Origin: Sediminibacterium sp. | Lineage (GTDB): Bacteria > Bacteroidota > Bacteroidia > Chitinophagales > Chitinophagaceae | DNA: 60,693 nucleotides | Reading direction: 5' to 3' | NCBI GenBank assembly: GCA_030158535.1 | Contig: JAOASV010000130.1 | Location: 1 to 60,693 of the forward strand | Part shown: positions 1 to 60,693 of the stretch, piece by piece | Layout: every line of letters starts with the position of its first letter | Numbering within the stretch: position 1 is the first letter of the stretch | The notes under the pieces: generated by a model | What the model was told of the DNA's origin: nothing | Seen by the model: the letters and a program-made list of their open reading frames with translations, nothing else | The model's database searches: none | Made by a program: the position numbers and the translations under genes

Positions 1-434
1 GATGCATCCACATTAACGAGCACAGGCTTATCAAATTTCTTTTTGTTACCGGCAAATGCTTCTAAAAAGTCCTTTACAGAGGAATAAATAAATTTAATAC
101 CAGGCGTTTTTTCAAGTACCGTATCAAAAACGGACACCAACTTTTCAACCACAAATAAAGAGGAAAGCCAACCCACAAAGAGCACCAATAATACCACAAC
201 CACAAAACCTAAACCGGGTATTTTACGAAGGGACCCATCAATATTTTTATCTAAAGCGCTGGGAAACAATGTGTTAATAAGATTTGGTAAAAATCCATCC
301 ACCCATTGAAACAGGCCTAGCACAACCCATAAGGTTACCGCTATTGGGGCTAAAACAATAAGACCCTGAAAGAAAAATTGGAGCAAGCGCTTGAGCGTTA
401 CCTGGGCTCTAAGCTGCTTATACCTAGTATTCAT
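1..434 (-). CDS. DUF502 domain membrane protein (3' end runs off the window)
   Basis: Not in the ORF track. Manual minus-strand translation from ATG at 434: MNTRYKQLRAQVTLKRLLQFFFQGLIVLAPIAVTLWVV...PGLGFVVVV...LEKTPGIKFIYSSVKDFLEAFAGNKKKFDKPVLV, the typical DUF502 pattern; open to the window edge. Confidence 0.8.
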   Translation of the reverse strand, partial: MNTRYKQLRAQVTLKRLLQFFFQGLIVLAPIAVTLWVVLGLFQWVDGFLPNLINTLFPSALDKNIDGSLRKIPGLGFVVVVLLVLFVGWLSSLFVVEKLVSVFDTVLEKTPGIKFIYSSVKDFLEAFAGNKKKFDKPVLVNVDA

Positions 435-507
435 GGCTGAAATTTGTTGCAAGTTAATGGATAGTTCGCGCAAACTACCGTTCAACAAAATTACGGTTTA
501 TTTTTGA

Positions 508-546
508 ATGGAAACTTTGGTTACATAAAAAGTTTCCATAGTTTTG
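508..546 (+). promoter_or_regulatory. Bacteroidota sigma-A promoter overlapped by a perfect 11-bp inverted repeat (probable TetR operator)
   Basis: ATGGAAACTTT (508-518) N10 AAAGTTTCCAT (529-539); TTTG 516-519, 19-nt spacer, TAGTTTTG 539-546; 16 nt upstream of the tetR ATG. Confidence 0.75.
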
Positions 547-562
547 CACCCTCAATTAAAAA

Positions 563-1177
563 ATGGAAACGCAAGATAGAATCATCAGAAAAACACATGA
601 ACTTTTTATGTTATATGGCATAAGAAGCGTGAGCATGGATGAAATTGCCAACCACCTAGGCATGAGCAAAAAAACCATCTATCAGTACTTTAAAGACAAA
701 GATGCGCTAGTAGAAGGGGTCATTAATATTGAAATCCAAAGACACCAGGATGAATTTAGCAGGTACGCTGCCATCAGTGAAAATGCTATCCATGAAATGT
801 TTTTAGCACTTGATACCGCACAAGAAATGTTCAAACATATGAACCCATCTGTGATGTATGACTTACAAAAATACCACAGTTCTGGATTTGAAAAATTTAG
901 AGCGCACAAGAACACTTTCTTTTACGAAATCACAAAAGCAAATATTGAAAGAGGAAAACAAGAAGGATTGTATAGAGCCAATATTGATGTAGACGTGATC
1001 ACTAGGTACAGACTTGCCAATATGTTTTTGATGTTTGACTTTGAACATTTCCCTTCTACCAAATTTACACCCATTCAAATAATTAGTGAAACAACCGATA
1101 ATTTTTTACACGGCTTGGCAACCCAGGCTGGATTAAAAACAATTGAAGCATATAAGCAAGAAAGAAAAAATAAATGA
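563..1177 (+). CDS. TetR/AcrR family transcriptional regulator
   Basis: N-terminal HTH (GIRSVSMDEIANHLGMSKKTIYQYFKDKDAL); first gene of the efflux operon. Confidence 0.93.
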   Translation: METQDRIIRKTHELFMLYGIRSVSMDEIANHLGMSKKTIYQYFKDKDALVEGVINIEIQRHQDEFSRYAAISENAIHEMFLALDTAQEMFKHMNPSVMYDLQKYHSSGFEKFRAHKNTFFYEITKANIERGKQEGLYRANIDVDVITRYRLANMFLMFDFEHFPSTKFTPIQIISETTDNFLHGLATQAGLKTIEAYKQERKNK

Positions 1178-2520
1178 AAATGAACACGAAAAGGATGTTG
1201 GCAGCCAGTATTGTTTTAGCGCTTATGGCGTTTGCAAATACAAGCACTGCTCAAACAAAAAATGAATTTAGCATATCGCAGTGTGTCGATTATGCCTACA
1301 AAAACAACCTGCAAGTAAAAAATGCATTATTGACTATAAAAAGTCAGGAAGCAATCAACAAAGAAGTAACGGCTTCTGCGTTACCTACTATCAATGCAAC
1401 GGTTGGAGGTGTCAATTATTTACAACTTCCCGTTTCTTTACTTCCAGGTGAAATTTTTGGAGGTACTGCAGGTAGTTATATCCCCGTAAGATTTGGTACC
1501 AAATACAATGCCAATGCTAGTTTACAATTACAGCAACTGCTATTTGATGGTCAAGTATTTGTGGCACTCCAAGCGCGCAGAACTACCATTGCGTTACAGC
1601 AAAAATCAGCAGAAGTAACGGAAGAAATGATAAAAACCAATATTCATAAAATCTATTATCAACTGGTGGTAAGTAAAACGCAAATTGGATTGTTAGATGC
1701 GAATATTGAAAGACTTCAAAAATTAGAGCATGACTCCAAAGAGTTATACAAAAATGGATTTGTAGAGAAATTAGACCTCGATAAAATTTCGGTACAAATA
1801 GCCAATTTAGAAACCGAAAAATTAAAAGCCACTAATGCTATTGAATTAGGATACATTGGTCTTAAAACCTTAATGGGCATGCCTGTAAAAGACACGCTCA
1901 TTTTAACAGACAAAATTTCTGAAGATCAAATTACAACGGATATTGCGAGTAATCAAGATTATCAGTATACCGACCGTAAAGAATTTCAAGCGGTTAGCTT
2001 AGGCAAAAAATTAAACGAATACAATATTAAAAGGTATCAGCTAAGCTATTTACCAACGGTAGCCATGTCTGGTGCATACACTAAAAATGCCCAAAGAAAT
2101 CAATTTACTTTTTTCAAAAGTGGCGATTGGTTCACCACAAGCTTTATAGGGCTTAATATTAGCGCACCTATTTTTGATGGTTTTGCAAGAAAAGCAAGAA
2201 TCTCAAAAGCAAAAATTGATTTACAACAAACCGAAAATCAGTTACAAAACCTAAGGCTCACGATTGACGCAGAAGTAACACAGGCTAAAATGAATTTTGC
2301 AACGGCTATCAGTACACTGAACAATCAGAAAAAGAATATGCAATTAGCTGAATCAGTATACGCGCAAACCAAAAAGAAATACGAAATAGGAACTGGTTCC
2401 AATATGGAAATCACAGGCGCACAAACAGATTTAGTAACGGCACAAACCAATTATATCGGCGCCATGTACAGTGCCATTATTGCGCGTGTTGATTATTTAA
2501 AAGCAACAGGAAAATTATAA
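1174..2520 (+). CDS. TolC family outer-membrane efflux channel
   Basis: Signal peptide, two OEP-like repeats with long helices, LNISAPIFDGF motif; adjacent to MFP and RND genes. Confidence 0.92.
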   Translation: MKMNTKRMLAASIVLALMAFANTSTAQTKNEFSISQCVDYAYKNNLQVKNALLTIKSQEAINKEVTASALPTINATVGGVNYLQLPVSLLPGEIFGGTAGSYIPVRFGTKYNANASLQLQQLLFDGQVFVALQARRTTIALQQKSAEVTEEMIKTNIHKIYYQLVVSKTQIGLLDANIERLQKLEHDSKELYKNGFVEKLDLDKISVQIANLETEKLKATNAIELGYIGLKTLMGMPVKDTLILTDKISEDQITTDIASNQDYQYTDRKEFQAVSLGKKLNEYNIKRYQLSYLPTVAMSGAYTKNAQRNQFTFFKSGDWFTTSFIGLNISAPIFDGFARKARISKAKIDLQQTENQLQNLRLTIDAEVTQAKMNFATAISTLNNQKKNMQLAESVYAQTKKKYEIGTGSNMEITGAQTDLVTAQTNYIGAMYSAIIARVDYLKATGKL

Positions 2521-2547
2521 TTCAAATAATAAGTAAATACATATACC

Positions 2548-3717
2548 ATGCAAGCAATTATTAAAATCTCACTTGTCAGCGTTTTAGCAGCTTTTATAGC
2601 ATGTAACGGAAGCGAAAAAAGTGGAAGTTTAACCGACAAGAAAAATAAATTAGCGGCACTCAAAAAAGAAGTTAGCGCGCTAGAAACAGAAATCACAACA
2701 CTTGATATAGCAGCGGCCAATCAAGCAACAGGCAAGCTCGTTGTAACTGCAGTGCTTGCAGCACAAACCTTTAATCATTACATTGATTTACAAGGTAAAA
2801 TTGAATCTGAAAGCGTTTCTTATGTAACTGCCCGCGGCGGTGGAGGTCAAGTAAAAGGGGTTTTTGTAAAAAGAGGAGATGTAGTACCTAAAGGAAAACT
2901 ACTTTTAAAATTAGACGATGCCATTCAGCGTCAAGCTTTAATTGCTGCAGAGCAAGGTCTTGAAACCTTAAAAACCCAACTTTCTTTTGCTAAAACACTC
3001 TATCAAAAGCAAAAGAATTTGTGGGAACAAAATATTGGAACAGAAGTGCAAATCATTTCAGCCAAAAACAATGTTGATTTATTAGAAAATCAACTTAAAA
3101 CAGCACAAGAGCAAGTAAAAATTAGTCGTGAGCAAGTTCAGTTCACATCTGTATATAGTGACGTTGACGGTGTAGTAGAAGATGTGAACGTTCGTGTTGG
3201 TGAAATTTTTGCGGGTGCTGGTCAAATTAAAATAGTAAACACCAGTAAATTAAAAGTTACTGCAGAAGTACCTGAAAATTACAGCCAACGTGTTAAAACA
3301 GGAACCAAGCTTACCATTAATCTACCTGATTTACAAAAGAATATTCAAGCGCCTATTTCGGTGGTAGGTAAAATTATCAACCCAAATAGCAGAAGCTTTT
3401 TTATTGAAGCTAAAGTGGCGGCCGATAAAGATTTGAGGCCTAACCAAATTGCACTCGTACAAATTTTAGATTATAGCATTTCTAATGCCATTGCCATTCC
3501 AGTGAATACCTTACAAAATGACGAAACTGGCAAATATGTAATGGTAGCAGTAGCTGAAAAAGGCAAATTAATTGCGCGCAAACGTATGGTAACAGTAGGC
3601 GAATTCTACAAAGATCAATTAGAAATTAAATCGGGTTTACAAGCAGGTGACCAAATTGTAACAGAGGGATTTCAGAGTTTATATGACGGTCAATTGATTG
3701 TTCTTGCTAGTAAATAA
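2548..3717 (+). CDS. RND efflux periplasmic adaptor (MFP), lipoprotein
   Basis: Lipobox FIAC, lipoyl-like halves (VKRGDVVPKGKLL; VRVGE), coiled-coil hairpin, GLQAGDQIV C-terminal motif. Confidence 0.92.
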   Translation: MQAIIKISLVSVLAAFIACNGSEKSGSLTDKKNKLAALKKEVSALETEITTLDIAAANQATGKLVVTAVLAAQTFNHYIDLQGKIESESVSYVTARGGGGQVKGVFVKRGDVVPKGKLLLKLDDAIQRQALIAAEQGLETLKTQLSFAKTLYQKQKNLWEQNIGTEVQIISAKNNVDLLENQLKTAQEQVKISREQVQFTSVYSDVDGVVEDVNVRVGEIFAGAGQIKIVNTSKLKVTAEVPENYSQRVKTGTKLTINLPDLQKNIQAPISVVGKIINPNSRSFFIEAKVAADKDLRPNQIALVQILDYSISNAIAIPVNTLQNDETGKYVMVAVAEKGKLIARKRMVTVGEFYKDQLEIKSGLQAGDQIVTEGFQSLYDGQLIVLASK

Positions 3718-3741
3718 TTAGAATACGAATAAAAATATTGT

Positions 3742-6700
3742 ATGCAATTCACAGAAAATATAAAAGCCAAATTCAAAGAATTTGGGCCTACAACCTGGAG
3801 TATCAAAAACAAAACATCCATTTATTTGGTGATTTTGTTTGTGAGCCTTGCAGGTATTTATCAGTTTGTAACACTGCCTAAAGAACAGTTTCCAGACATC
3901 GTTATTCCTACCATTTATGTACAAACCGTATATGTAGGTAACTCACCAAAAGATATCGAAAACCTTGTAACAAGGCCCATCGAAAAGCAAATCAAAAGTA
4001 TTACGGGTGCAAAAATTAAAAAATTCACCAGTAATTCTCAGCAAGACTTTTCAGCGATCATGGTGGAGTTTGATACCCAGGTTAAAACCGAAGTGGCGCT
4101 TCAAAAAGTAAAAGATGCAACTGATAAGGCCAAACAAGATCTTCCCAAAGACTTAACCATAGAACCAACCGTTTTAGAAGTAAGCTTTAGTGAACAGCCC
4201 ATTATGTCTGTGAACTTAAGTGGTGATTTTGATTTGCCGCGTCTAAAAAAATATGCCGACGACCTAAAAGATAAACTCGAAAATCTATCTCAGATTAACA
4301 GAGTAGATATTGTAGGTGCACCGGAAAGAGAATTCCAAATCAATGTAGACAATTACCGTGCTCAAAGCGCTGGTATTACTTTTGACGATATCACGTACGC
4401 CATTCAAAGAGAAAATATGGATATCTCTGGCGGTTTATTAGAAGTAGGTAATATGAAAAGAACCCTGCAACTAAAAGGGCAACTTAAAACAGCGGGTGAC
4501 ATTGCAAATATTATTGTAAGAAACACCAGTGGTGCGCCTATCTACCTCAAAGACATTGCAACCATTGCGGATACCACTAAAGAGCGTGAAAGTTTCGCGC
4601 GCCTAGATGGTAAAAACGTAGTAACACTTAATATCATTAAAAGAAGTGGCGAAAATTTAATTGAAACATCTGATGGTGTTAAAAAAATAGTTGAGGAAGG
4701 TAAAGGAAGTATTTATCCGAATAATTTAAAAGCTGTTATTTCTGGTGACCAAAGTATTAAAACTAGAAGCTCATTTAATGAACTCGTAAACTCCATTATC
4801 ATTGGATTTATTCTAGTACTAATTGTACTTATGTTTTTTATGGGTGTTGTCAACGCATTTTTTGTGGCGCTCTCTGTACCACTTAGTATGTTTGTTGCTT
4901 TTGTATTTTTACCAGGCGCCGATTTAATTGTTGGTACACATGTAACACTCAATTTTATCGTACTCTTTGCCCTATTATTTGGACTTGGTATCATTGTGGA
5001 CGACGCCATTGTAGTGATAGAAAATACCCACCGCATATTTGTAGAAGGCAAGGGTAAATTAAGTGTCAACAACGCTGCAAGAATGGCTGCTGGAGAGGTT
5101 TTCATACCGGTACTAGCTGGAACCATCACCACCCTTGCTCCATTTTTCCCACTCCTATTTTGGCCCGGAATCATTGGTAAATTCATGGTGTACCTACCCA
5201 CCATGCTCATATTTACACTAGCAGCATCGCTAGTAGTAGCATTTATAATGAACCCTGTATTTGCGGTTGATTTTATGAATCACCCAGAAACAGACAGCAA
5301 AGAACCTAAGTCTGCCATCTTTAAAAAGAAAGGATTTTGGATCGCTGTTGGCATTGGTGTTTTATTAGATCTTGCGGGTGCTCCATTTTTTGGAAACCTA
5401 TTAATTACGTTCATGTTACTTGTTGTATTAAACAGGTATTTTATTACGGATGCCATTCACAATTTCCAAAACAAAGCGCTTCCTTGGATTATGAATCATT
5501 ACGAGTCATTATTACAATGGGCGTTAAAAGGTTGGAGACCCGTTCATTTACTGATTGGTATTATTGCACTCTTTTTTGTTTCGTTATTTGTATTTGTAGG
5601 ATCCATTGTTGGAGGCAGAATACCTGTAACGTTTTTCCCTAAGGGAGACCCTAACCAGTTATTTGTATACCTTAAATTACCCGTAGGTTCTGATGTACGC
5701 TACACCGATTCTATTACACGTGTATTAGAAGGAAGGGTCAATAAAGTTTTAGGTACCGAAAACGGCAAAACCAATCCGATTGTAGAAAGTATTATTAGCA
5801 ACGTGGCTGTAAACGCCGCCGATCCTACCAGTGGTGACCGTACTACAAGAAGTGAACTTGGTCGTATACAAGTATCGTTTGTAGAATATGAAAAAAGACA
5901 TGGCAAAAGCACGGCGCCCTACCTAGATCAAGTTAGGCAGGCGGTTCAGGGGATTCCTGGAACAGAAATAAGTGTGAACCAAGAAAGTGGTGGACCACCA
6001 ACAGACCCTCCCATTAACATTGAAATTGCTAGTGAAGATTTTGATGCGATGATCAAAACAGCTTCTTCACTTAAAAACTATTTAGATTCTATTCGTGTAC
6101 CAGGTGTAGAAGAACTTAAAATGGATGTGGATTTAAAAAATCCAGAAATTACATTAAGTATCGATAGAGAGCGCGCCCTTATTGAAGGTGTGTCAACAGC
6201 TCAAATTGGTATGCAAATTAGAACAGCCCTTTTTGGTAAAGAAATTTCTAAAATAAAAGAAGGTAAAGAAGAATATAAAATTCAGTTACGTAACAATGCT
6301 GTTCAGCGTAAAAGCTTAACGGATTTATTAAATATGCGTATCTCTTTTAGAGACATGGCTTCTGGCGGTGCTGTTAAAAATATTCCGATTAGTGCACTTG
6401 TAAAAGTGGATCCTACCAGCACACTTGGAAGTGTGAAACGCAAAAACCAAAAGCGCTTAATCACACTACGCTCTAATGTATTAACCACCGAAGGTTACAA
6501 TGCAACTGGCGTTAACCAAGTAATTGGAAAACACATTGCAAACTTTAAAGGCGTAACGGATGCTGTAACTATTAAACAAACCGGTGAAGGAGAGCAACAA
6601 GCTGAAACCGTTGCATTCTTAGGAAAAGCACTATTAATTGCACTCATGCTTATTTTATTTACCCTTGTATTACAATTCAATTCGGTAAGTAAATCGGTTA

Positions 6701-7332
6701 TCATTTTAAGTGAAATCCTATTTAGTGTGATTGGTGTGTTCTTAGGTTTTGCTATTACCGGTATGGAAGTATCAGGCCTTATGACAGGCTTAGGTATCGT
6801 AGGTCTTGCAGGTATTGTAGTTAAAAACGGAATTCTAGTGATTGAATTTGCCGATGAATTAAGAAGCAGAGGCATGAAAACCAGAGATGCTATTATTCAG
6901 GCAGGTAAAACCAGAATTATTCCGGTATTACTTACTGCAGTAGCAGCAATACTTGGTTTTATTCCAATTGCGATTGGATTTAATATCAATTTCATCACTT
7001 TATTTTCGGAACTAAACCCGCACATATTTTTAGGCGGCGATAGCGTTGCGTTTTGGAAGCCACTTAGCTGGACCATTATATTTGGACTTGCATTTGCGTT
7101 TTTCATGACGCTGATTATTGTACCTAGTATGTATTTAATTGCTGAGCGTCTTCGTAGACCTATGCGTAAAATGTTTGGCGGCACTTGGATTAGCTTTTTA
7201 GGTATTCCTCCATTTACATTTATCTTTTTATTTTTGATGGTAGCCGTTATGATCAAACATAAAATAAAAGTAAAGGCAAGAAAAAATAAATTACAAAACG
7301 CTGGCGAAACATTTGTTGGTAGCTGGTTTTAA
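3742..7332 (+). CDS. RND efflux permease (AcrB/CzcA-like)
   Basis: 1196 aa; GIIVDDAIVVIEN (TM4), GIVVKNGILVIEF (TM10), RIIPVLLT (TM11). Confidence 0.95.
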   Translation: MQFTENIKAKFKEFGPTTWSIKNKTSIYLVILFVSLAGIYQFVTLPKEQFPDIVIPTIYVQTVYVGNSPKDIENLVTRPIEKQIKSITGAKIKKFTSNSQQDFSAIMVEFDTQVKTEVALQKVKDATDKAKQDLPKDLTIEPTVLEVSFSEQPIMSVNLSGDFDLPRLKKYADDLKDKLENLSQINRVDIVGAPEREFQINVDNYRAQSAGITFDDITYAIQRENMDISGGLLEVGNMKRTLQLKGQLKTAGDIANIIVRNTSGAPIYLKDIATIADTTKERESFARLDGKNVVTLNIIKRSGENLIETSDGVKKIVEEGKGSIYPNNLKAVISGDQSIKTRSSFNELVNSIIIGFILVLIVLMFFMGVVNAFFVALSVPLSMFVAFVFLPGADLIVGTHVTLNFIVLFALLFGLGIIVDDAIVVIENTHRIFVEGKGKLSVNNAARMAAGEVFIPVLAGTITTLAPFFPLLFWPGIIGKFMVYLPTMLIFTLAASLVVAFIMNPVFAVDFMNHPETDSKEPKSAIFKKKGFWIAVGIGVLLDLAGAPFFGNLLITFMLLVVLNRYFITDAIHNFQNKALPWIMNHYESLLQWALKGWRPVHLLIGIIALFFVSLFVFVGSIVGGRIPVTFFPKGDPNQLFVYLKLPVGSDVRYTDSITRVLEGRVNKVLGTENGKTNPIVESIISNVAVNAADPTSGDRTTRSELGRIQVSFVEYEKRHGKSTAPYLDQVRQAVQGIPGTEISVNQESGGPPTDPPINIEIASEDFDAMIKTASSLKNYLDSIRVPGVEELKMDVDLKNPEITLSIDRERALIEGVSTAQIGMQIRTALFGKEISKIKEGKEEYKIQLRNNAVQRKSLTDLLNMRISFRDMASGGAVKNIPISALVKVDPTSTLGSVKRKNQKRLITLRSNVLTTEGYNATGVNQVIGKHIANFKGVTDAVTIKQTGEGEQQAETVAFLGKALLIALMLILFTLVLQFNSVSKSVIILSEILFSVIGVFLGFAITGMEVSGLMTGLGIVGLAGIVVKNGILVIEFADELRSRGMKTRDAIIQAGKTRIIPVLLTAVAAILGFIPIAIGFNINFITLFSELNPHIFLGGDSVAFWKPLSWTIIFGLAFAFFMTLIIVPSMYLIAERLRRPMRKMFGGTWISFLGIPPFTFIFLFLMVAVMIKHKIKVKARKNKLQNAGETFVGSWF

Positions 7333-7343
7333 ATAATAATGTT

Positions 7344-8138
7344 ATGATACAAAATCACGAAATCGATTACAAAATCTATGGAGAAGAAATGCAGTATGTA
7401 GAGGTTGAATTAGACCCAAGCGAATCTGCAATTGCTGAACCAGGTGCATTTATGATGATGGAAGATGGCGTTCAAATGGAAACGTTATTTGGTGATGGCA
7501 GTGGCGCACAGTCCAGCTTTTTAGGAAAACTAATGAACGCTGGAAAGCGCTTATTGGTGGGTGAAAACCTATTTATGACGGCTTTTACCAATACTTCAGG
7601 TGGTGTTAAAACCGTAAGCTTTGCATCACCGTATCCGGGCAAAATTATTCCACTCGATTTGTCAAGATATCAAAACAAAATTATTTGTCAGAAAGACGCC
7701 TTCCTTTGCGCTGCTAAAGGCGTTAGTGTAGGTATCGAGTTCCAAAGAAAATTAGGTACCGGCTTATTTGGCGGAGAAGGTTTTATCATGGAAAAATTAG
7801 AAGGTGATGGTATGGCGTTTTTACATGCCTGCGGTCACGTGGTACAAAAACAATTACAAGAAGGTGATTTATTAAAAATTGATACCGGATGTATTGTTGG
7901 TTTTACTTCAGGTGTACAATATGATATTCAGTTTGTAGGCGGCATCAAAAACAGCATTTTTGGTGGAGAAGGTCTATTTTTTGCAACACTGAGAGGACCT
8001 GGTACCGTTTGGATTCAAACATTACCTATTAGCCGTTTAGCAGGACGCATTTTACAATATGCAACAACTTCTAGAAGAGAAGAAGGCAGTGTACTTGGTG
8101 GCATTGGAAATATATTAGACGGCGATGGCTGGAGATAA
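7344..8138 (+). CDS. TIGR00266 / AIM24 family protein
   Basis: YKIYGEEMQYVEVELDP, GENLFMT, CQKDAFLC, FGGEGF, LRGPGTVWIQT motifs. Confidence 0.9.
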   Translation: MIQNHEIDYKIYGEEMQYVEVELDPSESAIAEPGAFMMMEDGVQMETLFGDGSGAQSSFLGKLMNAGKRLLVGENLFMTAFTNTSGGVKTVSFASPYPGKIIPLDLSRYQNKIICQKDAFLCAAKGVSVGIEFQRKLGTGLFGGEGFIMEKLEGDGMAFLHACGHVVQKQLQEGDLLKIDTGCIVGFTSGVQYDIQFVGGIKNSIFGGEGLFFATLRGPGTVWIQTLPISRLAGRILQYATTSRREEGSVLGGIGNILDGDGWR

Positions 8139-8910
8139 CCGAGCAAACCAGGATTCACTCAAAGCATTTTTTGATAAAAAAGTTGCGGTATACAACCAGG
8201 TAAGTTTTATTAAAGACGACCCTATTTGTATACCGCATTTGTTTTCAAAAAAACAAGACATTGAAATTGCAGGTTTTTTTGCAAGCATTTTTGCATGGGG
8301 TAACAGAACCACCATCATACAAAAATCTAAAGAGCTGATGCAACTGATGGACAATGCGCCGCATCAATTTTGTGTAGCGCATCAAGAATCTGATCTTAAA
8401 AAATTACTAGCCTTTAAACACCGCACGTTTAACACCACTGATTTACTCTATTTTATAGAATTTTTAAAAGCACATTATAGTGCACATGAAAGTTTAGAAG
8501 CTGCTTTTTGCTTGTCCCCAGATAACAATCCAGCAGCCAGGCTTCATCATTTTCACCAGTACTTTTTTTCATTACCCGACGCGCCACCCCGAACCAAAAA
8601 GCATATTGCTACACCCAGTAAAGGCTCTACCTGTAAACGACTTAATATGTACCTCAGGTGGATGGTTCGTAAAGACAATAAAGGCGTTGACTTTGGCATT
8701 TGGAATACCATTAAACCCAGTGAGCTAATTTGTCCTATAGATTTACACGTTGCAAGGGTAGCCAAAAGATTTCAGTTATTAGACCGCACCAAAATAGATT
8801 GGCAGGCAGGACTTGAACTTACGCAGTACCTTAAAACACTCGATCCAAAAGATCCGGTAAAATATGATTTTGCATTATTTGGACTAGGTGTGATAGAAAA
8901 GTATGTGTAA
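8125..8910 (+). CDS. TIGR02757 (DUF2400) family protein
   Basis: DDPICIPH, FAWGNR, CKRLNMYLRWMVR, PIDLHV and DPVKYDFALFG motifs. Confidence 0.88.
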   Translation: MAGDNRANQDSLKAFFDKKVAVYNQVSFIKDDPICIPHLFSKKQDIEIAGFFASIFAWGNRTTIIQKSKELMQLMDNAPHQFCVAHQESDLKKLLAFKHRTFNTTDLLYFIEFLKAHYSAHESLEAAFCLSPDNNPAARLHHFHQYFFSLPDAPPRTKKHIATPSKGSTCKRLNMYLRWMVRKDNKGVDFGIWNTIKPSELICPIDLHVARVAKRFQLLDRTKIDWQAGLELTQYLKTLDPKDPVKYDFALFGLGVIEKYV

Positions 8911-8919
8911 TTTAATAGT

Positions 8920-9198
8920 ATGGAATTAAGCCTCGAAACCATAGAAAAACTGGATCCATCGGCCTTAACAAAGCTCATCAACGAATGGATCACCCAAGAC
9001 TTTAAAAAGCTGCTATTGGTGCTTTACCGCTTAGATGTGAGCGAGAAAAAACTAAGTCAGCTACTAGCAGAAAATAAGGGAGTAGACGCCGCCAATATTA
9101 TAGCAGCCCTTATAATCGAGCGTATTGCGGCGGCTAAAGCCTCCAGGGAAAAGTACAAAATGGACCCGTCTAGCATTCCTGACGACGAAAAATGGTAA
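8920..9198 (+). CDS. Hypothetical helical protein (LYRLDVSE motif)
   Basis: 92-aa ORF 9 nt after the TIGR02757 stop, same strand. Confidence 0.7.
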   Translation: MELSLETIEKLDPSALTKLINEWITQDFKKLLLVLYRLDVSEKKLSQLLAENKGVDAANIIAALIIERIAAAKASREKYKMDPSSIPDDEKW

Positions 9199-9279
9199 TT
9201 TTAACAGAAAAACGGGGCCTAGATATCCAATTTTATATAACTTTATAGTCATATCCTAAAACACTAAAAACACTTTTTT

Positions 9280-9465
9280 ATGAAAAAAATAATGATGCTT
9301 GCTGTTGCAGCTTTACTAACTACAGGTGCTGTATTTGCTTGTGATGGTAAAAAAGATTGCGCTAAATGCAAAAAAGAAGAGAAAAAAGCTTGTGGTAAAG
9401 ACTGCAAGAAAGATTGCAAAAAATGCAAGAAGGACCCTAAAACTGCAAGCGTTGTAAAAAAATAA
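9280..9465 (+). CDS. Small exported Cys/Lys-rich protein
   Basis: Signal peptide MKKIMMLAVAALLTTGAVFA followed by 41 aa with 7 Cys and many Lys; followed by an intrinsic terminator. Confidence 0.8.
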   Translation: MKKIMMLAVAALLTTGAVFACDGKKDCAKCKKEEKKACGKDCKKDCKKCKKDPKTASVVKK

Positions 9466-9483
9466 TTTTACAATCTAGTTTAT

Positions 9484-9516
9484 AAAAAAAGCCGCTAAAA
9501 TGTTAGCGGCTTTTTT
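9484..9516. terminator. Bidirectional intrinsic terminator
   Basis: A7-GCCGCTAA-aatg-TTAGCGGC-T6 between convergent genes. Confidence 0.88.
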
Positions 9517-9531
9517 ATGGATCCTATGTAA

Positions 9532-10227
9532 CTATAAAAGTTTAGCAATTGACGGTAAATCAAAAACTTCATGGGTGGCATGTACATGAGGGGTGGCACC
9601 AATATGATTTACAAAAATAGTATCCATTCCAGCGTTGATACCTCCTTTAATATCTGCATCTTGATTATCTCCAATCATAATACTATTACTAGCAGAAGCG
9701 CCAGTTTTCGCAAATGCATACTCAAAAATTTCTTTATTGGGTTTTAAACTATTACTTGCTTCTGAAGTAATAACTGTACCAAAGTATGGATCTAGTCCAG
9801 CGTGTTTAATTTTTTGATGTTGCACATTTTCAAAACCATTGGTAACAAGGTGCATCTGGTATCCCTTCTCTTGCAAATAAGTGAGTAGCTCGGTGGTGCC
9901 ATCAAACAATGCTTTTTTAGTAGGAAGTATTTCTAAAAAGTCGAGTGACATTTGCCTCGACAGTGTTTCGTCTGCTATTTTATATTCTAAAAGCGCCAAC
10001 CACATCCGCTTCCACTTCAATTCTTCCTGTTTAATAAAACCCTTGGTATACCTATCCCATAAGCGGTGATTGTGTGCACTATAATGATCAAAAAAATGAT
10101 CAAAGCTATCCACACCTCTGCCTGCCAAGTTGTGCGCTGTATAAAGGTCTTGTAGGCTTTCTTTGGCATTGGTTTCAAAATCCCATAGGGTATGATCTAG
10201 GTCAAAGAAAAGGTGTTGGTATTTCAT
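9532..10227 (-). CDS. yjjG: YjjG family noncanonical pyrimidine nucleotidase (HAD)
   Basis: FDLDHTLWDF motif I, VTNG motif II, KP...MIGD...D motifs III/IV. Confidence 0.88.
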   Translation of the reverse strand: MKYQHLFFDLDHTLWDFETNAKESLQDLYTAHNLAGRGVDSFDHFFDHYSAHNHRLWDRYTKGFIKQEELKWKRMWLALLEYKIADETLSRQMSLDFLEILPTKKALFDGTTELLTYLQEKGYQMHLVTNGFENVQHQKIKHAGLDPYFGTVITSEASNSLKPNKEIFEYAFAKTGASASNSIMIGDNQDADIKGGINAGMDTIFVNHIGATPHVHATHEVFDLPSIAKLL

Positions 10228-10231
10228 GCGG

Positions 10232-10239
10232 CAAAGTTA
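10232..10239 (-). promoter_or_regulatory. -7 promoter element for yjjG
   Basis: TAACTTTG on the minus strand, 4 nt before the ATG. Confidence 0.6.
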
Positions 10240-10275
10240 AAGCAGTTTTACCCAAAAAATATGTTACTTCGTAGT

Positions 10276-10974
10276 ATGATAGTTGTAATTACAGGCGCCT
10301 CTAAAGGCATTGGAAAAGCAGTAGCTACTGCATTTGCACAAAAAGGGTACACCCTCCTACTTTGTAGTAGAGGTGAAACGGCTTTGTATGACACCGTTGC
10401 TGCATTACAAACCGCTTACCCGGATGCAACTATTAAAGCAAGACCCACCGATATGTCTAACGAAGCGGATGTTCATGCTTTTGCGGCTTGGTGCTTAGAA
10501 AAAGGAACGCCCGATATCATTATTAATAATGCAGGCCATTTTGTACCCGGCAGTATTTATAATGAAGCACCTGGCACACTTGCTACGATGATCGAAAGCA
10601 ATTTGTACAGTGCTTATCATTTAACAAGAGCTTTGCTTGCGCCTATGATGTCCGCTAAAAAAGGACATATTTTTAATATTTGCTCGATCGCATCACTTCA
10701 TGCGTATGCCAATGGTGGTAGTTATAGTATTAGCAAATTTGCATTAGCTGGATTCACAAAAAATTTACGCGAAGAATTAAAGCCGCACGGCATAAAAGTT
10801 ACGGGCGTATATCCTGGGGCTGTTTATACGGCCAGTTGGGATGGATCGGGCGTAGACCCTAAAAGAATTATGGAAGCAAGTGATGTTGCTACAATGATTG
10901 TGTCTGCTGCTTCCTTATCGGATGCAGCCGTTGCAGAAGACATTGTGCTAAGACCTCAGTTAGGCGATTTATAA
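10276..10974 (+). CDS. SDR family oxidoreductase
   Basis: TGASKGIG, NNAG, YSISK (YxxxK); start moved to ATG 10276 because the ORF-track start overlaps yjjG. Confidence 0.9.
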   Translation: MIVVITGASKGIGKAVATAFAQKGYTLLLCSRGETALYDTVAALQTAYPDATIKARPTDMSNEADVHAFAAWCLEKGTPDIIINNAGHFVPGSIYNEAPGTLATMIESNLYSAYHLTRALLAPMMSAKKGHIFNICSIASLHAYANGGSYSISKFALAGFTKNLREELKPHGIKVTGVYPGAVYTASWDGSGVDPKRIMEASDVATMIVSAASLSDAAVAEDIVLRPQLGDL

Positions 10975-10988
10975 AAGGAGATCTCGTA

Positions 10989-11648
10989 TTAAGACCAAGT
11001 AGCAAGAACGGTTACACCACCTTTTACCACTTCATTAAGTGCAACGTTAATTTTTGTACCTACTGGTAATAAAATATCAACCCTACTGCCAAATTTAATA
11101 AAGCCGTACTCTTCGGTTTGCTTTACTTCTTGACCTACTGAAGTATAATTACAAATACGTTTTGCAAGCGCTCCAGCAATTTGTTTGTATAAAATAGTAC
11201 CGTGGTTATTTTCTACAGCTACGCTCCATCTTTCATTTTCGGTAGAAGATTTTGGATGCCATGCAACCAGGTACTTTCCTTTGTGGTACTGGTTATACAC
11301 CACTTTACCGCTCATTGGATTTCTGTTCACGTGCACGTTTGCAGGACTCATAAACACACTCACTTGAATGCGTTTATCTTTAAAATATTCTACATCTGTA
11401 ATTTCTTCAATCACTACCACTTTACCATCGGCAGGACAAATAATTTGATTGTCGTTGATGGTTAATGTTCTTTTGGGAATTCTAAAAAATGAAATGATAA
11501 ATAAGAAGAAGAAAAGAGTTAGGCCAAAAATGGCGCCAGCTAATCTAGGGCAACAGGTTCCTAAATAAGAAATGGAAATCAAATTGATAATACCAAAAAT
11601 GAGAGCAGTAATACCAATAGTGCGGAAACCTTCGCGGTGAATTGTCAT
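10989..11648 (-). CDS. psd: Phosphatidylserine decarboxylase proenzyme
   Basis: PADGKV, FMSPANVHVNR, FGSRVD self-cleavage motif; likely start MTIHREG at 11648, with TACATTTG at 11666-11673. Confidence 0.92.
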   Translation of the reverse strand: MTIHREGFRTIGITALIFGIINLISISYLGTCCPRLAGAIFGLTLFFFLFIISFFRIPKRTLTINDNQIICPADGKVVVIEEITDVEYFKDKRIQVSVFMSPANVHVNRNPMSGKVVYNQYHKGKYLVAWHPKSSTENERWSVAVENNHGTILYKQIAGALAKRICNYTSVGQEVKQTEEYGFIKFGSRVDILLPVGTKINVALNEVVKGGVTVLATWS

Positions 11649-11682
11649 AATAATGATTTGAGTTGCAAATGTAAAGTAAAAT

Positions 11683-12375
11683 CTATTGCGCAAAAAGTGT
11701 TAGCAGTAGCCAAACACAAGGGCTTGCTAATAATAAAGAGTCGAAACGGTCAAAAAAACCGCCGTGCCCCGGCATAATACGGCCGCTATCTTTAACGCCA
11801 GCCATTCTTTTAAACTTACTTTCTATCAAATCACCAATGGTGCCAGTTATTGCAGCCGTTGCACTCACAATAACAAGTGTTTGATAAGAGAGCTCGGTTA
11901 GCGCCTTGCCTAATAACACCACTGCAACTATCGCAAGAATGGCTCCACCAATGGTTCCCTCCCATGTTTTTTTAGGTGACAAAGCAGAAAGCGGCGTTTT
12001 ACCTATAAATGAACCTACTATATAAGCCATAGTATCATTGATCCAAATACTTATAATAACAAGCATGGGCAATACATAATATTGAGTGGTTCCTAATATA
12101 GAGACCCAATGTGTAGATGCTAAATGTGTAATGGCAAAAAAGCTAGTAGTTATGTATGCAAGTCCAAACAAGTTATACAAAACCTTTGCTTTTGTAGTTT
12201 GAATGGTGGATGTACCTTTTATAAGTTTACTATACTCGATATAGCAACCCGTATGCACAATTAAAAAAAGTATGATAAAACTATCGATGCTGTAAAAAAT
12301 AGCACCTAGCATCACCACAACAAAAATAACTGCCGATAAAGCCCTTGTTTTAAATGTTTGAAGATCGAGTGCCAT
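11683..12375 (-). CDS. cdsA: Phosphatidate cytidylyltransferase
   Basis: SPKKTWEG and GDLIESKFKRMAGVKDSGRIMPGHGGFFDRFDS signature. Confidence 0.95.
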   Translation of the reverse strand: MALDLQTFKTRALSAVIFVVVMLGAIFYSIDSFIILFLIVHTGCYIEYSKLIKGTSTIQTTKAKVLYNLFGLAYITTSFFAITHLASTHWVSILGTTQYYVLPMLVIISIWINDTMAYIVGSFIGKTPLSALSPKKTWEGTIGGAILAIVAVVLLGKALTELSYQTLVIVSATAAITGTIGDLIESKFKRMAGVKDSGRIMPGHGGFFDRFDSLLLASPCVWLLLTLFAQ

Positions 12376-12383
12376 AGCAGCTA

Positions 12384-12602
12384 TTATACGGTGAAGTCTA
12401 AATGTTCTGATTGTTGATCAATAAGTTCGCGCGCAAATAAAACCATATCATGAGGTACATAAAGTTGTATGTCACCAAACATCGGATAACTACTGTCTTG
12501 TTTATTTAATAGTTGCACAGGCACATCATTTTCTGAAAGTACGCCTTCGATAATGGAAGCTTCTGCAAAAACACGCGTACTAAATATTTTTTCCCAAGAC
12601 AT
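12384..12602 (-). CDS. DUF2007 (putative signal-transducing) small protein
   Basis: W..IFST...EASIIEGVL.ENDVP...NKQDSSY...GDIQLYV pattern. Confidence 0.75.
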   Translation of the reverse strand: MSWEKIFSTRVFAEASIIEGVLSENDVPVQLLNKQDSSYPMFGDIQLYVPHDMVLFARELIDQQSEHLDFTV

Positions 12603-12643
12603 AATGAATGATACATTAAATGTGAACGATTACAATTGTGAAG

Positions 12644-13546
12644 TTACAACGGTTTAACCAATGTAGCGTTATACTTTTTAAGCGCATTGAATGAAAACCA
12701 TAATATCATGAGCCCATTAAGTCCAGCCCAAATAGAAAGATTTTCGTCCATAGCCTTTTCAACAGATTTACCTTGTAATGTTACAATATAAAGCTGCGTG
12801 ACTATGAGTCCGTTGTTTAAAAAATGCATTAAAATACTCAGCCAAATATTTTTAGTATGATAAAAAAGTAGTCCGAGCACAATACCAAGTGCTGTCCTAG
12901 ATAAAAAACCAAAGAATGAAAAATGTATAGCACTAAAAAAGATGCTTGTAATAATGATACCTACCCATACATTTTTTGTCCACCCTATAAATAAAGGTTG
13001 TACTGTAGATCTAAAAAGTAATTCTTCAAATATTGCTGGCGCTAAAGCCATTACAAAAAGAGCTGTAACATAATCTAGCACACTATCCATGCGCGCCATG
13101 TTAAGCATGAGTGTTTTATAGGTTTGCTCTAATGCTTTTGCTTGTTCTAATAATTTTGCAGGTAAATAAATATGCTGGTTAACTTCTGCAAGTGCACCGC
13201 TAAGCGTTACTCCGCCAAACGAAATCAAAACGGTATACAATAATAACTTAGGCCCCCCTATTTTAGCAAAACCAAGGGCCTCAACTGTTGTTTGCGATTC
13301 TGTTTTATTGATGCGGGTAAAAATGATCGCTGGAAAAACAAAGGCAATGAAGGTAGCGCCCAAATTGAGGACTTTAGACATACCTGCATTGGCTGGTAAA
13401 TTTAGTAGCGCTGGCACTTCTAACAACTTACAATGTAGGAGTTGACTCCCTACAAGGGTTAATAAAAAGGTGCCCACAATCATAAATACCCCTAAAAGCC
13501 CCATTAAAAATATAAATTGAACTGGATAACTATAGGTTTGTTTCAT
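12644..13546 (-). CDS. CPBP (CAAX protease/Abi) intramembrane metalloprotease
   Basis: EELLFR, FSAIH and HFLNN motifs; multiple TM segments. Confidence 0.9.
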   Translation of the reverse strand: MKQTYSYPVQFIFLMGLLGVFMIVGTFLLTLVGSQLLHCKLLEVPALLNLPANAGMSKVLNLGATFIAFVFPAIIFTRINKTESQTTVEALGFAKIGGPKLLLYTVLISFGGVTLSGALAEVNQHIYLPAKLLEQAKALEQTYKTLMLNMARMDSVLDYVTALFVMALAPAIFEELLFRSTVQPLFIGWTKNVWVGIIITSIFFSAIHFSFFGFLSRTALGIVLGLLFYHTKNIWLSILMHFLNNGLIVTQLYIVTLQGKSVEKAMDENLSIWAGLNGLMILWFSFNALKKYNATLVKPL

Positions 13547-13653
13547 GAGTTGAAAAATAAGCTTGTAAATTTGTGCCGCCGCCGTAATTGTTGAGAGAAC
13601 TAAGATAACACTTGAACTGATTGCAACAAAAAGCGGATAAATAATTAAAGACC

Positions 13654-14691
13654 ATGGTTAAAATAGATACAATAGAACTTCCCGATTTTCCGCTACTGTT
13701 GGCACCCATGGAAGATGTGAGTGATCCACCCTTTAGAGTGGTGTGTAAAGAAAACGGGGCTGATTTAATGTACACCGAATTTATTAGTAGTGAAGGTCTT
13801 ATACGTGACGCCATTAAAAGCCGTAAAAAGCTAGATATTTTTGATTACGAAAGACCGGTGGGTATTCAGATATTTGGCGGCGATGAAGATAGTTTGGCAC
13901 TGGCTGCTAAAATTGTAGATGTTACCAACCCCGATTTATTAGATATTAATTTTGGTTGTCCTGTAAAAAAAGTAGCAGGAAAAGGAGCAGGTGCTGGTGT
14001 TTTAAAAGACCTTGATTTAATGGTTCGCTTAACAGCAGCCGTTGTTAAAGCCACTAAATTACCCGTTACCGTAAAAACAAGACTGGGTTGGGATGAAGAC
14101 AGTAAAAATATTGAAGAAGTAGCCGAGCGCTTACAAGACGTGGGCATTAAAGCACTCAGTATTCACGGACGTACGCGTGCGCAAATGTATAAAGGCGAAG
14201 CCGATTGGACTTTAATTGCGAAAGTAAAAAACAACCCACGCATTCATATTCCTATTTTTGGAAATGGAGATATTGATAGCCCACAAAAAGCAGTTGCCTA
14301 TAAAAATAAATATGGCGTAGATGGTGTTATGATTGGTAGAGCGGCCATTGGATATCCATGGATTTTTAGAGAAATCAAGCACTATATTAAAACCGGCGAA
14401 ATGATGGCAGCGCCAACAGTGGCGGAGCGTGTAGCGGTTTGTAGACAACATTTAATTCAGTCGGTGGCGTGGAAAGGACCGGTGGTGGGTATCAATGAAA
14501 TGAGAAGACATTACGCCAACTATTTAAAAGGATTGCCGGGCATTAAAGATTACAGAAATAGACTGGTAACCATCAAAGAAAGTGAAGGTGTAGAAGAAGT
14601 ACTCAATGAAATTGCTGAAGTATACAAAGACTTTATTGTAGAAAGAGCGCCCATTGAACTAATAAACTACCACGAAAACTGTCCGCTGTAA
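13654..14691 (+). CDS. dusB: tRNA-dihydrouridine synthase B
   Basis: LAPMEDVSD, DINFGCP, IHGRT, GNGDI, VMIGR; TAAATTTG promoter element at 13566-13573. Confidence 0.93.
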   Translation: MVKIDTIELPDFPLLLAPMEDVSDPPFRVVCKENGADLMYTEFISSEGLIRDAIKSRKKLDIFDYERPVGIQIFGGDEDSLALAAKIVDVTNPDLLDINFGCPVKKVAGKGAGAGVLKDLDLMVRLTAAVVKATKLPVTVKTRLGWDEDSKNIEEVAERLQDVGIKALSIHGRTRAQMYKGEADWTLIAKVKNNPRIHIPIFGNGDIDSPQKAVAYKNKYGVDGVMIGRAAIGYPWIFREIKHYIKTGEMMAAPTVAERVAVCRQHLIQSVAWKGPVVGINEMRRHYANYLKGLPGIKDYRNRLVTIKESEGVEEVLNEIAEVYKDFIVERAPIELINYHENCPL

Positions 14692-14697
14692 TTATAT

Positions 14698-15384
14698 TTA
14701 TTGAAGTTGTGTTGCAACAACTTCATCTAGTGGAGACACTGTTTGCGGAAAGTAAGCCGTTAACACACCTTCTTCGTTGACTAGATATTTACAAAAATTC
14801 CAAACGGGTGCTTTACTACACCAACCGTTGGCCGTAGGTTGTGTAAGCCACTGATACACGCTTTGTTGCTCGGAACCCTTTACCACAGAGCCTTTGCGCA
14901 TGAGTAAAAAAGTAACACCATAATTTACTTTACAAAAAGTAGCAATGTCGGCGTCCGATTTTTTTTCTTGCTCTTTAAAATCGTTGGCAGGAAATCCTAT
15001 CACCACTAAATTATTTTTATATTGTTGATAGAGCGCTTCTAGCTCTTTGTACTGTCCTGTATAACCACAATCAGAAGCGGTGTTTACAAGTAATACTTTT
15101 TTGCCTCTAAAGGTTTCAAAAGAAATAGAATCACCATTATTTAAAACAGCAGTAAGCGCGTAAAAATCTTTAACAGGCGCTTTACCTTCCGTATTTAGCT
15201 GAACCGCATTTCTAGCACCCATTAATTTTCCAGGAAACATAATCACCGGATACATGGTTTTCAAAATGGATTGTCTATAACTCATGTCTTTCTTTTTCAT
15301 AAGTAAAACAGAGCCAACAATAACACCAAAAACAATCGCAAATTTTATCATCATGGGTTTTATATTTTGTAAACGCGTACGCAT
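14698..15384 (-). CDS. Glutathione peroxidase family protein (Cys type) with N-terminal hydrophobic anchor
   Basis: VNTASDCGYT, GFPANDF, WNFCKYLV; ATG at 15384 overlaps the ALDH stop (TAATG). Confidence 0.9.
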   Translation of the reverse strand: MRTRLQNIKPMMIKFAIVFGVIVGSVLLMKKKDMSYRQSILKTMYPVIMFPGKLMGARNAVQLNTEGKAPVKDFYALTAVLNNGDSISFETFRGKKVLLVNTASDCGYTGQYKELEALYQQYKNNLVVIGFPANDFKEQEKKSDADIATFCKVNYGVTFLLMRKGSVVKGSEQQSVYQWLTQPTANGWCSKAPVWNFCKYLVNEEGVLTAYFPQTVSPLDEVVATQLQ

Positions 15385-16751
15385 TAACCTATTAATTTTT
15401 TTAACAACCAACCTTTGCCTTTATACGGCGGATATTTTAAATCTGGATCGAGCCAAGTAGGTGTTTTCATCACCGATTTAATATGCGAAAAAGTATCAAA
15501 ACTTAATTTTCCATGATAGCCACCCATACCGCTAAAACCCCTGCCACCAAAGGGTAATGCGTGGTTGGTTAGATGCCAACTGGTATTATTAACGCAGGCG
15601 CCTCCCGATGGAACACTCGTTAACCAATACTGCTCTGAAGCACTATTGTTTGTAAACACATAAAATGCCAACGGGTTTGGATGGCGGTTAATGATTGCAA
15701 GTGCTTCTTCGTTGGTATCGTAGGTAAGTATTGGAAGTATTGGACCAAAAATTTCGTCTTGCATCACTTTACTATCTATAGATACATTTATTAAAAGTGT
15801 TGGTTCAATATATAAAGTAGCTGCATTTGATTTTCCACCGTGCACCACCGTACCGTCTTGTAAATAACTTACAAGTCGCTGCCACTGTTTTTCATTAATG
15901 ATTTTTCCATAACCATCTGTACTGGCCGGATCTTCGCCATAAAACTTTTTGGTAGCGATAATAAGTTCTTGTATCAAACTATCTTTTAATGCAGTAGGCA
16001 CGAGCACATAATCTGGCGCCACGCACATTTGACCACAATTGGAAAATTTAGAATTGACAATGCGGCGTGCAGCAACGCGCACATTGGCGTCAGAAGTAAG
16101 TACAGCAGGGCTTTTACCGCCTAGCTCTAAGGTTACGGGTACTAATTTTTCGGCGGCTTGCTTGTAAATAATTTTACCAACAAACGTACTACCTGTATAA
16201 AAAATATGATCGAATCTAAAATTTTCAAATAGTGGAGGCAATACAGCTGCGCCATCACCCTCTAGGTAAAGCATGTAATTTTCAGGAAACAACTGCCTAA
16301 TCATTTTACCCATAACAGCAGCAGTAGCGCCTGCAAATTCACTTGGCTTTAATACCGCGCAATTGCCTGCGGCAATCGCGCCAATCAGTGGCGTAAATAA
16401 AAGTTGAAACGGATAATTCCAAGGTGCAATAATACATACGACACCGAGTGGTTCCGGAACGGTATAACAACTAGAAGGTTGATTTAATAAATTGGTAGGC
16501 ACACTAGTTGGTTGCATCCAACTTTTTAAATGCTTGATGGTATAGTTTAATTCATTTAAGAAAAAACCTACTTCGGTGGCCCAGGCTTCTTCTTCCGATT
16601 TTTTAAGGTCGGTGTGGAGTGCCTGTGCTAGCTCTTTTTCATGGTCTAACACCAATTTTTTTAAGGCCTCCAGCCTGGCAAGCCTAAAAGCAAAAGATTG
16701 GGTAGCACCTGACATAAAATACTGTCTGAGTGCGTTCAATTGTTCATTCAT
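15384..16751 (-). CDS. Aldehyde dehydrogenase (ALDH3 / fatty-aldehyde type)
   Basis: PWNYP, YTGS, LELGGKSP, GQMCVAPDY, EIFGP, PFGG. Confidence 0.93.
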   Translation of the reverse strand: MNEQLNALRQYFMSGATQSFAFRLARLEALKKLVLDHEKELAQALHTDLKKSEEEAWATEVGFFLNELNYTIKHLKSWMQPTSVPTNLLNQPSSCYTVPEPLGVVCIIAPWNYPFQLLFTPLIGAIAAGNCAVLKPSEFAGATAAVMGKMIRQLFPENYMLYLEGDGAAVLPPLFENFRFDHIFYTGSTFVGKIIYKQAAEKLVPVTLELGGKSPAVLTSDANVRVAARRIVNSKFSNCGQMCVAPDYVLVPTALKDSLIQELIIATKKFYGEDPASTDGYGKIINEKQWQRLVSYLQDGTVVHGGKSNAATLYIEPTLLINVSIDSKVMQDEIFGPILPILTYDTNEEALAIINRHPNPLAFYVFTNNSASEQYWLTSVPSGGACVNNTSWHLTNHALPFGGRGFSGMGGYHGKLSFDTFSHIKSVMKTPTWLDPDLKYPPYKGKGWLLKKLIG

Positions 16752-16912
16752 AGAAAAAGAGGTTAATATAGTAGCAATTTATACCTAAATAACGATACTC
16801 CTATCCTATTTGTTCGGGCCCTAAATATAATTTTAGCATTTCCCCATTTTTCAATAATTTAACCATCTCAAAAAACATGTAGGGTCATTCCTACTTCAAC
16901 GATTCTATACCT

Positions 16913-18436
16913 ATGAAAAAACAGCAAAAGAAAAAATTATTAGCTGCGGCAACTACGGATGCAGCAACTACACCAGATGCAAGTAGTCAAGATGCAAATC
17001 AAGATTCGAGACGTACGTTTTTAAGAAACGGATTACTTGCAGCGGCAGGTTTTTATATTGTCCCGCGAAGTGTGCTAGGACGTGGCTTTACAGCGCCTAG
17101 TGATAAATTACAAATTGCAGGTATTGGTGCTGGCGGTAAAGGCGAAAGCGATTTATACAATTTCTTTATGTCTGGAAAAGCAGATATCGTAGCACTTGCA
17201 GACGTTGACAGTCGTCAAACAGCAAAGAGTAGAGCTAGGTATACCAAAGCCAATGTCTACGAAGATTTTAGAGAAATGCTAGACAAAGAAAAAGGCAGAA
17301 TTGACGCCGTGTCTGTGTCTACGCCCGATCATACGCACGCAGTTGCTGCGATGGCCGCTGTACAATTAGGCAAACACGTATATGTACAAAAACCATTAAC
17401 ACATGATATTTATGAAGCACGTATGCTTACAGAAGCTGCACGTAAACATAAAGTAGTTACTCAAATGGGTAACCAAGGTGCTTCTGGCGATGGCGTTCGT
17501 AAATTACAAGACTGGTACAACGCAGGTGTGATTGGTGACGTACATACCATTTACTGCTACACAGACCGCCCAGTATGGCCGCAAGGTATCTCTTGGCCTA
17601 CGAGCAGTTCACCTATCCCTGCAGGTCTTAATTGGGACTTGTGGTTAGGTACAGCACCTAAAAAAGATTATATCGATGGATTATTGCCATTTAACTGGAG
17701 AGGTTGGTGGGATTACGGTACCGGCGCCCTTGGTGATATGGCTTGTCATATTATGGCCCCTGCTTTTGCAGTAATGGGTCTTGGCTATCCGCTATCGGCA
17801 CAGTGTAGCGTTGCTACGCCGTATGTGAGAAACTGGAATAAAGCGTATACCCCAGATAGTGCTCCAATCGCTTCACATATTACACTTCAATTTAAAGGTC
17901 AGCCTGGCAAACCAAACGTAACCCTACACTGGATGGACGGCGGTATTCAACCAGAACGTCCTGAAGAATTAGGCCCTAACGAAAGAATGGGTGGGGATGG
18001 TGAAAACGGTGTTATTTTTATTGGTACCAAAGGAAAAATGATGTGTGGCACTTATGGTGTAATGCCTCAATTATTACCTACCCATTTATCTAAAACAACG
18101 ATTGTTCCTGAAACAGTAGCGCGTGTAAAAAATGGAGAAGCAGGTCACTACGCTGCATGGGTAGAAGCTTCTATTGCTGGTTATAATAGCCCTGAAGCTA
18201 AAAACTTGAGTTCGCATTTTGATATTGCAGGTCCATTAACAGAAAGTGTTTTGATGGGTAACCTCGCTATTAGAAGTTACGACTTACAATCAAAAGATGC
18301 AAAAGGAAATATCAATTACCCAGGCCGTAGTATTAAATTACTATGGGATGGTCCTAATATGAAAATTACCAATTTTGATGAAGCCAATCAGTTTGTAAAA
18401 CGTAATTACCGTGATGGTTGGAGCTTAGGTATTTAA
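16913..18436 (+). CDS. Tat-exported Gfo/Idh/MocA oxidoreductase
   Basis: SRRTFLRN twin-arginine signal; GAGGKG, STPDHTH, YVQKP, GALGDMACH. Confidence 0.9.
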   Translation: MKKQQKKKLLAAATTDAATTPDASSQDANQDSRRTFLRNGLLAAAGFYIVPRSVLGRGFTAPSDKLQIAGIGAGGKGESDLYNFFMSGKADIVALADVDSRQTAKSRARYTKANVYEDFREMLDKEKGRIDAVSVSTPDHTHAVAAMAAVQLGKHVYVQKPLTHDIYEARMLTEAARKHKVVTQMGNQGASGDGVRKLQDWYNAGVIGDVHTIYCYTDRPVWPQGISWPTSSSPIPAGLNWDLWLGTAPKKDYIDGLLPFNWRGWWDYGTGALGDMACHIMAPAFAVMGLGYPLSAQCSVATPYVRNWNKAYTPDSAPIASHITLQFKGQPGKPNVTLHWMDGGIQPERPEELGPNERMGGDGENGVIFIGTKGKMMCGTYGVMPQLLPTHLSKTTIVPETVARVKNGEAGHYAAWVEASIAGYNSPEAKNLSSHFDIAGPLTESVLMGNLAIRSYDLQSKDAKGNINYPGRSIKLLWDGPNMKITNFDEANQFVKRNYRDGWSLGI

Positions 18437-18441
18437 CAAGT

Positions 18442-19602
18442 ATGGAAAATATTGCGGATTTATTTTTATTAAGAAAGGATATTACTTTTTTAAACTTTGG
18501 TTCTTTTGGTGCTACGCCTGCGCCTATTTTTGATGCCTATCAAAAATGGCAAAGGGTATTAGAAGCAGAGCCCGTACAGTACATTGTATTTGATGGACCT
18601 GGCTACCTGCAAACCTCAAGAGCCGCGCTAGCAGGCTATATTGGCGTAGCAGACAAAGATGATTTGGTGTTTGTAACCAATCCTTCTTTTGCCGTTAATA
18701 TGGTAGCTAAAAATTTTCCATTAGCTGCAGGCGATGAAATATTAACCACCGATATTGAATATGGTGCATGTGATAGAACCTGGGAATATTACTGCGCACA
18801 AAAAGGTGCTACGTATGTAAAGCAAAAAATTACACTCCCTATCACCAGCAAAGAAAAATTCATCGAAGAATTTTTTGCTGGCATCACACCTAACACAAAA
18901 GCGGTTTTTATAAGTCAAATCACTAGTGCCACTGCATTAAAATTACCGGTGCATGAAATTTGTGCCATCGCTAAACAAAAAGGACTGATCACTTTTGTTG
19001 ATGGCGCGCACGGACCTGCACAAACAGAAGTGGACCTCTCAAAATTGCAAGCAGATTTTTATACGGGCGCTTGCCATAAATGGATGATGGCGCCTAAGGG
19101 ATGTTCTTTTTTATACGCGCATAAAAGTGTGCAACCCATCTGCGATCCACTCGTGGTAAGTTGGGGGTACAAAGCATTAAAGCCTAGCCATTCTAGTTTT
19201 TTAGATTACCATCAAATGATTGGTACCAGAGACTTTTCGGCGTTTTTAACGGTACCGGATTGTATCGCATTTATGGAAAGGTACAACTGGGCTGAAGTAT
19301 CTAAAAAATGTCATGAAATGGTGCTTTCTAATGCGCAGCGCTTTTTTGATTTATTAGGTAGCACGCCCATTAGCCCTTTAACCAGCGAATGGATTGGTCA
19401 AATGATTAGTATCCCTATTAAAACATCGGATCCTGAATTATTACAGCGTATGCTTTTTACAGAATATCAAATAGAAGTTCCCATCATGCGCCAAGGAAAT
19501 GATGTGTACCTCAGATACTCCATCAATGGTTTTAACAGCCAATCCGATATTGATCGGCTCTATCAGGTGATAGCCGAACTCCAGCAAAAAGGGCGCCTTT
19601 AG
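18442..19602 (+). CDS. Class V PLP-dependent enzyme (isopenicillin N epimerase / C-S lyase-like)
   Basis: LNFGSFGA, DGAHG, CHKWMMAPKG (PLP Lys), GTRD; start moved to ATG 18442. Confidence 0.85.
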   Translation: MENIADLFLLRKDITFLNFGSFGATPAPIFDAYQKWQRVLEAEPVQYIVFDGPGYLQTSRAALAGYIGVADKDDLVFVTNPSFAVNMVAKNFPLAAGDEILTTDIEYGACDRTWEYYCAQKGATYVKQKITLPITSKEKFIEEFFAGITPNTKAVFISQITSATALKLPVHEICAIAKQKGLITFVDGAHGPAQTEVDLSKLQADFYTGACHKWMMAPKGCSFLYAHKSVQPICDPLVVSWGYKALKPSHSSFLDYHQMIGTRDFSAFLTVPDCIAFMERYNWAEVSKKCHEMVLSNAQRFFDLLGSTPISPLTSEWIGQMISIPIKTSDPELLQRMLFTEYQIEVPIMRQGNDVYLRYSINGFNSQSDIDRLYQVIAELQQKGRL

Positions 19603-19613
19603 GCGCCCTTTTT
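19586..19613. terminator. Bidirectional intrinsic terminator
   Basis: A5-GGGCGCC-ttta-GGCGCCC-T5, overlapping the TAG stop, between convergent genes. Confidence 0.88.
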
Positions 19614-19633
19614 ATGTATACATTATTTGAACA

Positions 19634-20500
19634 CTAAAAATTCTTCTGCATATATTTTGCATCAAGCCCAGCAGCATCTATTGGATTTGTGCCCGTAAAC
19701 GCTTCCTGCTCAACAATAAACGTTTCGAGGCCGTATTTAGCACCTGCTTTTAATACCTTTTTAAAATCGATGGTGCCTGTGCCCAGCACACATGAGTCGT
19801 GACCGTTGTTGGCTGTTTTGGTTAAGTCTTTAACGTGACAAAGCTTAAAACGGTTTGGATATTTTTTTAACCATGCAATAGGATCTTCGTTGGCTGCACG
19901 TACCCAGTAAATATCCATTTCAAAATCAACGAGTGCAGGGTCTGTGCCCATCATCATTACATCTTGAGGCATTTGACCTTGCATTGGAATAAATGAATAG
20001 TCATGATTGTGATATGCAAATCGTATACCATGCTTTTTTGCAATTTTGCCAGACTCGTTAAACTCATCTGCAAACGCTTTGTAATTATCTAGACTTTTTT
20101 GCGTGCCCTTGTGCGGACAAATTAAATACTGCATGCCAATAGCCGCCGCTTGTTCCGATTTTTTATCAAAATCTGTTAGGTTATCACAGTGGCTAGAAAC
20201 AATTTTCATACCTAAATCATCCAAATAGGTTTTAAATCCTTTGTGACCCATGCCCCAAAAAATACCTTGAGGGCCTTCATAACTTTCAATTTGTTTGTAT
20301 CCAAAACTAGCCAGCTTTGCAAGGGTACCCTTGGCATCCGCCATCATATTTTCTTTCACCGTCCACAACTGAATACCAAAGTTTGGAATTTTAAATCCTG
20401 CAGGCGCATCCAAAAAACTCGCTTTACTTAAAAAAGGCAAGCTTAATCCAGCCGCTGCAAAAGAACTATTGCGTAAAAAATCTCTTCTATTAATTGACAT
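19634..20500 (-). CDS. Tat-exported xylose-isomerase-like TIM barrel (sugar phosphate isomerase/epimerase family; candidate 3-keto-glycoside eliminase)
   Basis: NRRDFLR signal; GIQLWTV, YHNH, EMDIYW, HVKD, VEQE metal-binding motifs. Confidence 0.85.
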   Translation of the reverse strand: MSINRRDFLRNSSFAAAGLSLPFLSKASFLDAPAGFKIPNFGIQLWTVKENMMADAKGTLAKLASFGYKQIESYEGPQGIFWGMGHKGFKTYLDDLGMKIVSSHCDNLTDFDKKSEQAAAIGMQYLICPHKGTQKSLDNYKAFADEFNESGKIAKKHGIRFAYHNHDYSFIPMQGQMPQDVMMMGTDPALVDFEMDIYWVRAANEDPIAWLKKYPNRFKLCHVKDLTKTANNGHDSCVLGTGTIDFKKVLKAGAKYGLETFIVEQEAFTGTNPIDAAGLDAKYMQKNF

Positions 20501-20556
20501 CAGATAAATAATTTAAAATTGAAAAATATTGCGGCTACAAAAAAAACGCTATCTAG

Positions 20557-21096
20557 CTAGGCCCAAGCTTTATCCCCTTTTTTGTAAGGAACACATCCTT
20601 CATATTTTCCAGGAATTGCAACATAGCGGAGTGCTTGCGTAGCGCCTATTTCAGAACTAAAGTAGCCCCAAAGTGTAAGCTGCTTAATCATGGTAAAATA
20701 ATGCGTAGGCTGTTCTGCCGTTTTTGTTTCTTGGTATTTTTTTGCTTCAGCATCTAAATCAACAATCATCTTTTGCTGCGCTTCTGCATTTGCTGCACTA
20801 AACTTACTTGCTAATGCTGCTAGTCCATCTTTAAATACTTTTTGATCTTTTGCATCATAGCAATCCGTTACAATGACACCCATAAACTCACCCACTTTGG
20901 CAGCTTTTGCACCTGGTGTGTTTGTGGTAGGAATAATAATTTCTGCAATGTCATTTAACAAGCTCATGTCTGCAGCTGATAATAAGCCGGCAGCAGCATC
21001 TGGGTTTGCTTTACAACCGCTCAAAAAAGCAGATGATCCAATAATGGTTCCACCTAGTAATAGGGCAACACTTGATAAGGCTTCTCTTCTATTCAT
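20557..21096 (-). CDS. Gluconate 2-dehydrogenase subunit 3 family (LacC-like small subunit)
   Basis: MNRREAL Tat signal; IIP.T.TPGA, LTLWGYFSSEIGA, IPGKYEGC. Confidence 0.88.
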   Translation of the reverse strand: MNRREALSSVALLLGGTIIGSSAFLSGCKANPDAAAGLLSAADMSLLNDIAEIIIPTTNTPGAKAAKVGEFMGVIVTDCYDAKDQKVFKDGLAALASKFSAANAEAQQKMIVDLDAEAKKYQETKTAEQPTHYFTMIKQLTLWGYFSSEIGATQALRYVAIPGKYEGCVPYKKGDKAWA

Positions 21097-21113
21097 GGTT
21101 AATGATTGATAAA

Positions 21114-22010
21114 TTATACGTCACAAATTTTAATCGCTTGCTTTAAGGAAGCAAGTGGATCTTTAGACGCTGGAATAAATTCTTGTGCTACATACTTTGT
21201 AAACCCAGTGGCTACAATGGCTTTCATGATAGCAGGATAATACAACTCTTGTGTATCATCAATTTCATGTCTACCCGGTACACCCGCAGTATGGTAATGG
21301 CCAATGTATTCGTGGTAGGTATTGATGGTATGAATTACGTCTCCTTCATCTACTTGCATATGGTAAATGTCGTAGAGTAATTTAAAATTAGATGAACCAA
21401 TTTTTTTACAAAGTGCTACACCCCAAGCCGTTCTATCACACATATAATCTTTGTGGTCAACTTTACTATTCAGGAGTTCCATAATAATGGTCACGCCTCT
21501 TTTTTCGGCGTGTGCCATAATTTGTTTGAGACCTTCTGCACAGTTGTCAAGTCCAGTTTGATCATCAAGGGTAGCTGTTCTATTGCCACTAAAACAAATC
21601 AGATTGGTATATCCAGCATCCGCTACTAAATCGATATGCTCATTGTATTTTTGAATGAGTGTTGCATGGTTGGCTTTATCGGCCCAACCTTTTGTTAAAC
21701 TAATTTCGGCACCATTACACATGGTAGAAATAAGTCCATATTTTTTTAGTATGGGCCATTCAGAAGGGCCTATTAAATCTATACCTACTAGACCCATTTC
21801 TTTAGCAGCTTTACATAAGTCTTCTAGTGGGATGCCACTAAAACACCAACGACACACCGAGTGATTTACATTTCCTTTCAATCCTTTATACATAGGGCTT
21901 TCAGAGGTGTTTGTTGCCGCAGACGCTAGTGATCCAAGCGCACTACTTGCAGCAAAAGTAGCTGCACCAGCCACCATATTTTTAAGTACGTTTCTTCGAT
22001 TGTTAGACAT
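21114..22010 (-). CDS. Tat-exported hydroxypyruvate isomerase family TIM barrel protein
   Basis: NRRNVLK; HSVCRWC, ELLNSKVDH, LYDIYHMQ, HYHTAGVPGRHE, AQEF. Confidence 0.87.
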   Translation of the reverse strand: MSNNRRNVLKNMVAGAATFAASSALGSLASAATNTSESPMYKGLKGNVNHSVCRWCFSGIPLEDLCKAAKEMGLVGIDLIGPSEWPILKKYGLISTMCNGAEISLTKGWADKANHATLIQKYNEHIDLVADAGYTNLICFSGNRTATLDDQTGLDNCAEGLKQIMAHAEKRGVTIIMELLNSKVDHKDYMCDRTAWGVALCKKIGSSNFKLLYDIYHMQVDEGDVIHTINTYHEYIGHYHTAGVPGRHEIDDTQELYYPAIMKAIVATGFTKYVAQEFIPASKDPLASLKQAIKICDV

Positions 22011-22027
22011 GGTTTTTATCTTTTAAA

Positions 22028-23221
22028 TTAAGCTGCTACTTTATTTTTACTACGCATATAAATAAACAAACCGGCAAATGCTACCGATAAAAATACTGGA
22101 ATCAAAAGCGTGGTATTTAATACCGCTTGTCCAGCCTCTGCAGGTGTTAACGAAGAAGCTTGCAACTCCGCATAATGATCACCCATAAATATCATATACA
22201 CCGATACGGCAAACATACCAGCACCACCCATAAGGTTTAAGCCAACAGCGCCTGTTTCAGGTAAATTTTCTGCAACAAAACCAAGCATGGTAGGCCAGAA
22301 ATAACACACACCCATACCAAACACAATCGCACCCACAAACAACATATTACCTGTTGTGTGACCCATAATATAAAGTCCTACCGCCGATAATACTGCCGAT
22401 AAAAACAAAACACCTGTTGGTGAAAAGCGGTGTACCACAGGTTCTGCTAGGCCACGGCCTATCACCATAATGCCCGTTTCGATGGTTAATAACAAGAGTG
22501 CATTATCAGAAACATTTTTAAGTAACACATCAATCCACTGTCCTGTAAATAATTCGGTGATGGCAGTACCAAACATAAGTACAATCATCACTAAAAAAAG
22601 TGGATTCAGCAGCGCCTTATACATAGCAGCAGTTGAGATACCACTTGCCACACGCTCGGTAACTGGGAAGTCTAGTTTGCTGAAAAAATATCCATACAAC
22701 AAAGTAGGGATCGCCATTAATCCAACCTGTACCTGCCAACCAATTCCGGCTTTACTTAAAAAGTAAACAATGAGGGTGCCAATTACAATACCACCCGGAA
22801 ACCACAAATGAAAGTGGTTTAATTTGGTGGTTTTATTGTCCGCGTAAATCGTTGCTACAAGCGGGTTACAAGCCGCTTCCACGGTACCATTGGCAATTCC
22901 AATACAAAGGGTAGAAATAAATAAACCCCAATAACCGCCGGCAAAAACGGTGAGTAAAATGCCTGCCAAATGAAATATAAAAGCCACCAACAATAATTTT
23001 TTCATACCTATAATATCCACCACAAAACCACCTATTACAACCGCAAGTGGAAAGCCCCAAAAGGCAGTGGCAGCAATGGTTCCGAGCTGACCCGGGTTTA
23101 ACTGAAACTGTTCGCCCAACTGGCCTAAAATACCAGCGCGAATGCCAAAAGATAAGGATGTAACAAGTAACGCTAAGCAGCTGGCAATAAAGAGTTGCTG
23201 CTTTTGAATGTTGTTTTGCAT
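22028..23221 (-). CDS. MFS transporter (probable sugar uptake)
   Basis: About 12 hydrophobic segments, GGFVVDIIGMKK motif-A-like loop; likely start MQNNIQ at 23221. Confidence 0.88.
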   Translation of the reverse strand: MQNNIQKQQLFIASCLALLVTSLSFGIRAGILGQLGEQFQLNPGQLGTIAATAFWGFPLAVVIGGFVVDIIGMKKLLLVAFIFHLAGILLTVFAGGYWGLFISTLCIGIANGTVEAACNPLVATIYADNKTTKLNHFHLWFPGGIVIGTLIVYFLSKAGIGWQVQVGLMAIPTLLYGYFFSKLDFPVTERVASGISTAAMYKALLNPLFLVMIVLMFGTAITELFTGQWIDVLLKNVSDNALLLLTIETGIMVIGRGLAEPVVHRFSPTGVLFLSAVLSAVGLYIMGHTTGNMLFVGAIVFGMGVCYFWPTMLGFVAENLPETGAVGLNLMGGAGMFAVSVYMIFMGDHYAELQASSLTPAEAGQAVLNTTLLIPVFLSVAFAGLFIYMRSKNKVAA

Positions 23222-23329
23222 AATCGTAAAAGGTTCGTGATAAATTCTATTCAATAAATGTAATTTTTTTATTTTAAATGTTGACCGATAAAATTTACTT
23301 TTAGTTCCACAATTTAAAATTGAACAAAC

Positions 23330-24496
23330 ATGAACAGAAAATTAAGAATGGGCATGGTAGGCGGTGGTAAAGACGCCTTTATTGGTGCTATACATAGGCT
23401 TGCAGCCAATATGGATGGACTCATCGAACTCTGTTGTGGTGCACTTAGCATCAATCCTGAAGTGGCTAAAGAATCAGGGGCTTCCTTGTTTTTACCCGAG
23501 CATCGTACTTATTTAACCTACGATGAAATGATTACCAAAGAAAGCCAGCTTCCTGCTTCTGAAAGAATGGATTTTGTAACCATCGTAACACCCAATTTTG
23601 CACATTTTGCACCTGCTATGATGGCCCTCGATCATGGGTTTCATGTAGTCATAGAAAAACCAATAGCTTTTACCCTCGACGAAGCCAAACAACTGCACCA
23701 AAAAGTGCAGGAAACAGGACTTACGCTTTGCCTTACACATACCTACTCTGGCTACCCACTTGTAAAACAAGCAAGGGCCATGGTACAAGACAATGTTTTT
23801 GGAAAAATCAGAAAAGTATGGGTAGAATATCCGCAGGGCTGGCTTAGCAAATTAAGCGAGCGTGAAGGAAATGCGCAAGCTGCTTGGAGAACCGATCCTA
23901 AAAAATCAGGTAAAGCAGGTTGTATGGGCGATATTGGTACGCATGCTGCGCACTTAGCTGAATATATTACGGGCGCTCAAATCACACAACTTTGTGCTGA
24001 TTTAAATGCCATGGTAGAAGGGCGTATGCTCGATGATGATGGTAATGTGCTCTTACAATTTAGCAACGGTGCTAGAGGTGTTCTAATGGCATCGCAGGTT
24101 GCAGCTGGTGAAGAAAATGCATTAAAAATTAGAATCTACGGCGAAAAAGGTGGGCTTGAATGGGCACAACATGACCCTAATACATTACTTGTAAAATGGC
24201 TCGATGCGCCAACACAAATTTTACGCGCAGGTGGCAACTATGGCGACAGACTTAGCAAATACGCGATTCATAATAGTAGAACACCAGGCGGACATCCAGA
24301 AGGATACCTAGAAGCGTTTGCAAATATCTACCGCAATTTTGCGCTCACTTTATCTGCAAAAATAGATGGCACTTCACCTACACCAGAAATGTTAGATTTT
24401 CCTAACACCAACGATGGTTTAAGAGGCATGGCATTTATTGATAACGTAGTTGCTTCTGGCGCTTCGGATCAAAAATGGACACCGTATACAATTTAA
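23330..24496 (+). CDS. Cytoplasmic Gfo/Idh/MocA oxidoreductase
   Basis: GMVGGG..AFIGAIHR, VTPNFAH, EKP, GDIGTH, GHPEGYLEAFAN. Confidence 0.9.
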   Translation: MNRKLRMGMVGGGKDAFIGAIHRLAANMDGLIELCCGALSINPEVAKESGASLFLPEHRTYLTYDEMITKESQLPASERMDFVTIVTPNFAHFAPAMMALDHGFHVVIEKPIAFTLDEAKQLHQKVQETGLTLCLTHTYSGYPLVKQARAMVQDNVFGKIRKVWVEYPQGWLSKLSEREGNAQAAWRTDPKKSGKAGCMGDIGTHAAHLAEYITGAQITQLCADLNAMVEGRMLDDDGNVLLQFSNGARGVLMASQVAAGEENALKIRIYGEKGGLEWAQHDPNTLLVKWLDAPTQILRAGGNYGDRLSKYAIHNSRTPGGHPEGYLEAFANIYRNFALTLSAKIDGTSPTPEMLDFPNTNDGLRGMAFIDNVVASGASDQKWTPYTI

Positions 24497-24518
24497 ATGA
24501 CTGCATCAATCAATTACT

Positions 24519-25574
24519 ATGACAACAATTAAAGGCCCTGGTATTTTTTTAGCGCAATTTATGGGCGATACTGCACCTTTCAATTCTTTAGAAAGTATTT
24601 GCAAATGGGCGGCATCACTGGGTTTTAAAGGTGTTCAAATACCAAGCTGGGATAGCCGTTGCATTGATTTACAAAAAGCCGCCGAAAGCAAAACCTATGC
24701 CGATGAAATAAAAGGTATTGTTGCTGCAGCAGGTTTAGAAATCACCGAACTATCTACACATTTACAAGGACAGCTCGTTGCTGTAAATCCAGCGTACGAT
24801 AGTTTGTTTGATGGCTTTGCGCCAGAAAATGTGCGCGGTAATTCAAAAGCAAGAACAGAGTGGGCCGTGCAGCAATTAAAATATGCAGCAGCAGCTTCTG
24901 AAAATTTAGGATTAAATGCACACGCAACTTTTAGTGGTGCACTCTTATGGCACACTGTGTATCCTTGGCCGCAAAGACCTGCAGGACTTGTAGAAACAGG
25001 TTTTACAGAACTTGCTAAAAGATGGAAACCCATATTAGACGTTTTTGACAATCATGGTGTAGACCTTTGTTATGAAGTGCACCCTGGCGAAGATTTACAT
25101 GATGGCGTTTCTTATGAAATGTTTTTAGAAAAAGTAAACAACCACAAACGCGCATGTCTACTTTATGATCCATCACATTTTGTATTACAATGTTTAGACT
25201 ACTTAAGTTATATCGATCATTACCATGAACGCATCAAAATGTTTCATGTAAAAGATGCAGAGTTTAACCCTTCCGGTAAACAAGGGGTGTATGGTGGATA
25301 TCAAAACTGGGTAGACCGTGCTGGCAGGTTTAGGTCACTAGGTGATGGTCAGGTTAATTTTGGCGCCATATTTAGCAAATTAGCTGCTTATAACTATAGT
25401 GGCTGGGCTGTAATGGAGTGGGAATGCGCCATTAAAGACGCACAGGTAGGCGCCGCAGAGGGAGCTCCCTTTATTCAAAAAAATATTATTCAGGTAACAG
25501 AAAAAGCATTTGATGATTTTGCCGGCACTGGTGCCAACGAAAAATTAAATCGTGCCATTTTAGGAATAGATTAA
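24519..25574 (+). CDS. Sugar phosphate isomerase/epimerase (IolE/MocC-like TIM barrel)
   Basis: GPGIFLAQF, YEVHPGED, YDPSH, FHVKD, MEWEC. Confidence 0.88.
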   Translation: MTTIKGPGIFLAQFMGDTAPFNSLESICKWAASLGFKGVQIPSWDSRCIDLQKAAESKTYADEIKGIVAAAGLEITELSTHLQGQLVAVNPAYDSLFDGFAPENVRGNSKARTEWAVQQLKYAAAASENLGLNAHATFSGALLWHTVYPWPQRPAGLVETGFTELAKRWKPILDVFDNHGVDLCYEVHPGEDLHDGVSYEMFLEKVNNHKRACLLYDPSHFVLQCLDYLSYIDHYHERIKMFHVKDAEFNPSGKQGVYGGYQNWVDRAGRFRSLGDGQVNFGAIFSKLAAYNYSGWAVMEWECAIKDAQVGAAEGAPFIQKNIIQVTEKAFDDFAGTGANEKLNRAILGID

Positions 25575-25606
25575 TAACTTTAAACCCTCATTAAAAAATA
25601 GTACCC

Positions 25607-25990
25607 GTGAAAAAGATGTACCTAACACTTCCCCTATTTGCACTGATTGTAGCATGTGGAGGCGGAAATGAAAAAAAAGATGATGCAGGCACTGCCACTG
25701 CAGAAGTAGTAGACTTAAGTAGCAATCCAGATTACCAAAAAGGTTTAGAGCTTGTTGGAAAATCTGACTGCTTAACTTGTCATAAAGTAAGTGAAAAAAA
25801 TATTGGACCTGCGTACAAAGACGTCGCAGCAAAATATGAAAACACCGACGAAAATGTAAAAATGTTGGCTGGTAAAATTATCAAAGGCGGCCAGGGTGTA
25901 TGGGGCGCAATCCCAATGACACCGCACACTTCATTATCTGAAGCCGATGCCGAACAAATGGTAAAGTATATTCTACTCCTTAAAAAATAA
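25607..25990 (+). CDS. Lipoprotein c-type cytochrome (c551/c552-like)
   Basis: Lipobox LIVAC, CLTCH heme motif, GPAY, WGAIPM axial Met. Confidence 0.92.
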   Translation: MKKMYLTLPLFALIVACGGGNEKKDDAGTATAEVVDLSSNPDYQKGLELVGKSDCLTCHKVSEKNIGPAYKDVAAKYENTDENVKMLAGKIIKGGQGVWGAIPMTPHTSLSEADAEQMVKYILLLKK

Positions 25991-25994
25991 AAAT

Positions 25995-26747
25995 ATGATT
26001 GCTTCATTTTTCACTTCATTGTTATTAGGTGGCTTACTTAGTGGTACCACACCTACAACAAAACCAACGGATGCAAAACCTGCTGATTCAAAAAAAGAAG
26101 CAGTGGCGCAAAAATCAGAATGGATTTCTTTATTCAATGGTAATAATACCAAAGGATGGCATTCTTATGGTAAAGAAACAGTTGGCAAGGCATGGAAAGT
26201 AATGGACGGCGGCATTTTATACCTAGACGCTTCTAATAAATCAGATTGGCAAACCAATGGCGGTGGGGATTTAGTACACGAATTAGAACTTCAAGATTTT
26301 CATTTAAAACTCGAGTGGAAAATTTCTGCAAAAGGAAATAGTGGTATTATATTTTGGGTACAAGATGACAAATCAAAATATGATCATGTTTGGTTTACCG
26401 GACCAGAAATGCAAGTACTAGATAATGAAGGACATGGTGATGGAAAAATTTTCAACCACCGCGCGGGTAACTTGTATGATTTAATTGCAGGACCAGAAGG
26501 CGTTGTAAAACCCGTTGGCGAATGGAACCAAGCAGAAATTGTAAGCTACAGAGGTAAATTAGATTTTTACTTGAATGGCGTAAACGTAGTTTCAACAACC
26601 TATGGCGATGACGCTTGGAGAAAAATGATTGCAAATAGTAAGTTTAAATCGATGCCAGATTTTGGTAAAGTATTTACAGGTCATATTGCACTTCAAGACC
26701 ATGGCGATAATGTGTGGTATAAAAATATCATGGTTAAAAAGTTATAA
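25995..26747 (+). CDS. DUF1080 (3-keto-disaccharide hydrolase / hydratase family)
   Basis: WISLFNG, NSGI, GPEMQVLD, GNLYD, GEWN, GHIALQDHG; signal peptide. Confidence 0.92.
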   Translation: MIASFFTSLLLGGLLSGTTPTTKPTDAKPADSKKEAVAQKSEWISLFNGNNTKGWHSYGKETVGKAWKVMDGGILYLDASNKSDWQTNGGGDLVHELELQDFHLKLEWKISAKGNSGIIFWVQDDKSKYDHVWFTGPEMQVLDNEGHGDGKIFNHRAGNLYDLIAGPEGVVKPVGEWNQAEIVSYRGKLDFYLNGVNVVSTTYGDDAWRKMIANSKFKSMPDFGKVFTGHIALQDHGDNVWYKNIMVKKL

Positions 26748-26768
26748 CCACTCAATCCTATTTTATAT

Positions 26769-26801
26769 AAAAGAGTTGCCCACAAAGGCAGCTCTTTTTT
26801 T
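26769..26801 (+). terminator. Intrinsic terminator after DUF1080 gene
   Basis: AGAGTTGCC-cacaaa-GGCAGCTCT followed by a T-run. Confidence 0.85.
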
Positions 26802-26825
26802 GTACTAAAACCTTACTTTAGCGTC

Positions 26826-27263
26826 ATGAATCATTTGCCCGACGAATACTATATGGAGGAAGCTTTAAAGGAAGCAAACCTCGCATTTGAGGCAGATGAA
26901 GTGCCCGTAGGTGCCGTGGTGGTGGTAAATGGCAAAATCATCGCAAGAGGCCATAACCAGGTAGAACTTTTAAACGATTCTACGGCACATGCCGAAATAT
27001 TAGCCCTCACCTCTGCATATAGTTCTATGGGGGCAAAATACCTCCCAGAAGCCACTTTATACGTAACCCTAGAACCCTGCATGATGTGCGCAGGTGCGCT
27101 CTACTGGGGTAAAGTAAGTCGTATCGTTTACGGTGCCTCCGACGAAAAAAATGGGTATCAGAAAATAGCCCAACCTTTTGGACCTAAAATAGAAATTGTT
27201 GGGGGCGTTTTAGCCGCAGAATGCAGTTGGCTCATCAAAACCTTTTTTAAAAACAAACGTTAA
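26826..27263 (+). CDS. tadA: tRNA adenosine deaminase (TadA family)
   Basis: EVPVGAVVV, AHAE, LYVTLEPCMMCAG zinc motifs. Confidence 0.88.
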   Translation: MNHLPDEYYMEEALKEANLAFEADEVPVGAVVVVNGKIIARGHNQVELLNDSTAHAEILALTSAYSSMGAKYLPEATLYVTLEPCMMCAGALYWGKVSRIVYGASDEKNGYQKIAQPFGPKIEIVGGVLAAECSWLIKTFFKNKR

Positions 27264-27267
27264 GCAT

Positions 27268-27298
27268 TTTGATAGGCTCCAATTAGAGTGTAGCTTTG
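27268..27298 (+). promoter_or_regulatory. sigma-A promoter for sodA
   Basis: TTTG (27268-27271) N19 TAGCTTTG (27291-27298). Confidence 0.7.
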
Positions 27299-27331
27299 CG
27301 TTTTAATTTATTACTTTTTAAAAATACAATT

Positions 27332-27937
27332 ATGTCATTTACACTTGCACCTTTACCCTATGCACATGATGCATTAGAACCACATATCGATACCACTACC
27401 ATGCAAATTCACCATGGTAAACACCACCAAGCTTATGTAGATAATTTAAACAAAGCAGTGGCAGGTACCGAGCATGAATCAAAAACCATAGAAGAACTAG
27501 TGGCTGCTGCAGGAAGCATTAGCCCTGCTGTTCGTAACAACGGTGGCGGACATTGGAACCATACATTTTTCTGGGAAAGTTTAGCCCCCAATGCTGGCGG
27601 TGCGCCAACGGGTGCATTAGCAGAAGCGATTGATGCTGCTTTTGGTTCATTCGATGCATTCAAAGAAAAATTTGCTGCGGCTGGCCTTACTCGTTTTGGA
27701 AGTGGTTGGGCTTGGTTAGTAGTTGTTGATGGCAAACTAGTGGTTTCTTCTACCCCAAATCAAGACAATCCATTAATGGACGTTGCAGAAGTAAAAGGTA
27801 CCCCAATTTTAGGCGCTGATGTTTGGGAACACGCTTATTATTTAAAATATCAAAACCGCAGAGCAGATTATTTAGCTGCGTTTTGGAATGTTGTAAACTG
27901 GAATACAGTAGCAGCGCGTTTTACTGCGGCTTCTTAG
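27332..27937 (+). CDS. sodA: Superoxide dismutase, Mn-type signature
   Basis: [29 protein letters not shown]; start ATG 27332. Confidence 0.92.
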
Positions 27938-27946
27938 TATAATAAA

Positions 27947-28177
27947 TTACGGAACAGGGTCATAACCATGACCTCCACCCGGTCTACATTTACTGATACG
28001 GATTATTGAGAGGTACATACCTTTAAATAATCCGTATTTTTTTAGGGCATCTACAGCGTAATGAGAACAGGTGGGTGTAAACCTACACTTAGGTCCAAGC
28101 GCTGGCGAAATCACGTACTGATAAAATTTAATGACCCCAATAAATGGAATACTCAGTATTTGCCAAATTATTTTCAT
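27947..28177 (-). CDS. yidD: Membrane protein insertion efficiency factor
   Basis: [23 protein letters not shown]. Confidence 0.95.
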
Positions 28178-28560
28178 CCCAGTTGTTTGATTAATTTTTC
28201 TATAACTGCTGGCATCAAATCTTGCAGTGCCGCAGTGGTTGGCATTTGTTTATCAATCCATAAAATAAATACTGCAACGCTTTTTTGTTGCGCCACTAAA
28301 TGTTCGTGTAAAGGAAGTTTATGCAAGCGGTAGGCTTCACGCATGCGTCTTTTAATGGTATTACGGTCTACTGCTTTTTTAAAATTTCTTGCAGAAACGC
28401 CCACACCTACTTGCACAGGATGCATTGGTGTATTCTCGACGGGTAAGTAAAATACTTTAACCGGAAACGCAGATATACTTTTTCCTTTCGCAAACAGAAG
28501 TTCAATTTGTTTGCGGCTTTTTAATTTTTCAAATTTGTTATAGGAAAAAGTACCAGTCAT
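28174..28560 (-). CDS. rnpA: Ribonuclease P protein component
   Basis: EKLKSRKQI and [18 protein letters not shown] (RNR motif). Confidence 0.95.
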
Positions 28561-28587
28561 ATTTTAAAAATGGGACTACACTAAATT

Positions 28588-28617
28588 AAAAAAGTCCTGC
28601 TTATAAAAGCAGGACTT
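28588..28617 (-). terminator. Intrinsic terminator between rpmH and rnpA
   Basis: AAGTCCTGCTT-ataa-AAGCAGGACTT; the A-run on the + strand gives a U-tract on the minus transcript. Confidence 0.8.
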
Positions 28618-28674
28618 ATATTGTAAAATCTTGAGGATCACTAACACTACTATGTTAGCGGATTCCTGTTCGGT

Positions 28675-28830
28675 TTATTTTAAACCTTTCTCGCTAGAAA
28701 CAGTTAGTTTCTTGCGGCCTTTTTTACGACGGCTTGCCAATACTTTACGTCCATTAGCAGATTCCATTCTTTTACGAAATCCGTGAACTGTTTTACGGCG
28801 GCGCTTATGCGGTTGAAATGTACGTTTCAT
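28675..28830 (-). CDS. rpmH: 50S ribosomal protein L34
   Basis: Below the ORF-track cutoff; manual translation [51 protein letters not shown] (51 aa). Confidence 0.97.
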
Positions 28831-28913
28831 AACTTGCGTTTTTTAACTAACCCTTTAATCTTGTTTCGTTTCATATACGGCAGTCACCATGCTGCTGTCT
28901 TGTGAAAGGACGG

Positions 28914-28921
28914 CAAAAGTA
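28914..28921 (-). promoter_or_regulatory. -7 promoter element for rpmH
   Basis: TACTTTTG on the minus strand, 83 nt upstream of the ATG. Confidence 0.65.
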
Positions 28922-29000
28922 AGGAAAAGTAGGTGTAAGTTAAAAAAGGAAGAAAGATTTTTTTTAACTCCCTGATAATCAGCCTCAAAAAAGTCAATTA

Positions 29001-29825
29001 TTAAAGCGTAGCGGGCAAAGAATGCACCGAATAGCCCAAAAAGTCGGCTGCGTGGGCATCAAAATCGGCGGTAGCGTCGGTGGTGTAAAAAACAACATCA
29101 CTTTGTTTTGTAATGCTAGCATCCATGTTTGGATGCCTTTGTAAATAATTAACCAGGCTTTTAGCCACAATAGCACCCTGCGTTAGCACGGTAACCCCTT
29201 TAGGCACCAGTGACTCAATGGTATCTAATAATAAAGGGTAATGCGTACAGCCAAGTAATAAAGTGTCGATTTTGCCCGATTTTGCAAAAAGGGCATTCAG
29301 GTCTTGCTCTACAAAAAAGCGGGCTCCCTGCGTGTCGTAAGCCCTGTTTTCGATGATGGGCACCCACATAGGGCAGGCCTGCTGGTAAACTTTTACTTCC
29401 GGAAAAAATTTAGCGATTTCTGTGGGGTAACTTTCGCTTTCGACAGTACCCTTGGTACCCACAATGCCCACCTGTTTTGAAATAGAAAATTGACCCAGCA
29501 CTTCGGTGGTTGGTCTAATTACGCCCAACACCCTTTTATGACTACCACGGCTGGCAAGGTCTTTTTGTTGAATGGTTCGAAGGGCTTTAGCAGAAGCGGT
29601 ATTGCATGCCAAAATAACCAGATCACAACCTTTGTCGAACAACCAATCTACCGCTTCTAAAGTGTACTGATAAACTGTTTCATAAGACCTAGGACCATAA
29701 GGCGCACGCGCATTATCACCGAGGTATATAAAATCATGCGTGGGAAGGGCGAGTTGCAATTCTTTAAGGATGGTTAAACCACCATACCCACTATCAAATA
29801 CACCAATTGGCTTTTTTGTTTGCAT
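29001..29825 (-). CDS. murI: Glutamate racemase
   Basis: FDSGYGGLT, PYG, ACNTAS, LGCTHYP; likely start ATG 29825. Confidence 0.95.
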   Translation of the reverse strand: MQTKKPIGVFDSGYGGLTILKELQLALPTHDFIYLGDNARAPYGPRSYETVYQYTLEAVDWLFDKGCDLVILACNTASAKALRTIQQKDLASRGSHKRVLGVIRPTTEVLGQFSISKQVGIVGTKGTVESESYPTEIAKFFPEVKVYQQACPMWVPIIENRAYDTQGARFFVEQDLNALFAKSGKIDTLLLGCTHYPLLLDTIESLVPKGVTVLTQGAIVAKSLVNYLQRHPNMDASITKQSDVVFYTTDATADFDAHAADFLGYSVHSLPATL

Positions 29826-29828
29826 ACA

Positions 29829-29868
29829 CAAAAATAAGAACCCCGCCTTTATTAGACGGGGTTCTTTT
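29829..29868 (-). terminator. Intrinsic terminator after skp genes (U-tract coincides with the murI -7 element)
   Basis: AAGAACCCCG (29836-45) / CGGGGTTCTT (29857-66) stem; the minus strand continues TATTTTTG. Confidence 0.82.
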
Positions 29869-29891
29869 ATAAATAGTTTATAAAGGCTGAA

Positions 29892-30500
29892 TTATCCTTT
29901 TTTAGCAGGTGCTGCTGTTTTAGCAGGTGCACCAGGAACCACGCCACCAGCTTGCTTCCAAGCATCCATAATTTCTTGTGGTAATGCTAGGTTTAACTTC
30001 ATCGCTACACGGATCGTTAAATTATCTAAGATATTAGGTTGCATGTATGGAGACAATGTTTCTGTTTTTAACACCATCGTATACTTTTGTTCAGCAACGA
30101 TTTGTTGTAAAGCAGTTACCATCTTTTGTCTGTAAGGTAAAAGGGCTTGCTCCATTTTGCCATTTTGCATTTCTTGAGCGTACTGCTGCCAGTTTGCTAA
30201 TTTATAACCTAATCGGTTTAAATCAGATAAAGCTAGTTCTCTTGCTTTTGCAGGCATTGTAGCTGAATCTTTTTTGAAAAGACTATCTCTACGTTGGTAA
30301 TCTTGCACAGTGTAAGCATATTCAGGATTCAAAGAATCTTTAACGAAATTGTTGATTACAGTATCAATTTTTTGAATATCTGGAAACAGGCTTAATAAAC
30401 TTTGCTCATCAAAGTAACCAATTTTAACCTGCGCGTTTGTGCTATTTGAGAATAGTAAGCTGGCTGCTAAAACCACACAAACAAATAATAATTTCTTCAT
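29892..30500 (-). CDS. skp: OmpH/Skp periplasmic chaperone
   Basis: Signal peptide, QVKIGYFD, helical body, YTMVL; second of a tandem pair. Confidence 0.8.
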   Translation of the reverse strand: MKKLLFVCVVLAASLLFSNSTNAQVKIGYFDEQSLLSLFPDIQKIDTVINNFVKDSLNPEYAYTVQDYQRRDSLFKKDSATMPAKARELALSDLNRLGYKLANWQQYAQEMQNGKMEQALLPYRQKMVTALQQIVAEQKYTMVLKTETLSPYMQPNILDNLTIRVAMKLNLALPQEIMDAWKQAGGVVPGAPAKTAAPAKKG

Positions 30501-30554
30501 TGTAGAGAGTGTTTGAATTTTTGTTAGAACTGTTTATTTAAACTTTTTATTTTT

Positions 30555-31070
30555 TTATTTAATCCCTAACTCTTTAAGCACATCATCGCTTTTATCAAGT
30601 TTCGGGTCGGCAAATATAATGGTTATTCCTTCACTTTTATCCAGAACGAAGTCATAAGAACGGCTGGTTGCTATTTTTTGAATGGCATCGTATACTTTAT
30701 CCTGAACCGGCTTAATGAGGCGCTGACGCTCTTTAAAAAGATCGCCTTCGTAGCCAAAACGCTTTTTTTGAAGATCACGTACCTGCTTTTCTTTTTCAAA
30801 AAGCTCGTCTTCACGCTTCTTTTTAAGGGCTTCTGTTAGCATAAACTGCTCAGACTCATAGTTTTTATACATTTTGTCGAGCTGTACTTGTAAATCATCA
30901 ATTTCCTTCTGCCACTGCTCGCCAGTCAGTTTTAGCTTGGCATCGGCTTCTTTATACGCTGGAATGCGCTCTAGTATATACTTGGTATCAATAACGGCAT
31001 AACGTTGTTGCGCTTTCACGCTCATGGTAGTACCTAATACCATCAAAGCCACAAATAATAACTTTTTCAT
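30555..31070 (-). CDS. skp: OmpH/Skp periplasmic chaperone (Omp17-like)
   Basis: YAVIDTKYIL, FGYEGDLF, YDFVLDK. Confidence 0.9.
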   Translation of the reverse strand: MKKLLFVALMVLGTTMSVKAQQRYAVIDTKYILERIPAYKEADAKLKLTGEQWQKEIDDLQVQLDKMYKNYESEQFMLTEALKKKREDELFEKEKQVRDLQKKRFGYEGDLFKERQRLIKPVQDKVYDAIQKIATSRSYDFVLDKSEGITIIFADPKLDKSDDVLKELGIK

Positions 31071-31086
31071 GCTTCTAATTTAAATA

Positions 31087-33822
31087 TTATTCTGGTTCAA
31101 AACCTAACATAAAGGTAAATCTTGCCGCATCCTTCATCGATCCATTTGGTGTAAACCTGTCAAGTCCCACACCATAATCAAATCCTAAAAGACCAAACAT
31201 AGGTAAGAAGAAACGCATACCTAAACCAACAGATCTACGAAGTCTAAATGGATTGTAATCTTTAATGTTATACCATCCGTTTGCTGCTTCATAAAAACCA
31301 AGCGCATAAATAGTACTACTTGGATTTAAACTAAGCGGATACCTAAGTTCTACACTGTATTTATTAAATATGGTAAAGTACTGGCTCGCTCTTTGCTGAT
31401 CTGGATTGATTTTTGGATTTGAATTTTCGTACACTGGATAACCTCTATGTGCAATGATGTCAAATCCTAAAAGTGCAAACTGATTGCTTAAACCAGCGTC
31501 ACCTACCTGGAATCTTTCGAAAGGTGACATGCCTAAATCTTTATTGAATCTACCCAAGAAACCAAATTTGGCAGCAGCTCTAATAACAAACTGTTTGTTA
31601 CGGTCTTCGCCGTGTGGCCTACCTAGCGGTACAAACCACTCGCCATTCATACGCCACTTGTGGTATTCAATCCACTTGTAAGGGTTGGCGCTAGTTTGGA
31701 TATTTTTATTGAATAAAGAATACGGTGGTGTGGCTTGCACACTAAATAAAAATGTAGAACCACTTTTTGGATACAACGGCTGATCGATAGATGAACGTTG
31801 TAATGCAATTTTTAGGTTTACGTTGTTTACAACACCATTGTCAAATCCAGGTAAATTTCTTGGATCAATGGCATAATCACTAAGCTTGTAGCGCGTATAG
31901 TTTAACCCAACAGAAAGTGAGAAAAAGTCGTCGGGCCATTTTAATTGTTTTGCCAAACTAACGGTTGCACCCGTTGTAGAAATGTATTTTGAGTCTGCGG
32001 CATTTGGATCAAACATACCCGTGATAGGATCAAATGTTTGTCCAAATTTGGTATTGAATACGCTCACCGTTAACGCATTTCTTTTTTTACCACCAAACCA
32101 AGGTTCGGTGAAAGAGAAGTTATAAGAACGGAACGCCTTACCATTACTTTGAACACGCAAACTTAATTTTTGACCTTCTCCCATTGGAAGTGGATCCCAT
32201 GCTTGCTTCTTCCAAATATTTCTTACCGAAAAGTTATTGAAAGAAATACCAAGGGTACCGGTAAGTCCAATAAATCCACCCCAACCGGCGCTCAATTCTA
32301 ACTGATCGCTCGATTTTTCTTCGACGGTGTAGTTGATATCTACGGTTCCATCATCTGGATTAGGTCTTGGATCGATGCCAATTTTTTCTTGGTTGAAATA
32401 ATTGAGCTGCGCAATTTCACGTTGTGAACGCATCAAATCGGTTCTACTAAACTTTTCACCCGGAATGGTTCTTAGCTCTCTTCTAATTACGTGTTCTTTG
32501 GTACGATCGTTACCAAAGATTCTAATATTTTTAATGGTCGCTTGCGGACCTTCAATAATTCTGATTTCGTAATCGATGGTGTCATTGTATACCGCTGTTT
32601 CAACTGGATCGGTATTAAAAAACAAATAACCATCATCTTGATAAATACCACTGATATCGCCACCTTCTGCAGCTGCAGATTTACCTAATTTTTTATTCAG
32701 GGTTTCTAAGTTGTAAATGTCACCTTTACGAATACCTAAGATCGCAGTTAAAATAGAATCTGAATATTTTGTATTTCCTCTCCAAGTGATGTTACCAAAA
32801 TAATAACGGCGACCTTCACTTACTTTGATGTCGATATTGATATGTCCATTTCCATTGTAATAAACGGTGTCGTTAACAATGGTTGCATCACGGTAACCAA
32901 GTGAGTTGTAATAATCTAAAATATTGTCTTTGTCTTCTTCGTATTTTTTGGTGTCAAACTTGGCACCTGAAAATTTAATACGCGCGTAAGGATCAAGTAC
33001 TTTTTTGGTTTTTGTGAATGTCAAAAACCCTTTTTCTTTCATGTATTGTTCAAAACTATAACGCTGTATTTTCACAATTTTAGGCTCATCAAATACAGGG
33101 AATAAAGTAAGTCTAGATTTTTCGTGTATTTCTTTTAATTTCTTTTTTAAGAGTCCTGACTCTACAGTATTGCCACCAAAATTAATATTGTTGATACGTA
33201 CTTTAGGTCCTTTATCAATTACAAAATCAAGTACCAATGTGTTTTCGTAGGTGGAATCTCCCTTTTCTACAATTTTTACTTGTGCACTTTGAAATCCTTT
33301 TTCGGCATAGAATTTTTTAATGGCTTCTACGGCGGAAATTTTCATGTTTTCGGTGATCACACGATTTCTTACAAGACCTGTTTTACCGGTTAAATCTTCT
33401 GCGTCACTTTTACTAACCCCTTTGAATAAAAAGTTAGACAAACGCGCACGTTCTGTTACCGCAATTTCAATTTCAATATTTTTGTCTTCTAGTTTTGTAA
33501 TAAAAATTTCTACGTCAGAGAAATAGTTTTGGCCCCACAATTTTGTGATGGCTTTAGAAAACAAATCGCCGCCTGGAATTACAATTTCATCTCCAACATT
33601 CACATTGGCAATAGAGATCAAAAGGTTTTCATCAAAAAAGCTATTACCGGTAACTTTAATAGCACTGATTTTATATTTTTTGGGCGTTTTTTGATTGAAA
33701 ATATTGATAAGATCCGCATCAACATTGGTAATAACCGTATCCTTTTTTTCTTGCGCACTGGAGACAGTACTTGCAAGCGATAAAACGATTGCCAACATCA
33801 ATAATTTGTACACTTTCTGCAT
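31087..33822 (-). CDS. bamA: Outer membrane protein assembly factor BamA
   Basis: 911 aa with repeated POTRA domains (GNDRTKEHVIRRELRT) and a barrel with HRGY and GLGMRFFLPMFGLLGFDYG. Confidence 0.95.
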   Translation of the reverse strand: MQKVYKLLMLAIVLSLASTVSSAQEKKDTVITNVDADLINIFNQKTPKKYKISAIKVTGNSFFDENLLISIANVNVGDEIVIPGGDLFSKAITKLWGQNYFSDVEIFITKLEDKNIEIEIAVTERARLSNFLFKGVSKSDAEDLTGKTGLVRNRVITENMKISAVEAIKKFYAEKGFQSAQVKIVEKGDSTYENTLVLDFVIDKGPKVRINNINFGGNTVESGLLKKKLKEIHEKSRLTLFPVFDEPKIVKIQRYSFEQYMKEKGFLTFTKTKKVLDPYARIKFSGAKFDTKKYEEDKDNILDYYNSLGYRDATIVNDTVYYNGNGHINIDIKVSEGRRYYFGNITWRGNTKYSDSILTAILGIRKGDIYNLETLNKKLGKSAAAEGGDISGIYQDDGYLFFNTDPVETAVYNDTIDYEIRIIEGPQATIKNIRIFGNDRTKEHVIRRELRTIPGEKFSRTDLMRSQREIAQLNYFNQEKIGIDPRPNPDDGTVDINYTVEEKSSDQLELSAGWGGFIGLTGTLGISFNNFSVRNIWKKQAWDPLPMGEGQKLSLRVQSNGKAFRSYNFSFTEPWFGGKKRNALTVSVFNTKFGQTFDPITGMFDPNAADSKYISTTGATVSLAKQLKWPDDFFSLSVGLNYTRYKLSDYAIDPRNLPGFDNGVVNNVNLKIALQRSSIDQPLYPKSGSTFLFSVQATPPYSLFNKNIQTSANPYKWIEYHKWRMNGEWFVPLGRPHGEDRNKQFVIRAAAKFGFLGRFNKDLGMSPFERFQVGDAGLSNQFALLGFDIIAHRGYPVYENSNPKINPDQQRASQYFTIFNKYSVELRYPLSLNPSSTIYALGFYEAANGWYNIKDYNPFRLRRSVGLGMRFFLPMFGLLGFDYGVGLDRFTPNGSMKDAARFTFMLGFEPE

Positions 33823-33973
33823 CTTTTTCTATTTGTTATATCGCTGGCTGATCTTTCACCACAGCAGATTTCGTCAATTTTGGTTCTTATAAGCGGAGCA
33901 ATTTAACGGGAATAATGAAAAGTCTTTGTTAAATCGCTATACTTATTAAATAATTATATTATATATATGGTGT

Positions 33974-34735
33974 TTACACCTTTTCTTCTTGTTGAATTTG
34001 TTTGCCAGTTTTACCAAACCTACGTTCTCTTTGTTGAAAATCAACAATTGCTTGATATAAATGAGGCTTTCTAAAATCTGGCCACAATATAGGGGTAAAA
34101 TAGAGCTCTGCATAAGCAAGTTGATACAATAAGAAATTGCTTATTCTAAACTCGCCACTGGTTCTTATCACAAGGGCCGGATCTGGAATGCCTTTGGTAC
34201 ACAAATAATCAGCAATCGTATCTTGGGTAATTAGCTTTGGATCCAAATTACCTGACTGAACGTCGATGGCTATTTGCTTTACCGCACTTGCAATTTCCCA
34301 TCTACTACTATAGCTAAGCGCCATAATGAGCGTTAATCCGGTATTGGCAGCCGTCAATTCAAGGGCTTCTTCGAGTTCTTTTTGTGCAAAATCAGGAAGC
34401 ATTTGTCTGTCCCCAATTACCTGCAAACGAATATTGTTTTTATTTAATGTAGGAACTTCTTTACGGATGGTATCCACCAGTAAACTCATCAGTCCGGATA
34501 CTTCACTGGCTGGGCGGTCCCAATTTTCGGTGCTAAAAGCATAGAGTGTTAAATAACCAATACCCAGTTCTGCCGCACCTTCCACAATATTTCTTACACT
34601 TTCTACGCCATGAAAATGACCAAACAAACGGTCTTCCCCTTTCTCTTCGGCCCAACGTCCATTGCCATCCATAATAATGGCAACATGTTCCGGTAAACGA
34701 CTGAGATCGATTTGAGGCTTAAGGTCTTCCTGCAT
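33974..34735 (-). CDS. uppS: Isoprenyl transferase (undecaprenyl diphosphate synthase)
   Basis: HVAIIMDGNGRWA, FSTENW, RTSGEFRISNFLL, RERRFG. Confidence 0.96.
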   Translation of the reverse strand: MQEDLKPQIDLSRLPEHVAIIMDGNGRWAEEKGEDRLFGHFHGVESVRNIVEGAAELGIGYLTLYAFSTENWDRPASEVSGLMSLLVDTIRKEVPTLNKNNIRLQVIGDRQMLPDFAQKELEEALELTAANTGLTLIMALSYSSRWEIASAVKQIAIDVQSGNLDPKLITQDTIADYLCTKGIPDPALVIRTSGEFRISNFLLYQLAYAELYFTPILWPDFRKPHLYQAIVDFQQRERRFGKTGKQIQQEEKV

Positions 34736-34822
34736 GCTTTAAAAAAGGGTTTATAGGCTGCAAAATTAACGAAAAAACAGAGGTTTGCGCCGAATACTTT
34801 GCCTAATTATAGCCAAAACAGC

Positions 34823-35674
34823 TTATTGGACAGGCTTTGGACACTTATAGGTTTGTAAATTGAAGGAAATCCCCAGTTTGAGACCTGCAAAAACGTCGGT
34901 TTGTAGCGTATTACCCCTTTGTCGACCCTTAATGCCTATGGGATTACCGGTTTCATAGCTGCGGTCTTGCAGTAAAAAAGCAGGAGATGGAGACCCATCG
35001 GGTAGTGTAGGAAAAGCGTCTGGCGCATACACCCCACTCACATCATCGAGATAATCAGTGTTGGTAAAGCGGTACATCAGCTCGGCAAAAACATTGAACT
35101 GCTCACTTAAGGCATACTTAACACCTAAAGTAAGTGGCACCGACACCGCAATGGGCGCATATGTTTTAAAGGCCGGATACGCCGAAGAACCCTGCCCTTC
35201 GGTACCGAGTGGTCTTAAAAAATATTTTTGATTGCCTAAAAACGCATAGGGATCATAAGAAAAAGCACCAACACCCACCCCGATATAAGGGGTAAACCTA
35301 AAATCTTCGAAACCTGGTTGGAATGCAAAAAAGTTAAAATCAAAGGAAACTGCTGCCTCCCATACATGGCTGTTGAAACTTAAATTACGCCTTAACTGAG
35401 CAGCATTGTTACTATACTGATCAGAATACCCAATCAGCGCGTACTCTCCACTTAACCTAACACTCATGTAATTGTTAAACTGCTTTCTAAAAAAAATACC
35501 AGCATTGGCTTTGGGCCTATTAACTGCAGCAGTAGGGTTTAAATCTCCAAAATAATGTGCGGCACCAGATCCAATACCAAACTCGGCTTGATGCACAAAA
35601 CTTTGCATGAGCTGTGCATTTGCGGTAAAAATACCGGAGCCAAAAATGAGTATGAAAATAAAATGTTTAACCAT
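34823..35674 (-). CDS. porG: PorG / DUF6089 outer-membrane beta-barrel protein
   Basis: Signal peptide, YFGDL, RNLSF, TDYLDD; directly upstream of uppS-bamA-skp-skp as in Porphyromonas. Confidence 0.72.
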   Translation of the reverse strand: MVKHFIFILIFGSGIFTANAQLMQSFVHQAEFGIGSGAAHYFGDLNPTAAVNRPKANAGIFFRKQFNNYMSVRLSGEYALIGYSDQYSNNAAQLRRNLSFNSHVWEAAVSFDFNFFAFQPGFEDFRFTPYIGVGVGAFSYDPYAFLGNQKYFLRPLGTEGQGSSAYPAFKTYAPIAVSVPLTLGVKYALSEQFNVFAELMYRFTNTDYLDDVSGVYAPDAFPTLPDGSPSPAFLLQDRSYETGNPIGIKGRQRGNTLQTDVFAGLKLGISFNLQTYKCPKPVQ

Positions 35675-35726
35675 GTGCACCCGCTTACTTATTGTAAAGT
35701 AGCAACAAAAATAAATACCAAAAATG

Positions 35727-36605
35727 TTAATTTCTTTTATCGAGGCCCCAAGTAAGCTTAGATCTAAGCGTAGACAAGAAACTATTTTCGTTTAATCGGA
35801 CAAGATTTACGCAAAACTGCTCTTTTCTAATGGCCAATTGCACTGTTTTATCAACGATTTCTTTGCGTGCGTCAAGTGCACAAATAAATTGATCTGCCCT
35901 TCCTTCAATTTCAAATGATACCACATTGGTGTCTGGGATAACAATGGGACGTACGTTTAAATTGTGTGGCGCTACAGGTGTAATCACAAAACTTGCTGCG
36001 TCAGGAAATAATATAGGTCCATTGCAACTCATGCTATATCCAGTAGATCCTGTTGGCGTAGATACAATCAGTCCATCGGCCCAATAAGTATTTAAAAATT
36101 CTCCATTGATGTAGGTATGAATTTTAATCATTGGAGAAATGTCCCTTTTGTGAATGGCAAACTCATTGAGTGCAAATGGTGTATCACCAAAAAGTCCTTC
36201 GTTAGAATCGAGATGAATAAGCGCACGTTTATCGACAACAAAAGTTCTATTCACAATCGCTTCTACCGCGCTTTGTAGTGCATCTGGACTAATGCTAGCT
36301 AAAAATCCGAGTCTACCAAAATTGATACCTAATATAGGAATTCCAGAATCTTTAACCAGTGTAACGGCGTCAAGCATCGTTCCATCTCCTCCCAAACTAA
36401 TGAGACAATCGATTGTAGCATCTAAATCTGAAGACACTTTAAAAGGTATAAGATTTGCTGCTAATTGAGATGGTAAATCGGCGTGTAATAACAATTGATG
36501 AAATACATGAATTTCAACATCATGCGGGGCTAATGCCTCTAGCAGTATAGCCAACGGATTGGGGGTTGCCAAATCTAAACCTCTACTATAAATTGCAATT
36601 TTCAT
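35727..36605 (-). CDS. nadK: NAD kinase
   Basis: GGDGT, GRLGFL, LNE, DGLIVSTPTGSTGY. Confidence 0.95.
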   Translation of the reverse strand: MKIAIYSRGLDLATPNPLAILLEALAPHDVEIHVFHQLLLHADLPSQLAANLIPFKVSSDLDATIDCLISLGGDGTMLDAVTLVKDSGIPILGINFGRLGFLASISPDALQSAVEAIVNRTFVVDKRALIHLDSNEGLFGDTPFALNEFAIHKRDISPMIKIHTYINGEFLNTYWADGLIVSTPTGSTGYSMSCNGPILFPDAASFVITPVAPHNLNVRPIVIPDTNVVSFEIEGRADQFICALDARKEIVDKTVQLAIRKEQFCVNLVRLNENSFLSTLRSKLTWGLDKRN

Positions 36606-36629
36606 GTGCCTATATTCAAATCAAAAACA

Positions 36630-37994
36630 TCAAAAATTAAATTCGCCCTGCAAATATAAGCCTTCCCGCCCTAGCTGATTGCGGCTATATTCTACACGAA
36701 ACACAAAATCGTATACACTTACAAGGTCAATACCGGCTCCGTATGTGTACAACAGTGTATTACTTAAGCTGTTAGATGGCCCGGCGTATTTATGATAAGC
36801 ATAACCGGCATCGGCAAACATTTTTAAATAGAGCCTGATAGGTATTTTTTCATGGTTTTTTATCGGTACCGGATTTGTGAGGGTGAAGTTTTTTACATTA
36901 AAATGAAACGCATTTCTAGAAACAATTCCTGCGGTTCCATCTACTACATAGTATTCGAGCCCTCTTAATTGCATCCCGCCATATCCAATAAGTCTACTAT
37001 TTGAAAACACGGAGTCGATGGGTGACTTGTAGGCCGCAGTTGCATCGAACAATAAAAAACTTTTAGTGCTTAGTTTTTTTGCATACAACTGTTTAGCACT
37101 TATTTGAAAAATGGATTGCCCCCGAGATGCAATACGTTTCAACAAAAATAAGTCCGAGTAACAACCTGATGTTGGATACGTAATATTTGAAACATTGATG
37201 TACTGATAACGGTAACTAATATCAAGGGCTGCTTGACGGTTTGTTTGACCTGGATAATAATTTTTTTGAACCTTTAGAATGGTATCAGCAACTGTTTCAT
37301 TAAAATAACTAAGCCGGATAGTTGTGCGTTTAAACCGGTCAGGTCTATAGGAATAAGACGCATCTATGCGCCATGTTTTTCTAGCATCTGAACTATGTCT
37401 AAAAAACACCTGCTTATTGCCTGCGGTGGCAATATTCAATTCTTTTTGTGTGGCATGTAAAAATCCTACACTAAAACCTTTGGTGAGTTTTTTATCAATA
37501 AAAGGAATGGTATACCGCGCCGAAAACTGCCTGTTATAGCCAGTTATCAGCCATACATTTAAATTATCGTTTCGGCCCGACACATTGTTTTGTATGAATT
37601 TCATTCCATAATTAACGCGGTCTAAACTTCTATTTTGATCCACCCACCACTGATTAAAATTTCGATCTACGAGTCTAAAATAAGGAAGCGGCAATAGGTA
37701 CCATCTTTCTTTTACTTGAATACGAATTTGCCACAGGCCATCATTTGCTAGGGTATCTATTTGCACATCTACAAATAGTTGCGTGTTCATCAGTAATTGC
37801 TTTGCCTGAATGATTGCGGGCGCTAACTGTTTTGCTTCAAGTGAATCTCCTTTTACAAATGGGAGTTCCCTTAAAATTATGTAGTCTTTTGTTTTTGAAT
37901 TACCCGTAATCTCAATACGGTCAACAGGCATTTTTTGTTGCGCCAAACTGGTAAGAGATAAACTTACAATAAAGATGAAAAAAAGTAGGCGCAT
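36630..37994 (-). CDS. Omp85-superfamily protein with a single POTRA domain
   Basis: IEITGNSKTKDYIILREL POTRA, VKERWY linker, LRGLEYY (VRGY-like) loop, C-terminal beta-signal ending EFNF. Confidence 0.78.
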   Translation of the reverse strand: MRLLFFIFIVSLSLTSLAQQKMPVDRIEITGNSKTKDYIILRELPFVKGDSLEAKQLAPAIIQAKQLLMNTQLFVDVQIDTLANDGLWQIRIQVKERWYLLPLPYFRLVDRNFNQWWVDQNRSLDRVNYGMKFIQNNVSGRNDNLNVWLITGYNRQFSARYTIPFIDKKLTKGFSVGFLHATQKELNIATAGNKQVFFRHSSDARKTWRIDASYSYRPDRFKRTTIRLSYFNETVADTILKVQKNYYPGQTNRQAALDISYRYQYINVSNITYPTSGCYSDLFLLKRIASRGQSIFQISAKQLYAKKLSTKSFLLFDATAAYKSPIDSVFSNSRLIGYGGMQLRGLEYYVVDGTAGIVSRNAFHFNVKNFTLTNPVPIKNHEKIPIRLYLKMFADAGYAYHKYAGPSNSLSNTLLYTYGAGIDLVSVYDFVFRVEYSRNQLGREGLYLQGEFNF

Positions 37995-38012
37995 ATGATG
38001 AAGCGTTTACAC

Positions 38013-38672
38013 CTACATATTGAGGTATGAAAGTAAATGATTGTAATTTTCTTTCAACTCATTTTGATAATTCTCTTCGCCAAAATAATATTTTACGCTG
38101 TAATCATAACGCTGAAACGTTGCAACAATCGTAGATACTTCAATGCGGTTTATTTGAATGGTTACAAGTAGCATACCTGTTTGCGGATCGGTAGCGGTAT
38201 TTAGTTGTGTTACATATGCATCATTGGTTTCAATGAGACGTACAATTTCTCCAAAAGAATATTGTCTTCTTTCCATTTCTAAAACAATAACCCCTCCTTT
38301 CGTATCTGCACCTACAAAACTTGTAAGATGCGCCAACATTTGCTTTGCCGTAATTACGCCGAGTAAATCTGCAGTGGTTGAAACAACAGGTAGCATGCTT
38401 AACTCATGCAGTGATAATAGCTTAGCGCCGGCTAAAAAATGCGCATCGGCGTGCACAGATGCCATAATAAATTCGTCTTGTAAAGAAGCAATGACAGCTG
38501 TTTCATCAGTATCGAGCAGGGCATTTTTATCTACAATGCCAACAAATTTTTCATCTGTTATAACACACAAATGTTGGATGTCGTAATCCTCCATCAATTG
38601 GAGCGCAAAAGATGCTTTATCCAATAAATGAACGGATGGAAAACTAGTATTAATGAGTTGTGCTGCTAGCAT
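38013..38672 (-). CDS. CBS domain-containing protein
   Basis: Two CBS repeats (ALQLMEDYDIQHLCVI..FVGIV; LPVV..LLGVIT) plus an ACT-like C-terminus. Confidence 0.85.
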   Translation of the reverse strand: MLAAQLINTSFPSVHLLDKASFALQLMEDYDIQHLCVITDEKFVGIVDKNALLDTDETAVIASLQDEFIMASVHADAHFLAGAKLLSLHELSMLPVVSTTADLLGVITAKQMLAHLTSFVGADTKGGVIVLEMERRQYSFGEIVRLIETNDAYVTQLNTATDPQTGMLLVTIQINRIEVSTIVATFQRYDYSVKYYFGEENYQNELKENYNHLLSYLNM

Positions 38673-39429
38673 GGCTGAGCTGGTTCAAAAATGCTTCTAA
38701 AATTTGATTGAACTCGGTAGGCACTTCCATCATAGGAGCGTGTCCACATTTGTCTACAAAATGAAGGGTGCTATTTGGAATGAGTTTGTGAAATTCTTCA
38801 CCCACATAAGGAGGTGTAACAATATCATTATTGCCCCAAATTAAAAGTGTGGGCTGTTGTATTTGACTTAACTCGGGACCTAAATTACTTCTGATCGCAC
38901 TTTTTGCGAGTGCTAATATTTTAATCACTTTCAACCTGTTTCTAGTGATTTCAAATACTTCGTCTACCAGTTCTTTGGTAGCTACAGCAGGATCGTAAAA
39001 AGTTTGTTCCGTTTTATTTTTAATATAATCGTAGTCGCCTCTTTTTGGATAACTATCGCCCATTGCTTTTTCGAATAAGCCACTGCTACCTGTCAGGGTA
39101 AGTGATTTAATTTTTTCGGGGTGCTTGAGCACGTGAACAAGGCCAACATGGCCACCAAGTGAATTGCCAAGTAGGTGAATACCGGTGTACCCTTTTGCTT
39201 CAATAAACTTATGGACGATTTTTTCTAACCCACTAACGGTGGTATGAAAAATATCTAAATCAAAAAGTGGTAAAATGGGAACAATCACTTTATTGCGGTG
39301 TCTGAAATGCTCAATTAAATGTTCGAAGTTACTGAGCGCACCAAATAGCCCATGCAGTAAAAGCAAGGGTTCTCCAGTACCTTCTTCGATGTAACTAATT
39401 TTATCTTGAACTTTAATTTCGTAATTCAT
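38650..39429 (-). CDS. Alpha/beta fold hydrolase
   Basis: LLHGLFG, GNSLGG nucleophile, WGNND, CGHAP. Confidence 0.9.
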   Translation of the reverse strand: MNYEIKVQDKISYIEEGTGEPLLLLHGLFGALSNFEHLIEHFRHRNKVIVPILPLFDLDIFHTTVSGLEKIVHKFIEAKGYTGIHLLGNSLGGHVGLVHVLKHPEKIKSLTLTGSSGLFEKAMGDSYPKRGDYDYIKNKTEQTFYDPAVATKELVDEVFEITRNRLKVIKILALAKSAIRSNLGPELSQIQQPTLLIWGNNDIVTPPYVGEEFHKLIPNSTLHFVDKCGHAPMMEVPTEFNQILEAFLNQLSHASSTTH

Positions 39430-39508
39430 GTGCAGGTATATAGAACAAGGCTAAAATAATGATTTTAGTAGGAATCACGGCATTAAATAACCATGAATTA
39501 TAATATAC

Positions 39509-40045
39509 TTATTGTACCTGTTTACCAAGACTTTCAAAATGATCACCTAAACTAGTGAACATATCCTTAAATACTGGAATAACTTGACCAATTGTATCCA
39601 GCACTTTTGGTCCCCAAGGAGCAATATAGCTATAGGTTTTTGAAGCCGCCTTAGTCGTTTCGGTAATCAAATGAAGTTTGTCGCCATAAAAAAGAACAAC
39701 ACTCCAAATAGTCATATAAATAGCACCAAAAAGTAGAATGCCCGCAAGTTTATTGGCCCATCCAAGTAACACAAATTCGGCGGCTTTTTGAATCATACCA
39801 GCCACCAAACGGACAATGAGTGTAACGGCTATCATGATGATTAGAAACGATACAAAGGGAAGCCAACTTGCCGTTATGCCCGTGTCATGTCCAATTTTCG
39901 AAGCAACAACTGCTGAAAGTTTAGTAGCAGCAGTTAATCCAATAAGTAAGGCTGCAAAGGAAAATAAAGCAATGATAAAGCCCTTTGTGTAGCCTTTAAA
40001 AAGAGCTCCTATCAAAATGATTGCACAAATAATATCTAGTACCAC
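39509..40045 (-). CDS. cvpA: CvpA (colicin V production) family membrane protein
   Basis: LDII...GYTKGFI, LGWANKLAGILLFG; four TM segments. Confidence 0.82.
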   Translation of the reverse strand: MVLDIICAIILIGALFKGYTKGFIIALFSFAALLIGLTAATKLSAVVASKIGHDTGITASWLPFVSFLIIMIAVTLIVRLVAGMIQKAAEFVLLGWANKLAGILLFGAIYMTIWSVVLFYGDKLHLITETTKAASKTYSYIAPWGPKVLDTIGQVIPVFKDMFTSLGDHFESLGKQVQ

Positions 40046-40079
40046 GTTTTCTTTTTTGCGTTAAGTGAAGCTACAACAT

Positions 40080-40532
40080 TTAACCCAGCGCTGCTTTAAC
40101 TGCAGCGGCAACTGCTTTACCATCTGCTTGTCCAGCTAGTTGCTTTGATGCCACGCCCATCACTTTACCTAAATCCTGCGGCCCGGTTGCACCAACGGTT
40201 GCAATGATTTGCGCTACCGCATCTTTAATCGCTGCTTCATCAAGTTGCGCAGGCAAAAACTTTTCGATAACAGCAATTTCTTCGATTTCTTTTTGCGCTA
40301 AGTCTGCTCTATTTTGCTCTTGGTAAATGGTAAGCGAATCTTTTCTTGATTTTACTAATTTTTGTAAAAGCTTGAGTTCCACTTCTGCAGTTATTGAACC
40401 TCCAGCACCTGGATCTGTTTTTGCTTTTATGATTTCTGCCTTAATGGCGCGTAGCCCTCTTAATAACGCTTCATCTTTTGATTTCATAGCGTCTTTCATT
40501 TGCGCCATTACTTGTTCTTCTAAAGTTGCCAT
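40080..40532 (-). CDS. GatB/YqeY domain protein
   Basis: MKDAMKSKD, LRAIKA, FLPAQL, DLGKVMG, ADGK; start MATLEEQ at 40532. Confidence 0.92.
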   Translation of the reverse strand: MATLEEQVMAQMKDAMKSKDEALLRGLRAIKAEIIKAKTDPGAGGSITAEVELKLLQKLVKSRKDSLTIYQEQNRADLAQKEIEEIAVIEKFLPAQLDEAAIKDAVAQIIATVGATGPQDLGKVMGVASKQLAGQADGKAVAAAVKAALG

Positions 40533-40542
40533 AGTAGGGTAA

Positions 40543-40890
40543 TTATTTATTTTTTTGAATTTGACTGTCTCTAAATTTCTTGTAAAAAGATTTAGCAAAA
40601 TCTTTCATTTCATTAGCGAGAACCTGATCTTGAGTAGCTCTAATAAAAGTATCTGCCATACCCATAAAGGTTTGGTAGTAAAAATCAGCCATTTCATCGA
40701 CCATCATGTCTTTGGTCCACAAATCAATGCGGAGTGCAGATTTGTCTGCTGCATCCCAAAATGCAAGCATCATAGCTCTTGCTGATTGTGCCATATCAGC
40801 GGTGCTGTCCGATGCATTCCACTTGATATCCTGTGGCACTTTGTTTTCATCTAAATGAACTTCAATATTAATATTAGATTGACGCGTCAT
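40543..40890 (-). CDS. gldC: Gliding motility protein GldC
   Basis: LDENKVP..I.W, LRIDLWTKDMMVDEM..FYYQT. Confidence 0.9.
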   Translation of the reverse strand: MTRQSNINIEVHLDENKVPQDIKWNASDSTADMAQSARAMMLAFWDAADKSALRIDLWTKDMMVDEMADFYYQTFMGMADTFIRATQDQVLANEMKDFAKSFYKKFRDSQIQKNK

Positions 40891-40937
40891 GTACTAAGTT
40901 TTTGCAAAAATAAGCCTAAAGCATGTTATTGCTATAG

Positions 40938-42005
40938 CTATATCTCTTTAAATAAAGAAAGGGGTTGATTGAATTGGATATTTTGTAAGAATAATAGCCC
41001 GTTTTGAGCACGCTCACCTTTAATTTTTTCATTTTTATACACTAGAAGCAGGGCTTCTGCAATGCCTGTAGGCGTTGCCTCTGGATACATTGTAACCATC
41101 TCCTGCATTTGTACCATTGATGCAAACGCCGCTGATGCTATAACGGATACCCCCGCTTTTGCAGCTTCTAATGCTACTAAATAAGACGCCGGACGATGAT
41201 CCAATAAAACGGTAGCGTATGCACTTGAAAGAAGTTGATACCAGTTATGCACCGTAAGGCCAGCAGGAACCACTACCACATCGGCCCTGTACTTATAGGT
41301 GCGTAATTTTTCTTCTAAAAATGAACGCTGTAGGCCATTTGCGGGCACTAACAAGAGTTTCATATTACTATGTTGCCACTTTTTAAAAAGTGAAAAACCC
41401 TGTAATAGCTCAATACTACTTGCATTTTCCTGCGCCACCGATAAAAAGTATTCGGTACCACCAGCATGTGTACCCTTGTACATCTGCTGTAAATTGTAAT
41501 CAATCGGATAAATTTCGGAAGAAGGTGCAATAGAAATCCTGGCAATACTTTCTTTTTGAATGCCAAATTGTTCCTCTAATTGTTGCGCCGCCAAGGTTTC
41601 TACAACAAGCCACTGCTTTATCTTTTGAACCGATTTTTTAAAAAAATAACGCTCAAATTTGGATAGGTTTCCTTCAAACATACATTTTTGAGGGATGGCA
41701 GTACGCGCCGAATACCTACCGCTCAATTGCAACCACAGAGTGGGTTGTAGAGGATTTAGCAGTTTGGGTGCCGTTACTTCATACCAGATCTTTTCTGACA
41801 CAAAACTAGTTCGGTCATATTTTGTTTTGATCCAACTACAATTGGGTGCACCTACAAAACTAGTAGGTTGTGCAGTGTCAGAAAGTAATATAAATTGATG
41901 TTCTGGATGCGCATGAATTTCACCCTCCAGCCATTTCCAAATGAAACGACCGATGCTTGAAAAATTGGTATCTCTAATACCCACAATAGTGACTGCTATT
42001 TTCAT
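40938..42005 (-). CDS. Divergent GT-B (GT4-like) glycosyltransferase
   Basis: GT4-like layout (IGRF..., LLQGFSLFKKWQHSNMKL, LEAAKAGVSVIAS); catalytic EX7E motif degenerate; start MKIAV at 42005. Confidence 0.6.
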   Translation of the reverse strand: MKIAVTIVGIRDTNFSSIGRFIWKWLEGEIHAHPEHQFILLSDTAQPTSFVGAPNCSWIKTKYDRTSFVSEKIWYEVTAPKLLNPLQPTLWLQLSGRYSARTAIPQKCMFEGNLSKFERYFFKKSVQKIKQWLVVETLAAQQLEEQFGIQKESIARISIAPSSEIYPIDYNLQQMYKGTHAGGTEYFLSVAQENASSIELLQGFSLFKKWQHSNMKLLLVPANGLQRSFLEEKLRTYKYRADVVVVPAGLTVHNWYQLLSSAYATVLLDHRPASYLVALEAAKAGVSVIASAAFASMVQMQEMVTMYPEATPTGIAEALLLVYKNEKIKGERAQNGLLFLQNIQFNQPLSLFKEI

Positions 42006-42086
42006 GAATTGCAAAGATACTTACATCTTTTCCACGGAGGCACATTAGCGTGTCAAGAGCCTAAATACTTATCATACTTTTACAAC

Positions 42087-42791
42087 ATGCAACCTAAACT
42101 GCAACAGTTAGATTTATTTGGCGGCCCGGCACAAGATATTGGTGTGCCTAAAGAAAAAAAGAAAGCCAAGACCAAGCCAGTACCTGAACCGGTTTCACTT
42201 GTGGAAACGCCGGCTACGGTTGTGCCTGCGGCTGTTGTAAGCGCTCCCGCACCGGTTGTTATAGTGACTACTCCGGTAGAAGCATATGCCTCTGAAACAA
42301 GTTTTGTTGAACCAGTGGCGGCGAAGTTTACCAATGATGAACCTGAATATGTAGAAAGACCTAGACAGCCCCGCATCACCATTGAAAAGATTGCTGGCAA
42401 AAGAGGACGCAAATCCTACAGTGAAATAGATACCGAAATAGATTTAATAGAAATTCCGGACGAAAAAGTATTGTCTCAAAAATTATATTACACCATCAGC
42501 GAAGTAGCAAGTTGGTTTAAAGTAAACACTTCTTTACTGCGTTATTGGGAAAATGAATTTGATATTTTAAAGCCGCGCAAAACAAGAAAAGGCGACCGCT
42601 TATTTAGAGTAGAAGACATCAAAAATTTACAGATCATTTATTTTCTATTACGCCAAAAAAAGTATTCGATAGAAGGCGCAAGAACGTATTTGAAACAAAA
42701 TAAATCACAGGCCGACACACAGGCACAGCTCGTTCAAACCTTAACAAAGTTTAAAACTTTTTTACTAGAACTAAAAGCTGGGTTAAATTAA
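42087..42791 (+). CDS. MerR-like HTH protein with long N-terminal extension
   Basis: KLYYTISEVA..FKVNTSLLRYWENEF..LKPRKTRKGDRLF winged HTH; likely start MQPKLQQLDLF at 42087. Confidence 0.88.
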   Translation: MQPKLQQLDLFGGPAQDIGVPKEKKKAKTKPVPEPVSLVETPATVVPAAVVSAPAPVVIVTTPVEAYASETSFVEPVAAKFTNDEPEYVERPRQPRITIEKIAGKRGRKSYSEIDTEIDLIEIPDEKVLSQKLYYTISEVASWFKVNTSLLRYWENEFDILKPRKTRKGDRLFRVEDIKNLQIIYFLLRQKKYSIEGARTYLKQNKSQADTQAQLVQTLTKFKTFLLELKAGLN

Positions 42792-42799
42792 TATAGTAC

Positions 42800-43876
42800 T
42801 TAAGACTGCTTTACCACCACATCCGTACTAGATGCCGCAAGTTCAATTTTGTGGGATTCTAATAGTTCAATCAGTGCCATATTAATTTTTTCTCGAAGCA
42901 TTAAATAGTCTTCATAATCATCTGCGGCGGATGAAAAATATTCTATCATTACAATGTGCGCATGCTTTCCTGTATCGTGTAAATAAACATGAAAACTATC
43001 TATTTGCTGACTACTTAAATAACTACGCATTGCCGCTAATAAAGTAGAAAGCGTACTTGCAGAAGCGCTTAACGAAAGTTCTAATTGCAATTCTGTTTTG
43101 CGCTGTGTACGCAAACTAATATTGTCAACGATGGTATCAACCATTTGCTTATTGGGAACAGAAATATATGTTTTTTCATTGGTACGAATACGTGTGCTGC
43201 GTAGTCCAATTTTTTCTATGGTGCCCGTAAATCCATTTACTTTTACCTGCTCACCAACCGTAAACGGCTTATCAAAAAAGATAATAAAGGAAGCAATTAA
43301 ATTTTCCATACTCTCTCTCGTAGCAAGGGCTACAGCGGCACCCACTAAACTTAAGCCTGTTAAAATGCTACCTATGTTTTTATTGAAAGAGAACTTTAAC
43401 ACAAGTAGTACCCCAATAATGATTAGAATTACTTTAAAGAAGTCTTTAAAGAAAATGATGAGTTGATTGTCTTGTTGGTCTTTGGTGACATTGGCGCGCT
43501 CTTCTAAAACCATTGCCATAAAATCAATAACACGAAGACATAACCAAATAAACACCACAACCAAAGCACCATTCATGAGTGCATCTAAAATTTGCCTCGT
43601 ATTTGTTTTATAAACCGAGAATTCAAAAGCAGCCGGAAACTTTAGTTTATCAATAGCAATCATTGAGATGGTCAATAATAAATACGTACCAAGTGGTTGC
43701 ACCACTAAATCCAAAAAAGATTGCTTGGGTAAATTGTGCTTACTATTGGTGATCAGTTTAAAAAGCTTACTCGCTAAAAATTTAGAAATAAGTTTTTTGA
43801 AAATCAATGTAATTAGTATGGTGCCTATAACTATAAGATAAGCCTGCACCGTATTATCTAATATTTTTAGTTCCAT
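42800..43876 (-). CDS. MscS family mechanosensitive channel
   Basis: FDKPFTVGE, GTIEKIGLRSTRIRT, VPNK. Confidence 0.92.
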   Translation of the reverse strand: MELKILDNTVQAYLIVIGTILITLIFKKLISKFLASKLFKLITNSKHNLPKQSFLDLVVQPLGTYLLLTISMIAIDKLKFPAAFEFSVYKTNTRQILDALMNGALVVVFIWLCLRVIDFMAMVLEERANVTKDQQDNQLIIFFKDFFKVILIIIGVLLVLKFSFNKNIGSILTGLSLVGAAVALATRESMENLIASFIIFFDKPFTVGEQVKVNGFTGTIEKIGLRSTRIRTNEKTYISVPNKQMVDTIVDNISLRTQRKTELQLELSLSASASTLSTLLAAMRSYLSSQQIDSFHVYLHDTGKHAHIVMIEYFSSAADDYEDYLMLREKINMALIELLESHKIELAASSTDVVVKQS

Positions 43877-44631
43877 ATATCAATTTCCATTTTTTCGCCA
43901 TCAAAACTAGCGTACGTGAAATTATGAATCCAATCGCCTAAATTAATATAATGACTGTTTCCAATCGTTAAATCAAGTGGAAAATGTCGATGACCAAAAA
44001 TCAAATAATCGTAATGCTTTTTTTGTAAAATTTCTTTGCTGTAACAAATAAGCCATTCGTTTTCTTCGCCTAAAAATACCGCATCTGCATTGCCTGTTTT
44101 GGCCCTGCTTTTACGGCTAAAATAATTGGCAAGTGCAATACCCGCGTCTGGATGCATCCACTTAAACAACCATTTACAAAAAGGATTGGTAAATATTTTT
44201 TTGATGAACTTATAACCAGCGTCGCCAGGACCTAAACCATCGCCATGCGCGATATAACAGTCTTTATCGTTAAACTTAAATGCTTGTGGCTCATGGTATA
44301 CTTTACAGCCTAGTTCATTTTCAAAATAACCACGCATCCATAAGTCGTGATTGCCGGTAAACACGTGTACCGGAATCCCTTTATCGGTGAGTTTAGCGAT
44401 TTGCCCAAGTAAGCGTACAAAACCTTTGGGCACAACATGATCGTATTCAAACCAAAAGTCAAATATATCGCCCACAATAAAAACAGCTGCTGCGCTATCC
44501 TCTATAGATTGTAAAAAGGCAACTACTTTTTTTTCACGTTCCAAACTAGCACTGTAATTAGGTGCTCCCAAATGAAAATCGGAGAGCAAATAAATTTTAC
44601 GGCTAGAAGATGCATGAATAGTAGCTGTCAT
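43867..44631 (-). CDS. lpxH: UDP-2,3-diacylglucosamine diphosphatase
   Basis: SDFHLG, GDIFDFW, GNHD, HGD, GHRH, NLGDW. Confidence 0.85.
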   Translation of the reverse strand: MTATIHASSSRKIYLLSDFHLGAPNYSASLEREKKVVAFLQSIEDSAAAVFIVGDIFDFWFEYDHVVPKGFVRLLGQIAKLTDKGIPVHVFTGNHDLWMRGYFENELGCKVYHEPQAFKFNDKDCYIAHGDGLGPGDAGYKFIKKIFTNPFCKWLFKWMHPDAGIALANYFSRKSRAKTGNADAVFLGEENEWLICYSKEILQKKHYDYLIFGHRHFPLDLTIGNSHYINLGDWIHNFTYASFDGEKMEIDIWN

Positions 44632-44636
44632 GTGTT

Positions 44637-45275
44637 TTATTTATTTCTGTCTACTAAAAAACAGTACACTTCTTTAGGACCATGCACACCTACAACCAGT
44701 GTTTTTTCAATATCTGCTGTTCTACTAGGACCACTTGCAAGCGTAATTAATGAAGGCAACTGATTGCCATAATGTTTGGTAATAGCTTGTAAACCATCTG
44801 AAATATCATACACCACTTGATCGGTGTAAGCGATACAAATATGAATAGGTGCATACACACTCACAGTTCTCCCACTCTCTTGTCCCGCAGAAAGTATCAT
44901 ACTTCCGGTTCTGGCAATTAAATGATCACAACTTGTTATAGCCGCATCACAATATTCTAAATCTTCAGATTGCATGCCACCAAAGCCCGCTTTGGTGAGC
45001 ATTTCAATTAAGGCATTTTCGCGGCAATAGGTTTGCTTCCAATTGCGCTGAATAAAAAGCATGCTTAACTGCGATGCGAGTTCTTTTTCACTGGCACAAA
45101 ATGCAAACTTACCTTGCAAGCCAGAAAAGTTTTCGGCAAACAATACCGACAGGTCTTCTTTGGTGGTTGGGTATGTTGTTGAAACCGAATCAACCGCCGA
45201 AAATGGCACAGGCACTGGCTTCGCCAGTGCCTGTTTTATCTTTTGTAAAATATTTTCTCTTGCGCTTTTAGCCAT
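44637..45275 (-). CDS. LUD domain protein (LutC/YkgG family)
   Basis: IARTGS, SGPSRTADIEKTLVVGVHGP; start MAKSARENIL at 45275. Confidence 0.88.
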   Translation of the reverse strand: MAKSARENILQKIKQALAKPVPVPFSAVDSVSTTYPTTKEDLSVLFAENFSGLQGKFAFCASEKELASQLSMLFIQRNWKQTYCRENALIEMLTKAGFGGMQSEDLEYCDAAITSCDHLIARTGSMILSAGQESGRTVSVYAPIHICIAYTDQVVYDISDGLQAITKHYGNQLPSLITLASGPSRTADIEKTLVVGVHGPKEVYCFLVDRNK

Positions 45276-45285
45276 CCTTCTACGA

Positions 45286-47331
45286 TTAAATAGATTCTTC
45301 TGTTGATGTTTGATCGTCTGACACAGCAGGCGCTTCAGGTGCAGCTTGCTCATCTGGAACTACTTCTACTTCTACTACCTTTTTTTCTTCGAAAGGTCTT
45401 TTACCAATTAATACTTCTACATCAGATTTATGCAACACTTCTTTTGCAAGTAATTCTTTTGCTAAAATTTCAACGGCTTCTTTTTTATCACGAAGTAATT
45501 GAAGTGTGCGCTGGTATGCTTCTTCAATAATGCCGCGCACTTCATGATCAATAATTTTTCCGGTTTCTTCGCTGTATGGTTTGGTAAAGGTATTTTCTTG
45601 TGAAGGATCATAGTAGCTTACGTTACCTACTTTGCTATTCATACCGTATGCAGTAACCATACTGTATGCAATACGTGTAATTTGTTGTAAGTCGTTGGAT
45701 GCACCCGTAGAAATTTTTCCAAAGAATATTTCTTCTGCAGCTCTACCGCCAAGTGTCATACAAATTTGATCCATTAACTGATCGGTATTGTAGAGGTACT
45801 GCTCGGTTGGTGTGTACTGTGCATATCCAAGTGCTGCCGTACCACGAGGCACAATCGTTACTTTTAAAAGCGGATACGCATGTTCTAAAAACCAACCACA
45901 AACGGCATGACCTGCTTCGTGGTAAGCAATAATAGATTTTTCGTGCGGTGCTATAATTTTATTTTTCTTTTCAAGACCACCAATAACACGGTCAATGGCA
46001 TCTTGGAAGTCAATCATTTCTACCGACTCTTTTCCTTTTCTTGCAGCAATTAATGCGGCTTCGTTACATACGTTTGCGATATCAGCACCAGCAAATCCAG
46101 GTGTTTGTTCTGCTAGTTTATGCAAATCAAGTGCTTCAGAAATTTTAATAGGCTCAAGGTGCACTTTAAATATTTCTTCTCTTCCTTTTACATCTGGTTT
46201 GTCAATTGAAATTTGACGATCAAAACGTCCTGGTCTTAATAGGGCGCTATCTAATACGTCAGGACGGTTAGTAGCAGCTAAAATAATAATGCCCGTGTCG
46301 CCACCAAAACCATCCATTTCAACAAGTAGTTGGTTTAAAGTATTTTCACGCTCATCGTTACTCATCATGGCGTTTTTACCACGTGCGCGTCCAATTGCAT
46401 CGATCTCATCAATAAAAATGATACAAGGTGCTTTTTCTCTTGCTTGCTTGAATAAATCACGCACACGACTTGCACCCACACCCACAAACATTTCAACAAA
46501 ATCAGATCCACTTAAACTAAAGAAAGGAACCTGCGCTTCACCCGCCATTGCTTTTGCAAGCAAGGTTTTACCCGTACCCGGAGGGCCCACTAGTAATGCA
46601 CCTTTTGGAATTTTACCACCAAGTGCTGTATATTTTTTTGGATTTTTTAAGAAGTCAACAATCTCCATCACTTCCACTTTTGCTTCGTCTAGTCCAGCAA
46701 CGTCTCCAAAATTGATATTTACTTTAGCGCCTTTATCAAATAAAGTAGCTTTTGATTTTCCAATATTAAATATACCGCCAGCACCACCGCCTGGACCACC
46801 AGCACCGCCGCCCATTTTACGCATAAGTAGTAACCAAACCACTACAATAATTACAAGCGTAAAAATGGATTGAAGTACGCCGCCCATCCAATCTGCAGCT
46901 TTTACAATATCTCTTTTAACTTCTGGTAACTGATGTTGCTCTGTAAATTTTTGAAGATTCTCATCAAAAGATTTCCAATCCAACACTTCGAAAACAAATA
47001 AAGGTGCACCCTTTACTTTTTCTTTAGGCAACACCACGCCAAATTTTTTAACGTAGAATTCTTTTTTAAGACTATCGCCGTTAATATATACCTGCACTTC
47101 ATCTTTGTTTTTTACAAAATCAAGTTTGGTTACATCACCTGCTAATAGCATTTGTTGTTTGAACTCTTGCTCCGTTGTCTTTTTTAACTCCGGCGAAAAG
47201 TTCATGATTTGAGAAACTAATAAACCAACAATCACAACGCCATAAATCCAATAAATATTGAACTTAGGACCTTTCTTGCCGCCTTTTCCTTTCTCCTGAA
47301 AATTAAATTTTGGTTGCTTCTCTTCTGACAT
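45286..47331 (-). CDS. ftsH: ATP-dependent zinc metalloprotease FtsH
   Basis: [39 protein letters not shown]; start MSEEKQ at 47331. Confidence 0.97.
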
Positions 47332-47341
47332 ATACTTTCTA

Positions 47342-47746
47342 TTATTCGTGGATTTGTGATACAGCATCACTCCACATTTCTTCTAATTTATAAAATTCTC
47401 TTGCTTCCGGATGCATCACGTGCACTACTACATTCACATAATCAATGATTACCCATTGCAATGCTTTACGTCCTTCGTGTTTATATGGATTTTCGCCGCA
47501 GGCCTGTTTTACCTCATCTTCGATGTGGTCAGCAATAGCACGCACTTGTGTGGTACTGGATGCTTGACATACAATAAAAAAGTCGGCAGCAGCTTCTTCA
47601 ATTTTGCGTAAATCTAAACTTACAACATGCTCACCTTTTTTATCTAGAATGGCATTAATGATGGTTTTTAGAATTTTAGAGCTCTTGGTTAATCGGGTAA
47701 TCGTACTTTTTGGTCGATTTTTTAATACAGAAAGGGGTTCCAACAA
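47342..47746 (-). CDS. rsfS: Ribosome silencing factor
   Basis: DKKGE, DFFIVC.ASSTTQV.AI, WVIIDY..VVVHVM, FYKLEEMW. Confidence 0.93.
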   Translation of the reverse strand: MLEPLSVLKNRPKSTITRLTKSSKILKTIINAILDKKGEHVVSLDLRKIEEAAADFFIVCQASSTTQVRAIADHIEDEVKQACGENPYKHEGRKALQWVIIDYVNVVVHVMHPEAREFYKLEEMWSDAVSQIHE

Positions 47747-47816
47747 TACAGTTATTTAGTGATTAATAATTTGATTTAGACGTAGCTCTTGTAACTTCGT
47801 CAAAAATACTAATTCT

Positions 47817-48593
47817 TTGGCTTCAGCAGGCTTAAATACACCCATCGGTTTACCATTTACAGAATTAACTGAAGTGGATAGTACCAACATCTATGCCATG
47901 AACCAAGTTAAGACAAACTTGGCTGGGCACGGCGCTGCTTTTCTAGCCCAAAAACAATGGGCAGGAAAGGGCCAAATGGGTAAGGTTTGGGAGGCCCAAA
48001 GTGGTCAAAACATACTATTATCGGTGGTTTTGGACCCTAAAAAGCTTGTTTTTAACGGTTCAGCGCTTGAGCCCTCCATTGTTAGCATGCTTGTAGCGGT
48101 TGGATGTTTTAACTTTTTTATTACATATGCCGGTGACGAAACGCGCATTAAGTGGCCCAATGATATTTACTGGCGTGACAGAAAGGCAGCAGGTATTTTA
48201 ATTGAAAATAGCTTTAGGGGACCGATCTGGCAGTGGAGTATTGCAGGTATGGGCGTAAATATCAACCAAACAAGTTTTGGACCCGAGTTAAACAAAGCCG
48301 TTTCACTCAAACAAATAACGGGCAAAACGCATGCAGTTAAAGATCTTGCAGTTCAGTTATGCGGATGTATTGAGGAGGCATTAGATATACTAGTAACCCA
48401 GGGGCCTGATGCTCTAATTGCGCTTTACAACAATGCGCTTTATAAAAAAGGAGAACTTGTAACAGTAGCTGTAAACGAAGTAATAAAAACTGTTACCATT
48501 TGCAGGGTATTGCCAAATGGATATTTAGAAATTGAAAACGAAAATGGTACCAAAGAATCTGTTGCACTTGGCGCCGTAAAGTGGTTATCATAA
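47817..48593 (+). CDS. birA: Biotin--[acetyl-CoA-carboxylase] ligase (no HTH)
   Basis: DSTN, QWAGKGQMGKVW, IKWPNDI, KAAGILIE, GVNIN. Confidence 0.92.
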   Translation: MASAGLNTPIGLPFTELTEVDSTNIYAMNQVKTNLAGHGAAFLAQKQWAGKGQMGKVWEAQSGQNILLSVVLDPKKLVFNGSALEPSIVSMLVAVGCFNFFITYAGDETRIKWPNDIYWRDRKAAGILIENSFRGPIWQWSIAGMGVNINQTSFGPELNKAVSLKQITGKTHAVKDLAVQLCGCIEEALDILVTQGPDALIALYNNALYKKGELVTVAVNEVIKTVTICRVLPNGYLEIENENGTKESVALGAVKWLS

Positions 48594-48607
48594 AATAAAA
48601 AAATAAG

Positions 48608-49663
48608 ATGGTTTCAACAATAAAATTGACACAGTTTTCTCATGGCGCAGGTTGCGGATGTAAAATTGCACCAGCGGTATTAGAAACTATTTTAGCTTCT
48701 TCCCTTCCAAAAATTGAACATAAAAATTTACTGGTAGGTTACGGAAGTAAAGATGACGCGGCTGCTTATGATATGGGAAACGGTCAAGCTATTATTAGCA
48801 CCACCGATTTTTTTACACCCATTGTAGATGATGCTGTAGCCTTTGGAAAAATTGCGAGTGCCAATGCTATTAGTGATGTGTATGCGATGGGCGGTAAGCC
48901 GCTCATGGCTATTGCAATACTGGGTTGGCCCGTTAATACATTACCTGCAGCCCTTGCAGCAGAAGTGTTAGAGGGCGCTCGAAGCATTTGTGCAGAAGCA
49001 GGTATTCCACTTGCCGGTGGTCATAGTATTGATAGCACCGAACCCATTTTTGGATTAGCTGTAACAGGCATTACACCTATTGCAAATCTCAAAAAAAACA
49101 ATACTGCAAAACAGGGTGATGTACTTTTTGTTACAAAACCAATTGGTGTGGGCATACTAGCAACCGCACAAAAAAGAGACGCACTAGAGCCAGAAGATCT
49201 TGCACCATTTATAGATCAGTTAACAACACTTAATAAAGTAGGTGAAATACTGGGCGGCATACCTGAAGTGCACGCACTCACTGATATCACTGGGTTTGGA
49301 CTACTTGGCCATCTGATAGAAATGGCTGAAGGCAGTGAACTTTCTGCGCATATTTTTTATTCTAAAATAAAAATGATAGAAGCTGCTAAAAAATATTTAG
49401 CACAGCGCATGGTGCCAGATGCTACGTACCGAAACTGGAATAGTTACAGCACAAAAACAAGTTTTGATCCGGGCGTTAATGTAATGGAAGCATTTAGCAT
49501 GTTACCAGATCCACAAACCAATGGAGGCTTACTTGTTGCAGTAGATCCTACCGCTGTAGACATCATTAAAGATGTATTTACTAAGCATGGACTTACTGGT
49601 TTTATAGAACCTATTGGTGTATTTGAGGCAGTAGGCGATAAAGTAGTGGTGGTAAAAAACTAA
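48608..49663 (+). CDS. selD: Selenide, water dikinase (Cys form)
   Basis: HGAGCGCKI, DDAA, TTDFFTP, NAISDVYAMGG, GGHS, TDITGFGLLGH, DPQTNGGLL. Confidence 0.95.
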   Translation: MVSTIKLTQFSHGAGCGCKIAPAVLETILASSLPKIEHKNLLVGYGSKDDAAAYDMGNGQAIISTTDFFTPIVDDAVAFGKIASANAISDVYAMGGKPLMAIAILGWPVNTLPAALAAEVLEGARSICAEAGIPLAGGHSIDSTEPIFGLAVTGITPIANLKKNNTAKQGDVLFVTKPIGVGILATAQKRDALEPEDLAPFIDQLTTLNKVGEILGGIPEVHALTDITGFGLLGHLIEMAEGSELSAHIFYSKIKMIEAAKKYLAQRMVPDATYRNWNSYSTKTSFDPGVNVMEAFSMLPDPQTNGGLLVAVDPTAVDIIKDVFTKHGLTGFIEPIGVFEAVGDKVVVVKN

Positions 49664-49666
49664 GCG

Positions 49667-50101
49667 TTAAAAAACCATATTCCCTTTATTCTTTATTTGC
49701 TCATTGGTAAGCTCTGCTACCATTTGAACGCCGTTTAATGCTTTTACGGTTTGCTTGATCCAGTTACATTTTTCATCGTCCACAAAATCTCCTTTTGTGA
49801 GCCATAAAAAATCCATATGTCTAAATTCAGGCAATAAGTATTCGCCATCACAATGGTTATGGTATAAATAGTGTACTAAAAAACTATTGGGTTCTTTAGA
49901 TTCGTAAATACTAAAATAATAACTGCGATCCTTTTTTTTGAGATGAATTTCGATGGCCGGATTAAGTCTAAACTGATGCCCTAATTGATTGTTCAATTGC
50001 AAACAAAATTGATGACTTTTGATAGGCGCAATAATACCAAGCAACCGCGTGTCATCAAAAAAATCTTCGTTGAGTTCGTCAATATTGAGTTTCAGTTTCA
50101 T
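49667..50101 (-). CDS. IPExxxVDY family protein
   Basis: LLGII....HQFCLQLN and YLLPEFRHMDFL, a variant of the family motif. Confidence 0.75.
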   Translation of the reverse strand: MKLKLNIDELNEDFFDDTRLLGIIAPIKSHQFCLQLNNQLGHQFRLNPAIEIHLKKKDRSYYFSIYESKEPNSFLVHYLYHNHCDGEYLLPEFRHMDFLWLTKGDFVDDEKCNWIKQTVKALNGVQMVAELTNEQIKNKGNMVF

Positions 50102-50122
50102 ACTAGTAATTGATTGCTTCCT

Positions 50123-51766
50123 TTAAAATGCAACAGGCATATTTATTTCTTCTGTTCCGCGTTTTATGCGCAGTTCAGTTTGATCACCTTTTTTAAACTT
50201 GCTCAGTGTTTGCATGTAACTGTTTACATCAACAAATTTGTAATCACCTAGTTGAAGTAAAATGTCACCTGCTTTTAATCCTAATTTTTCTGCAAGCTTA
50301 CCCGGACTCACGCCATCTATGCGCATGCCAGTTCCGCTATACCCATAGTCTGGAATTACCCCTAAACTTACCGTAAACTTAGTGCTACGGCCCATTTGAG
50401 GCTCTGTAGTTTTTATAAAATCAAGCTTGGGTAAACTATCTGTAATACCCATAATTTGATAGGCCAGTGTTACAATTTGCGCAGTGGCTTCATAATTTAT
50501 TTTATCTGCGTCATCGCTTGCTTTATGATAATCGGGGTGGCTTCCTGTAAAGAAAAATTGAACTGGTACACCCGCTCTATAAAAACTAGCGTGATCACTT
50601 GGACCACTGCCTGTGCTATCAAATTTTACAACAAGCGGCGTATTTATAGCCTTCCATATGTTACTCCATTTACTTGAAGTTCCATATCCTCCCACCGTTA
50701 ATTTGTGTGAAGTATCATAACGGCCTACCATATCCATGTTAAGCATATAATTAATAGACCCAGTCATGGTTGGATTTTCTATCCAATATTTACTTCCTAA
50801 AAGACCTAATTCTTCACCAGAAAAATGAAGGAATAAGTAGTTATTATGTACGGGTGATTTTTGTTGTAACAAGCGTGCAATTTCAAGTAGCGCCGCAGTA
50901 CCACTAGCATTATCATCTGCACCATTATGAATCACATGACCAGTGTCTAATGCATTTTTATCTTCGTTAAAACCAAGATGATCATAATGCGCCCCAATAA
51001 CAATTGTATTTGCTGCGCCATTATTAATGAATGCCGCGACATTGGTTGCTGGACGTTTTTTTTCTGAGAGACGAACGGAAATTTCAACTTGTAAAGTAGC
51101 GGAAGGATCTGTAAAATGTTGCAGCCCTGTTTGTGTGAGATAAATTACAGGAATAGAATACGGTGCTGTTTTATCATTTTTATTAAATAAAATATTATCA
51201 ACAACAATTCCTGTATTGTATATAATAAATGCAGTAGCACCTTTTGATGCAGCCGTCGTTACTTCTTTTTTAATCCATGCTTCTATATCAAAGTGAGGAT
51301 TGGATTTATTTTCTTCAAGGGTCTCTTTAATGTCTTTAAACCAAGGCTGGCCTTTTTCATGAAGTGCCATGGCAGGATTTCCAGCAATACGTAAGGATGC
51401 ACTTGTAGCTAAAGGGAAAAAATCTTTTTCAATTTTTAATTGAATATTGTTCACTTTAAATTGAGTACTTGGATCCATTTGCAAGCCTTCGTTGATTTCA
51501 AATTTTTGAAGATACCCACTTGATCCTTTGGCACCAATCCCCATCCGCTCATATTGTTTTACCAAGTAATCCATCGCTGCGTCGGCGCCAGCTGTTCCCG
51601 TTCTTCTGCCTTCTAGTGCATCACTCGCCAAATAGCTAATATGTGATTTTAAATTTGAAATGAGTGCCAATTTTTGCTTTTCTGCCTCAATTCTAATTTT
51701 GCGTTTACTTTGTGATAATCCTAAAAAGGGAACCAATAAAAGGACCCAAAACCAATTTTTACCCAT
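50123..51766 (-). CDS. Exported M28 family peptidase with PA-like insert and C-terminal PDZ
   Basis: LASDALEGR, GAHYDH, GADDNASG, GEELG, NMDM, SDH, DYH; SLGVIPDY PDZ; start MGKNWF at 51766. Confidence 0.9.
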   Translation of the reverse strand: MGKNWFWVLLLVPFLGLSQSKRKIRIEAEKQKLALISNLKSHISYLASDALEGRRTGTAGADAAMDYLVKQYERMGIGAKGSSGYLQKFEINEGLQMDPSTQFKVNNIQLKIEKDFFPLATSASLRIAGNPAMALHEKGQPWFKDIKETLEENKSNPHFDIEAWIKKEVTTAASKGATAFIIYNTGIVVDNILFNKNDKTAPYSIPVIYLTQTGLQHFTDPSATLQVEISVRLSEKKRPATNVAAFINNGAANTIVIGAHYDHLGFNEDKNALDTGHVIHNGADDNASGTAALLEIARLLQQKSPVHNNYLFLHFSGEELGLLGSKYWIENPTMTGSINYMLNMDMVGRYDTSHKLTVGGYGTSSKWSNIWKAINTPLVVKFDSTGSGPSDHASFYRAGVPVQFFFTGSHPDYHKASDDADKINYEATAQIVTLAYQIMGITDSLPKLDFIKTTEPQMGRSTKFTVSLGVIPDYGYSGTGMRIDGVSPGKLAEKLGLKAGDILLQLGDYKFVDVNSYMQTLSKFKKGDQTELRIKRGTEEINMPVAF

Positions 51767-51786
51767 TTTGCTTGCTTTATTACGTA

Positions 51787-51848
51787 CAAAAGTAAGCGAT
51801 TCTGTTCCCAATCTCGTAACAACCCTCCCCTCTTTGGGGGTACTTTTG
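51787..51848. promoter_or_regulatory. Divergent promoter pair (peptidase / feoB)
   Basis: TACTTTTG on minus at 51787-51794 and TACTTTTG on plus at 51841-51848. Confidence 0.62.
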
Positions 51849-51865
51849 TAGCCATCTAATTAAAC

Positions 51866-53980
51866 TTGAGTCAAAGAGACCTCCATATTGCTTTAGTGGG
51901 TAACCCCAACAGTGGAAAAAGTTCCATTTTTAATGCTTTGACGGGGTTAAACCAACAAGTTGGCAATTTTCCAGGCGTAACCGTAGATAAAAAAACGGGG
52001 ACCCTTCGGTTACCAGATGCTACCAACACCACATTAATTGACCTTCCGGGCACCTATAGTTTGTATCCCCGAAGAGCTGATGAGTGGGTAGCCTACAAAG
52101 TGCTCATGGGCACCGACGAATCGATAACAACTGACGCTGTATTATTAGTTGCAGATGCCAGTAACCTTAAACGAAATTTGCTTTTTTGCAGTCAGATTAT
52201 CGATTTGCAAATTCCGGTAGTGATGGCCCTCACCATGAATGATATTGCATCAAGCAAGGGCATCAAAATAGATATCGCAGGGCTTGAAAAAGAATTAGGC
52301 ATCACCATCATAGCCGTTAACCCCCGAAAAAACAAGGGCATTACAGAATTAAAAAAAGCCTTACAACAATTAAAGGTCAAGCAAACTACTGTTTCTGATA
52401 AAAAATTTATTGACACAAAAAAATTAGCACCAACCGCCATTGATGGCATTCATCAAATTGTGCCAGGCTTAAGTGATTACGCTGCAATACATTATTTAAT
52501 CAATCATGAAAATTTTCCGTTAACAGATGCGGTACAAAAAGAAATTGAAGGTCTTGAAATAACGCATCAGTTTAATCCAACCAAAACACAGGCCGAAGAA
52601 ATTTTACAGCGCTATAGTCAAATCAGAGATGTCATGCGTAGGCATGTTATAGAGCCTGGGCCTCTAGAAAAAAAGATTTTTTCAGATAAGTTAGACAATA
52701 TTTTACTGCACCGAGTTTGGGGTAATGTGATATTACTTGCTGTACTATTTATTTTATTTCAAAGCGTTTATTGGCTGGCTAGTTTTCCAATGGATGGTAT
52801 CGAGTGGGCCTTTGCAAAAGGCGGAAGCTCTTTGTCTGCTTGGCTTCCAGAAACATGGTGGAGTAATTTAATCGTGAATGGACTGGTAGCCGGCCTGAGT
52901 GGTATTTTAGTATTTGTGCCACAAATTATGATTTTGTTTGGGCTCATTACCATGCTTGAAGACAGTGGTTATATGGCGCGCATTAGTTTTTTAAGTGATC
53001 GACTCATGCGCAAAGTGGGGCTGAATGGAAAAAGTGTGATGCCCATGGTAAGTGGTTTTGCATGCGCCGTTCCAGCCATTATGAGTGCGCGCAATATTGA
53101 AAATAGAAAAGAAAGATTGTTAACGATTCTTGTTACGCCACTCATGAGTTGTAGTGCGCGTTTACCGGTATTCACGATTTTAATTTCACTTGTTGTAGAT
53201 AACAAATACTACTTTGGATTTTTAAGTTTACAAGGCCTTGTAATGATGGGGCTTTATTTACTAGGTATCGCAATGGCGATGCTAGTGAGCTATGTTTTAA
53301 AGTGGTTTATCACCATCAAAGAAAAAAGCTTTTTTATTTTAGAGCTTCCCATGTACAGAGCACCGCGTTGGAAAAACGTGGGTATTACCATGCTCGAAAA
53401 AGCTAAAATATTTGTTACAGATGCAGGTAAAGTAATCATGATTATTAGCCTACTACTATGGTTTTTAAGTAGCTACGGACCTGGTGATCAAATAGCAAAT
53501 ACTACTAAAAAGTATGAAGCACTCAGTCAAGTGTTGCCTGCAAAAAAAGATTCTTTAGATAAACAATACGCATCAGAAAAACTACAACATTCGTATGCGG
53601 GCATTTTGGGTAAAGCTATTGAGCCAGCCATCAAGCCGCTTGGATACGACTGGAAAATAGGCATTGCCCTCATTACTTCCTTTGCGGCTAGAGAGGTTTT
53701 TGTAGGTACCATGGCTACCTTATATAGCGTAGAAGATAGTGAAGACAGCTCTCTCAGACAAAAATTGGCAGCTGCTAGACATCCAGATGGAACCAAAGTA
53801 TACACTTTAGCAGCCGGCCTTTCGCTGATGATATTTTATTTGCTAGCCATGCAGTGCATGAGTACACTAGCGGTTGTAAAAAGAGAAACAAAGTCTTGGA
53901 AATGGCCTGCGTTTCAACTTGTGTATATGACGGCCTTAGCCTATGGAATGAGCTGGTTAACGTATGTTTTGTTTAGTTAA
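51866..53980 (+). CDS. feoB: Ferrous iron transporter B
   Basis: GNPNSGKS, NFPGVT, DLPG, TMND; gate motifs GFACAVPA, MSCSARLP, FAAREV; TTG start. Confidence 0.96.
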   Translation: MSQRDLHIALVGNPNSGKSSIFNALTGLNQQVGNFPGVTVDKKTGTLRLPDATNTTLIDLPGTYSLYPRRADEWVAYKVLMGTDESITTDAVLLVADASNLKRNLLFCSQIIDLQIPVVMALTMNDIASSKGIKIDIAGLEKELGITIIAVNPRKNKGITELKKALQQLKVKQTTVSDKKFIDTKKLAPTAIDGIHQIVPGLSDYAAIHYLINHENFPLTDAVQKEIEGLEITHQFNPTKTQAEEILQRYSQIRDVMRRHVIEPGPLEKKIFSDKLDNILLHRVWGNVILLAVLFILFQSVYWLASFPMDGIEWAFAKGGSSLSAWLPETWWSNLIVNGLVAGLSGILVFVPQIMILFGLITMLEDSGYMARISFLSDRLMRKVGLNGKSVMPMVSGFACAVPAIMSARNIENRKERLLTILVTPLMSCSARLPVFTILISLVVDNKYYFGFLSLQGLVMMGLYLLGIAMAMLVSYVLKWFITIKEKSFFILELPMYRAPRWKNVGITMLEKAKIFVTDAGKVIMIISLLLWFLSSYGPGDQIANTTKKYEALSQVLPAKKDSLDKQYASEKLQHSYAGILGKAIEPAIKPLGYDWKIGIALITSFAAREVFVGTMATLYSVEDSEDSSLRQKLAAARHPDGTKVYTLAAGLSLMIFYLLAMQCMSTLAVVKRETKSWKWPAFQLVYMTALAYGMSWLTYVLFS

Positions 53981-53989
53981 AAGCAATAA

Positions 53990-54850
53990 CTATTTGTAGG
54001 TTTCCCATAATAATTTAGACACTTTTCTCGCAAGCGCCCATGCTTCATTTTGTAATTCCCAACTGGTGTCTTTATTATTTTTAGTACAAATACAAAAAAC
54101 GTATCGAGCATTTTTTCCATGCACATACATCGCTTCACTTCTGCTCGCATTAACGGCACCATTTTTACTTGCCACAAAAACATCTGGTGGAATTTGTGAA
54201 ATCGCTTCTTCATCCCAGTAATTTCTGCCAAGCAATCGAAGCATTTTTTCGGAAGAAGCAGTATCTAATAAATTTCTATTGGCCAAAGCTTCAAACATAG
54301 AAACCATTTCTTTTGGACTGGTTTGGCCCCATCCAAATTTCTCTCTATCCGCTTCTCTACCTGGCGTTCTGCTATTTACCCTAGTAGCCGTATAACCAAT
54401 GCTATCAAGGATTTGATTGATTCTAGTTCCAGTACCTGCTAGTGATTGTAACCACAAACTTGCCGTGTTATCACTTGTTGTAAGCATGAGCATGATCACT
54501 TTACTAAGCTCTACTTTTTCATTGTGTTTTAATGAAGCAAGCAAATCGGATCCTGCATAAAATAAAGAGTCTTTATAAGTTAACTCCTGATGATAATTTA
54601 GTTCGCCTTTGTTAAGTTTATTCATGATGCCAATAAGTATGGGCACTTTAACCATACTCGCTGTTGGAAAAATACTATCCGCGTTAATGTTTGCTATTTT
54701 TCCTGTATGTAAATCTTTTACATAAACGCCAACGTCACCTTTAAATCCAGCAGTGAAGGTTTCTAACCCCTGCTGTAATTTTTTATTTACTTTTTGCGCT
54801 TGTGCAGGCATCAGCGCGAGTACAAAAATGAAGGCGAGTAAATGTCTCAT
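53990..54850 (-). CDS. Exported serine hydrolase, class A beta-lactamase-like fold
   Basis: ASMVK (SxxK), SDN, KNG; the omega loop lacks the E166-x-x-L-N motif. Confidence 0.85.
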   Translation of the reverse strand: MRHLLAFIFVLALMPAQAQKVNKKLQQGLETFTAGFKGDVGVYVKDLHTGKIANINADSIFPTASMVKVPILIGIMNKLNKGELNYHQELTYKDSLFYAGSDLLASLKHNEKVELSKVIMLMLTTSDNTASLWLQSLAGTGTRINQILDSIGYTATRVNSRTPGREADREKFGWGQTSPKEMVSMFEALANRNLLDTASSEKMLRLLGRNYWDEEAISQIPPDVFVASKNGAVNASRSEAMYVHGKNARYVFCICTKNNKDTSWELQNEAWALARKVSKLLWETYK

Positions 54851-54855
54851 AAATT

Positions 54856-55317
54856 TTATTTCTTTTTAGGAGTACCTAAAATTTCTTGACCATGATTTTT
54901 TGAATCTGGCTTTGTGATAATTTTTTCGATCACGCCGTTTTCATCTATGATAAAAGTAGTGCGTAAAGTGCCCATATAGGTTTTACCCATAAACTTCTTT
55001 TCGGCCCAAACGCCATATTTTTCATGAATAACTAGGTCAGTGTCGGCAATAAGCGGGAAGGGTAAGTCGTGCTTGGCAATGAATTTTAGGTGACTTTTTT
55101 GGTCGTCGGAGCTCACACCTAACACTTGGTAGCCCTTTTTGGCCAATAATTTATAATTATCCCTCAAATTACAGGCCTGCACGGTACAAGTTGGAGTCAT
55201 ATCGTGGGGGTAGAAATATAAAACCAGTTTTTGACCCTTAAAACTAGATAGGGCAATGGTTTTACCGTTTTGGTCGAGGCCTTTAAAGGCTGGGGCTTTG
55301 GATCCTTCTTGTAGCAT
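54856..55317 (-). CDS. bcp: Thioredoxin-dependent thiol peroxidase (BCP/PrxQ)
   Basis: YFYPHDMTPTCTVQAC, LRTTFIIDE. Confidence 0.93.
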   Translation of the reverse strand: MLQEGSKAPAFKGLDQNGKTIALSSFKGQKLVLYFYPHDMTPTCTVQACNLRDNYKLLAKKGYQVLGVSSDDQKSHLKFIAKHDLPFPLIADTDLVIHEKYGVWAEKKFMGKTYMGTLRTTFIIDENGVIEKIITKPDSKNHGQEILGTPKKK

Positions 55318-55418
55318 TTGGAGGGTTTTAGGGTATTAAAAATAAGGAGGTAACGATTATATAATAAAATTGAGGCCAATTAGTTCAAAAAAAATACCCC
55401 CTTCTGCTCCCCCTTTAT

Positions 55419-55426
55419 TAAATTTG
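55419..55426 (+). promoter_or_regulatory. -7 promoter element for carB
   Basis: TAAATTTG 22 nt upstream of the ATG. Confidence 0.62.
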
Positions 55427-55448
55427 CACAATTTATTTTTTAGTTCCT

Positions 55449-57095
55449 ATGCCAAAAGACAATTCCATAAAATCGGTACTTATCGTTGGTTCTGGGCCCA
55501 TTATTATTGGCCAGGCCTGCGAATTTGATTATTCTGGTTCTCAAGCTGCCAGAAGTTTGCGTGAAGAAGGCATTAAAGTGATTTTGATTAATTCAAATCC
55601 AGCCACCATCATGACAGACCCAATGATGGCCGATAAAGTATACTTGTTGCCGCTTACCATCGAAAGCATTGAGCAAATTTTACAAGAAAACGATATCGAC
55701 GCCGTACTTCCAACCATGGGTGGTCAAACCGCTTTAAACCTTTGTAAGGAAGCCGATGAAATTGGCATATGGAATAAGTACAACGTGCGCATGATTGGTG
55801 TAGACGTTGCTGCTATTGATACCGCCGAAGACCGTGAGAAGTTTAGACAGCTTATGGTAAAAATTGGTATGGCTGTAGCGCCAAGCCGTGTAGCCAATAG
55901 CTTTTTAGAAGGAAAAGAATTTGCACAAGAAATTGGATTCCCAATGGTTATCAGACCTTCCTTTACATTAGGCGGAACGGGTGGTGGATTTGTACATAGC
56001 AAAGATGATTTAGATGCCGCACTCGAAAGAGGATTAAAAGCATCTCCTATTCATGAAGTACTTGTAGAAAAAGCAGTACTTGGATGGAAAGAATATGAAC
56101 TTGAATTGTTACGTGATCAAAACGATAATGTTGTTATCATTTGTACCGTAGAAAATTTAGACCCAATGGGTGTGCACACTGGAGACTCTATCACCGTGGC
56201 ACCTGCCATGACTTTAAGTGATACTGCATTCCAAGAAATGCGCAACAAAGCCATTTTAATGATGCGCTCACTGGGTAATTTTTCAGGTGGATGTAACGTT
56301 CAATTTGCACTTAACCCTGCTACCGAAGAATTGATTGCGGTTGAAATCAATCCGCGTGTAAGTAGATCGTCGGCACTCGCTTCTAAAGCAACGGGTTATC
56401 CAATTGCAAAAATTGCTGCGAAGCTTGCCATTGGTTATAGTTTAGATGAATTAAAAAATCAGATTACAAAAACAACCTCTGCATATTTTGAACCAGCACT
56501 TGATTACGTGATTGTAAAAGTGCCGCGCTGGAATTTTGATAAATTTAAAGGTGCCAATGACACTCTTGGTTTACAAATGAAAAGTGTAGGTGAGGTAATG
56601 GCGATTGGAAGAAACTTTAAAGAAGCCATACAAAAAGCTTGTCAGAGTTTAGAAAATGAAGCCGTTGGTTTAGGCTATTACGGTAAGAGCCTCATGAAAA
56701 GCGAGGACCTCGTAGAATATATAAAAACACCAAAATGGGACCGCATATTTAGAATCAAAGATGCGCTCATGGCGGGTTCTACTGTTAAGTCTATTGCACA
56801 AGCAACAGGCATTGACAGATGGTTCTTACACCAGATTTTACAAATTTGTAATATCGAAAAAGAAATTGCAACGCATACACTAGAAACCCTTCCTGAAAGC
56901 TTATTAAAAGAAGCTAAAAAATGTGGTTTTGGTGACGTGCAAATTTCAAAAATTTTACATGGCGATTGCACAGATGAACAAGTGTATGAAAAAAGAAAAG
57001 CACTTGGCATTACCAGAGTTTACAAAATGGTAGACACTTGCAGCGCCGAGTTTGAAGCAAAGACACCTTATTTTTATAGCACTTTTGAAGGATAA
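55449..57095 (+). CDS. carB: Carbamoyl-phosphate synthase large subunit, N-terminal half only (carboxyphosphate + oligomerisation domains)
   Basis: GSGPIIIGQACEFDYSG, MGGQTALN, RPSFTLGGTGG, HTGDS, EINPRVSRSSALASKATG, YKMVDTCSAEF; stops at YSTFEG (548 aa). Confidence 0.93.
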   Translation: MPKDNSIKSVLIVGSGPIIIGQACEFDYSGSQAARSLREEGIKVILINSNPATIMTDPMMADKVYLLPLTIESIEQILQENDIDAVLPTMGGQTALNLCKEADEIGIWNKYNVRMIGVDVAAIDTAEDREKFRQLMVKIGMAVAPSRVANSFLEGKEFAQEIGFPMVIRPSFTLGGTGGGFVHSKDDLDAALERGLKASPIHEVLVEKAVLGWKEYELELLRDQNDNVVIICTVENLDPMGVHTGDSITVAPAMTLSDTAFQEMRNKAILMMRSLGNFSGGCNVQFALNPATEELIAVEINPRVSRSSALASKATGYPIAKIAAKLAIGYSLDELKNQITKTTSAYFEPALDYVIVKVPRWNFDKFKGANDTLGLQMKSVGEVMAIGRNFKEAIQKACQSLENEAVGLGYYGKSLMKSEDLVEYIKTPKWDRIFRIKDALMAGSTVKSIAQATGIDRWFLHQILQICNIEKEIATHTLETLPESLLKEAKKCGFGDVQISKILHGDCTDEQVYEKRKALGITRVYKMVDTCSAEFEAKTPYFYSTFEG

Positions 57096-57107
57096 AAAAT
57101 ACTTCTC

Positions 57108-58070
57108 ATGAAATTACAAGACATACAAGTACAAAACGAAAAAGAAACACGTGGTGGATTTGGTGAAGGCATTCACGAAATAGGAAAAGAAAATGAAAAT
57201 GTAGTAGTACTTACTGCAGATCTAGCAGGTTCTTTAAAACTAGGACCCTTTATCAAAGATTTTCCAAACCGCTTTGTACAAGTAGGTATTGCAGAAGCCA
57301 ACATGATTGGTATTGCTGCTGGTATGACCATTGGTGGTAAAATTCCATACACGACAACGTTTGCAAATTTTAGCACGGGTAGAGTATATGATCAAATCAG
57401 ACAAAGTGTTGCGTATAGCGGAAAGAATGTAAAAATTTGTGCATCACACGCGGGTCTTACATTAGGTGAAGATGGTGCAACACACCAAATTTTAGAAGAC
57501 ATTGGACTAATGAAAATGCTTCCGGGCATGACCGTTATTGTTCCTTGCGATTTTAATCAAACCAAGGCTGCTACTAAAGCAATTGCTTCTTATGAAGGGC
57601 CTGTATATTTAAGATTTGGTCGTCCAAAATGGCCAAACTTTACAGCTGTAGATGGTAGTGATTTTGTAATTGGTAAAGCACAACAATTATCGGAAGGTAC
57701 TGACGTAAGTATTTTTGCTTGCGGTCATATGGTTTGGAAAGCGATTGAAGCTGGACGCATACTAGAGGAAAAAGGATTGAGTGTAGAAGTGATTAATATT
57801 CATACCATCAAGCCTCTTGATGAAGCGGCGATTATCCGTTCTATTTCAAAAACAAAATGTGCTGTAACGGTAGAAGAACATAATGTTATTGGTGGACTTG
57901 GTGATAGCGTTGCACAAGTTGCTGCAAAACACTTCCCAATTCCTATCGAATACATAGGCACCAACGATACTTTTGGAGAAAGTGGTACACCAACACAACT
58001 ACTTACAAAGTACGGATTAGACACACCATTTATTGTAGCGGCTGCAGAAAAAGTAATTTCTAGAAAATAG
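57108..58070 (+). CDS. Transketolase C-terminal subunit (pyrimidine-binding + C-terminal domains)
   Basis: ADLAGS, GIAEANM, RVYDQIR, GEDGATHQ, GPVYLRFGR, TIKPLD, VEEH. Confidence 0.92.
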   Translation: MKLQDIQVQNEKETRGGFGEGIHEIGKENENVVVLTADLAGSLKLGPFIKDFPNRFVQVGIAEANMIGIAAGMTIGGKIPYTTTFANFSTGRVYDQIRQSVAYSGKNVKICASHAGLTLGEDGATHQILEDIGLMKMLPGMTVIVPCDFNQTKAATKAIASYEGPVYLRFGRPKWPNFTAVDGSDFVIGKAQQLSEGTDVSIFACGHMVWKAIEAGRILEEKGLSVEVINIHTIKPLDEAAIIRSISKTKCAVTVEEHNVIGGLGDSVAQVAAKHFPIPIEYIGTNDTFGESGTPTQLLTKYGLDTPFIVAAAEKVISRK

Positions 58071-58082
58071 TAATTGAAATTT

Positions 58083-58766
58083 TTAAGGCGCTAGGCGTTC
58101 AATTTTCCAGTTTGCATCTGTTCTAGTTCTAGTATCAGTAGCAGCATTATACCCACTTGTTTCAAGTTTGTATCTAATGCGGTCATGCAAGCGGCTAGAT
58201 CTGCCTTGCCAAAATTCGATACTTGTTGGTTTTACAATATAGCCTCCCCAGTGGTCAGGTCTTTCGATAGAATCATTGGCAAAAATGGAAGTATAGCGTT
58301 CTACATTTTGTTCAATCACCAATCTATTTTCAATGACTGCACTTTGTGGTGAAGCCCAAGCGCCAATTCTACTAGAAGCTGGGCGTGAATTAAAATAACG
58401 GTCACTTTCTTCGGCACTTACTTTTTGGACGGTGCCTTCAATTCTAATTTGTCTTTCTAATTCTTTCCAGAAAAAAACAAGCGCAGCATTTGGATTTTGT
58501 GCTAAATTTTTGCCTTTATCACTTTCGTAGTTCGTAAAAAAAATAAAACCCTCAGGATTATAGCCTTTTAAAAGTACGATCCGCGCAGCAGGAACCCCAG
58601 CAGTATTTACAGTAGCGAGTGTCATAGCATTTACTTCATCAATTTGTGAAGCAACCGCATCATTCCACCAGCGGGTAAATTGATCGATAGGATTAGAGGC
58701 CACATCTGCTTCTTCTAAAGAAGCCAACTTATAATCTTTTCTAATATCTGCAATAGCGTTACTCAT
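58083..58766 (-). CDS. pdxH: Pyridoxamine 5'-phosphate oxidase
   Basis: RIVLLK, FFTNYES.KG, RQIRIEG, EFWQGRSSRLHDR, RLAP. Confidence 0.96.
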   Translation of the reverse strand: MSNAIADIRKDYKLASLEEADVASNPIDQFTRWWNDAVASQIDEVNAMTLATVNTAGVPAARIVLLKGYNPEGFIFFTNYESDKGKNLAQNPNAALVFFWKELERQIRIEGTVQKVSAEESDRYFNSRPASSRIGAWASPQSAVIENRLVIEQNVERYTSIFANDSIERPDHWGGYIVKPTSIEFWQGRSSRLHDRIRYKLETSGYNAATDTRTRTDANWKIERLAP

Positions 58767-58775
58767 GATAATTAT

Positions 58776-60693
58776 TTATGCAATTTCTTCTACGGCTTTG
58801 ATATGCTTTCCTGATATAAATATATATACAGCTGGCACTACAAACAATGTTAAAAATAAGCTGAAGAAAATACCGCCTACAATCACAATACCAAGTGGCA
58901 TACGGCTCGTTGCCGCAGCACCTAAACTTAGCGCAATAGGTAACGCACCAAGTGCAGTTGCTAAACTGGTCATTAAAATTGGACGCAAACGTTGTGAAGC
59001 GGCTTCTAACACGGCTTCTTTTTTTGCTAACCCTTCTACTCTTTTGTTATTGGCGAATTCTACAATTAGGATACCGTTTTTGGTTACTAGACCAATAAGC
59101 ATGATCATACCAATTTGAGAAAATATATTCAGCGTTTGATCAAACATCCATAAACTAATAAGTGCACCTGCGATAGCAAGTGGAACCGTAATCATAATTA
59201 TAAATGGATCTTTAAAGCTTTCAAATTGACCAGCAAGAACCAAGTAGATTAGTAAGAGTGCCAATAAAAATGCAAATGTGGTATTGGAAGAACTCTCTTT
59301 AAAATCGCGAGAAGGTCCACCATACGCTATATGAAAACTTTCATCTAGCAATCGTTTAGATATCTCATCCATCGCTTTAACGCCATCACCAATGGTTTTA
59401 CCTTCTGCAAGAGAAGCACTAATGGTAGCAGATCTAAAACGGTTGTAGTGGTATAGTGTTGGCGGATTAGAACTTTCTTTCAAATCCACTACCGCAGAAA
59501 GAGGAATCATTTCGCCACGGTTATTGCGCACATATAAACTTAAAATATCGCTAGGCGTTTGTCGATCATTTAATGACACTTGAGAAATTACATCGTACTG
59601 TTTGCCTTTCATGGTAAAATACGCAAGTCTTCTACCACTAAAGGAACTAGACACAACATCTGCAACATCAGTAATTGACAACCCTAGGTCTTTTGCTTTT
59701 ATCCTGTCTATAGTTAATAGTAATTCAGGCTTACTAAACTTTAAATTTACATCTACGTTTTGAAAGGTTTTATCTTTTCTTGCTTCGTCTAAAAACTTTG
59801 GAATAATCGCTTTTATTTTTTCAAACTCCAAATTTTGCAAAATGAGTTGAACCGGAAGCGCACCCCTAGAACCAAGTCCTACAGAAATAGTTTGCTCTTC
59901 TACCGGAAAAATTCTTGCATTGTTAAACTGAGGTAATTTTTTAGTAACCGCTTTTACAATATCACTTTGAGATCTTTTACGGTCTTCAGGATCTACCAAT
60001 GCAATTCTTGCAGTACCACCATTTACACCACCGTTTCCACTAAATCCTGGGATAGACGCAAACACAAATGATTTTTCAGGAATAGAATCTGATAGATAAT
60101 CAGTTAACCCTTTTGCAACATCATCCATATAATCAAAAGAAGCTCCTTCCGGGCCCGTCATTTGAAAACGAATACTACTTCTATCTTCAAGCGGCGCAAG
60201 TTCCGATGGCAAATTATTGCCTACAAAATAAATAGCACCCAAACAGGCTACTACAATAACCCAGGCTATCCATCTTACCCTTACAAAAGCAGCTAGTAAA
60301 CGCTTGTAACCATTTTCCATGCCTCTAAAGAAAGGCTCTGTTTGCTCATAAAACTTGCCATGCCCTGCACCTTTTTTAGTTAAGACTACATTTAATACAG
60401 GCGTAATGGTTAATGAAACAAAGGCTGATATTAATACAGCAGCCGCTACCGTAATTCCAAACTCTCTAAATAAACTTCCCACAAAACCTTGTAAGAAAAT
60501 TACAGGTAAAAACACAACAGCAAGTGTAATAGAGGTAGAAATAACAGCGAAAAATATTTCTTTACTTCCTTCTAGTGCAGCTCTTCTAATGGGTAATCCA
60601 AGTTCTAGTTTTCTAAATATATTTTCGGTGACCACAATTCCATCATCCACCACGAGTCCAGTCGCTAGCACAATACCTAGTAACGTCAATACA
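58776..60693 (-). CDS. RND efflux permease (5' part outside the window)
   Basis: GLVVDDGIVVTENI, GLVTKNGILIVEFAN, RLRPILMT; open to the window edge. Confidence 0.93.
   Translation of the reverse strand, partial: VLTLLGIVLATGLVVDDGIVVTENIFRKLELGLPIRRAALEGSKEIFFAVISTSITLAVVFLPVIFLQGFVGSLFREFGITVAAAVLISAFVSLTITPVLNVVLTKKGAGHGKFYEQTEPFFRGMENGYKRLLAAFVRVRWIAWVIVVACLGAIYFVGNNLPSELAPLEDRSSIRFQMTGPEGASFDYMDDVAKGLTDYLSDSIPEKSFVFASIPGFSGNGGVNGGTARIALVDPEDRKRSQSDIVKAVTKKLPQFNNARIFPVEEQTISVGLGSRGALPVQLILQNLEFEKIKAIIPKFLDEARKDKTFQNVDVNLKFSKPELLLTIDRIKAKDLGLSITDVADVVSSSFSGRRLAYFTMKGKQYDVISQVSLNDRQTPSDILSLYVRNNRGEMIPLSAVVDLKESSNPPTLYHYNRFRSATISASLAEGKTIGDGVKAMDEISKRLLDESFHIAYGGPSRDFKESSSNTTFAFLLALLLIYLVLAGQFESFKDPFIIMITVPLAIAGALISLWMFDQTLNIFSQIGMIMLIGLVTKNGILIVEFANNKRVEGLAKKEAVLEAASQRLRPILMTSLATALGALPIALSLGAAATSRMPLGIVIVGGIFFSLFLTLFVVPAVYIFISGKHIKAVEEIA

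Follow-up and report, generated by a model that had tools for sequence, protein, structure and literature searches.

The locus described here raises the question of what a half-length carB gene, encoding one part of carbamoyl-phosphate synthetase (CPS), represents. The gene occupies 55449..57095 on the forward strand of the window, a 60,693-nucleotide stretch of DNA from Sediminibacterium sp. that was analysed as a whole. A preliminary description of this DNA offered two options: a CarB in two pieces, the second encoded at a distance, or a natural homodimeric half-enzyme resembling the ancestor before gene duplication. The former is borne out, as the other half is encoded on another contig (C66) of the same genome. 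We consider it very likely that this is a naturally split CarB, in which the N-half, the C-half and CarA would make up a three-chain enzyme and the promoter of both halves is predicted to be linked to UTP. The split itself is already known from Aquifex; what is new is the promoter element shared by the two halves.

The product of the gene, identified by open reading frame, profile and alignment, has 548 residues and corresponds to CPS.A, that is, a carboxyphosphate ATP-grasp unit plus the oligomerisation domain. It ends in PYFYSTFEG followed by a stop codon, and the next gene begins 12 nt on, as the preliminary description had it and as the open reading frame and profile checks confirm. Pfam places a pre-ATP-grasp domain (PF25596) at residues 7-124 (55467..55820, forward strand), an ATP-grasp domain (PF02786) at 128-334 (55830..56450, forward) and the oligomerisation domain (PF02787) at 424-502 (56718..56954, forward). 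End to end, the protein aligns with E. coli CarB 1-548, and it spans positions 1-543 of the 1052 in profile TIGR01369. Of the features that define the CPS II large subunit CarB, the carboxyphosphate ATP-grasp unit with its catalytic residues and the oligomerisation domain are present, but the protein is not a full CarB in a single chain; the ATP-grasp residues are presumably R129, R169, E215, H243, Q285, E299, N301, R303 and R306 (E. coli numbering). The TIGR01369 scores of the two halves are 822.8 (N-half) and 498 (C-half), against a cut-off of 1027; the PRK05294 cut-off of 599 is exceeded by the N-half alone and not by the C-half. The second, carbamate-phosphorylating ATP-grasp unit is absent from this chain and is separately encoded on C66; the earlier statement that there is no second module holds for the locus.

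The gene that follows (57108..58070, forward strand) is by profile the C-terminal half of a transketolase, a neighbour that is no part of the enzyme and that occurs downstream of the N-half at just 5 of the N-half loci clustered. It is the C-terminal piece of a transketolase that is itself split. On the other side, synteny clustering identifies a divergent AhpC/TSA (Bcp-like) peroxiredoxin (54856..55317, reverse strand), which is found upstream of 19 N-halves and one fused carB. The preliminary description had allowed for a misassembly at about 57095; there is none, because contigs from both DNA and RNA runs bridge the stop codon and the next gene. The junction 57095/57108 is spanned, with >31 nt per side, by contigs from three of four DNA runs (X3, X5 and X6, of which X3 is possibly the source sample of the window) and three of four RNA runs (X15, X16 and X17), and no assembly joint is listed between the N-half and the transketolase gene. 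The RNA-run contigs cover the N-half gene, but as assembled contigs they are uninformative on transcript start, strand and level. The stop falls at the identical position in 42 N-halves, which are 546-553 residues long.

The genome to which the window belongs (G000) is an assembly of 338 contigs and 2.2 Mb, 98.6% complete and with signs of contamination. A profile search of this genome finds the C-half, 398 residues long, at G000:C66:807-2003 (forward strand), covering TIGR01369 positions 547-933; the two halves are 34% identical. carA lies at G000:C202:1394-2500 (reverse strand), scores over its profile cut-off and contains GICLGHQ and QYHPE. It follows rplQ, with which the RNA polymerase alpha operon closes, across a gap without a -7 box (L004, C202:1394-3165). 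Aspartate carbamoyltransferase (pyrB) and an N-acetylornithine-type transcarbamylase, both users of carbamoyl phosphate, are also encoded, so that the search suggested in the preliminary description, for a C-half together with carA, pyrB and argF, returned the C-half, carA, pyrB and this transcarbamylase. No full-length carB was found in the genome search. For carbamate kinase, another source of carbamoyl phosphate, there is only a weak 20-bit match in the arginine cluster of G000. With the N-half, the C-half and carA as three separate genes, the arrangement is, at the gene level, that by which Aquifex-type split CPS is defined. Two recF-pyrR-pyrB loci, on G000:C233 and G000:C29, are only 70% identical in DNA; from its lower G+C, the one on C29 is probably contamination of the bin.

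The allosteric domain, already reported missing in the preliminary description, is indeed absent, but its loss is older than the split. In E. coli CarB, with domains at 1-400, 401-552, 553-933 and 933-1073, residues 934-1073 bind UMP, IMP and ornithine (PMC6245113). The genome search of G000 finds no counterpart of this region and no stand-alone allosteric domain, its two MGS hits being PurH and methylglyoxal synthase (MgsA), and no MGS-like domain was found in either half by domain scan or genome search. Among full-length CarBs, 126 of 130 are 913-956 residues long (about 940); the sources of fused short CarBs include Chitinophagales, Pedobacter, Flavobacterium and Algoriphagus, the profile matches of fused CarBs end near position 933-950, and the one fused short CarB that was scanned contains no MGS domain. 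As judged from these sequences, loss of the MGS domain predates the split and is common to fused Bacteroidota CarBs. Since the fused relatives already lack the domain, the C-half ends at the same point as its fused parent. This direct parent, the fused short CarB of about 940 residues in Chitinophagales, Flavobacteriales, Sphingobacteriales and Cytophagales (82-85% identical to the family members), has the same C-terminal tail and differs in its intact linker and single promoter.

Half-size N-halves recur in relatives with C-halves alongside, as a survey of CarB lengths, proposed in the preliminary description, makes clear: the C-halves are 393-398 residues long. Within the genus, none of 36 genomes has a full-length CarB match, and pieces of both halves are found in 33. 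Only the N-half is found in G009 and G030 (77% and 62% complete) and only the C-half (L336) in G004 (98% complete); G152 has two N-half genes for one C-half (L240, L241, L244), and in G017, a single contig, the halves are 267 kb apart. In a draw of 201 genomes from the family, at least 88 have no full-length match among the matches listed, each of these 88 showing two or three matches; the C-half is present in all 30 split family genomes checked. These halves are broken within the variable linker that separates YSTF(E/D) from NES, E. coli residues ~548-553; the published boundary between E. coli CarB domains is at 552/553 (PMC6245113).

Other arrangements were observed elsewhere. A different CarB split occurs in other classes of the phylum, in 41 of the 131 genomes of a phylum-wide draw, with a break near position 477, inside the oligomerisation domain (five genomes checked; G451, G459, G388, G474, L245-L253), and a back part of ~600 residues that runs to the end of the model and includes the allosteric region; in G436 there is a gap between positions 480 and 550. 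In one family of the order (f11; G046 and others), the CarB oligomerisation domain is found in just 2 of 13 near-complete genomes, one single-contig genome included, and the genomes without it may lack CPS.

Sequence conservation speaks to whether the halves are still in use. We checked 53 positions, which we take to be active-site, tunnel or interface residues, in 42 N-halves and 36 C-halves. The N-halves are invariant except at E. coli positions 208, 210 and 242, and the C-halves except at 754; the invariant positions include E25, E383, E577, E604, E916, R306 and R848, and those that vary in the halves also vary in fused CarBs. Across nine genome pairs, N- and C-halves alike have a dN of 0.03-0.09 versus a dS of 0.9-3.2 or saturation, with a dN/dS of ~0.02-0.06. 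By this measure, both halves are working genes under strong purifying selection, and the relaxed selection considered in the preliminary description does not apply.

Comparison with known enzymes places the split system more precisely. E. coli CarAB (CPS II; reference structures PDB 1BXR/1JDB) has the same active-site residues and is 52% and 48% identical over the two halves, but CarB is one chain there and two here, and carA is unlinked here. The Aquifex break presumably likewise follows the oligomerisation domain and precedes the second ATP-grasp unit, and CPS.B presumably retains the allosteric domain, which fits the mass reported for the complex. The Aquifex glutaminase, CPS.A and CPS.B each have a gene of their own, and the complex has a mass of 171 kDa (PMC6022934). 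Both systems thus use three separate genes for the glutaminase and the two synthetase halves; in contrast with Aquifex, the C-half here has no allosteric domain, both halves have a common promoter element, and the host belongs to a mesophilic lineage of Chitinophagaceae in which the split arose repeatedly. The nearest named record is from an uncultured Sediminibacterium (92% identity). An origin separate from the Aquifex split is implied by the nesting of the halves among fused Bacteroidota CarBs.

The history of the split can be followed in the gene trees. In all of them, the N-half nests inside fused Bacteroidota CarB; the split is therefore derived and not a relic from before the duplication, and the suggested likeness to a pre-duplication ancestor falls away. 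Split genes form five groups: the main clade, G191/G090, G080, G056 and G281/G270. In approximately unbiased (AU) tests, a single origin of 26 split genomes is rejected (p 2.5e-76), as are all eight unions tested among the five groups (46 rows, p 1.3e-3 or lower); a single origin of the main clade is not rejected (p 0.18-0.28), though the best tree differs. The AU tests among groups covered 42 and 46 rows and used fast searches and the gene tree, and the groups were named after the tree had been inspected. The trees indicate that the linker broke at least five times at one place, a count that depends on the absence of re-fusion and transfer.

Three genomes have small genes of a mobile type in the space between adjacent halves: in G281 a GxxExxY gene with flanking repeats, in G270 a UPF0175 and DUF3368 pair (toxin-antitoxin-like) and in G080 a PIN-domain gene with a small partner (also toxin-antitoxin-like). 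The repeats bounding the GxxExxY gene (L243:960-1520) are short and of the CACAAAG type, accompanied by a hairpin, and the insert in G270 (L239) begins with repeats that resemble them. The distance between the halves is 57 nt in G137 and 5 kb in G170; elsewhere it ranges from 36 kb to 1.3 Mb. Upstream neighbours are common to N-halves and fused genes, and downstream neighbours to C-halves and fused genes, a pattern consistent with a break in place. G058 and G237 were rejected as adjacent splits, as their reading frames are broken near the linker, and they are excluded from all fission counts. In G191 (L226) and G090 (L228), a gene that by its sequence resembles the DNA polymerase III beta clamp immediately precedes the C-half; the C-half, having no -7 box of its own, is probably co-transcribed with that gene. 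On the proposed course of events, the linker after YSTF(E/D) would have been broken in place at least five times, with small mobile-type genes inserted in some cases; in the main clade, the halves would then have moved apart, the N-half retaining the ancestral upstream neighbours and promoter, and the C-half retaining the downstream neighbours and acquiring the carB promoter as a copy, either through duplication or through convergence.

The promoter is where the two halves meet again. A 17-nt promoter/start-site element at 55418..55434 (forward strand) is identical to G000:C66:783-799, upstream of the C-half, and has no further copy in the genome; the pattern TAnnTTTGCRCAATT likewise has two sites in the 2.2 Mb of G000, one ahead of each half. 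The Bacteroidota sigma-A -7 box TAnnTTTG, which is the gene's own -7 element recognised in the preliminary description, lies at 55419..55426 (forward), as assigned from the sequence and the F. psychrophilum spacing. Start-site maps of F. psychrophilum put this box at -12 to -5 (PMC9723704). With that spacing, the start falls on the A of ATTT; the predicted start A with its three T (5'-AUUU; 55431..55434, forward strand), 18 nt before the ATG, is a candidate site of UTP slippage. Here and in the counts that follow, +1 is taken from the Flavobacterium spacing and is a predicted position.

Over 37 split genomes, there are 77 exact matches to the pattern (0-5 per genome) versus 18 for the reversed control pattern; 25 are placed ahead of an N-half, 23 ahead of a C-half and two ahead of carA, and 17 of the 37 genomes have the pattern at both halves. 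Among the other matches, 20 of 27-29 were examined: one is at carA, 18 led to an open reading frame other than carA or to none, and 17 of 18 apart from carA stand ahead of an unrelated gene or of none. Purine-TTT at the predicted +1 occurs at 38 of 40 main-clade N loci versus 15 of 528 box-bearing G000 genes, figures in which kin are non-independent and the background is one genome. Fused family loci have it in 20 of 38 cases, and carA loci in 6 of 29. At main-clade C loci, purine-TTT is found in 14 of 31 cases, the others reading ATCT or ATTC, and CRCAAT in 24 of 31. G137, G170 and L049 were omitted from the main promoter set after they had been seen to lack the motif; with them included, the T-run is found at 38 of 43 N loci and 14 of 33 C loci. 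Wherever the C-half promoters of the other four fission groups were seen, they did not contain the motif. CRCAAT is present at 13 of 38 loci of fused family carB versus 2 of 528 G000 genes, these two being the halves. Because fused family carBs carry the element too, it is either the promoter of the ancestral carB or a sequence that came to match that promoter by convergence. N, C and fused promoters also have in common an A-tract near -44 to -41. Silent sites are saturated, and thus the promoter element is under selection.

E. coli offers a precedent for how such a start might work. At carAB P1, transcription starting with GUUU is down-regulated by UTP-dependent slippage, and starts with A slip more (PMC6245113); slippage needs a minimum of three like bases (PMC8812562). 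UTP-dependent reiterative transcription is described for carAB P1 (5'-GUUU), pyrBI, codBA and upp (PMC6245113, PMC8812562). With the predicted start, the elements would be alike in having a purine and then three T at a CPS gene; they differ in sigma factor and phylum, in that the start here is predicted only, and in that the element here serves two dispersed half-genes and is not conserved at upp. UTP slippage at the N-half promoter is a prediction to which we give an even chance. As only 14 of 31 C promoters have the three T, slippage would not be general for the C-half. The upp gene of G000 has the same start, but among the box-bearing upp loci of relatives just 1 of 12 does, and upp was therefore dropped as independent support for UTP sensing; pyrB promoters are uninformative because pyrB follows a pyrR-like gene and the strand assigned to some loci may be wrong. 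There is no RNA structure at the predicted 5' end (z = +1.14) and no Rfam match in five loci, and a sigma-70 scan, with a model unsuited to this phylum, stayed at chance level.

Upstream of fused carB in two groups, there is instead a conserved GC-rich hairpin and then a T-run at the predicted start, not ATTT (L145, L152, L153, L155, L156, L163, L165, L167, L168, L171 and L174 in one group; L143, L146, L159, L160 and L176 in the other, with no Rfam match in three such loci). In enteric bacteria, pyrC is controlled by CTP-dependent start-site choice, and the hairpin with its T-run could be attenuation by such a choice.

Several readings compete with a reassembled three-chain enzyme. The fragmented assembly with its signs of contamination (two pyrB loci) and the frameshift-type breaks near the same linker in G058 and G237 might suggest an artefact, either misassembly or a decaying pseudogene; both are ruled out by the bridged junction (6 of 8 runs) and purifying selection, single-contig genomes show the same architecture, and the chance of an artefact is negligible. 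More interest attaches to the reading of the N-half as a stand-alone homodimeric CPS that survives from before the duplication. Both partial reactions are reported for isolated Aquifex CPS.A as well as for isolated CPS.B, and a 41-kDa CPS from Methanobrevibacter smithii, which like the N-half has one ATP-grasp synthetase unit per chain, is active as a homodimer (Popa et al. 2012, via PMC6022934). The 34% identity between the halves and the N-half without partner in two incomplete genomes point the same way. The homodimer reading fails, however, because the same genome encodes a separate C-half. That C-half is conserved, present in all 30 split family genomes checked, under equal purifying selection and preceded by the same promoter motif; unlike the M. 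smithii enzyme, the N-half has 548 residues with an oligomerisation domain, a C-half partner and descent from fused CarB. We regard this reading as very improbable. Somewhat less remote, though still improbable, is that the halves are separate enzymes or loose partners, with carbamate released and recaptured, or with homodimers beside some heterodimer. The partial activity of isolated halves (PMC6022934), the unequal gene counts in G152 and a gene distance of >1 Mb in G240 would suit this, but carbamate is unstable and is channelled in E. coli CPS (PMC6245113), and the Aquifex halves form one complex (PMC6022934). The residues that presumably line the carbamate tunnel between the halves are invariant on both sides. 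That the split halves reassemble into one enzyme is, in our view, very likely.

Two further alternatives leave the enzyme as it is. The shared element may be a regulator's operator or a promoter tuned to match output, without UTP sensing, which is a serious possibility a little short of even. The core TTGCGCAA is palindromic in many copies, CRCAAT without the T3 run is seen at half of the C promoters, the A-tract is also common, the start at upp is not conserved, and PyrR, encoded beside pyrB as judged from the sequence, could provide pyrimidine control otherwise. On the other hand, N promoters show variation at palindrome positions -3 and -2 but hardly any at +1 to +4; and outside the family, fused carB still has purine-TTT at differing distances (23 of 56 loci that bear the box versus 43 of 528 in the background), which is more readily explained by a start-site feature than by an operator. 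ArgR was rejected as reader of the motif, as it was not found in G000 (98.6% complete). The count of fissions may also be too high: with one or two early splits in the family, re-fusion or horizontal transfer could have produced the pattern. The history is drawn from gene trees, the C-half tree contains a supported clade of 30 fused genes in the midst of split ones, and holding the fused main-clade genes together is not rejected (AU p 0.63). However, junction sequences differ between groups, G281/G270 are nearly identical to a fused congener (<0.02 changes per site from G291, of the same genus), fused genes have N-type upstream and C-type downstream neighbours, the pattern of an ancestral locus, and G056 lies outside the family clade with 100% support. 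Fewer fissions are accordingly an unlikely explanation.

On the preferred reading of a split, reassembled CarB, and by analogy with the E. coli and Aquifex enzymes, CarA would feed ammonia to the N-half, which would bind CarA and make carboxyphosphate and carbamate; the C-half, bound to the N-half, would phosphorylate the carbamate. The pair would restore the channel of the fused chain, and the assembled enzyme would be the equivalent of the fused CarB of other Bacteroidota that lacks the allosteric domain. Transcription would begin with 5'-AUUU, with slippage when UTP is high, in the manner of E. coli carAB P1, giving pyrimidine control of an enzyme without the domain that binds UMP in E. coli. 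The fullest version of this picture is tentative: a three-gene CPS without allosteric domain, its feedback moved to a UTP-slippage start, an orphaned C-half that acquired a copy of the promoter, a linker that is a recurrent landing site of mobile genes, and all stages of fission still readable.

In the literature searched, mostly without subscription journals, there was no mention of a split or MGS-less CarB in Chitinophagaceae, of this promoter or of a short Bacteroidota CarB. For annotation, the findings mean that carB half-genes should not be labelled pseudogenes or truncated. A single linker broken at least five times, with intermediates to be seen, would be a rare natural series for the splitting of an essential gene. 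The shared promoter is a testable answer to the question of how scattered halves match their output, and UTP-slippage control may exist in a phylum for which the searched literature contains no report of it. A natural two-piece synthetase without allosteric domain in a mesophilic lineage would be a tool for finding out what each half needs, and a model for how CPS stays active and controlled without the domain that responds to UMP and ornithine.
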